IMG/VR virus record: IMGVR_UViG_3300033485_000050
Location: 1 to 35,424 of that record
Length of the DNA stretch: 35,424 bases
Direction: 5' to 3' (one strand)
Origin: a virus
Taxonomy: Duplodnaviria; Caudoviricetes
Shown piece by piece: positions 1-35,424 of the stretch. Position 1 is the first letter of the stretch; every line of letters starts with the position of its first letter. Both the position numbers and the translations under genes were made by a program. The notes beneath the pieces were generated by a model. The model was not told where the DNA came from and did no database searches. It worked only from the letters and a program-made list of their open reading frames with translations.

Positions 1-225
1 TATTGAATTGTTGACTTTTAGTTAAACCATTAGCCTCAGTTCCAAGAATGGACTTGATAGGATCTTTCTCTGGCACAAATGCCGCCGGAACTTTGATGGC
101 TCCAATTTTAAGAACTGTACCCATATCTTTAAGATATTGAGGAATTTCTCCTATCTTAGATTCCATATTTTTAATAGCATCCACTGTAAGATAAGAACCA
201 ATTGCTTGAGATAATTTATTTTTAA
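1..225. repeat. Terminal direct repeat, left copy (circular overlap)
   Basis: 1-225 matches 35200-35424 with one visible mismatch (G98 vs A35297). Confidence 0.97.
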
Positions 226-2317
226 CTAAGAAATTACCTAACTTGCTACCAGATTGATTAGCATAACGTTCTATTAATGCCGTCTCAATAGATTGTGTTA
301 ATGGTTTTGCCGCATCTGCTAAACCAGCACCCGCGATCATACCAATTGGTCCGCCCACTGTTCCAGCCATAGCTCCAGTTACACGATCGGTCGCTAAACC
401 TAGAGCTGCTTTAACATATTGATTTAACTCATATTTTGGAGCATTTAAAGCGGCATCAAAGTTTTGATAATACTTCTCTAATAATTTTCCTTCTGTTGCC
501 CAAGTTTTTATGAGTTTAGCATCTCGTTCTAAAGCCACAATGCTATCAATTTGTTTCACCATTTCTTCTTGAATGGTGCCCCAATATAAGCTTTTGATTT
601 GGTTCTCTAAGGTTCCGCCTTCTTGTGAAACTAAAGATTTCCAATTAATATCTGAACCAAGTTCTTTAACAAACTTATGCATGTTCTCTAAAGTAATATT
701 GCCGGACTTATCAGCTAAATTGAAAATTTTCTCATCTAATTGGGCTGAAATTTTACCTAATTGACCATCAAAATCTAATAAGGACTCAGTCTTTTGTGCC
801 AACTTAGCTAATAGATCATTAGCTTCTTTTGGTGCTAAACCAGTTAATTTAGTAGAAGCTTTATCTAATTGAGGTAGTAAAGGAGCGATCCTTTCACCTT
901 CAGCTAATTGTCTTAAACCATCTACAATCTTTTCTTTAGATTTTCCTTTTAATCCTTTTTCAGCCAAAGATTTGGCAAAAGCATCATCTACTTCATTTAA
1001 TCCTTGACGGATAATACCTTGTTCTCCAGTTACTTTTTCTACCATACCAGTAGATGAAGTAGCCAAATCTTTAGCCAACTCTGCTTTAACAGTTCCTCCA
1101 GTAACTCCAGCTAATTTGCTTTGGAAATAAGGTTCTACTGCGCCGGCGGTTTTCTTCAAACCAGATAAACCAAGCTCTCCAGTTTTAGATAAAAGAGGAC
1201 CGCCAATTCCTAAGATTAATCCAAGACCAGCTCCAATTCCAATAGATTCGGCAGCCGCTTTTGGATTTTCATCAAGAGCTAATTGAGCAATAGCTTGAGG
1301 AGCAGTTATGATCGCACCTTCCGCAGCCGTACCTAATCCTTTAGCTAATAATTGTTTACCAAAAGAAGCGCCTTCCGGAACTAATTTTCCTAAGATACCT
1401 GCTTTAGCAGCTTGGGCTAATTTAACTTCTCCGAAGACACCAGTTGGTATACCTAATTGAGCACCAATACCAGCTACCGTACCCACAGTATGAGCAGTAG
1501 ATTGTTCATTATGTTTTGCTACATCTAAAGCAATATTAGAAGCTTTACCAGCCGCAGTACCAAAATTGTCTGTGATCTTATCATTAATCCATTTTAATCC
1601 TGGTACTGATTCCATGGCGCCAAGAGCACCTACATCAGCCGCAGTTTCTGTATCAGAGGCTAATCTACGATTGGCATCATACAAAGATTGGAAATTAGGA
1701 TCTTGAAATCTAAATCCACTACTTAATAATGGAACTAATTGTTTTCTAGTAGCTAAAACTGGATCGCCATTCAAATCCAATAGTTTATAATTACCATCGT
1801 CATCGGTGACTGCATCCATAGCATGACGTTCATCAATTCTAGACCACCCAGCGGTAGTAAGATCGGTAAAATCTTGATTAACCTTTTTATTATGTTCTAC
1901 AGCCGCTGGAGCGCCCAACTTCCAACCTTCTTGTTGGAAGGTTGCCATATTGGATGGATTCTTTAACCAATCAGAATCTAATTCTTGCTCTTCACCAGTT
2001 GGAGAAATAACTAAGATGCTGCCAGGAGAAACTCCTTGGCGTTCTAAATCTTGCTGAGCCATTGGTTTAGAAGGTAAAGACCATCCTTCAGATTGGAAGG
2101 TGCTCATATTTTCTGGTTTGATTAACCAATCAATATCCAATTCCATAGGCTCGCCGTCAGGAGAAATAACATTAATTACTCCGGGCTTAACACTAGGTGC
2201 GCCTTCAAAGGTTGGACCTGTAGGACCTTCCATTTCAGGAGGAAGAGGAGGACCAAATTCCGCAGAAGGACCTGTCGGTCCGATCGGACCTATATTAGTT
2301 AAATCTGGTGTTGGCAT
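1..2317 (-). CDS. Large internal virion/DNA-ejection protein, 5' part (976 aa when joined across the circular junction)
   Basis: ATG at 2317 overlaps the upstream stop (TAATG). Open frame MPTPDLTNIGPIGPTG... runs off position 1 in frame with ORF 34586..35383. Ala/Gly/Lys-rich helical sequence with hydrophobic Gly-rich segments; last gene of the ejection block. Confidence 0.8.
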   Translation of the reverse strand, partial: MPTPDLTNIGPIGPTGPSAEFGPPLPPEMEGPTGPTFEGAPSVKPGVINVISPDGEPMELDIDWLIKPENMSTFQSEGWSLPSKPMAQQDLERQGVSPGSILVISPTGEEQELDSDWLKNPSNMATFQQEGWKLGAPAAVEHNKKVNQDFTDLTTAGWSRIDERHAMDAVTDDDGNYKLLDLNGDPVLATRKQLVPLLSSGFRFQDPNFQSLYDANRRLASDTETAADVGALGAMESVPGLKWINDKITDNFGTAAGKASNIALDVAKHNEQSTAHTVGTVAGIGAQLGIPTGVFGEVKLAQAAKAGILGKLVPEGASFGKQLLAKGLGTAAEGAIITAPQAIAQLALDENPKAAAESIGIGAGLGLILGIGGPLLSKTGELGLSGLKKTAGAVEPYFQSKLAGVTGGTVKAELAKDLATSSTGMVEKVTGEQGIIRQGLNEVDDAFAKSLAEKGLKGKSKEKIVDGLRQLAEGERIAPLLPQLDKASTKLTGLAPKEANDLLAKLAQKTESLLDFDGQLGKISAQLDEKIFNLADKSGNITLENMHKFVKELGSDINWKSLVSQEGGTLENQIKSLYWGTIQEEMVKQIDSIVALERDAKLIKTWATEGKLLEKYYQNFDAALNAPKYELNQYVKAALGLATDRVTGAMAGTVGGPIGMIAGAGLADAAKPLTQSIETALIERYANQSGSKLGNFLVKNKLSQAIGSYLTVDAIKNMESKIGEIPQYLKDMGTVLKIGAIKVPAAFVPEKDPIKSILGTEANGLTKSQQFN

Positions 2318-4305
2318 TAGCGACCGCCTGTTAGTTTAGCGATTTCGTCTTTCAATCTATCTTCTGATGAACGAGTTGGTCCTGAACTACCACCTTTGGC
2401 GGCAGTTGGTCCGGTTGGAGGTGCGGCTGAAGTTGGTCCTGCCGAAGTTGGTTTGGCAGGAACAGAAGAACTAGAACTTCCGCCTTTTGGTCTAGCAGGT
2501 ACTGCGGATCCTCCTCCAGTAGAAACTGGAACTGCACCACCAGGAGTACCTTGGGCTCCATAAGATTTTCCGCCCAATCCTTCAATATTAGATTTGTTAG
2601 CATCCAAAGCTAATTGTTTAATAGAAGCAATAGCTTTAGCTGGATCTACTGACCAAGGCATATTGTAATTAGATGCTTTTGGAATAATAGACATAGCTCT
2701 ATCAAATTCTTTATCACTCAAAGCATTACCACCACCATTAGCCTTAGCCCAAGCGGCTGCCATCTTAGAACGAATAGCATCTTCTTTGGCAGCATCAGTT
2801 GGATTTAAGATTGTACTAAATCCGCCACCTTGTCTGGTTCTCAACGCTAATAATTCATCTGCTAAACGAGCAAACTCATAAGAACCAGCAGCTCTTTCGC
2901 CATATTCTTTAGCAGCTTCTTTGGATGGAAATCTAAATAGTTTTCCATTAGGATCAGTAACAACTCTTGGATCGGAACTAGATAGTGTACCAGTTCCAGC
3001 GTAAGGATTAGCTACACCTGAAATATCCATATCAGCTTGAGCAGCAACTCTAAAATCATTGACTGAGGCTTTTTGAATAAGAGCTATTTTTTTCTCTGCT
3101 TGATCTTTAGATAAACCTGCTGCCATATAACGAGCAGTCATATCAGCTTTGGCTTTAGCAGCTACGCTCTTATCTTTACTATTAAGAGTATTTTGAGCAC
3201 CAACATAACCTGCCACTAATTGATCTTGCATAGCTTGATAATTTTGTCCAGGAGAAGCAAATTGTGTTCCTTTTAATTGAGGAAACAAATCATCTGTTTG
3301 TTGTAAAGCATTTCTCATAGCTTCGTCGGCTGGAATACCTTGAGCAACCTGGCTGGTCACTAAATCCTTCACCATAGCATTACGCTTATCAGCATCAACT
3401 CTTCTGGCTCCTGCTGCGGCAGCTTGAGCCGCTTTTTGTTGACGGATCATTTCGGCATAGAAAGAACCAGATTTTTCTTGCAATTCAATTTGTTTGGTTT
3501 CCAATGCCATATTCATATCAGCTAGTTTTCTCTTCACTTCAGGATTAGCAGACTTAGCTTGCATAGCCGCCACTTCCATCTGAGTTACTCTTAAACCAGA
3601 CTGCATATAATTAGTATAAAATTGTTGTTTAGCTAATGATTTATTCCACACAGAATCATCTACTTGAAATTGTTGTTGAACACTTCTCCAATAGCTATCT
3701 ATGTCAGATTGTTGAGATTTAATATCATTATCAATAGCGCGAGTAATTAATTCCATAGCTGGATTACCAGTAGCTCCTTTAGTCATACCAGAACCAAAAG
3801 AACCCAATCCGATCGCAATAGCAGAAAGAATATTTAAACCAGTTCCTTGTTTGTTCCAATAACGTTGAGGATCCACGCTCATAGTTCTGCCACGAGCAAT
3901 AGCTTCATCCATTGCTTTGGCGCGGCGATCAGCTTCAGCTTTACCAGCTTCCATCTCGGCTTTTTGTTGAGCCATGACATCTTGAGTAAAAGCCGAGCCT
4001 TTATCATATGCGGCAGCTAAATCATTATTAATTCCAATATCTTCTTGAGCAATATTTTGCTCAGCTTGGGCGCGTCTTGCAAAAACATCCGCCGTCAAAC
4101 CAGGAGTTTGCATTGGATTAATTGGATTAGTACCAAATTGTCCAGGTTGTGGTAATGGAGCAACAGGTGCAGGAGCTGCTTGGACAGGAGGCGCTGGTGG
4201 AGGTACCGGAGCTGCATCTAATGGTGAAGGAGCAAGAGGATCTGGTGTAGATGTTCCTGCATATTTATCACGATCCTGTTGGATCAATTGATTAGGTAAT
4301 GCCAT
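2317..4305 (-). CDS. Internal virion/ejection protein (662 aa)
   Basis: Ala/Gln-rich coiled-coil, hydrophobic segment LNILSAIAIGLGSFGSG, Pro-rich termini, position after the nozzle; RBS AAGGA. Confidence 0.65.
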   Translation of the reverse strand: MALPNQLIQQDRDKYAGTSTPDPLAPSPLDAAPVPPPAPPVQAAPAPVAPLPQPGQFGTNPINPMQTPGLTADVFARRAQAEQNIAQEDIGINNDLAAAYDKGSAFTQDVMAQQKAEMEAGKAEADRRAKAMDEAIARGRTMSVDPQRYWNKQGTGLNILSAIAIGLGSFGSGMTKGATGNPAMELITRAIDNDIKSQQSDIDSYWRSVQQQFQVDDSVWNKSLAKQQFYTNYMQSGLRVTQMEVAAMQAKSANPEVKRKLADMNMALETKQIELQEKSGSFYAEMIRQQKAAQAAAAGARRVDADKRNAMVKDLVTSQVAQGIPADEAMRNALQQTDDLFPQLKGTQFASPGQNYQAMQDQLVAGYVGAQNTLNSKDKSVAAKAKADMTARYMAAGLSKDQAEKKIALIQKASVNDFRVAAQADMDISGVANPYAGTGTLSSSDPRVVTDPNGKLFRFPSKEAAKEYGERAAGSYEFARLADELLALRTRQGGGFSTILNPTDAAKEDAIRSKMAAAWAKANGGGNALSDKEFDRAMSIIPKASNYNMPWSVDPAKAIASIKQLALDANKSNIEGLGGKSYGAQGTPGGAVPVSTGGGSAVPARPKGGSSSSSVPAKPTSAGPTSAAPPTGPTAAKGGSSGPTRSSEDRLKDEIAKLTGGR

Positions 4306-4359
4306 ATTATTTCTTTCCTTTATTTAGTTTATCATAGTTATGGTTTAATAATACTAGGC

Positions 4360-5526
4360 TCATTTTATTTTACCTTTTAGTCTAAGATTTTCTTTAATAG
4401 AACTCTTCAATTCTTCTTCCAATTTATTATATTTATGATTTAATAAGGCTAATGAAGCAAGCATGGTACCACCTAATTTGCCATAATCTACAATCTTATA
4501 TCCTTCTTCATTAGTTGAGATGGCGGCTTTACCTAATGGTGTTGACTCTATCTCTTGAGCCATCGGAGAGATTCTTCTACCATCTCCGTACTTAGGATCT
4601 TTATATTCGTAATCATATACGCCAAGAGAATCTAAGAATTCTTGCAATTGATTATCACCAGCTTGGATATTTTGTTTAGAATTAATATCAGAAGCGGCTT
4701 TATTACCCATATAACCAGCATCTCCGCCCGGTTTGTAACCAGGTTGACCTTGAACTCCGCCTTGTCCTCCGGCGGTGACATTTCCTGTATTAGATTGAGC
4801 TTGAACGTATTGTCCTCCAGCTTGTTGTTGAGCTGAGACTTGACCACCAGTAGCGTTATTTTGCGCCCAACCTAATTGTTGACCTTGTTGTGGTTGTTGA
4901 TATTGTTGCGGAGCTTGTCCTTGATATCCTCCGCCATTTTGTTGAAAACCTTGAAAACCGGCTTGAGGTCCTTGACCTTGTTGACCATATGGATTTCTCC
5001 AAGCATTATTAGCTGCCGCTTGACCATTAGTTTTATTCAAAGCATTAAGATAGTTTTGACGAGCTTGAGGATCGCTCATATTAACCGATTGAGTTAATGA
5101 TTTTGGTTGAGGAGCAGGCATCATGTTATAAGTTTGCAACGGAGTTAAATCTGTTTGAGGATTCTGAGACACAGGAATATTGTTCTGTGCCGGTTGCATT
5201 GGACCTTGACCAGCCATGGCTTGATTAATGTTTTGCATAGCTTGGCTACCATTAATCGCTTGACCAAATTGTCCAGGCGATCCTTGATATGCCATAGTTT
5301 GAGGAGGCATGCCTTGCATCATAGCCGGATTAATATTAAAATTAGGAGATGCCATCAATTGCTGAGCAATCATTGGAGATTGCGCAAAAGATTGAGGAAG
5401 ATTAATGTTGGCAGGATAATTGGATTGCAACATTGGTTGTGGCGCAATACCAGCATCTGCATTTACTCTTTGATTAAGATTCATCGGAACATCTGGAATC
5501 CAGCGACCATCGTTTAAGAATGCCAT
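4360..5526 (-). CDS. Gln/Pro-rich virion protein with complete C-terminal Peptidase_S74 (intramolecular chaperone auto-cleavage) domain
   Basis: SDINSKQNI...LDSLGVYDYEYK...MAQEIE...VDYGKL...LNHKYNKLEEELK follows the ICA pattern SDxxxKxNI / YxYK / AQE / VDY + coiled coil. Confidence 0.85.
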   Translation of the reverse strand: MAFLNDGRWIPDVPMNLNQRVNADAGIAPQPMLQSNYPANINLPQSFAQSPMIAQQLMASPNFNINPAMMQGMPPQTMAYQGSPGQFGQAINGSQAMQNINQAMAGQGPMQPAQNNIPVSQNPQTDLTPLQTYNMMPAPQPKSLTQSVNMSDPQARQNYLNALNKTNGQAAANNAWRNPYGQQGQGPQAGFQGFQQNGGGYQGQAPQQYQQPQQGQQLGWAQNNATGGQVSAQQQAGGQYVQAQSNTGNVTAGGQGGVQGQPGYKPGGDAGYMGNKAASDINSKQNIQAGDNQLQEFLDSLGVYDYEYKDPKYGDGRRISPMAQEIESTPLGKAAISTNEEGYKIVDYGKLGGTMLASLALLNHKYNKLEEELKSSIKENLRLKGKIK

Positions 5527-5527
5527 A

Positions 5528-6913
5528 TTATTTCACCAATTTGTTATAAATATTATTTAGAATCTTATTCATTTCTGCTTCGCCGATTCTAATGTTTCTT
5601 TTTGTTCTTATATCAGAAAATGCCATTGGAGGTACTGCATAAGGATTGGTTATCGGAGCTAATTGCATTGGTTGAAAACCACCTGCCTGAAAGCCTCCTG
5701 TCGATCCTAACCCATTCATTGGCATACCTGCGCCCAATTGCATTTGAGCTGGAGGAGGTGCAGCGCCTAAAGTATTATTACTAAAATCTAAAGTACCTCC
5801 ACCAAAAGCATTGTCTGAGATGGAAGGTACATTACCTTGAGGATTAGATGGCATGGAGACGCTTGGAACTGGTCGACTGATCGCTTGTTGCGAGATATTA
5901 CTACCAATTCCTTGAGCTCCTCTAGCTCCTAATTCAATTAATTTAGCTGTAGATGTTCCACCTTGTCCAGAAGCCGCACCTCCAGTGGCGCCTGCGCCCG
6001 CCATAGCGGCTTTACTAGCTCCTAATCCAACACCAGTAGTAGTTGGATAAGTCATGGTTGGTAAAGTGGCAGTTGCCATTGGTAATGCGCCCGTTCCAGC
6101 AGCACCAGCCGCCGGCAATGCTGGAGTAGCCATTGGTAAAGCTCCAGTTCCTGCGGCTCCTGCCATTGGTAGAGATGATCCTGCACCAGAAGCAGAGATG
6201 GTTGGCAAAGTAGAAACAGCGCCAGCACCTGTAGCACCGACCGTTCCACCAGCTCCTCCGGCTGCGCCACCAGCTAATCCAGCACTAGCAGCAGAAGGAA
6301 GTACTCCTCCAGATCCTGCTGCAATAGTTGGAAGAGCAGAAGCAGCCATTGGTAATCCACCCATAGAGGTTGGTAAAGCTGTTCCAGCGGCTAAAGTTGG
6401 TAATGAAGAAGCTACTGTCGCTCCTGAAGCAGCAGTACCAGCAGCAGTTGTGCCAGCCGCCGCACCTGTTGCAGCACCAGCGGCTGCTCCAGAACCAGCT
6501 CCAATAGCAGTTCCTGTTCCTGCGGCAGCAGCACCTTGAGCCACTAAACTTCCAGCAGTAGCTGCACCGGCAGCCGTTCCTGCGGCTGCGCCTCCAGCAG
6601 CAGCTCCGCCCGCGGCAGCACCTGCACCAGCCGCACCAGCGGCTCCAGCACCCGCCGCAGTTGCTCCTACAGCAGTTCCAGCAGCCGCTCCACCTGCCGC
6701 AGCAGCCGTTCCTGCGGCTGCTCCAGCGCCAGCAGCGGTACCTACAGCAGCACCTGCACCAGCAGCAGCAGGAGCAGCGGCAGCACCATAAGTAGCTACA
6801 CCAGCCACAATAGCAGCCAAGACAGCTACTCCTGCGGCAATACCTAATCCAATTTCCTCATCACTAACTTTATTGGAATATTTAAATCCTTTTACACCTT
6901 GTTGTTGTGGCAT
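5528..6913 (-). CDS. Ala/Gly-rich putative ejection protein with N-terminal hydrophobic helix and truncated S74 motif
   Basis: TM-like IGLGIAAGVAVLAAIVAGV, long poly-Ala/Gly tract, LPx repeats, ends SDIRTKRNIRIGEAEMNKILNNIYNKLVK. Confidence 0.7.
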   Translation of the reverse strand: MPQQQGVKGFKYSNKVSDEEIGLGIAAGVAVLAAIVAGVATYGAAAAPAAAGAGAAVGTAAGAGAAAGTAAAAGGAAAGTAVGATAAGAGAAGAAGAGAAAGGAAAGGAAAGTAAGAATAGSLVAQGAAAAGTGTAIGAGSGAAAGAATGAAAGTTAAGTAASGATVASSLPTLAAGTALPTSMGGLPMAASALPTIAAGSGGVLPSAASAGLAGGAAGGAGGTVGATGAGAVSTLPTISASGAGSSLPMAGAAGTGALPMATPALPAAGAAGTGALPMATATLPTMTYPTTTGVGLGASKAAMAGAGATGGAASGQGGTSTAKLIELGARGAQGIGSNISQQAISRPVPSVSMPSNPQGNVPSISDNAFGGGTLDFSNNTLGAAPPPAQMQLGAGMPMNGLGSTGGFQAGGFQPMQLAPITNPYAVPPMAFSDIRTKRNIRIGEAEMNKILNNIYNKLVK

Positions 6914-6923
6914 TTCTTTCTCC

Positions 6924-8006
6924 TTATATGATCATTAACATTTTTAGAAACTGAGGAGAATTATACACATTATCTAATACTTTACTTAATTGTTTCTCAC
7001 CAGATGTAATATTCTTTTTAGAATTAATATCAGAAGCAGCCGCAGCTACGCCACCAGCTACACCAGCAGCACCACCAGCAATAGATCCGGCAATAGAAGC
7101 ATCAATATTTGCCTGATTAATACTTAATCCTTGCTTAATACCGGCAGCGGTCAACCAGTTAGATGATTCCTGAGCTTGTTGAGCCATGGAAGCTTGGAAC
7201 TGAGCCAAGTTCATTTGTTGTAACATGCTCATATAGTTATTGTATTGTTGAGCATTTAAAGCATTCTGAGCTTGTTGAGCTCCTAAGTTTCCTTGGTTAG
7301 CTTCTTGATACAATCCAGCTTGGTACTGTTGTTGTTGTTGATTCATTTGTGCTTGCAATGCATTTTGTTGGTTGATCGCACCCATAGAAGCTAATTGAGC
7401 TTGTTGAGTTAATTGAGCTTGATTGCCAGCAAATGATTGTGCCTGTTGATTCATACCACCAAGCAATTGTCCTTGAGCTTGCATAGCAGCCATTTCTTCT
7501 TGAGTTCTACCAGCTACAGCTTGTTGAGCGGCTTGTTGCATGGATTGAGCACCCATTTGTTGAGCTTGATAAGCAGCTAAAGCAGGATTGGAAGCTCCTC
7601 TTTGCGCTCCAAGCATTGCCATTTGGTTTTGTAAATTTTGTTGTTGAGCTTGTTGAGCTTGGACTTGAGCCATAGAAGGACCTTGACCAGCAGCCATGGC
7701 GCCCAATTGATTGGCTAATTGCCATTGAGCATTCCAGCTTTGGTTATATTGTCCTTGATCCATTTTGGCGCCACCATAGGTAGCAGTATTACCAAGCTGT
7801 GCGGCTTGACCAGCATTGACATAGCCCATTTGAGGAGCTGCGCCTGTGGTAGTACCAAGCATGTTATTCATGCCGCCTTGCCAATTGCCTGCTTGATTGC
7901 CAACAGGATTCTTATAAGCATTTGGATCAACTTTTGGATAATTCATCAAATCATCGCCTGGCGAATCATCGACGTTGACACTTTTAACTTGTTGTGTATC
8001 GACCAT
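6924..8006 (-). CDS. Gln/Ala/Asn-rich pilot/ejection protein with truncated S74 motif
   Basis: Q/A/N-rich helical repeats, then a Gly/Ala hydrophobic stretch, then SDINSKKNITSGEKQLSKVLDNVY; first gene after the nozzle. Confidence 0.7.
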   Translation of the reverse strand: MVDTQQVKSVNVDDSPGDDLMNYPKVDPNAYKNPVGNQAGNWQGGMNNMLGTTTGAAPQMGYVNAGQAAQLGNTATYGGAKMDQGQYNQSWNAQWQLANQLGAMAAGQGPSMAQVQAQQAQQQNLQNQMAMLGAQRGASNPALAAYQAQQMGAQSMQQAAQQAVAGRTQEEMAAMQAQGQLLGGMNQQAQSFAGNQAQLTQQAQLASMGAINQQNALQAQMNQQQQQYQAGLYQEANQGNLGAQQAQNALNAQQYNNYMSMLQQMNLAQFQASMAQQAQESSNWLTAAGIKQGLSINQANIDASIAGSIAGGAAGVAGGVAAAASDINSKKNITSGEKQLSKVLDNVYNSPQFLKMLMII

Positions 8007-8044
8007 GTATTATTTCCTTTATTAAATAGCTTTTTATTGTAATA

Positions 8045-11000
8045 TTAAACGCTCTTTTTATTCGTGACAGGTAGACGCATGCCATCATTGAATAAGCCAA
8101 CTTCCATTAAGATATTGTTTAATGTATAACCTTCATTATATGGAAGCTCTTGAGCATCTTTAATTCTGATCCTAATAGAGGAACATTTTTGTCTAGAGCA
8201 ATTAACTTGTACAATATATGGAGACCAAGTTCCGCCCCAAGGAGAAGGTTGACCCCAGTTTACTCCAGAGCCCCAGACGTTAATTCCTGCCAAAGAAGTT
8301 GGTTGGAATGAAGCTGTTCTAGTAAAAGCTGGATCGAAGTCATAAGAGACAGAAACATCTAATTCATGAGCGCCACGGTATTGTCCTAAGATAAAAAATC
8401 TAAAGATCGCTTGGTATCCTAAGTTATTAGCTAAAGAGATCCATGGCGTGGTCATTTCCATTGAATATGGTACTGCTTGTTCGGCAACATAACCATCATA
8501 GAAAATAGATTGATTTTGTTGATAAACTGATCCATTAGACTTGGCGAAAGTAAATTCACCATTAAATACCACAGCATCAACTGCGTTATGATTGGTCCAG
8601 GTTGCCCATTGATTAATAAAATAATCAAAAACCATAGCAGGACCATCATAAGTAGTAAAAATAACAGAGTTACTATTAGGATCTAAATTAGATGATGATA
8701 CTTGAAAAGTTTTAGCTTCTGTATCTACTCCAGCGCCAATATACACAGGTTCTCCTAAAGTTCTTGGAAGCATCCAGATTCCTTTGTTTGGAGATTGAAA
8801 CATAATACCAGAAGTAGTTAATAAAATAGAAGCTTGGTTAGCGCAACCAACAGATTGAGAAATTAATTGAGGATCTGGAAAAGGTTGACCTCCTCCTTGA
8901 TCATTAGTTCCTTCGCCATTCATAATAAAGATAGCATTGCGCTTGAAGATAATTAAATTACCATCCATTAATCCTAAACCAGTGATCGGTCCACCTAACT
9001 GGTTGACCGAGATAGTATTAAAAGAAGTAAATTCTATTGGAATAGTGGATGAGTTAGAATTATCTACTTTGTTTTTAGAATACCATAGCAAATTAGGATC
9101 TTCTAGTCCTCCAATTATCACTCTGTTGTTGTACAAGGAGATCATAGAGCAAGATGGTGGCGCAGAATTTGGTAAAAAGCCTCCAGTGGTATAAATTGGT
9201 GCATTGTTAGTGATCTCGACATCGGATAAGGCGTCTGTGAACAAAATATAATTAGTATTTGGATTGTTTTTTAATGGCACCAAATTAGATGTTACTTCTT
9301 GGAAGACCTGAGCATTAACTTGTGTTCTATACACTTTGATAATAACATTATCTTTAGATGTAAGTCTTAAAGAAGGTATAGCAAATTGTACTGCTGCATT
9401 AACTGGAGTAGTTACTTGTAAAGCTGGAGATGGTGTGCTGTATTGTGTCTGACCAAATTTATCATTCCAAGCATAAACAAATTGATATTGATATTGTCCG
9501 GCGGATAAAGCACCTTGACCAGGAAGAACTTCATATAAGAGATCTTCCGGATAAACGTTAAAGTTTTGTTCTACTACTTGAACACCATCATAAGATTGTA
9601 ACAATCCTCCTACATAAAGTAAATTATTAGAGAAAGTAACAGAGTTAAACTTATTAGGATTAGTATAATCAATAATAGTTGAGTTAACACCTGTTAAAGA
9701 GAAAGTAATTAAGTCTTCAGAGACTATTTTATTTTGAGTTAAGTTTGCCCACAAAAAAATACCAGGAGCGATCGTAGCTGTTTCTGATAACATATGGTTA
9801 GTTCTTAATCCTCCTCCAGATCCTGGAGAAACTTTAGAAACAATAGTAAATGGAACGTTAGTTAACAAAGCAGTAAAGTAAGTGTTCTGTAATGGAATGA
9901 TTGGTCCACCAGGAAAATATTGAGTTCCTTGAGATTGATAAGCTAAATTAACATAAATATCTTTACCTTGTTTATATGGTTTAGCCGCCAAACCAACAGA
10001 TAGTAATTGTCCAATAAAATTAGCATTGCCTAATATATCTACTACTTGAGATCGAACTGCCTCATTGGAAGAAATAGCATTATAAACTTCATAAATAATC
10101 TGTAGCGATCCTGCATTAATAGATTCTATTCCTGTCACAATTGGGCTGACTACTGTATCCACCAAAGATGGTGCTTGGATTTGAGCCCAAGTAATAGCAT
10201 CATAAGTAGAAGTATAAACCGCCGCTCCGGTAGACCAAGAAATCCAATTTTGTCCAAATGAATCGGGCACAATACTGACAGATAAGAAATTAGAATTGAC
10301 AATAGCACCAGAAGCTACGGTAGTGGTATTATTGATATTACCATCTGGATCTAAATCAAAAGCAATTACCTGACCTGTTTGATCAATGTAAGTGATATAA
10401 ATTAAATCATTATCTGGTGTACTAGCTAAATTGTTAATACAGACGTCATAAGGAAAACCTTGGTAACCATCTGCGATCAATGGTACTTGAGGAGTAATAA
10501 CGCCTGGGTTATTTGTATTAATAGTTTGATAACATAGAACATTATTAAACGTATAAAACAAATAGATTAATTCGTTAGCCGAGATAAGTTTTGGTTTACT
10601 TGTGCCGCCTGGAATAGCTTGATCGAAAAGAATATAAGAGTTAGTTACATAATCTAGTACAGAGTATCTTAACGGTCCTCTTGAATCTTCATAGGCAAAG
10701 ACTTTTACTTCGTTTAGGAAAGCGCAGTCTGGATTTAATTGTTGGGCGGAAGTAATATCTACAATTTTGTTATTGGTATTGATTAAAGAAATAGCCGGAC
10801 CACGATTAGACCAAGCACCAATAGAATCAATATAAGTATAAACGTTAACGTTATCGAAAAGACAAATTTCACTGTTAAAAGAATCAATGGCTACGGCAGA
10901 AGTAATAGCACCATTGGTCATGATGTTTTTACCTAAAATATCATAACCTGGTCTTTTGTTTAAAGCTCCAACTTTATCAAACTTAGCATTTTGTAATGAA

Positions 11001-11089
11001 GTAAGATTAGGTAGTTGAACTTGTAATGCATCGGTCTTACTTGCAAGACCGCCTTGGAATGAAATTGGTACGGTTTGGGCGTTTAACAT
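8045..11089 (-). CDS. Tail nozzle/hub (T7 gp12 / P22 gp10-like beta-propeller)
   Basis: ~1014 aa, beta-rich; N-terminal FQGGL...LQNAKF, NNRVIIGG...LLWYSK; follows adaptor and fibre genes. Start moved to ATG 11089 with GGAG RBS. Confidence 0.75.
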   Translation of the reverse strand: MLNAQTVPISFQGGLASKTDALQVQLPNLTSLQNAKFDKVGALNKRPGYDILGKNIMTNGAITSAVAIDSFNSEICLFDNVNVYTYIDSIGAWSNRGPAISLINTNNKIVDITSAQQLNPDCAFLNEVKVFAYEDSRGPLRYSVLDYVTNSYILFDQAIPGGTSKPKLISANELIYLFYTFNNVLCYQTINTNNPGVITPQVPLIADGYQGFPYDVCINNLASTPDNDLIYITYIDQTGQVIAFDLDPDGNINNTTTVASGAIVNSNFLSVSIVPDSFGQNWISWSTGAAVYTSTYDAITWAQIQAPSLVDTVVSPIVTGIESINAGSLQIIYEVYNAISSNEAVRSQVVDILGNANFIGQLLSVGLAAKPYKQGKDIYVNLAYQSQGTQYFPGGPIIPLQNTYFTALLTNVPFTIVSKVSPGSGGGLRTNHMLSETATIAPGIFLWANLTQNKIVSEDLITFSLTGVNSTIIDYTNPNKFNSVTFSNNLLYVGGLLQSYDGVQVVEQNFNVYPEDLLYEVLPGQGALSAGQYQYQFVYAWNDKFGQTQYSTPSPALQVTTPVNAAVQFAIPSLRLTSKDNVIIKVYRTQVNAQVFQEVTSNLVPLKNNPNTNYILFTDALSDVEITNNAPIYTTGGFLPNSAPPSCSMISLYNNRVIIGGLEDPNLLWYSKNKVDNSNSSTIPIEFTSFNTISVNQLGGPITGLGLMDGNLIIFKRNAIFIMNGEGTNDQGGGQPFPDPQLISQSVGCANQASILLTTSGIMFQSPNKGIWMLPRTLGEPVYIGAGVDTEAKTFQVSSSNLDPNSNSVIFTTYDGPAMVFDYFINQWATWTNHNAVDAVVFNGEFTFAKSNGSVYQQNQSIFYDGYVAEQAVPYSMEMTTPWISLANNLGYQAIFRFFILGQYRGAHELDVSVSYDFDPAFTRTASFQPTSLAGINVWGSGVNWGQPSPWGGTWSPYIVQVNCSRQKCSSIRIRIKDAQELPYNEGYTLNNILMEVGLFNDGMRLPVTNKKSV

Positions 11090-11190
11090 AATTTCTCCAT
11101 ACAAACTCTTTTACCATCAATTAATTTACAAGTTTGACCAATATAAACTTTATCGTTTACAGTATTTTTAATAATGTATATTGTATTCAT
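11083..11190 (-). pseudogene. Internally deleted GIY-YIG homing endonuclease remnant (35-aa mini-ORF)
   Basis: MNTIYIIKNTVNDKVYIGQTCKLIDGKRVCMEKLC; IY..YIG motif nearly identical to NTINDKVYVGQT of 14124..14660; RBS AAGGA; stop overlaps the nozzle start. Confidence 0.8.
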
Positions 11191-11203
11191 TTATATTCCT
11201 TTC

Positions 11204-12052
11204 TTATGAGATCCAAACAAGTTCTAAATATCCAGGTGAACCATCACCGCCGCCTCTTCCGGAACCTGGTGTTCCGGCTGTAGAAGAGCCTCCAGCTCCA
11301 CCACCACCACCACCAGCACCAAATCCACCCGCTAGTTGACCTGTTTGACCATTTCCAGCCGTACCAGAAACTGAACCTTCTCCACCAGCTCCACCATTGC
11401 CACCAGTAGAAGAAGCATTAATACTACCAGCTCCACCGCCTCCTCCGCCTCCTCCACCGTAAGAGGTAGAGTCATTAGCTCCAGAAACTCCGGCTGTTCC
11501 GCCAGCATTTCCTGAAGCAGAAGCAATACCACCTGATTGGTTAACAGAAACGTTATTAGAATCTTGTTGATGACCATTACCACCGGCACCAGGTTGTTGA
11601 TCTAAAGTGTTGGAATAGTAATAAGCGGCTGATGTACCAGTACGAAATTCTCTCCAGAAACCTTTGGCTGGTAAACCACCCTTAGCATTAATTGAAGAGA
11701 AACCTCCATTACCACCAGCTCCTCCTGTGGCTCCAGCAAAAGTAACGTTGAGACCAAAAGTAGTATCTCCACCATTATTTCCATTAGTAGCTACAGCTCC
11801 GCCAGTTCCGCCAGCGCCTATGGTAATAGTATAAGTATTACCTGGAATAACAGTTTGTAGAACTGTTCTTACAATGGAAGCTGCGCCTCCTCCACCAGAA
11901 TCGGAAGTATAAGAGGCACCTCCGGCACCATTATTTCCACCACCTCCACCACCGCCACCTCCGCAACCAGTTACTTGAACTTGGGTAATGCCTGGAGGAG
12001 CGACCCAAGTGTCGGAAGTTGTATAAATTCTTCGATTAAATCTAGATACCAT
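11204..12052 (-). CDS. Glycine-rich tail fibre/spike-associated protein
   Basis: YTTSDTWVAPPGITQVQVTGCGGGGGGG...TYTITIGAGG...GDGSPGYLELVW, typical of phage Gly-rich (polyglycine II) domains. Confidence 0.8.
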   Translation of the reverse strand: MVSRFNRRIYTTSDTWVAPPGITQVQVTGCGGGGGGGGGNNGAGGASYTSDSGGGGAASIVRTVLQTVIPGNTYTITIGAGGTGGAVATNGNNGGDTTFGLNVTFAGATGGAGGNGGFSSINAKGGLPAKGFWREFRTGTSAAYYYSNTLDQQPGAGGNGHQQDSNNVSVNQSGGIASASGNAGGTAGVSGANDSTSYGGGGGGGGGAGSINASSTGGNGGAGGEGSVSGTAGNGQTGQLAGGFGAGGGGGGAGGSSTAGTPGSGRGGGDGSPGYLELVWIS

Positions 12053-12065
12053 ATTTTTTTCCTTC

Positions 12066-13040
12066 TTAAATCATATACCATCCGGAAGAAGTTGCTACTA
12101 ATGCCACCTCTCCGAAAGGAGTACCGATAACTACGGTAGCGTTTAAACCTTCAATAAAATTAACCCCATTAGGTACAATACTAATTGTATTGGATGAAAA
12201 AGAGGCTGCTCCAGAATCTTTTATAATCAATTTTACTCCTGGAGTTACACTAGAAAGAGCAGGAAGATTAATTGTGATACTGGCAGAAGTAACATTAAGA
12301 ACATATGTAGCATCTTGAGTAATATCCGGCACATTAACAGTAGTGGAAGTAGTAAGTATTGGAGTTGAAATAATAGCGTATCTAAACAACATCCAGTTAC
12401 TAGTTCCATCTGAGACTACGCACAAACCATCAAAATTATTTCTAATAATTGGAGCAGTAGAAGATTGATCAATGGTATTAGCACCATTAGGAGAAACGGT
12501 AATGATATTGGTAGCAGCCGTTCCAGAAGTATCTTTAATTATATAAAATCTACCAGCTCCAACTGCATTAGCTAATGGTAAGGTAACAATAATTGGATTA
12601 GAGGTAGTGTCGCAAGAGATTAAGATAACGTTAGAAGAAGAGTTAATAGCTAAATTATTGGTAATACTGGTTGGAGTATATCCGCCTGTTGGAGCTATTA
12701 AAGAAGAGCCTGAAGTGATTTGAATTGGAGTTCCGGCGCCGTTATTATACCATAAATCTCCATTTAATTCATATACACAACCTATATCTCCGATACCTGA
12801 TAAGGTACGATCTTGATTAGTAAATCTAGTGGAGCGCAAACTGGTAGCATTATTAGATTGAAAAGATAAATCTTCATTAATATCTAATCCAGCGGTAGGT
12901 ACCTGATAACCATCTCCATTAGCTGCCCCGGTATGACGATGACCAGCAATAACATCCAAATCATCTGAAACCTGAACAGCGTATTGCGGTCCTGGTGTAA
13001 TGGTTGGTGTAGGTATAATCAAATTCATGGCATTTGTCAT
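12066..13040 (-). CDS. Tail fibre/appendage protein with duplicated beta domain
   Basis: Two similar domains (DTTSNPIIVTLP..G..YIIKD..N.ITVSPNGANTID / NVTSASITINLP..G..LIIKD..N.ISIVPNGVNFIE). Confidence 0.65.
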   Translation of the reverse strand: MTNAMNLIIPTPTITPGPQYAVQVSDDLDVIAGHRHTGAANGDGYQVPTAGLDINEDLSFQSNNATSLRSTRFTNQDRTLSGIGDIGCVYELNGDLWYNNGAGTPIQITSGSSLIAPTGGYTPTSITNNLAINSSSNVILISCDTTSNPIIVTLPLANAVGAGRFYIIKDTSGTAATNIITVSPNGANTIDQSSTAPIIRNNFDGLCVVSDGTSNWMLFRYAIISTPILTTSTTVNVPDITQDATYVLNVTSASITINLPALSSVTPGVKLIIKDSGAASFSSNTISIVPNGVNFIEGLNATVVIGTPFGEVALVATSSGWYMI

Positions 13041-13051
13041 AGTTTATCCTT

Positions 13052-13402
13052 TTAGTAGACCTGAAGATTGATAGAACAATCAACAGAGGTCCATAACCAT
13101 AATGTTAACTGTGGAGTTGGGTTATTTTCTTGATCGTTAGAAATAATAGCTTGCGGACTAGTTCCTCTTAACATGACATTATATCCTAAGAGTTTTCGCC
13201 CCAAACGATGATTAACTTTATTTACTTGTCCAGCTACCAATTGAATATTGCTTAGATTGCTGGAATCATTTTGTACTTTAACTAATGGATTAATTGCATT
13301 AGCAATATTCTCTTGCATATTATTAATACTTCTGATAATATCAGTGGTAGATAAGGTATCAGTAGCATTTAAGAATAATTTCTTGAGTTTTTGTATAGCC
13401 AT
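13052..13402 (-). CDS. Small tail/fibre adaptor protein
   Basis: ATG 13402 overlaps upstream stop (TAATG); VNHRLGRK motif common in small phage tail proteins. Confidence 0.5.
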   Translation of the reverse strand: MAIQKLKKLFLNATDTLSTTDIIRSINNMQENIANAINPLVKVQNDSSNLSNIQLVAGQVNKVNHRLGRKLLGYNVMLRGTSPQAIISNDQENNPTPQLTLWLWTSVDCSINLQVY

Positions 13403-14127
13403 TAGTACATTCCTAAATTGTTGCCCCAATAGAAATATTGATTTTGGTAGCGAGTATCTGCTACGAATTTAACTCCGCCGGCATCTCTGTTCTTAGCTGC
13501 CGCCATAATTCTTTGTTGGAGAGCAGCTTTCTCTGCCATAAATCCAGATGGATCTATGTTTTGTTTGTTGAAGATTTTGATACAAGCGTCTACAATCGCA
13601 TATTCTGACCATCCTTGCATGTTCATGTAAACTGGAAGAATATCAGTTGTTAAAGTTAGATATTGGAATTTTGGTGTGTACCAGACTTGATAGGTGCCGG
13701 CGCAGTTAGTATTAGGAATGATTTGAATTCCTTGATCCATTAAATTATAAGAAATATTTAATCTGCCCCAAGGTAGAGAAATAACCGACATTGGATTTTG
13801 TTGATTACGTTCTAAGAAATTATATCTTGGAACCGAATACCATAGTGCTGGTTGGGCGGGCGATTGCGATGGTTGATATTGAAAATCCACTCCTCTTAGT
13901 TTTAAAAGAGTAGGAGGAATTGGAAGAATATTAGAGCTAGTATTAGTTGGAATGATGGATTGATAATTAAGCATATGATAATCATCATATTCTGTGGCAA
14001 GAATATCATCTAATTCGCCCAAAGATTGATTAAGATAAAGCATCAACTCATTATCAGTCACAAATTGATTCGCTTCCATATTACTACGTTGCCTAGTATA
14101 TGTTATCATTTGCTGCATACTAGTCAT
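13402..14127 (-). CDS. Head-tail adaptor (tail tubular protein A-like)
   Basis: N-terminal MITYTRQRSNME...TDNELMLYLNQSLGEL helix pair; 241 aa; lies between capsid and nozzle genes. Confidence 0.7.
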   Translation of the reverse strand: MTSMQQMITYTRQRSNMEANQFVTDNELMLYLNQSLGELDDILATEYDDYHMLNYQSIIPTNTSSNILPIPPTLLKLRGVDFQYQPSQSPAQPALWYSVPRYNFLERNQQNPMSVISLPWGRLNISYNLMDQGIQIIPNTNCAGTYQVWYTPKFQYLTLTTDILPVYMNMQGWSEYAIVDACIKIFNKQNIDPSGFMAEKAALQQRIMAAAKNRDAGGVKFVADTRYQNQYFYWGNNLGMY

Positions 14128-14660
14128 TTCTTTTGTCCTTTACAGATACGAGAAATAGTTTTACTGCTACAAGGATAATCTTTAGCAATTTGTTCGTAGG
14201 ATCTTTTATCAGATCTTATTTCTTGTATTTGAGATTCTGTTAAATGTATTGTTTTTGTACTATTTTTTGAAATCTTTATCCTAGTTTCAAAAGAGGTAGC
14301 TTTTCCTTTATTCCAAGCAGATTTACCAATTTTTGCCAAAGACATTTTTAATTTAGTTTCTTCCGAAAATTTACCTCTAGATCCGCCCTCTTTAATATTG
14401 TATCCTGTATTAATGCTATCATAAGTATTAATCCAAAATTTTTCTAAAGCGTCGGCAATTTTTTGATTATCACAGGTAACTAATAATTCTATAGTAAAAT
14501 TATCTCTTCCATATTTATTAATTGCATTTTTTATCTTACTTTTATATGGATGTTTATTACAATGTGCGTAAAATCTTTCCTTCAACGATTGCCATGTTTG
14601 ACCCACATAAACTTTATCATTTATAGTATTAGTTATGAGATAAATACTGCAAACAGTCAT
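14124..14660 (-). CDS. GIY-YIG homing endonuclease with NUMOD3-like repeats and C-terminal HTH
   Basis: IYLITN..KVYVGQT, conserved R, E (ALEKFWI), GYN; SEETKLKMS and SFETRIKIS repeats; YEQIAKDYPCSSKTISRI. Confidence 0.92.
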   Translation of the reverse strand: MTVCSIYLITNTINDKVYVGQTWQSLKERFYAHCNKHPYKSKIKNAINKYGRDNFTIELLVTCDNQKIADALEKFWINTYDSINTGYNIKEGGSRGKFSEETKLKMSLAKIGKSAWNKGKATSFETRIKISKNSTKTIHLTESQIQEIRSDKRSYEQIAKDYPCSSKTISRICKGQKK

Positions 14661-14713
14661 GTTAACGATCCTTCATTGATATTGTTACTTTAATTGTAAA
14701 ATATGCAGATAAT

Positions 14714-14773
14714 AAAAAGCCAGAGATTCGCCTTTAAAGAAAGAAAATAAAAGAAAGGCTGGTCTCTGGCTTT
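14714..14773 (-). terminator. Intrinsic terminator after the capsid operon
   Basis: AAAGCCAGAGA/TCTCTGGCTTT stem plus inner GCCTTT/AAAGGC; T-tract on the minus strand. Confidence 0.7.
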
Positions 14774-14779
14774 AAGTTT

Positions 14780-15046
14780 TTAATATTCGTCTTCTGATTC
14801 TCCTAGATGAGGACCTTCTGCGTGAGGTCTGCGTTCTAGGCAGTCAAAAGCTTCTTCTAACAGATCCGCAACAAGTTCCGGATCTTTGTCGTGAACTGCA
14901 AGAATCAATTCACTGGAAATTTCTTTTAGATAGTCACGGTAAGAATCATCTTCTAATTCTACATCTTCTTTCTTAGAAGATTCCATCTTACCTTTCTTTT
15001 TAAGACCATCTAAAACCGCAATCATTAGTCCTGGTTTTTTTTCCAT
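14780..15046 (-). CDS. Hypothetical acidic protein
   Basis: 88 aa, RBS AAGGAG, within head operon. Confidence 0.6.
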   Translation of the reverse strand: MEKKPGLMIAVLDGLKKKGKMESSKKEDVELEDDSYRDYLKEISSELILAVHDKDPELVADLLEEAFDCLERRPHAEGPHLGESEDEY

Positions 15047-15055
15047 AAGACTCCT

Positions 15056-15478
15056 TTATGCGCTAGATTTTTTCAATCTAAGATTGAAAAAGAAACCACT
15101 ACCCTCTTCTAGATCCGCTTCGGAGCCCGCATCATCAAATACCTGGAAGGTAACTTGTTGACCAACGCCACCAGCTTGTACTGGTAGCACTGAGGAATCT
15201 CCGACTGTAACACTTTGTATCTGAACTATCAAGAAATTAGGAGATGCGCTAGAAGGAACAATAGTTTGTATACTGCATCCTGGTAAAGCATACCAAGCAT
15301 CTTGAAGAACGATACTGTAGTTTCCAGTACCTCCATTTTTTACAATGGAACGGACCACTCCAGACGGTACAGTTGTGAAAACAGGTTGCCCGTATCCATC
15401 GATACTGACTTGACCTTCCACAAACCAGATTCCTGGTCTGTCCGCAAATAGCGTGGTATAACCGTATGAGTTAGCCAT
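15056..15478 (-). CDS. Putative capsid decoration/minor head protein
   Basis: 140-aa beta-rich ORF directly after the capsid gene; GTGNYSIVL motif. Confidence 0.5.
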   Translation of the reverse strand: MANSYGYTTLFADRPGIWFVEGQVSIDGYGQPVFTTVPSGVVRSIVKNGGTGNYSIVLQDAWYALPGCSIQTIVPSSASPNFLIVQIQSVTVGDSSVLPVQAGGVGQQVTFQVFDDAGSEADLEEGSGFFFNLRLKKSSA

Positions 15479-15502
15479 AAAATTCTATTTCCTTTCCTAA
15501 AA

Positions 15503-16819
15503 TTAAGGATTTACCCCGATAACAATGTTTGAACCTGGTTTAATACATACCATAGCTCCGAAGGAATAGAAACGAATTTCCAAACCATCTGCTGTAGCAG
15601 TTCTCATCATATCCAAACCATCAAGGTTCCACAAGGAAACTGGATCTGGTCCAACATGTAAGAAGTTCCAAGTGTCAATATTGATTCCGTACATTCTGTT
15701 AGGAGAACAGTTGTTGTCTGGAATGACTTTAACTGGACCTTGTGCGGTCATTAATTCAACACCAGGAAAGCTTACTTGAGTTTCATCACCTTCACCGATA
15801 GCGACATCGATAATGGTCTTAGCTGCTTGGCTTCTTAGTAATTGAGAGTATTGTCCGAATGGAACGAAGAAGTGGGTTACTTGGTTACGACCCATTCCAC
15901 CACCTTGTTTTGCAACAATGCTGGTTCCTTGAATGAAAGCATCTTCAATGCTTAATTGTGTTCCGTCTAATGATTGTCCAGCTAATCTGGTTGGATCAAC
16001 TGTTCTGTCAACGTTGAAGAACGGAGTAGCTGAAGGTCCACCATATGGTAACCATCCTGCTAAACCTGTAATCTTGGCGTTTTCATCACCTGTTACGAAG
16101 ATACCGTCACCAAGAGCAGCAGTAGGAATACCGTTAGTAGCATCATTAATATCCACATCTGAAGCGGTTTGTGGATTAGGTGTAGTTCCAATTGTTAGAG
16201 TACCATTTACTCTATCTACACCAATAACATACAAACCGTGTCCGGCTGTACCGTATGCTCTAGGAGTTTGTGTACCAACTGGACATAAGTCTAATTGCAT
16301 ACCAACTTCAAATTGCAATGATTGATCAGCAATTGCTAATACTAAAGTGCTAGAAGCTAAATCTGTAGAAGCTCCAACTGTACCTCTGATACCTGTTCCG
16401 TCACCGTAAACAGCTCCACCCATATCACGACCCATGTTGTCTAAACAACCGTCCATTTCAAGAGTTACTGCTTCTACGAAAGCATTTCTGTTTCCGCGAG
16501 TTTGCAATACTACTTGGCTGGAAAGTGTAGAGTATTGATAGTTGGTTACGTTTGGTACCATAAAATCTACTGATTGAGTAGAAGTGTTTTGTCCACCTGC
16601 TTGTGCTGTGGTGAAGATTGCGCTACGACCTTGTGAGGTAGCGTACTTGACTGGCCACAAGAAGTTTCTACCACCAACTGGTGATAAAACGTTTTGTTTC
16701 TTAGTTAAAAGTGCCCAAAGTGGGTTGTCAACGAAAGTTGTGTTAACAACGCCTCCGTCACGGTAATATTCCTTTAGAATTGCATCCAAAGAAACTAATG
16801 TATTTCCAATAGAACTCAT
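15503..16819 (-). CDS. Major capsid protein
   Basis: 438 aa after portal and scaffold; LDAILKEYY N-arm, YGDGTG, central insertion domain, C-terminal beta strands consistent with HK97 fold. Confidence 0.85.
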   Translation of the reverse strand: MSSIGNTLVSLDAILKEYYRDGGVVNTTFVDNPLWALLTKKQNVLSPVGGRNFLWPVKYATSQGRSAIFTTAQAGGQNTSTQSVDFMVPNVTNYQYSTLSSQVVLQTRGNRNAFVEAVTLEMDGCLDNMGRDMGGAVYGDGTGIRGTVGASTDLASSTLVLAIADQSLQFEVGMQLDLCPVGTQTPRAYGTAGHGLYVIGVDRVNGTLTIGTTPNPQTASDVDINDATNGIPTAALGDGIFVTGDENAKITGLAGWLPYGGPSATPFFNVDRTVDPTRLAGQSLDGTQLSIEDAFIQGTSIVAKQGGGMGRNQVTHFFVPFGQYSQLLRSQAAKTIIDVAIGEGDETQVSFPGVELMTAQGPVKVIPDNNCSPNRMYGINIDTWNFLHVGPDPVSLWNLDGLDMMRTATADGLEIRFYSFGAMVCIKPGSNIVIGVNP

Positions 16820-16939
16820 AAAAGTGTTTTCCTTATAAAATGTTTAGTATAAAGTTATTGTCTTTACCTTTGTTTCTGTGGCTTTTATTGTGCAATCCTA
16901 GTAGCCGAGTTCAATCCAAATGTAGAAACATTCAACTTT

Positions 16940-16958
16940 AATATAACATTATTGATAG
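16940..16958 (-). promoter_or_regulatory. Repeated late-promoter-like motif upstream of capsid gene
   Basis: CTATCAATAATGTTATATT; 17/19 identical to 24039-24057 and 16/19 to 22555-22573. Confidence 0.55.
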
Positions 16959-16961
16959 TAA

Positions 16962-18032
16962 TTATTTGCTGCCTAAATTTTTCATAGCACGTAGACGGCG
17001 TGCATGTCTGTCTGACAATGGTAAGTTTCTTTCTGGAACTGCGGTAGAAGATCCAAAAGGAGGAGCGCCAACACCTAGAGAAGATGAAATGGTTGGCGAA
17101 GCTTTCCTGGTAAAATCTTTTCTTTTAATCGTTCCATCTTCTTCAAAAACAGAACGAGAACGAGAACTAGAACTAGATAATTGCTCTGGTCTTTGATATT
17201 CAACTTCTTCATCGCGGAAGAATCTTTTTAATTTATTCATCGAACGAGCTTGTGTTAATTGATCTTCTGCTCGACGTTGCAATTCTTCTTCCATTTGTTC
17301 CACTACATCTTGAGCCTTTAATTCAAAAGAATTAGGATCTCCTCCAGATGCGCAATGATCTTGGAAGGCTTGATTCATTAAATCATACACCAAAGCAGCG
17401 CAGCTATGTTTATCATTTTTGTGAATGAATTCATGGTTTTCATTAATGTGAGGTAAAATGTTATCATTAATGTAAGAGTTTTTCACTCTATTAAATTCTC
17501 TCTCTTGATATTCTCGAGCTTCTTGTGCTTTGCGTTCTTTTTCTTGAGCGCGTTCTTGATCATACTCTTCTAATTTACGCCTAGTTTGTTCCTCAAAAGA
17601 TTCTTCTCTTACAGGAGCCGGATCATCTTGGATGGAATAAGTTTTATTAAAAATCTTTCTTTGAAACTCACCCGGATCCATATTCAAAGCTTTGGCAAGA
17701 ATAGTCGGATCTTCTTTAGCTTGTTGCATTAAAGATGTAAATTGTTCTGTTTCTTTAATTCTTTGTTCAGCCTGTTTTTGCATCTGTATTGCGCGTTCTC
17801 TGATAGAAGCGGCTTCTTTATATTCTTCGCGTCTCTTAGCTCTGCGCTCTTCATCAGAAACCGAAACTTCTTGAGATTGCGAAGAAGTTTCTGCTGACAC
17901 ATCTTCAGCAGGAGCAGATTCTCGGCTAATAGAATCAGCATATTGATTTGGAAGAGTAATTCTTTTTACTTCTCCTGAAGAGACAGTCATATTGCTGCCC
18001 ATTTCTTTCTTGGTAACTCTAATTGTACTCAT
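16962..18032 (-). CDS. Capsid scaffolding protein
   Basis: Highly charged coiled-coil protein between portal and capsid, with basic C-terminal helix. Confidence 0.75.
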   Translation of the reverse strand: MSTIRVTKKEMGSNMTVSSGEVKRITLPNQYADSISRESAPAEDVSAETSSQSQEVSVSDEERRAKRREEYKEAASIRERAIQMQKQAEQRIKETEQFTSLMQQAKEDPTILAKALNMDPGEFQRKIFNKTYSIQDDPAPVREESFEEQTRRKLEEYDQERAQEKERKAQEAREYQEREFNRVKNSYINDNILPHINENHEFIHKNDKHSCAALVYDLMNQAFQDHCASGGDPNSFELKAQDVVEQMEEELQRRAEDQLTQARSMNKLKRFFRDEEVEYQRPEQLSSSSSRSRSVFEEDGTIKRKDFTRKASPTISSSLGVGAPPFGSSTAVPERNLPLSDRHARRLRAMKNLGSK

Positions 18033-18051
18033 AATATTTTATTTCCTTTTC

Positions 18052-20049
18052 TTATTGTGGCATTGGTCCTGGCATAGGAGGTGGTCCTGGAGGAGCGCCC
18101 ATATCCATCGGAGGAATTGGAGCCCCAGGAGGAGGCATCATCATATCAGGTGGTGGAGGACCCATATCTGGAGGTGGACCCATTTCCGGTCCAGGTGGAG
18201 GTCCTTGTAATCTTTGTTGTAACTCAATACAATCATTAATAAATTGTCTTACTAACTCAAGCCTATCCTCTGGACAAGACTCTACTTGTAATTGTGTATA
18301 GATGGTTTGTGAAATATCAATGGCTAAACCTAAATTCATATAAGGTTCTGGGCTATGATAAGTACCATCTTCTACCATTTCAGAGATCCATTTTTCAACT
18401 AATCTTAAAGAAGAGGTTTGTCTATTAACTTCTCCTTCTAAATCAGGATCAAGATTAAGCAAGGTCATACCAGTTTCTTTAGTAATCCATCCTTTATCAA
18501 TATATTCGGAAATCGTTTCGATTCTGCCGGCAAGAGAATCTGGTAATTGAGAAGTAGGAAAACATTGTACATCATATGGAGCATCCAAATCAACATCTTT
18601 CCATCTGATTTCATGTAACATTTTTTTCTCTACCAAAGAAACTTTAAGATCAGGATTCTTGGCGTATAAATCTTTTGACATATCCACCATTATTTTGGCG
18701 ATATCCATAAACCAATCCTCCCATCGTAAGGCAACCATAGCAAATCTAGAAGCTTCAATATCTTGAACTGTTCTAATAGCTACGTTAGAATCTACTCCTT
18801 TTGGTTTTTGACCAGAAGCAGCAGTTTCAGTAATACCTACAATTTGATAAGCTTTATCAATTAACCATTGTAAATGTCGATATATTTCCGCATTTTGAGC
18901 GGTCGGAGTTAACCAAGTTGGAGGTTGGGCGCCGCTATAACTTACCATTCTAGCAATAGTGTTGTTTAACAAATGATCTGTGGCTACTTTAGCTCCATCT
19001 GGTACGAAGACCATTGGTACGGCAGCTAATTCAATAGAGCGTTGAATAGTGGTAAGAAGTTTATTAATTTCTGTTTGAATAGAAAGCAATTCTTCAGCAA
19101 TTCCTCTTCCTTGATATCCAAGTGGTTTTTGCATCCAGCGGAAAGGAACAATTGGAAAATAATCCTTTTTGTATTCTTCGGCAAATAAAGTTCCAGAAGA
19201 AATGCTAATGCAATGTCTGCCATCTTCAGAATCCGGAGATGATGGTAAATGCCATGATTCTGTCACTCTAACCAAATCAGTAGTAGAGGAGAGTGTTATT
19301 TTGCCCATGAATTGAGCTTGAGCTTCATCAATAATTTGCTCTTTATCTGGAAATCTTGCTCTAAGTACATCTCTGGAAAATAATCTAACTTGATGCATGG
19401 AACGTGGTTTTTGATACATACCGTCCAACTCATCTACAATAACTTCACCAATAGCACACCATTCAGTTTTAATTTGATCATCTTCTTCAAAAATCTTTAA
19501 GAATCCAGTGCCTACTACTCCTGCATCGCGGAAAACAGATTCACAATTTTTATACACGCCAGCTTGTTTGAATAAACCAGCCATATATTTGGTTAGTTTG
19601 GTGGCTCTTAATTTTAAGAAATAATCATTAGAACCAGTAGTCACGAAAGTAATCTTAGGTTGATCTTTAGCAATCTTAGCTGCGCAAGTATCAATAATAG
19701 ATTGAATAACATTTAGAGCTACTCTATTATTAGATTGTTGGTTGGAAGCATTTCTTCCACCAAACATTTGAAATGGATAACCCAAGATTTCATAGTTACC
19801 ATACAATCTGGCAAAGATAACTCGAAGGTTCTTTAATAAAGATTGTTGAGATTCAATATCATTAACTGTTTGCTGAACATTTAGATAAAGATCTTCATCA
19901 TTACCCACCCACCAATAAGCATTGGCTTTATTTTTGGTTCTGACACGAATCTTTTTAACATCGTCCTTAGAAGCATGAACGAATTCTTTAGAATCACGAA
20001 AAACTTTTTGTTCTTTATCTTTTTTAGATTTGGCTTGTTTGTTGACCAT
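18052..20049 (-). CDS. Portal protein (P22-like size) with Pro/Met-rich tail
   Basis: 665 aa after terminase; NVIQSIIDT, DAGVVGTG, FPIVPF..GRGIAE.L...Q..IN, GITETAASG motifs. Confidence 0.9.
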   Translation of the reverse strand: MVNKQAKSKKDKEQKVFRDSKEFVHASKDDVKKIRVRTKNKANAYWWVGNDEDLYLNVQQTVNDIESQQSLLKNLRVIFARLYGNYEILGYPFQMFGGRNASNQQSNNRVALNVIQSIIDTCAAKIAKDQPKITFVTTGSNDYFLKLRATKLTKYMAGLFKQAGVYKNCESVFRDAGVVGTGFLKIFEEDDQIKTEWCAIGEVIVDELDGMYQKPRSMHQVRLFSRDVLRARFPDKEQIIDEAQAQFMGKITLSSTTDLVRVTESWHLPSSPDSEDGRHCISISSGTLFAEEYKKDYFPIVPFRWMQKPLGYQGRGIAEELLSIQTEINKLLTTIQRSIELAAVPMVFVPDGAKVATDHLLNNTIARMVSYSGAQPPTWLTPTAQNAEIYRHLQWLIDKAYQIVGITETAASGQKPKGVDSNVAIRTVQDIEASRFAMVALRWEDWFMDIAKIMVDMSKDLYAKNPDLKVSLVEKKMLHEIRWKDVDLDAPYDVQCFPTSQLPDSLAGRIETISEYIDKGWITKETGMTLLNLDPDLEGEVNRQTSSLRLVEKWISEMVEDGTYHSPEPYMNLGLAIDISQTIYTQLQVESCPEDRLELVRQFINDCIELQQRLQGPPPGPEMGPPPDMGPPPPDMMMPPPGAPIPPMDMGAPPGPPPMPGPMPQ

Positions 20050-20058
20050 GGTTTACCT

Positions 20059-20298
20059 TTATTTCTTTTTTATATTCATGGAGGCAGCCAACATCTCTTG
20101 CAACTCTATAGGCATAGGTGCGGCTGAATAAAATAATGGATCTTCTTGGAAGGATGCTTTATTATCACTAGTTGGTAGTACTTCATAATGATTCTTCTGG
20201 AGCTCCAAATCTCCTATCTTTAAAGCATTTAGTTTATTCTTGACGAATAATTCTATTATTTCTTTCATTTCAGGAAAAGTTAATTTTACATTGTTCAT
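20059..20298 (-). CDS. Hypothetical protein
   Basis: 79 aa tightly packed between terminase and portal; RBS GAGGA. Confidence 0.6.
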   Translation of the reverse strand: MNNVKLTFPEMKEIIELFVKNKLNALKIGDLELQKNHYEVLPTSDNKASFQEDPLFYSAAPMPIELQEMLAASMNIKKK

Positions 20299-20301
20299 AT
20301 A

Positions 20302-21732
20302 TTATTCCTCATTATAGTTAACTTCCATTGAAGTATTTTGTTTATTTAAACTCTTCCAGTGTTGTTCTAATAATCTTCTTCTTAATTCTTCTTCATTATT
20401 AGGATTAATCACTGGTTTTACTTCATACCAATAATGTCTACTGTGTGTAAAGCCATACAATAAAGCATCTGTTAAATGATTTTCTTTGGTAGCATTTTCT
20501 TTATGTTTACCAAGTAGTAAAGCTCTTTCATTCCAAATTAAAGTTTCTAATTCTTCAATTAATGGCTGATTAGTAGGTTGTAAAATTTGTATTTTGCCAG
20601 TTTGAAAATCAGAATTCATTAAATGAATATGAGCTTCTTTGCCGCGCTTATCGGCAGCCAATAAAGGCAAACCGTGAATGATTCTAATTTCTTCTACTAA
20701 TTGTAAGTTAGCCGCATCTACTACTATATTTCTAAAATTATATTTAGACATGTAAGCTTTGATTTGCTCAGCTACCGCAGTAACAGTTAGTTGAGATTGT
20801 TTGAAAGATTCTAATACATACATTTTACTATCAAATGATCTATTATAAACAGAAACTACAAAAGCAGTTGCGTCATTCCAACCAAAATCGATAGATAAAA
20901 GGTAAATGACATCTCCAATAAATACTTGAGTAGGTATACTATTGATATAATTAAGCTCTTTGGTAGATTTATATACTCTGGCACTTTCTTCAATTACCCA
21001 TTCGCCCAACCATTCTTGTCTAAAAGATGAAGTATTGACAATCAAAGGATCTGCGGCTAAACGTTCATCTAATTGTTTTTGAACTCCTTCTCTAACAAAT
21101 GGATTGTTCTTCCAGCTCCACTGAAAATCTTTCCAAGTTCCATTTTGATTTTTTGGATCATTGATTTGCCACCAATAATGAAGACCCATTTGATTTCCTG
21201 GCGTACCAATCATACATAGTGTTCCATCAAGATCTGCTAAAGTAGGAAGGATAACTGACTCTACTAATTCTCTTAAATCTTGTGTAAATGATTGGCATTC
21301 ATCTACCACGGCGATTCTATATTTTTGCCCTCTAAGTTTATTCTTTTCTTTAAAAGTGGCGTCGGCGCCAGTTAGCTGAATAACAGAGCCATTAGAGAAC
21401 TTAATTTGTAATCCAACTAATTGTGCTGGCACATTATATTTAAGAATAACGTTTTCGAAAATATCCATCCACATGGTTTGTTTAGCGGTTTCTTTAGTTA
21501 ATCCTACATAAACATATTTAGAACGAGGATTAGAGAGAGCTTCGTTAACCATGTATAGACCAACGGTGGTTGATTTACCAGAACGTCTAGTCAAACAAAG
21601 TTTCTTTCTTTTGGACGGATCTTTAATGAAAGCTAATTGTTCCGCAAAACATTCCGATAAAACATTAATTGGAGGAGCTGCGCGTTTGGTTAGCTCTTTC
21701 TTCATTAATTTAGCCGCCAAAACTTGATTCAT
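20302..21732 (-). CDS. terL: Terminase large subunit
   Basis: Walker A RRSGKST, Walker B AVVDECQ, coupling motif IGTP, RNase H-like nuclease SIDFGWND...NHLTDALLY. Confidence 0.96.
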   Translation of the reverse strand: MNQVLAAKLMKKELTKRAAPPINVLSECFAEQLAFIKDPSKRKKLCLTRRSGKSTTVGLYMVNEALSNPRSKYVYVGLTKETAKQTMWMDIFENVILKYNVPAQLVGLQIKFSNGSVIQLTGADATFKEKNKLRGQKYRIAVVDECQSFTQDLRELVESVILPTLADLDGTLCMIGTPGNQMGLHYWWQINDPKNQNGTWKDFQWSWKNNPFVREGVQKQLDERLAADPLIVNTSSFRQEWLGEWVIEESARVYKSTKELNYINSIPTQVFIGDVIYLLSIDFGWNDATAFVVSVYNRSFDSKMYVLESFKQSQLTVTAVAEQIKAYMSKYNFRNIVVDAANLQLVEEIRIIHGLPLLAADKRGKEAHIHLMNSDFQTGKIQILQPTNQPLIEELETLIWNERALLLGKHKENATKENHLTDALLYGFTHSRHYWYEVKPVINPNNEEELRRRLLEQHWKSLNKQNTSMEVNYNEE

Positions 21733-22193
21733 ATTGATCCTCTCAAATCATCAATAACGCTTGGATCATATAAAATACCATAACGTTTTTTCAATTCAGG
21801 CAACAAAACAAATGGAGAGGTAATAACTAATATTGGATCGCCATTTTGAACATAATCTGTTAATAATCCTTTAGCTATTCCTAATCTTCTATATAATGGT
21901 TTGGTGTGCGCCCAATGAACATATAAAGTCTTCATTTTAAAATTAGGCTGCATAACTAGGTAACCAGCAATATTATCCGCATCATTATCCAAATGCGCTA
22001 CTTTTACTATGGATTTAGAAAGTATATTATTGATTAAGGCTTTTTGTCTAGGAAAAAAAATGGAGTTAGAAATAAAATTATCATACTTAATCTTGTGCGC
22101 TTCATTAGACCATGAGGCAAGAATAAATGCATAATCTTCTGGTTTACCATCTCTAATAGTAAATGGTTGGTCTGCTGGAATTCCGTAATTCAT
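21729..22193 (-). CDS. GNAT-family acetyltransferase
   Basis: IRDGKPEDY N-terminus; motif A YVHWAHTKPLYRRLGIAKGLL. Confidence 0.8.
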   Translation of the reverse strand: MNYGIPADQPFTIRDGKPEDYAFILASWSNEAHKIKYDNFISNSIFFPRQKALINNILSKSIVKVAHLDNDADNIAGYLVMQPNFKMKTLYVHWAHTKPLYRRLGIAKGLLTDYVQNGDPILVITSPFVLLPELKKRYGILYDPSVIDDLRGSI

Positions 22194-22195
22194 AA

Positions 22196-22498
22196 TTAAG
22201 CGACCTTCTTATTATCATTACCAAGCATAGCTTCAAGCTCTTGAGTAGACATCGCCTTTAACTCTTTCTTGACAAGTTCTACTTCGGCAATATAATCTTT
22301 CTTAACTTCTCTTAGAGTAGCAATATATGAAATAAGCAATTTAGATTCGGCATCGGTTAAGCCGCGCTCTTCTGATAATTTGGCTAATATATTTAATTCT
22401 CTTTGAATAACCTCAATACCCACACCCATAATAACTGGTATAGTATCAAAATCAAAAATAGTAGATTTTTTAGTCTTTTTCATCGTAATTACCTTCAT
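22196..22498 (-). CDS. Putative terminase small subunit
   Basis: ~100-aa helical protein at the head of the packaging operon; C-terminal LKAMSTQELEAML; mainly a positional call. Confidence 0.45.
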   Translation of the reverse strand: MKVITMKKTKKSTIFDFDTIPVIMGVGIEVIQRELNILAKLSEERGLTDAESKLLISYIATLREVKKDYIAEVELVKKELKAMSTQELEAMLGNDNKKVA

Positions 22499-22554
22499 AT
22501 ATGCAAACCAAGAAGTATTTAATTATCTCAACTCGGAGATATTATTAGTATTTA

Positions 22555-22573
22555 TATATCACATTATTAATAG
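22555..22573 (-). promoter_or_regulatory. Repeated late-promoter-like motif upstream of packaging operon
   Basis: CTATTAATAATGTGATATA; weaker copy TTATCAATATAATGATACT at 22645-22663. Confidence 0.5.
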
Positions 22574-22665
22574 GATTTTCTTTTTAAATCTCCAACAAAC
22601 CATATACTAACATTATAATCTTTAGCTATTTCTTTATACTTTCTAGTATCATTATATTGATAATT

Positions 22666-22899
22666 TTAATTGAGCGAATTTAACCAGACGCCTATTTTAT
22701 AATACAATTCTTCCTCTTCTTCTGGAGTTATTTTACGTTGAACTAACTCATCAGGATCTAGAAGATCAGGAAGAAGTCCTTCGCCAGCAATAACAATACT
22801 AGCTAAATAATCATAATATACTTGTTTTACTTGTCTTTTCTTTTCAGAAACTGGATCTAAAAATGTCATTTCCATATCTTCAAACAATTCATTAGACAT
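22666..22899 (-). CDS. Hypothetical acidic protein
   Basis: 77 aa with RBS AAGGAG. Confidence 0.65.
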   Translation of the reverse strand: MSNELFEDMEMTFLDPVSEKKRQVKQVYYDYLASIVIAGEGLLPDLLDPDELVQRKITPEEEEELYYKIGVWLNSLN

Positions 22900-22939
22900 A
22901 AAGAACTCCTTCCAAAATATACCTTCTTATTACTGAAAC

Positions 22940-22983
22940 AATAAAACCTCTCCGATTATTTATCTCTATAGAGAGGTTTTATT
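22940..22983. terminator. Probable (bidirectional) intrinsic terminator
   Basis: 13-bp inverted repeat AATAAAACCTCTC/GAGAGGTTTTATT just after the stop at 22986. Confidence 0.65.
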
Positions 22984-22985
22984 TC

Positions 22986-23186
22986 TTATTGTTGTGAATT
23001 AGACAGAGCAGTTTGAACTAACTCTAATAATAATGAATTCATACTAAGATGATATGGTAGATTTTCATTCTTATCTTCTAAAACTGTTAGTAATTTAGTT
23101 CTTAATTCTACCGGAATTCTAAATTGTACTGATGTCCATTTTCCTACTTCATGCTTGCGCGGTCTGCCCGGACTTTTCTTGGTCAT
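22986..23186 (-). CDS. AT-hook plus ribbon-helix-helix DNA-binding protein
   Basis: KKSPGRPRK AT-hook; VQFRIPVELRTKL...SMNSLLLELVQTAL Arc-like RHH. Confidence 0.75.
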   Translation of the reverse strand: MTKKSPGRPRKHEVGKWTSVQFRIPVELRTKLLTVLEDKNENLPYHLSMNSLLLELVQTALSNSQQ

Positions 23187-23283
23187 TATTTTGTACCTTT
23201 CTCTTATCGAAATGATTTTTCATCATCTTTATCCATAGGATGACCATCACACTCTGACTTAAAATCGCTAGATAAGTTAACAT
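23149..23283 (-). CDS. Small membrane-anchored protein (44 aa; not in ORF track)
   Basis: Strong RBS AGGAGG; MLTYLAILSQSVMVILWIKMMKNHFDKRKVQNNDQEKSGQTAQA. Confidence 0.55.
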   Translation of the reverse strand: MLTYLAILSQSVMVILWIKMMKNHFDKRKVQNNDQEKSGQTAQA

Positions 23284-23320
23284 TCTATCCTCCTTTTAAT
23301 ATATCTAAATAATAGTATAT

Positions 23321-23722
23321 TTACATTATTATAGATAATTGAGATAATAATTCTTTTGCTTTTGGATCGTTGAGAAGTTTCTTTTTTAGTTTCTTAAAGA
23401 TGCCGCCTTGATGTTGGTAGCGGGCTATTTTATTAACATAACCAATATTACCATATAGAGCTTTACAAATACTTGACTGATGAACGTTTATTTTCTTGGC
23501 AATTTCGGCTTGAGTTAAGCCTTGACGATGATAATTATAAATGGTTAATTGATTAGGTGTTAAATGAGACTTGGCTGTTTGTTCAATTAATTCCACTAAT
23601 TGATCTATGATCAATAATCTTTCTTGTTCTTCTTGAGATGATGTTTCTTTTTGATCGAAAAACTCGGAAGAGACTGGTATTTCTAGAATTCTATATTGAT
23701 ATTTTGAAGATCTGGATTCCAT
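23321..23722 (-). CDS. Sigma-70 region 4-like HTH regulator
   Basis: LTPNQLTIYNYHRQGLTQAEIAKKINVHQSSICKAL; start moved to ATG 23722 with GAGG RBS. Confidence 0.8.
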   Translation of the reverse strand: MESRSSKYQYRILEIPVSSEFFDQKETSSQEEQERLLIIDQLVELIEQTAKSHLTPNQLTIYNYHRQGLTQAEIAKKINVHQSSICKALYGNIGYVNKIARYQHQGGIFKKLKKKLLNDPKAKELLSQLSIIM

Positions 23723-23736
23723 ATTTACCTCTAAAT

Positions 23737-23776
23737 AAAAAAACCTCACTGCGAGAGGAAAAAAGCAGTGAGGTTT
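23737..23776 (-). terminator. Intrinsic terminator after the tRNA
   Basis: 12-bp stem AAACCTCACTGC/GCAGTGAGGTTT with T-tract on the minus strand. Confidence 0.8.
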
Positions 23777-23785
23777 AATTTTTTA

Positions 23786-23860
23786 TGGAGCGATCATTCA
23801 GAATTGAACTGAATTCTTCAGCTTGGAAGGCTGAGGCACACCCAAATATACCATGGTCGC
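23786..23860 (-). tRNA. tRNA-Gly(TCC)
   Basis: Cloverleaf: acceptor GCGACCA/TGATCGC (one C-A mismatch), anticodon arm TCAGC-CTTCCAA-GCTGA, T arm TTCAG-TTCAATT-CTGAA, U73, encoded CCA. Confidence 0.93.
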
Positions 23861-23896
23861 AAAAGCAGAGAATTTTGTATTTATTAAGGAGACATC

Positions 23897-24034
23897 ATGA
23901 GTTTTTCTTATCTCTGCTGGCTGGGTGACTCCGGTACGATCGGAGATTGAAACATTCAAAGTGTTTGAGTTTGCCAGTTAACTTATCACCCAATGAGCCC
24001 CTTGCGGGGCAAAAAGAAACAATGAACAACTCAT
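23897..24034 (-). ncRNA. Candidate structured ncRNA (~138 nt), unknown class
   Basis: ~19-bp closing helix with G-U pairs, GCCCC-GCAA-GGGGC hairpin, TGGGTGA/TCACCCA helix, CTCCG/CGGAG hairpin, CTGGC/GCCAG pseudoknot; begins just after a promoter-like motif. Confidence 0.6.
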
Positions 24035-24038
24035 AAAT

Positions 24039-24057
24039 AATATAACAATATTGGTAG
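24039..24057 (-). promoter_or_regulatory. Repeated promoter motif driving the ncRNA-tRNA unit
   Basis: CTACCAATATTGTTATATT (TG-n-TATATT extended -10). Confidence 0.6.
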
Positions 24058-24073
24058 AAGTTATTACTAAATG

Positions 24074-24106
24074 AAAAATCCACCATTAGGTAAGTAATGG
24101 TGGATT
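24074..24106 (-). terminator. Intrinsic terminator after the helicase gene
   Basis: 12-bp stem AATCCACCATTA/TAATGGTGGATT plus T-tract. Confidence 0.75.
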
Positions 24107-24160
24107 GATATGAAAAGTATAAATGTCAAAATCAGCAACAGCGCTGACTAGAATTATATA

Positions 24161-25588
24161 TCAGTTCCAGGCAGAAGCGATTTCCGCTTCTTGTTTTTTA
24201 GAATTAGAAGGTCTAATATAAATGGTACAGTCTTTGTTTGGTCCAGAAGTAGCTTTTATTTTTTTCCAATTTAAACTATCCATTATTTTAGCTACCGTCT
24301 TAGAGTGGGCTCTAATGTCAAATTGTTTAGCAATCTTATTAATTTCTGCCGATGATAAAATTGCATCCTCGGTAGAGTTTAAATGCTGTAGTACATAATC
24401 TTTAAGAGGATCATCTGCTTGGAAATGACCATTAGATTCTTCTAACATTTCTCTTTCTTCAGAGGTTAATACCCAACTCTCTCCTGTCATAAAAGCTTGA
24501 TAAGCTTCTGACCATAATTCTTCTTTGATTGATTTTAATAAATCAATATCCATGTTATCCGCCACTTCGACACACCAGAATCTACGATTGCCTGTAGTGT
24601 CATGTAAAATATCAAGATGGTTAGTGGAGCCGCCAAAGACCATCATACGAGGCATAGAGACAGCCAAGTTTTCATATTTAGGAACATAAGTATCATGAGT
24701 CTCAGTTAAATATTGTTTAGCATCTTCTAATTCAGCTTTGCCAATAGCAGCCAATTCTCCGAACTCAATAATAAACTTACCTTGATATGTTTGAGAGGCT
24801 TTTTGAGTATTACTGATATCCACGTTTGAACCACAGTAATATTCTTCCTTTGGATTAATATTCTTGAAGAAAGAAGTCTTTCCGGCACCTTGCTTGCCGT
24901 AGAAAATTAAAGAACCTTCTACATAAGAACCAGGCTTGATGGCGCGGGCGACACAGCTAATTAACCATTTTCTTCCAAGCACTCTATTGATAGGAGAGTC
25001 CACCACCCCACAGACATTGGTTAACCAATTTTCTAAATGGTTGGTATGACTTATAGGTAGAGAAGTGAAGTAATCGGCAAGAGGATTGAACTTGTTATCG
25101 ATGGCAACTAATCTGATGGCATTATCAATTTCTTTAGTTTTAACGTTGTGACCTTTTAAGAAAACTGTAACCGCACTAGCGATCTTAAGAGTATCATCAG
25201 TGGTCATTGGCTCATTGTTAATGTAAGGTTTTCTTTCAAATTCTGAATATTTGATAGTAGGAAAAAGATGTTGGATAATGATTTTGTAATTTGTTAAGTT
25301 TGGAATAATCTTAACGTTGCCATCTTTGGTGGTGTTAAGTAATAACTCTGGAGAGTAAAATCCATAACTATCTAAACAAGCGGCTTCAACATTAGAGCCT
25401 GTTGTCTTTGGCGCGACAACTGAGACTTCGTGAGAGGTAATGTTTCTTCCAAAATGCTCTCCAATCATGGATAATAAGGAACGATAATCATCTTTGCTAA
25501 GACCGGCAGCCTGTCTTACTAAATACTCTTGCGCTGCTCTGAGAGAATTTGTTTTAATTGCGCTGTCAAAAATGTGTGCTATATTCAT
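24161..25588 (-). CDS. VirE/VapE-family (SF3-like) replicative helicase
   Basis: FNPLADYF, CVARAIKPG, Walker A GKQGAGKT, IIEFGEL, FGGSTN, DTTGNRRFW; C-terminal winged-helix-like region; no primase domain recognised. Confidence 0.9.
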   Translation of the reverse strand: MNIAHIFDSAIKTNSLRAAQEYLVRQAAGLSKDDYRSLLSMIGEHFGRNITSHEVSVVAPKTTGSNVEAACLDSYGFYSPELLLNTTKDGNVKIIPNLTNYKIIIQHLFPTIKYSEFERKPYINNEPMTTDDTLKIASAVTVFLKGHNVKTKEIDNAIRLVAIDNKFNPLADYFTSLPISHTNHLENWLTNVCGVVDSPINRVLGRKWLISCVARAIKPGSYVEGSLIFYGKQGAGKTSFFKNINPKEEYYCGSNVDISNTQKASQTYQGKFIIEFGELAAIGKAELEDAKQYLTETHDTYVPKYENLAVSMPRMMVFGGSTNHLDILHDTTGNRRFWCVEVADNMDIDLLKSIKEELWSEAYQAFMTGESWVLTSEEREMLEESNGHFQADDPLKDYVLQHLNSTEDAILSSAEINKIAKQFDIRAHSKTVAKIMDSLNWKKIKATSGPNKDCTIYIRPSNSKKQEAEIASAWN

Positions 25589-25661
25589 CGTAACTCCTGT
25601 TTGTGTGTGTTTTCTATTATTAATTATGCATATTAATCAGGAACTTCCTGTTCCTGTGTGT

Positions 25662-25700
25662 AAGAGAGGTCGGTTGGCGCCGACCTCTCTTTTTTTATTT
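25662..25700 (+). terminator. Strong hairpin between RHH and helicase genes, with T-tract on the antisense (+) strand
   Basis: 12-bp stem AAGAGAGGTCGG/CCGACCTCTCTT followed by TTTTTATTT on +; poor U-tract on -. Confidence 0.7.
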
Positions 25701-25874
25701 TGATTCTTCTGGTTGAAATACCTCTTTCAACTCAACCATTCCTTTTTTGATACACATTCTGATAAATTCAGACTTGCTAATTGCTACCTTGGTAGCTGTA
25801 ATCATATCAACATGCGCCGCATCAATCTCGGCAATGAATTCTTCTGAAAATCTAAAGTTAACTAATTTACTCAT
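25695..25874 (-). CDS. CopG/Arc-like ribbon-helix-helix repressor (59 aa; not in ORF track)
   Basis: MSKLVNFRFSEEFIAEIDAAHVDMITATKVAISKSEFIRMCIKKGMVELKEVFQPEESK; RBS GAGGAG; TATAAT at 25905-25910. Confidence 0.85.
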   Translation of the reverse strand: MSKLVNFRFSEEFIAEIDAAHVDMITATKVAISKSEFIRMCIKKGMVELKEVFQPEESK

Positions 25875-25984
25875 TATATTCTCCTCTTTACTGTCTTTAC
25901 ATATATTATATCCATTTATTACCAGATTGAGTTAGAAAAATTATACTCTATATTAAAAATAAATAGAAAGTAATCATTTTCATT

Positions 25985-26220
25985 TTCCGGGCGGTTTTCC
26001 TTCCGCTTCCTTCCGCTCATATTCCGCCTCTCCTTCCGCTCTATTTATCCTATTTTTATAGTGTTTTAGTGATAAGAGGAAGGAGCGGAAGCAAATATGA
26101 TGAAAACATAATTGAGGCTGTAAGACAAACGTGTAAAGTCTTTACATCTAAAATATGAAAAGTTTTTAAAGTACCTTCCTCCGCTCCGCTCCTTCCGCTC
26201 TATTTTTTTTAAATTAGCGG
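25985..26220. repeat. Iteron cluster / probable replication origin
   Basis: TCCGC at 26002, 26012, 26023, 26035, 26180, 26185, 26194 and inverted at 26085; 17-nt repeat CTCCTTCCGCTCTATTT (26030, 26189); AT-rich spacers; lies at the strand switch next to the helicase operon. Confidence 0.75.
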
Positions 26221-26224
26221 TCGC

Positions 26225-26253
26225 TTGACGCCGACCGACGCCATGGTTATCTT
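26225..26253 (+). promoter_or_regulatory. Sigma70-type early promoter
   Basis: TTGACG-17 nt-TATCTT at the head of the plus-strand gene block. Confidence 0.65.
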
Positions 26254-26311
26254 ATCTCTGCGCCCGTCGGGCTCCTATTAATATTATCACAATTAGATAA
26301 AGGAGTTTCTT

Positions 26312-26404
26312 ATGTTTACTGGAGTATTATATTTTTTATTATTTCAAATTGTAGTTCTTGGAACCATCTTAATGATTATCGCCTGCACACCTAAACAGAA
26401 ATAG
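26312..26404 (+). CDS. Small membrane peptide (30 aa; not in ORF track)
   Basis: RBS AAGGAG; MFTGVLYFLLFQIVVLGTILMIIACTPKQK. Confidence 0.6.
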   Translation: MFTGVLYFLLFQIVVLGTILMIIACTPKQK

Positions 26405-26464
26405 TTATTAAATAATGTCATAATTATACTATTAATCTGATATATAAAGTATAGGAGAAAACAA

Positions 26465-26890
26465 ATGACTTGGAATTTATTTAAAAGTGATAGTACTTTA
26501 TTAAAAGAACATATTAGAGACTCTATGATTGAAATTCAATATGTATTAGCGTACTGCGACGATATGCCATTTTCATTTATGAATGATGAATATTGTGAGC
26601 AAGCAAAAACAGTAGTTGATAAATTTGTTCAAGACACATCTCATATTTTAAACTTAGATGAGCGTTGCGATAAGATTAATGATTTAGTAAGAGAATACAG
26701 CCAATCTGTTTATCTTCAAAAACGTGAAGAGCGAATTGAAAATGATGAATTGCAAATTGCCGCTATGCACAGAATTCTTACCAAATTATCATATGATGCT
26801 AAGTTTGCTTATTTAAGCAAACGTGAAAATACGACGGAACAAAATTGGATTGAATTAGAAAAAGAATTACTTAAATTATCAATAAAATGA
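26465..26890 (+). CDS. Hypothetical protein
   Basis: 141 aa, RBS AGGAG, ATGA overlap with next gene. Confidence 0.7.
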   Translation: MTWNLFKSDSTLLKEHIRDSMIEIQYVLAYCDDMPFSFMNDEYCEQAKTVVDKFVQDTSHILNLDERCDKINDLVREYSQSVYLQKREERIENDELQIAAMHRILTKLSYDAKFAYLSKRENTTEQNWIELEKELLKLSIK

Positions 26891-27438
26891 ATTCATCACA
26901 AATTATAGATTATACCGGACAGAAATTCAATAGCTTAACAGCTATTAAGTTTGTGGGCTATAAAGAAACTGGTAAATTAAAAGCTAAAAGAAGAGTTTGG
27001 TTATTCCAATGTGATTGTGGTAATCAAAAAGAAATCTCTGTTGAGAATGTTTTTCGTTCTTCTTCTCCAACCAAATCTTGCGGTTGCTTGAAAGCTTCCA
27101 TTCAGAAATATAGCGGACTCCAGGCGCTCCAATATGCCGTTTATACAGAAGGTAAGTATAACGAGGCAGACATTACCTTGGAACAATTTATAAAGTTAAG
27201 CCAAGAGGATTGTCATTACTGTGGTAGTCCAGTCTCAGTCAGCGGTAAGACCAGACAAGGCAAGAGGTTTAAAGAGCCATTTACTTATCATGGATTGGAT
27301 CGCAAAGATAATAGTAAAGGACACACTTCAGAGAATTGTGTGCCGGCGTGCTTCGACTGCAACATGAGAAAAAGAGAATGGAATTACCAAGAGTTTTTGG
27401 ATTGGATTAAAACTGTGTATGAGAGGAGAATAAAATGA
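26887..27438 (+). CDS. HNH homing endonuclease
   Basis: GQKFNSLTAI..WLFQCDCGN..TKSCGC N-domain; CHYCG...GLDRKDNSKGHTSENCVPACFDCN. Confidence 0.9.
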   Translation: MNSSQIIDYTGQKFNSLTAIKFVGYKETGKLKAKRRVWLFQCDCGNQKEISVENVFRSSSPTKSCGCLKASIQKYSGLQALQYAVYTEGKYNEADITLEQFIKLSQEDCHYCGSPVSVSGKTRQGKRFKEPFTYHGLDRKDNSKGHTSENCVPACFDCNMRKREWNYQEFLDWIKTVYERRIK

Positions 27439-27569
27439 ATAATAAAGAACATAAGATATTTCAAGAATGGTTTGATAAGCAAGTAAAAGAAGGTAAATTT
27501 ATCCTTGCCGAACAAGCAAAACAGACGGCAGATAAAGTGAATGAAGATAAGAAAAAAGATTTGAATTAA
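27435..27569 (+). CDS. Hypothetical protein (44 aa; not in ORF track)
   Basis: RBS GAGGAG, ATGA overlap; MNNKEHKIFQEWFDKQVKEGK... Confidence 0.55.
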   Translation: MNNKEHKIFQEWFDKQVKEGKFILAEQAKQTADKVNEDKKKDLN

Positions 27570-27582
27570 AGGAAAAAAAGAA

Positions 27583-27918
27583 ATGATTAACAAAGAAAAT
27601 TTAGCCCGAGTTATTAAAGGACGTATACACGATTGTCAAGAACAATTTCCAATGATTGTATCAATCGTGATTTCTGGAGATTTACCTTACTATAATTCTA
27701 TAGTAGATTTGATTTGTTCAGTTTACTCATCTTTTAATGATGAGGATCTTAAACAGGTTGCAGCCGGTATTCAAAGAATGCCAACTCCACATCTTTTAAT
27801 GATGGCGATAGAACAAGTTGAATCTCAATTACAGTATAATGCTGGTTTTGATGAAAATGAAATAAAATTAAATAAATTAAAATCTGAAATTACTTCTTTG
27901 GAAGAAAAAGGAAAATGA
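27583..27918 (+). CDS. Hypothetical protein
   Basis: 111 aa, RBS AAGGA. Confidence 0.65.
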   Translation: MINKENLARVIKGRIHDCQEQFPMIVSIVISGDLPYYNSIVDLICSVYSSFNDEDLKQVAAGIQRMPTPHLLMMAIEQVESQLQYNAGFDENEIKLNKLKSEITSLEEKGK

Positions 27919-28028
27919 GAAATGAATAAATTATGGAGATGGTGCAATTCAATACCGCGCGGAATCTATGGAATCCGCAAAGAAATTCATCAAACTAAAA
28001 GCTTTTGAGTAAATGAAGGAGAAAAGAA

Positions 28029-28115
28029 ATGGAAATTTTTGTTATTATTTACTGCGTTGTTTTTATCATCTCGGCAATTTGTGTTAGATTCATTTTAAAT
28101 GGAGAAAAGAAATGA
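28029..28115 (+). CDS. Small membrane peptide (~28 aa; not in ORF track)
   Basis: RBS AAGGAG; MEIF...YCVVFIISAICVRFILNGEKK; ATGA overlap. The frame depends on a poly-T run near 28041-28050 that I could not count with certainty. Confidence 0.4.
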   Translation: MEIFVIIYCVVFIISAICVRFILNGEKK

Positions 28116-28288
28116 ATACAAAAGACATAATAACTTACATAGAAGAAAGTATTAAAAACAATAGACCTGTGGGCGCTATATGTTATACCTATCTTGATGG
28201 ACATCAATCTGAATGTATAGGATTTATGCCGTGTTCACTTAAACAAGCTCAAAAACAAATTGAATATTTAAAAGGAAACAACAAATGA
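28112..28288 (+). CDS. Hypothetical protein (58 aa; not in ORF track)
   Basis: RBS GGAG; MNTKDIITYIEESIKNNRPVGAICY...; ATGA overlap with lipoprotein gene. Confidence 0.6.
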   Translation: MNTKDIITYIEESIKNNRPVGAICYTYLDGHQSECIGFMPCSLKQAQKQIEYLKGNNK

Positions 28289-28674
28289 ATAAATTATTAC
28301 TATTAGCATTATGTTTAATGATTGGTGGTTGCGGAATTGTTATTATTGATTCCACCAGCGATGGTAAAGGTGGAGGCACCGGAGGAGAAGCTGGTGCAGA
28401 TACTTCTAGTTCTTCTGGAGGATCGGGCGGAAGTGAAACCACCAGTCCTTCAGGCGGTACCGGAGGAGAAACCTCAACTAGTTCCGGTGGCGGTTTAGGT
28501 GGAACTACTACCACCGGAACCTGCGATCCAGGACCTAAAGAATGCCAAGAAGGAACTTGCTTCTGTCCTGCCGATCATGTTTGCTGCGATAAAGAAACTA
28601 ATCCAAATATGTGTATTGGTAATGATAATGGATATTGTTGCCCAGTAGATATGTTCTGTATACCAAAAGGATAA
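28285..28674 (+). CDS. Lipoprotein with Gly/Ser/Thr linker and 10-Cys C-terminal domain
   Basis: MNKLLLLALCLMIGG-C lipobox-like signal; GGTGGE/SSSSGG linker; Cys-rich tail. Confidence 0.75.
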   Translation: MNKLLLLALCLMIGGCGIVIIDSTSDGKGGGTGGEAGADTSSSSGGSGGSETTSPSGGTGGETSTSSGGGLGGTTTTGTCDPGPKECQEGTCFCPADHVCCDKETNPNMCIGNDNGYCCPVDMFCIPKG

Positions 28675-28680
28675 AATAAA

Positions 28681-28869
28681 ATGAATTTAATTGAGAGAAT
28701 TTTATGTTATTTTGCGTTTGGTTCAAAATGGGTTGAAGAATATGAAGAAATAGATAATGACATAAAAGAATGTAAGCTAATGGCTGAAATAAGTTATAAT
28801 AAAATTAAACATGGTAGAGATGGATGGATACTGTTTGGTAATTATCTTAACTATAAGAATAAAACATGA
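28681..28869 (+). CDS. Hypothetical protein
   Basis: 62 aa in operon, ATGA overlap downstream. Confidence 0.55.
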   Translation: MNLIERILCYFAFGSKWVEEYEEIDNDIKECKLMAEISYNKIKHGRDGWILFGNYLNYKNKT

Positions 28870-29018
28870 ATCAAAATGAACGAGATAGAGAATTCTTAGA
28901 CTTTCTCAAATCTCATACCAGAGGAGATATAGAATTGTATCTACTCAAAATGGTCAGAGAACTATCTGAGAAAGTTAATCAATTGTCCAAAGAAATAAAT
29001 GAACTGAAAAATAGTTAA
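28866..29018 (+). CDS. Hypothetical coiled-coil protein (50 aa; not in ORF track)
   Basis: ATGA overlap; MNQNERDREFLDFLK...VRELSEKVNQLSKEINELKNS heptads. Confidence 0.55.
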   Translation: MNQNERDREFLDFLKSHTRGDIELYLLKMVRELSEKVNQLSKEINELKNS

Positions 29019-29039
29019 TAATGTCACTATTCAGATAAT

Positions 29040-29067
29040 ATATATTAATATTTCGATATTAATATAT
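29040..29067. promoter_or_regulatory. Perfect 12-bp AT-only inverted repeat at a gene start
   Basis: ATATATTAATAT-TTCG-ATATTAATATAT overlapping the ATG at 29066. Confidence 0.45.
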
Positions 29068-29539
29068 GATGAATAACTCAACAATCAGTACAAAACCACG
29101 CATTCCATATAATGATAGAGATAATTGGCAAGAAGGTTTGCATTATAAATATGGAGCTAAAAACCACTTACATGATGTAGATATGTACCTTGAACACAAA
29201 TCAGGCGAAATAGCTGGCTTAGTAGAGTTTAAAAATCAATATGAACCTATTGAGATGTATAAGTATAATCAGTTTATCAATCTTGCCAATAAGGCTGAGA
29301 TTCCTGCTTATATTTGTGTTGGTTCTAAACAACCATATACTTATTACTACATCATTCCTTTGAATAAATTATGCAAAGAGATTCCAACCATGGATCAACC
29401 TCGATATTTATCGGAAAAGAATTATGTGAAGTTCTTGCATTATATTAAGAAGATGAATGCGCCGGAAGAATTGTTAAACTCTTTGAGTGATGAGTTACCA
29501 GCAAAAGAGAATAGATTTAAACCAAATATTAGAGGATAA
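29066..29539 (+). CDS. PD-(D/E)XK nuclease-fold protein
   Basis: HDVDMYLE...GLVEFKN (D...ExK), then helix LANKAEIPAYIC as in restriction-like folds. Confidence 0.6.
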   Translation: MMNNSTISTKPRIPYNDRDNWQEGLHYKYGAKNHLHDVDMYLEHKSGEIAGLVEFKNQYEPIEMYKYNQFINLANKAEIPAYICVGSKQPYTYYYIIPLNKLCKEIPTMDQPRYLSEKNYVKFLHYIKKMNAPEELLNSLSDELPAKENRFKPNIRG

Positions 29540-29544
29540 GTAAT

Positions 29545-29772
29545 ATGGAATTACAAGAAGCAATTAAATATATGAAGGATAAATATAAAGATTCATTTAT
29601 TCAAATAACCAATGATGGTTGGACAGATGAAGATGATCCGCATATAGTTAAATTTGAAATTCATCAAATAGTAACCACTAAATATGGGCGTATGACTCAA
29701 ATAACGGAATTTGAATCTCGCGCCCAATTAATAGATTTTGTTAGAAAAGAAAAAATGATAGCTTTCTCATAA
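29545..29772 (+). CDS. Hypothetical protein
   Basis: 75 aa, RBS GAGGA. Confidence 0.6.
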   Translation: MELQEAIKYMKDKYKDSFIQITNDGWTDEDDPHIVKFEIHQIVTTKYGRMTQITEFESRAQLIDFVRKEKMIAFS

Positions 29773-29782
29773 GGAAAAATAA

Positions 29783-30106
29783 ATGAAAATAGAAAATGAT
29801 TTAATTTTACGAAAAACAATAGATTTTTTATGGAATGAATTATATGATGTAGTTTATTTTTCTCCTGGTGATATTGATCATAAACTTATTGATAAAAATT
29901 TACATAATTTTTTTATTCCATCCATAGGTAATGAGTGGTTTATTGATTTTATAATTCAATTTAATAGTAAGTATAAAGATAATTTAAGTATGAGTAGTTG
30001 TTGCAATTGTGAAGGAGAAACTCTTTATTTATCAATATTAGATGATGAATTAATTGAATTAGGTAATAAATTAAACTTCAAGGAGAAAATACATGAGCGA
30101 ACATAA
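29783..30106 (+). CDS. Hypothetical protein
   Basis: 107 aa, RBS AAGGA. Confidence 0.6.
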   Translation: MKIENDLILRKTIDFLWNELYDVVYFSPGDIDHKLIDKNLHNFFIPSIGNEWFIDFIIQFNSKYKDNLSMSSCCNCEGETLYLSILDDELIELGNKLNFKEKIHERT

Positions 30107-30311
30107 AATAAATAGAACTAAGTTTGATCAATCTCAAGCCATTGAGCAATTTGAAAGATACAAAGAAACCGGCAATGGATCCATTATCCAAAAGAAAGAG
30201 AATCATGCAGGTTATTCTTCTGCTTATTCCGAAGGATGGGAGAGGATTTTCGGCAATAAAGAGGAAGAAGAATCAGATAATAATGACTCCACCTCCGGCA
30301 CAGAAGAATGA
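30093..30311 (+). CDS. Hypothetical protein
   Basis: 72 aa, RBS AAGGAG; AYSEGWERIFG motif common in small phage proteins. Confidence 0.65.
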   Translation: MSEHKINRTKFDQSQAIEQFERYKETGNGSIIQKKENHAGYSSAYSEGWERIFGNKEEEESDNNDSTSGTEE

Positions 30312-30808
30312 TTTTTCTTCCATGATTCCTCCAACTGTTCCAGTTTGGAGGAATAATTTTTTGTAGAGAGCTGAGTTTGATAAAAGATATTGAAGGCTTT
30401 AATGAAATCTTCAAAGCATTCTTGGAAGGTTGTATGATGCCACACATTACTCATTAAATGAATAAAAACAGATTGTTCTTCTTGTAAGAGAGATGTAACA
30501 TCTTGACAATATAAAGAAAATAATCTCCAACATTCTTCTAGATAATTACATTGATTTTTTAATGCCTGCAATTCTCCAAACTCTGTTAGATATTCTCCTG
30601 GGCGCCAATGACGATCCAAAGACCATAGATGTAAAATACCATTCAGATAAATTTGAGAGAAAGTATAATTTTCTCCTTTTCTTCTGGGTGTTAAAATTTG
30701 ATGATAATGAGTAATATTATAAATAGTTAATGGTACACCATCTACGTTCGTCTGAAAAGTAGCATACCTATTCTGACATTGATGAGAACAAGCAGTTTTT
30801 ATTTCCAT
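30224..30808 (-). CDS. Hypothetical protein
   Basis: 194 aa, RBS GAGGA, coupled to 30799..31107; 3' end overlaps the convergent gene by 88 nt. Confidence 0.55.
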   Translation of the reverse strand: MEIKTACSHQCQNRYATFQTNVDGVPLTIYNITHYHQILTPRRKGENYTFSQIYLNGILHLWSLDRHWRPGEYLTEFGELQALKNQCNYLEECWRLFSLYCQDVTSLLQEEQSVFIHLMSNVWHHTTFQECFEDFIKAFNIFYQTQLSTKNYSSKLEQLEESWKKNHSSVPEVESLLSDSSSSLLPKILSHPSE

Positions 30809-31107
30809 GTTAATCCTCGATATACTCCAATTTTAGTATGAGCCCATCCAAGAGGATAACCTAACTTAGGCATCAGATCATTTAAATAAATAACAAATGA
30901 ACTATTAGCATGACAAGTCCGATTAAATAAATGTTGAAAACAAAAATCTTGCCATTCCTGTCTTGACACACATGCCTCCGGCATTATTGTGCAATGTTGT
31001 TGTATCAACTGTTCTATTTTCTCTTGACGCAAAGATACTTCTATTTGCGCTCGTTGGCGCAAAGCTAATTCTTCTTTCACCAAATCGTTTAATAATAAAG
31101 TTGGCAT
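30799..31107 (-). CDS. Stand-alone winged-helix protein resembling D5/P4-alpha primase-helicase C-terminal DNA-binding domain
   Basis: LIQQHC...VSRQEWQDFC...SSFVIYLN..LGY...GVYRGLTWK pattern. Confidence 0.5.
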   Translation of the reverse strand: MPTLLLNDLVKEELALRQRAQIEVSLRQEKIEQLIQQHCTIMPEACVSRQEWQDFCFQHLFNRTCHANSSFVIYLNDLMPKLGYPLGWAHTKIGVYRGLTWK

Positions 31108-31133
31108 CTTATTTTCTTTCTAAATTACCAACG

Positions 31134-31391
31134 TTACTCGTTAATACCTGGGTCGGGCGGGTTTCCTGGTGCGAAACCAACTATTTCTCCGGCATTTCTT
31201 TGTTCATCAAAAGATGCTACTAATAAGAAATTACCATTAACGAAAGAACTTCCAGCCGATGGTAAATTAGCTTCGACAAAACTTTTTAATTCTGGCGAAA
31301 TAGTATACACCACACCGGCAAGTTTAATTTCGCCATGTCTAAGAACTGATAAAATTTGACTGTAACCTAATATTTTCACAAATCTCTCCAT
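31134..31391 (-). CDS. Hypothetical protein with Pro-rich C-terminus
   Basis: 85 aa; AAGG upstream of ATG. Confidence 0.55.
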   Translation of the reverse strand: MERFVKILGYSQILSVLRHGEIKLAGVVYTISPELKSFVEANLPSAGSSFVNGNFLLVASFDEQRNAGEIVGFAPGNPPDPGINE

Positions 31392-31394
31392 AAG

Positions 31395-32018
31395 TTGAGT
31401 ACCTTTATGATTACTCCGTTGATTTATTTAATTCTCTTGATAATAACCATTATCTGTACTTATATTAATAGGTCTAAGTTGCTGTCGCTCTATTTGACCT
31501 TGATTACTATATGTGATTTTAGTGGTTGGTTGAGAACTACGTTCACTCATTATGATAAACCTTATACCGGCACAGGATTTATATTATTTGCCATCACCAC
31601 CATCCTCTTCTTAGCTATACCAACTTTGACATGCGTTTTTAGTATGTTCTCTTTCACTAAGAAAATAAATTGGACAGCCATAGCAGGATGGATAGCACTA
31701 AGTTTAGCCATCCTTATTTCCTATCCAACTTTGCGCGGACAAAGTTTACTTAATGTGTTTTATGCTTATTACTTAGTCTGTGGTGGTGCTAATTTAATTT
31801 ACTTACTCAGTAAGGCTAAACAAAAATTCACCTTTTCTCAAGGAGGATTGTTATTAGCCACCATAGGATCTATTATCTGTATCCTGATCGCTATTAAAGA
31901 AACTTCTATCCTATCTCTGGAACACTGGGTTCTGGTGACATTGTGCAATTGCATTTTTTGCACAAGCTTGCTTGTTGCAAGTTGGATAAATCGTTTTGTA
32001 AAGAAACTACTTCCTTAG
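31395..32018 (+). CDS. Polytopic membrane protein (~6-7 TM), antisense to its neighbours
   Basis: Successive ~20-aa hydrophobic segments; start could be TTG 31395 or ATG 31407. Confidence 0.7.
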   Translation: MSTFMITPLIYLILLIITIICTYINRSKLLSLYLTLITICDFSGWLRTTFTHYDKPYTGTGFILFAITTILFLAIPTLTCVFSMFSFTKKINWTAIAGWIALSLAILISYPTLRGQSLLNVFYAYYLVCGGANLIYLLSKAKQKFTFSQGGLLLATIGSIICILIAIKETSILSLEHWVLVTLCNCIFCTSLLVASWINRFVKKLLP

Positions 32019-32205
32019 CTGATTCTACTAGTTGATTTTGTAGAGTTAAGATTTGAGTCTGCGCCCGAGCAATTAACTTCAGAAATTTATAAGTTCCAAA
32101 GAAAATAGCACCCAAAGAACTGATAATAACAGTAATAAAGGCGATAGACAAATACAAAATAATTTTCTCTACAAGCATAGTTATCTTATATTTTGTTTTA
32201 TTCAT
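31906..32205 (-). CDS. Single-TM coiled-coil protein (holin/i-spanin-like)
   Basis: TM IILYLSIAFITVIISSLGAIFF, then coiled coil and CKKCNC; ATGA coupling. Confidence 0.45.
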   Translation of the reverse strand: MNKTKYKITMLVEKIILYLSIAFITVIISSLGAIFFGTYKFLKLIARAQTQILTLQNQLVESAKEVVSLQNDLSNLQQASLCKKCNCTMSPEPSVPEIG

Positions 32206-32576
32206 TTATTCTGTAACTGAAGTGCTAACTGTCTAATCTTTTCATCTCTTACTTCATCGATAATTTGATCCTTTGCCGCTTCCACTGAGGAAAGAATCTT
32301 ATTATCTCCTTGAGTAATAACCTCTTTTAAAGTATTATTGCTCACAATCAACTCATCCTTCAAAGAGACTACCGCATCGGCACCTTTAACCATGCTAGCA
32401 ACCATTTCTTTGATGGCTGGAGCTAAAACAGCTTTGGTAAGATACATAATAAATACACCAATGCCTAATAGAATGGCTACTAAAACAGCAAAAACTATTT
32501 TACTTCCAATAGTGTCTCCTGGCTGATCTAATATTTTAGAAGGTAAATCAGCTACTTGTAAAAATAGATACATCAT
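32202..32576 (-). CDS. Single-TM coiled-coil protein (putative holin)
   Basis: TM IVFAVLVAILLGIGVFIMYL, then coiled coil; follows the fibre gene; RBS AAGGA. Confidence 0.45.
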   Translation of the reverse strand: MMYLFLQVADLPSKILDQPGDTIGSKIVFAVLVAILLGIGVFIMYLTKAVLAPAIKEMVASMVKGADAVVSLKDELIVSNNTLKEVITQGDNKILSSVEAAKDQIIDEVRDEKIRQLALQLQNK

Positions 32577-32588
32577 AAGTCCTTTATA

Positions 32589-34109
32589 TTAAGATGAAGA
32601 GTCAGTTACCAATCCAAGATTGGCTAATGCAGTTAACAAACTTGCCAATGCCGCGTTAGCTCCTTTAGATCCTGTAACAGTTGGTTTTGCAATTGGAGCC
32701 GTAGCAAAAAATCCAATACCAGTGGCATCTGCGCTAAATCTAGTGGCGCCGCTTGAAACAAGACTTAGCCCGAAGCCATTAGGATCATCAATAGTAATTC
32801 CACCACCAGCATTAATATCAATAAGATTCTCAGCTTGTACATCAATGTTTCCAGTCGAACTAATCAAAACAGGAGTTCCGTATAAATTAAGATCGGCATT
32901 GATGAACATGCTTAAAGTACCAGATGTGACAGAGGTGACATTTAAGATGGTTCCGTTGTTTGGAAATTCTATCGCTCCAATACCAGTAGATGGTATTTGA
33001 TAAATAGAGACCATTGGATTGCCATCAAATGAAAAATACACATTACCACTATTAGTAGTAGCCAGAGCACCAGCAGCTAATGGAATATTAATAACGAAAT
33101 CACCTGGCAAACGATTAGTTCCGGTAGCAGAAGCAAATGGAGCTTGTGTTTCCATTAAAATATCATTAGTTGCCGCATCTGTTGAACGAGCAGTTTGAGC
33201 TAAACCAAAAGCTGTATTAGTTATGGAGGCTAGTAAACCTGCTCCAATAGTTAAACTATTATTAGCAGTAGAAGCAAATTGAGTGGCTCCATTACCATCT
33301 CTCAAAACAATGGTATTAGCTGTAGGAGAAGAAGTAGCGCTAGTAGTAATTGGAATACTTGGAGTAGTTTTTGCCCATCGAACTCCGTCATAAGCAATAA
33401 TATCACCAGTGGTAATTGGTCCAGGCACATTAAGTGGCGTGCCTTGTAAATTAGAAACAGTATTAGATCCAATAGATCCAGTAATATCTCCGCTTAAACT
33501 GGTGGCAACCCAAGCAGATCCATTCCAAGCTAAAGGTGCTCCAGAAATCGGAGGAGAAGCTGAAACAGCAGATCCTTGTAATTTGGCTACCGTTATAGAT
33601 GCTATGCTAGATCCGGTCACATCTCCACCAGGAGATACTCCGCCCCACTGAGAACCTGTCCAAGTCAAAGATTGACCAAAAGAAGGTGCAGAAGCCGAGA
33701 TAGCTTGACCTTGAATACCTACTACCGTTGGGTTTGGTAAAATACCAGACAAATCTCCACCCACATTGTCAGAAGGAAAAGTAGGCGTCACTGGAACATA
33801 GGTAGTTCCATTATATTGAAGCACTTGTCCAGAAGTAGGAGCAGTAGTGGAAATTGGCTTTCCTTGCAATCCAGAAACATAAGGATTAGGTAAATAACCA
33901 GTTAAATCTCCGCCTACCTGACCAGAAACCGGATCGATCGGAGAACCATCAATAGAAGCATAGACGATCTCCACATTGATTAAATAACCAGCTCCGTAAC
34001 CAGATTGTGCTCCAGTAGGATCAGGTTGTCCAAAGACGTTCCAAAAAAACGCTGTATAAGGCGGTTGTGGAAGTTGTCCAGTCATGTGATAGACTAAAAT
34101 TTGAGGCAT
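32589..34109 (-). CDS. Tail fibre with four GGD(L/V/I)(T/S)G repeats
   Basis: GGDLTG..PNP.V.GLQG..W/Y repeats of ~42-50 aa; C-terminal IGFFATAPIAKPTVTGS...LLTALANLGLVTD common to phage fibres. Confidence 0.8.
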   Translation of the reverse strand: MPQILVYHMTGQLPQPPYTAFFWNVFGQPDPTGAQSGYGAGYLINVEIVYASIDGSPIDPVSGQVGGDLTGYLPNPYVSGLQGKPISTTAPTSGQVLQYNGTTYVPVTPTFPSDNVGGDLSGILPNPTVVGIQGQAISASAPSFGQSLTWTGSQWGGVSPGGDVTGSSIASITVAKLQGSAVSASPPISGAPLAWNGSAWVATSLSGDITGSIGSNTVSNLQGTPLNVPGPITTGDIIAYDGVRWAKTTPSIPITTSATSSPTANTIVLRDGNGATQFASTANNSLTIGAGLLASITNTAFGLAQTARSTDAATNDILMETQAPFASATGTNRLPGDFVINIPLAAGALATTNSGNVYFSFDGNPMVSIYQIPSTGIGAIEFPNNGTILNVTSVTSGTLSMFINADLNLYGTPVLISSTGNIDVQAENLIDINAGGGITIDDPNGFGLSLVSSGATRFSADATGIGFFATAPIAKPTVTGSKGANAALASLLTALANLGLVTDSSS

Positions 34110-34117
34110 AATGTTCC

Positions 34118-34546
34118 TTACTTATCGTTTTTAAGAGTTAAGAAAATATCTAATTGTGTGTTTACATCAGAAGAAGCAGTGTATTTAACACGAGCCCAAC
34201 CGAATGGAATTAATCTTTGATCTAATTTATAAACTCCGGCACCTGCCACGGAGACAGTGTTAGCGCCATAACCAGTACCTACCGCAGAAGAATCATCCAC
34301 GGATTTCACAGCTCCGGAACTGTTTTCAGCGCCGGCGGCATAAAGAGGTTTTACGCTCAATCCACCTGTGAATTGGCGATCATTAGATTGTTCTAGAATA
34401 GCTGTTCCTTGCGGAGAGCCTCCAGTAAAAACTACTGAGGCTGACAATTCTTGCCATTGTCTGACATCCACCCATTCAGTTGTATATGAATTGGATACAC
34501 TGGAAGTAAGTGCATATCCATCAACAAGTTTCGAAGAATTAAACAT
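34118..34546 (-). CDS. Putative virion structural protein
   Basis: 142 aa beta-rich, LEQSND...WARVKYT jelly-roll-like pattern; RBS AAGGA. Confidence 0.5.
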   Translation of the reverse strand: MFNSSKLVDGYALTSSVSNSYTTEWVDVRQWQELSASVVFTGGSPQGTAILEQSNDRQFTGGLSVKPLYAAGAENSSGAVKSVDDSSAVGTGYGANTVSVAGAGVYKLDQRLIPFGWARVKYTASSDVNTQLDIFLTLKNDK

Positions 34547-34585
34547 AGTATTTTTCCTTTATTATATGAGATTGTATTGATAACT

Positions 34586-35424
34586 TTATAGTTTGGTTAT
34601 TCTTTGTGCCGCAGTGTAAGGAGAAATCTTATCTGCTTTTAATGGTTTACTATTACCTTGTGATTTAGGTGGTGGTTGGTTAGTTGATTGAGTCTTACCA
34701 TAAGTAGCTTGTAACGCAGATCCATTTCTTAATCCAGGATCTAATGGAGCACCCATAATAATAGAAGCTGTTAATCTTTGTTGATAAGGCAAATTAACCT
34801 TACCAGAATAAGCCTCTTTAACAATCTCTTCTCTCATTTTTTGTAAGATCGCCGGATTTAATTCCGCCACCAAAGCTACCTGCTTAGAAGTAACACGACC
34901 ATGCTTTAAACCATCCATTAAAGCATATGGATTCATGGCTACTTTTAACAAACCATCAATCTCTGCCATTTGACTTGGTGTTGGTTCAAATTTCTTTTCT
35001 TTACCAGTAAAAGCTTCTGGTTGTTTATTATTGTACATGTTAACAATTTGATTTAAGGTTTGAATCTTTTGTTGATAATCTGTGTACAATTGTCCTGCCA
35101 ATTGAGGATGATCTTTGAAGATTGGCGCAATGTATAATTCGAAGTTCTTTTGCATCATCTCAGAAGAACTTGATAATGCTGCCAATCTATCAGATAATCT
35201 ATTGAATTGTTGACTTTTAGTTAAACCATTAGCCTCAGTTCCAAGAATGGACTTGATAGGATCTTTCTCTGGCACAAATGCCGCCGGAACTTTGATAGCT
35301 CCAATTTTAAGAACTGTACCCATATCTTTAAGATATTGAGGAATTTCTCCTATCTTAGATTCCATATTTTTAATAGCATCCACTGTAAGATAAGAACCAA
35401 TTGCTTGAGATAATTTATTTTTAA
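34586..35424 (-). CDS. Large internal virion/ejection protein, 3' part (continuation of the gene starting at 2317)
   Basis: 35383 corresponds to position 184; 2317-184=2133 nt=711 codons, in frame; 711+265=976 aa. Confidence 0.8.
   Translation of the reverse strand, partial: KNKLSQAIGSYLTVDAIKNMESKIGEIPQYLKDMGTVLKIGAIKVPAAFVPEKDPIKSILGTEANGLTKSQQFNRLSDRLAALSSSSEMMQKNFELYIAPIFKDHPQLAGQLYTDYQQKIQTLNQIVNMYNNKQPEAFTGKEKKFEPTPSQMAEIDGLLKVAMNPYALMDGLKHGRVTSKQVALVAELNPAILQKMREEIVKEAYSGKVNLPYQQRLTASIIMGAPLDPGLRNGSALQATYGKTQSTNQPPPKSQGNSKPLKADKISPYTAAQRITKL
35200..35424. repeat. Terminal direct repeat, right copy
   Basis: Matches 1-225. Confidence 0.97.

Follow-up and report, generated by a model that had tools for sequence, protein, structure and literature searches.

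Why would three neighbouring genes of a phage end in the same Ser-Lys cut-site motif of the Peptidase_S74/ICA family if just one of them carries the complete domain? This question is raised by the genome of an uncultured short-tailed phage, which is circular, 35 kb long and of the podovirus type, and which forms the window of this study, i. e. the whole stretch of 35,424 nucleotides that was analysed. Our sequence comparisons suggest, with slightly better than even confidence, that the two short tails, referred to as stubs below, are conserved S74 cut-site peptides that would dock into the single full domain of gene 3 and be cut there, and that this would trim three likely ejection proteins. 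All three open reading frames, which lie on the minus strand, and their Ser codons (TCT at 7034-7032, 5617-5615 and 4692-4690) were found where the initial annotation had placed them. The features of the locus are:

8045..11104, minus strand: 1019-aa gene directly upstream of gene 1, tail-nozzle-like as judged from position and size
6924..8006, minus strand: gene 1 (P0003), 360 aa, Gln/Ala-rich, predicted helical, occupying the place of a first ejection protein; its C-terminus consists of a hydrophobic Gly/Ala segment followed by a stub
7035..7097, minus strand: Gly/Ala hydrophobic segment of gene 1, aa 304-324, mean hydropathy 1.4
6924..7034, minus strand: stub 1 (gene 1), 36 aa with Ser325-Asp-x-x-x-Lys330 and an amphipathic helix; both the YxY pocket and the coiled coil are absent
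5528..6913, minus strand: gene 2 (P0002), 461 aa, Ala/Gly-rich; has a hydrophobic stretch close to the N-terminus (aa 21-39, hydropathy 2.5) and ends in a stub
5528..5617, minus strand: stub 2 (gene 2), Ser433-Asp-x-x-x-Lys438 and a helix, 29 aa
4360..5526, minus strand: gene 3 (P0001), 388 aa, Gln/Gly/Pro-rich, bears the full S74 domain
4999..5079, minus strand: internal part of gene 3 (aa ~150-176) with a helix and an Asn-Asn-x-aromatic stretch; shares homology with the beginning of polyprotein piece 3
4360..4692, minus strand: full Peptidase_S74/ICA domain (gene 3), with Ser279, Lys284, Tyr306-x-Tyr308, SPMAQE, VDY and a long C-terminal helix; sole S74 core of the genome
2317..4305, minus strand: 662-aa gene downstream of gene 3, without stub, followed by a larger ORF that spans the circular junction

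Position, composition and distant families make it likely that the three proteins are ejection proteins that are injected with the DNA. P22-like portal, terminase and major head genes lie upstream, in an order that is kept in relatives, and the three genes come after the portal, capsid and tail genes and before two large genes; by position only, these two, the 662-aa gene and the larger junction-spanning ORF, likely encode the larger ejection proteins. PHROG 4287 ('DNA ejection protein') matches L033 over the S74 part as well as the more distant L012-L014; no close cultured phage was found for L033, and PHROGs had no match for any of the 49 proteins in the gene 1 alignment. In P22, gp7, gp20 and gp16 occupy a similar gene position, and PMC4992974 describes the first ejection protein as trimmed before assembly and as aiding the loading of the others. 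However, gp7 is trimmed at the N-terminus by a host protease, unlike the C-terminal cut predicted here, and sequence homology between the P22 ejection proteins and those of the window was not detected. The three genes are tightly packed, and genes 2 and 3 abut. A programmed frameshift or read-through that fuses the genes was rejected, since the gaps between them vary among 12 loci (+1, -1, +2, -4 and others).

A full S74 domain and two stubs

The initial annotation had proposed to compare all three proteins with Pfam Peptidase_S74 (PF13884) by HMMER; gene 3 was the only one to match (29 bits, cut-off 22, E 1.3e-6), and the stubs of genes 1 and 2 gave no match. Similarly, a core profile run over the whole genome detected a single core, in gene 3, and did not match the stubs, which lack the YxY pocket and the coiled coil, their chains ending at 29-36 residues from the Ser. 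With the Ser included, tail length is 36 aa in gene 1, 29 aa in gene 2 and 110 aa in gene 3. All three modules in the window are recovered (E 4e-9, 6e-6 and 2e-7) by a stub profile built from homologous stubs, which were chosen by the motif. The pattern S-D-x-x-x-K-x-x-[IV] is expected by chance at 2.4e-5 per site and at 2.6e-3 per 110-aa C-terminus; among the 35 ORFs of at least 100 aa, these three have it, and the only further occurrence is internal to a 772-aa ORF, where the helix profile has no match. The proteins had been called otherwise unrelated, and at the level of pairwise BLASTP (E<0.1) this holds, since the alignments are confined to the module. The truncations are not assembly errors, because the stops of the relatives fall at the same places; moreover, the gene 2 stop is spanned by a contig (5486-5700) that the same study obtained from another sample, with one difference, elsewhere.

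Across 92 aligned proteins, S279, D280, K284 and Y308 of the gene 3 domain are invariant, and Y306 is present in at least 90%. The domain resembles the S74/ICA domains of phage fibres (K1F endoNF, GA-1 3GUD, T5 pb1) in its Ser-Asp-x-x-x-Lys, helix, YxY, AQE, VDY and C-terminal coil; in sequence, the match to the GA-1 neck appendage (PDB 3GUD) is weak (E 0.009). For the domain, the search for a close cultured phage yielded just weak fibre matches, and none of the three proteins belongs to an NCBIfam family. The monomer model of the domain (pLDDT 63), with the long C-terminal helix at model residues 75-110, had no significant counterpart among solved structures, the MYRF ICA appearing at E ~3, whereas the Atlas model reached a TM of 0.78 with S74 clusters, both sides being predicted. 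The passengers differ: in fibres they are triple beta-helices, here they are low-complexity, predicted helical proteins. The model of gene 1 (mean pLDDT 61) is helical with an unstructured stretch ahead of the Ser and found nothing significant in a fold search against viral models, genes 2 and 3 are of low complexity N-terminal to the Ser by sequence, and a triple beta-helix upstream of the Ser was thus not seen in the gene 1 model or in the sequences of genes 2 and 3. In addition, two extra proteins bear the cut-site peptide only, whereas in T5-like phages with two fibres each fibre has a full domain of its own (PMC4728585).

The initial annotation knew of no description of such an arrangement. 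In part this was too broad: S74 domains on proteins at the ejection position are already annotated in GenBank for cultured phages. Thus, gp17 of Pseudoalteromonas phage vB_PspP-H6/1 is annotated as 'putative ejection protein; pfam13884', and there, in Rhizobium phage RHph_N2 (EVC05_012) and in PHROG 4287 the S74 domain is located C-terminally on the low-complexity protein that comes first behind the tail gene, with two larger genes following, as in the window. These cultured podoviruses, known by annotation, have one shortened S74 domain (66-72 aa), and in the four phages checked the neighbouring genes do not end in stubs. The layout with a shared domain does look undescribed: in the open-licence literature, we found no description of stubs, of shared S74 domains or of S74 on ejection proteins.

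Conservation of the stubs and their link to the core

Stubs of 23-39 aa form the C-terminus of 48 of the 69 gene 1 homologues. If S, D and K are ignored and the helix alone is scored, 51 of 70 proteins match, and all 51 have S, D and K. The Ser is retained across TCT, TCA, TCC and AGC codons, i. e. both TCN and AGY, and pooled pN/pS is 0.24-0.54, thus pN<pS, over 23 codons with synonymous sites near saturation. Decay of the tails or loss of Ser and Lys in relatives had been named as the outcome that would overturn the proposal. The opposite was observed: the helix pattern and the residues S, D and K persist between proteins down to ~30% identity, and half-decayed tails were seen in none of the 69 homologues, which have an intact tail or lack it altogether. 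This conservation, the changed Ser codons and the pN<pS make it very unlikely that the stubs are functionless leftovers of a polyprotein split or a gene duplication that are refreshed by gene conversion. Such leftovers would fit the absence of the gene 1 stub from the close relatives L044, L025 and L026, where it is therefore not essential, and the similarity of stub 1 to the full module in the window (50/69 nt identical, with a low pS of 0.36). They would also fit the likeness of stubs to the module of their own genome, which is above chance (permutation p 0.001, 11 loci) and for which gene conversion or common descent would account as well. For the gene 2 family, homologue searches yielded 1 and 4 proteins. 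The families of genes 1 and 3 matched each other in a profile comparison, but this match was set aside, because alignment A2 includes gene-1-type proteins.

Do the stubs depend on the core? Relatives were picked via the nozzle-like gene, a marker that is independent of S74, and 63 of the loci had 3.4 kb or more of downstream sequence. Among these, stubs are present in 14 of the 24 loci with a core as compared to 0 of the 39 without; after removal of near-copies the numbers are 13/22 and 0/35. According to a quick tree, this co-occurrence reflects ~3-4 independent changes, not 14. In P0054 and L091 the core lacks its own cable, yet a stub is encoded farther upstream. The lack of stubs from all 39 core-less loci argues against stubs that cut themselves independently of a core, be it unaided or on some other surface of the virion, e. 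g. that of portal or scaffold, and so does the lack from the stubs of the pocket tyrosines that MYRF needs for the cut. Both catalytic residues are indeed within the stub, and the 66-72-aa domains of the cultured phages do without the long coil, so that the fold can shrink; nevertheless, we consider autonomous cutting quite unlikely.

Predicted cut sites and gene boundaries

In some relatives (L005-L008 and L032/L037) the pieces are fused into one polyprotein in the order stub-stub-full, as in the split genes, and this is the commonest multi-module layout among the long polyproteins. The 150 best full-domain proteins contain 258 S-D-x-x-x-K motifs as compared to 9.8 in shuffles. The helix segment that opens piece 3 is preceded by the dyad in 18/18 matches in proteins of more than 800 aa, and the dyad is missing from 50/51 matches in shorter proteins; the homologous internal segment of gene 3 (4999..5079) lacks the S-D-x-x-x-K that is found in the polyproteins, too. 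Moreover, 8 of 17 tail-less gene 1 homologues end within -2 to +4 residues of the Ser position, the predicted cut. Judged from these alignments, relatives keep the dyad at the points where cutting could stand in for a gene boundary, and have lost it at the others. Since the layout is kept both as separate genes and as a fused protein, it is likely that all three proteins are trimmed by the one complete domain. The polyprotein form was found in a Polyangiaceae MAG (L037) and the split form in an archaeal MAG (L036), probably on a mis-binned contig. In a 401-genome sample of the phylum of G001, 6 genomes had a match, and three of these resemble fibre-type S74.

The helix persists inside gene 3 without Ser and Lys and must therefore have a role apart from cutting. 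This would agree with stubs that are uncut docking or sorting tags, binding the full domain or a part of the capsid for loading and keeping S, D and K for binding. In other relatives, an alternative module that also ends in an amphipathic helix occupies the same place, accompanied by an S74 core in 1 of 26 cases, which suggests a shared role in anchoring or sorting; the alignments of this module, of the nozzle and of gene 1 had no sequence match in the PDB. Against uncut tags speak the retention of the dyad exactly where a cut replaces a gene boundary and its loss elsewhere, as well as the coincidence of the Ser position with the ends of tail-less homologues. Furthermore, Ser-to-Ala mutants of T5 pb1 and MYRF are reported to fold and crystallise uncut, so that the invariant Ser would point to chemistry rather than folding. 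Taken together, uncut tags seem unlikely.

The initial annotation had also considered a hetero-oligomer. The stub-stub-full layout, with three modules to match a trimer, and the abutting genes 2 and 3, which suggest coupled translation, could indicate one fixed heterotrimer of one full domain and two stubs that cuts once. This is highly improbable, because the stubs lack both the coiled-coil helix and the pocket, i. e. they cannot supply the three-helix coiled coil and the three pockets of the ICA trimer core described in PMC8326128, and because the number of stubs per locus ranges from 1 to 3 (1- or 3-stub loci: L082, L044, L049). The broader suggestion of a tag that is completed by the one full domain fared better: it agrees with the selection on the stubs, their co-occurrence with the core, the fused relatives and the tail-less ends at the predicted cut.

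A possible role as maturase

How could one domain serve three proteins? In the MYRF ICA (PDB 7DC3), the accessible sections of PMC8326128 describe the cut peptide ('cable') of one subunit as threading the pocket ('donut') of its neighbour; the ICA site is therefore already completed between chains. Y615 and Y617 are required for the cut, no beta-helix passenger is needed, and known ICA trimers are very stable (PMC8326128). MYRF is thus likewise a release device, but one in which each homotrimer cuts just its three chains, a single time; separate stub-bearing clients are not described in those sections. For the stubs as cut-site peptides, we suggest that the gene 3 domain would trimerise and then cut itself off, and that its pockets might be reused by cable exchange, with each stub supplying its own Ser-Lys pair, i. 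e. by substrate-borne catalysis. Among the papers that our searches turned up, none offers a precedent for cable exchange on an ICA trimer, and the predicted complex of stub 1 (aa 318-360) and a pair of full domains (aa 272-385) scored 0.27 against a mark of 0.32, which weighs neither way. If the predicted cut occurs, the Gly/Ala hydrophobic segment of gene 1 would be the mature C-terminus. More tentatively, docking in the split form might bring the three low-complexity proteins together, so that they are loaded jointly into the head, and might shield the hydrophobic end of gene 1 until maturation.

It is tempting to speculate, at somewhat less than even confidence, that the ICA, originally a chaperone that acts once and removes itself, has become here a maturase that can be used repeatedly. 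The pockets of the domain would take Ser-Lys tags of 25-35 residues, gather the ejection proteins for head loading and free them by cutting; such a device would replace a prohead protease and render cut sites and gene boundaries interchangeable.

PMC8954989 describes selection, loading and maturation of ejection proteins in short-tailed phages as poorly understood. As the conserved tag and the domain are both small, the laboratory expression of the two would allow a direct test here. Should the core cut the tags in trans, this would be a trans-acting, substrate-assisted use of an ICA, which we have not found in print. It would provide a minimal cleavable tag of ~30 residues with a dedicated 110-residue cutter, and would bear on how other chains could engage the human MYRF domain.

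Modules and genome of the window

The window carries three tandem genes on the minus strand, gene 1 (6924..8006, 360 aa), gene 2 (5528..6913, 461 aa) and gene 3 (4360..5526, 388 aa), and the ORFs, Ser codons and tails all match their initial annotation. The proteins had been called otherwise unrelated, and alignment among them is indeed confined to the C-terminal module. When all three were compared with Pfam Peptidase_S74, gene 3 alone reached the cut-off: it has the full domain (core), and genes 1 and 2 end in a stub, i. e. S-D-x-x-x-K, the cut-site peptide, plus the first helix. By chance the motif would be expected at a rate of 2.6e-3 per 110-aa C-terminus, too rarely for three neighbouring cases to be a coincidence. 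The 225-bp terminal repeat marks the contig as circular, with a genome of about 35.2 kb, and ORFs 2..2317 and 34586..35383 form parts of a single gene. This genome contains exactly one S74 core; upstream of genes 1-3 it has a P22-like portal, terminase and major head gene.

1-225 and 35200-35424: terminal repeat, 225 bp, one mismatch
14124..14660, minus strand: GIY-YIG/NUMOD3 homing-type endonuclease by family match, within the virion gene block
26887..27438, plus strand: HNH endonuclease by family match

Conservation of the stubs in split and fused proteins

Judged from sequence, the stubs are conserved. The possibility that relatives have decaying tails or lack Ser/Lys, as duplication relics would, was not borne out: a blind score limited to the helix, with S, D and K disregarded and leave-one-out training on motif-selected tails, found 51 matches in 70 proteins, every one with S, D and K. 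Outside the full domain of the 150 best full-domain proteins, S and K were present in 41 of 44 blind matches (3 matches in shuffled proteins). The stub Ser is encoded by TCT, TCA, TCC or AGC, and pooled pN/pS, over 23 codons and near saturation, was 0.51 for gene 1 stubs, 0.54 for gene 2 stubs, 0.24 and 0.38 for the polyprotein modules and, for comparison, 0.37 for the module that belongs to the full domain. Of 69 gene 1 homologues, 48 were classed by rule as terminating in a stub of 23-39 aa and 3 as terminating in a full domain, which leaves 18 with neither ending. Among 17 tail-less homologues examined, eight have their C-terminus at -2..+4 residues relative to the Ser. Of the remaining nine, one stops at +9, two seem to be fragments, one probably carries a frameshift, four have low-complexity tails of another kind and one bears the alternative module described below.

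The arrangement also occurs fused: in L005-L008 and L032/L037 a single protein of 1030-1350 aa, the polyprotein, carries two stubs in its interior and the full domain at its end. Among the 150 best full-domain proteins, the rule finds extra stubs in 48 (28 with one before the domain, 18 with two before, 2 with one after), a few of them rule errors such as P0121; the 150 together contain 258 motifs versus 9.8 in shuffles. In two proteins, P0062 and P0213, a stub lies merely 25 residues before the full domain of the same chain. The split layouts are as follows:

Stub-stub-full: window, L043, L045-L048, L050
None-stub-full: L044, L025, L026
Stub-full: L082
Stub-stub-stub-full: L049, 10192-13381, four tandem genes with three stubs and one full domain

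The most informative contrast comes from the segment of helix and Asn-Asn-x-aromatic at the start of piece 3, the part of the polyprotein that corresponds to gene 3. S-D-x-x-x-K stands before this segment in all 18 matches in proteins above 800 aa (two being cross-matches to the first module), whereas in the shorter stand-alone gene 3 proteins, that of the window included, the motif is absent in 50 of 51 matches. The dyad is thus retained at sites where cutting would take the place of a gene boundary. The split segments also show that the helix can persist without the dyad, an argument against taking each helix for a cut site.

Co-occurrence with a core and the alternative module

Relatives were taken as the best 80 of 270 by the nozzle gene, the 1019-aa ORF directly upstream of gene 1, with a query alignment from S74-bearing loci; 17 loci were excluded for having less than 3.4 kb of downstream sequence. 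L042 and L051, both among the excluded loci, have a stub and break off before a core could appear. Among the 63 kept, stubs occur in 14 of 24 loci with a core versus 0 of 39 without, suggesting that stubs travel with a core. In L072, L078 and L080 the first gene after the nozzle region carries extra S-D-x-x-x-K motifs upstream of the full domain, bare ones in which the helix is slight or missing; since these loci were scored as stub-free, stubs are probably undercounted. In a quick tree, the window falls in a 14-row clade (SH-aLRT 98) in which every row has stub and full domain. The combined label needs 3-4 changes, and independent cases of co-occurrence are therefore few.

Some observations weigh against the dock-and-cut reading proposed below. 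Three close relatives have no stub on gene 1. The stubs resemble the module of their own genome (p 0.001), a likeness that conversion or ancestry would also give. Moreover, many gene-1-type proteins end, at the place of S74, in the alternative module of about 65 aa (GG-x-V-P-G...N-D-x-V-P-A-x-L-S-P-G-E plus a helix), which weakly matches tape-measure PHROGs. Homology between this module and the predicted 'hook' of the JBD30 tape measure, described in PMC11445458, could not be confirmed. It was seen in L055:11532-11735, L098:11398-11601 and 24 other nozzle-selected loci, and in protein P0071; it clusters on the tree (3 changes) in another clade than that of the window. A core is present in 1 of 26 loci with this module versus 23 of 37 without. 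As it occupies the same place and nearly excludes S74, the shared job could be anchoring or sorting rather than cutting.

Carrier proteins and a putative dock-and-cut mechanism

Genes 1-3 lie after the 1019-aa ORF, tail-nozzle-like by position and size, and before two large genes. The gene 1 product is Gln/Ala-rich, and its model has long helices and no beta-helix (mean pLDDT 61; stub helix about 90). The family libraries searched gave no name beyond S74. At the same position, gp17 of the cultured podovirus vB_PspP-H6/1 is annotated 'putative ejection protein; pfam13884' and the protein of the cultured podovirus RHph_N2 'peptidase_S74 domain-containing structural protein'; L012-L014 and L033 have matches to PHROG 4287 'DNA ejection protein'. 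Together with position and composition, these distant annotations suggest that genes 1-3 encode ejection proteins. In the four cultured phages checked, unlike in the window, the domain is single and shortened, and the genes next to it do not end in stubs. Single-S74 ejection-position proteins with a shortened 66-74-aa domain, lacking the first helix or long coil, occur in L128-L131 and L012-L014. Many relatives (e. g. L004:4843-5241) have a small gene between nozzle and gene 1, annotated as acyltransferase in cultured phages; the window has none there, and a weak GNAT match at 21729..22193 adjoins its terminase.

S74 on ejection-position proteins is already catalogued; stubs sharing one S74 domain were not found in the mainly open-licence literature, as covered by listings and abstract openings. 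The parts seen of the ejection-protein review PMC8954989 and the Xacm4-11 preprint 10.64898/2026.02.16.706137 do not mention S74, nor do those of PMC6972908, PMC3742443, PMC12632334 and PMC4728585 mention trans cleavage of separate clients.

In the ICA trimer of MYRF, the cut-site peptide passes through a pocket of the adjacent subunit. S587 and K592 are both essential, and the Y615/Y617 double mutation blocks normal cutting; the trimer is built on the C-terminal coiled coil, and the cut seems not to depend on the beta-helix upstream (PMC8326128, in part). T5 pb1 has the identical dyad, and its Ser-to-Ala structure is uncut (PMC4690869, in part). The stubs consist of cut-site peptide and first helix, with no YxY and no coil. 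A pocket of their own is beyond them by the route known so far, although both catalytic residues are retained. On the simplest account, the stubs would use the pockets of gene 3's domain, with peptide exchange on a stable trimer as the unproven step. In P0054 and L091:6327-8393, the alternative module directly precedes the S74 helix and core in place of the core's own S-D-x-x-x-K, and a stub lies further upstream, as would fit a pocket served by a distant peptide.

Proteins from split genes are separate even if uncut, and stub retention there suggests that docking itself matters, for example for co-loading, the weakest step of the proposal. P22 gp7 is trimmed and aids loading of gp20 and gp16 (PMC4992974, in part). 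Taken together, the arrangement is real and conserved and adds a variant form to the ICA system; dock-and-cut is its likely, though putative, mechanism, which we favour with moderate confidence.
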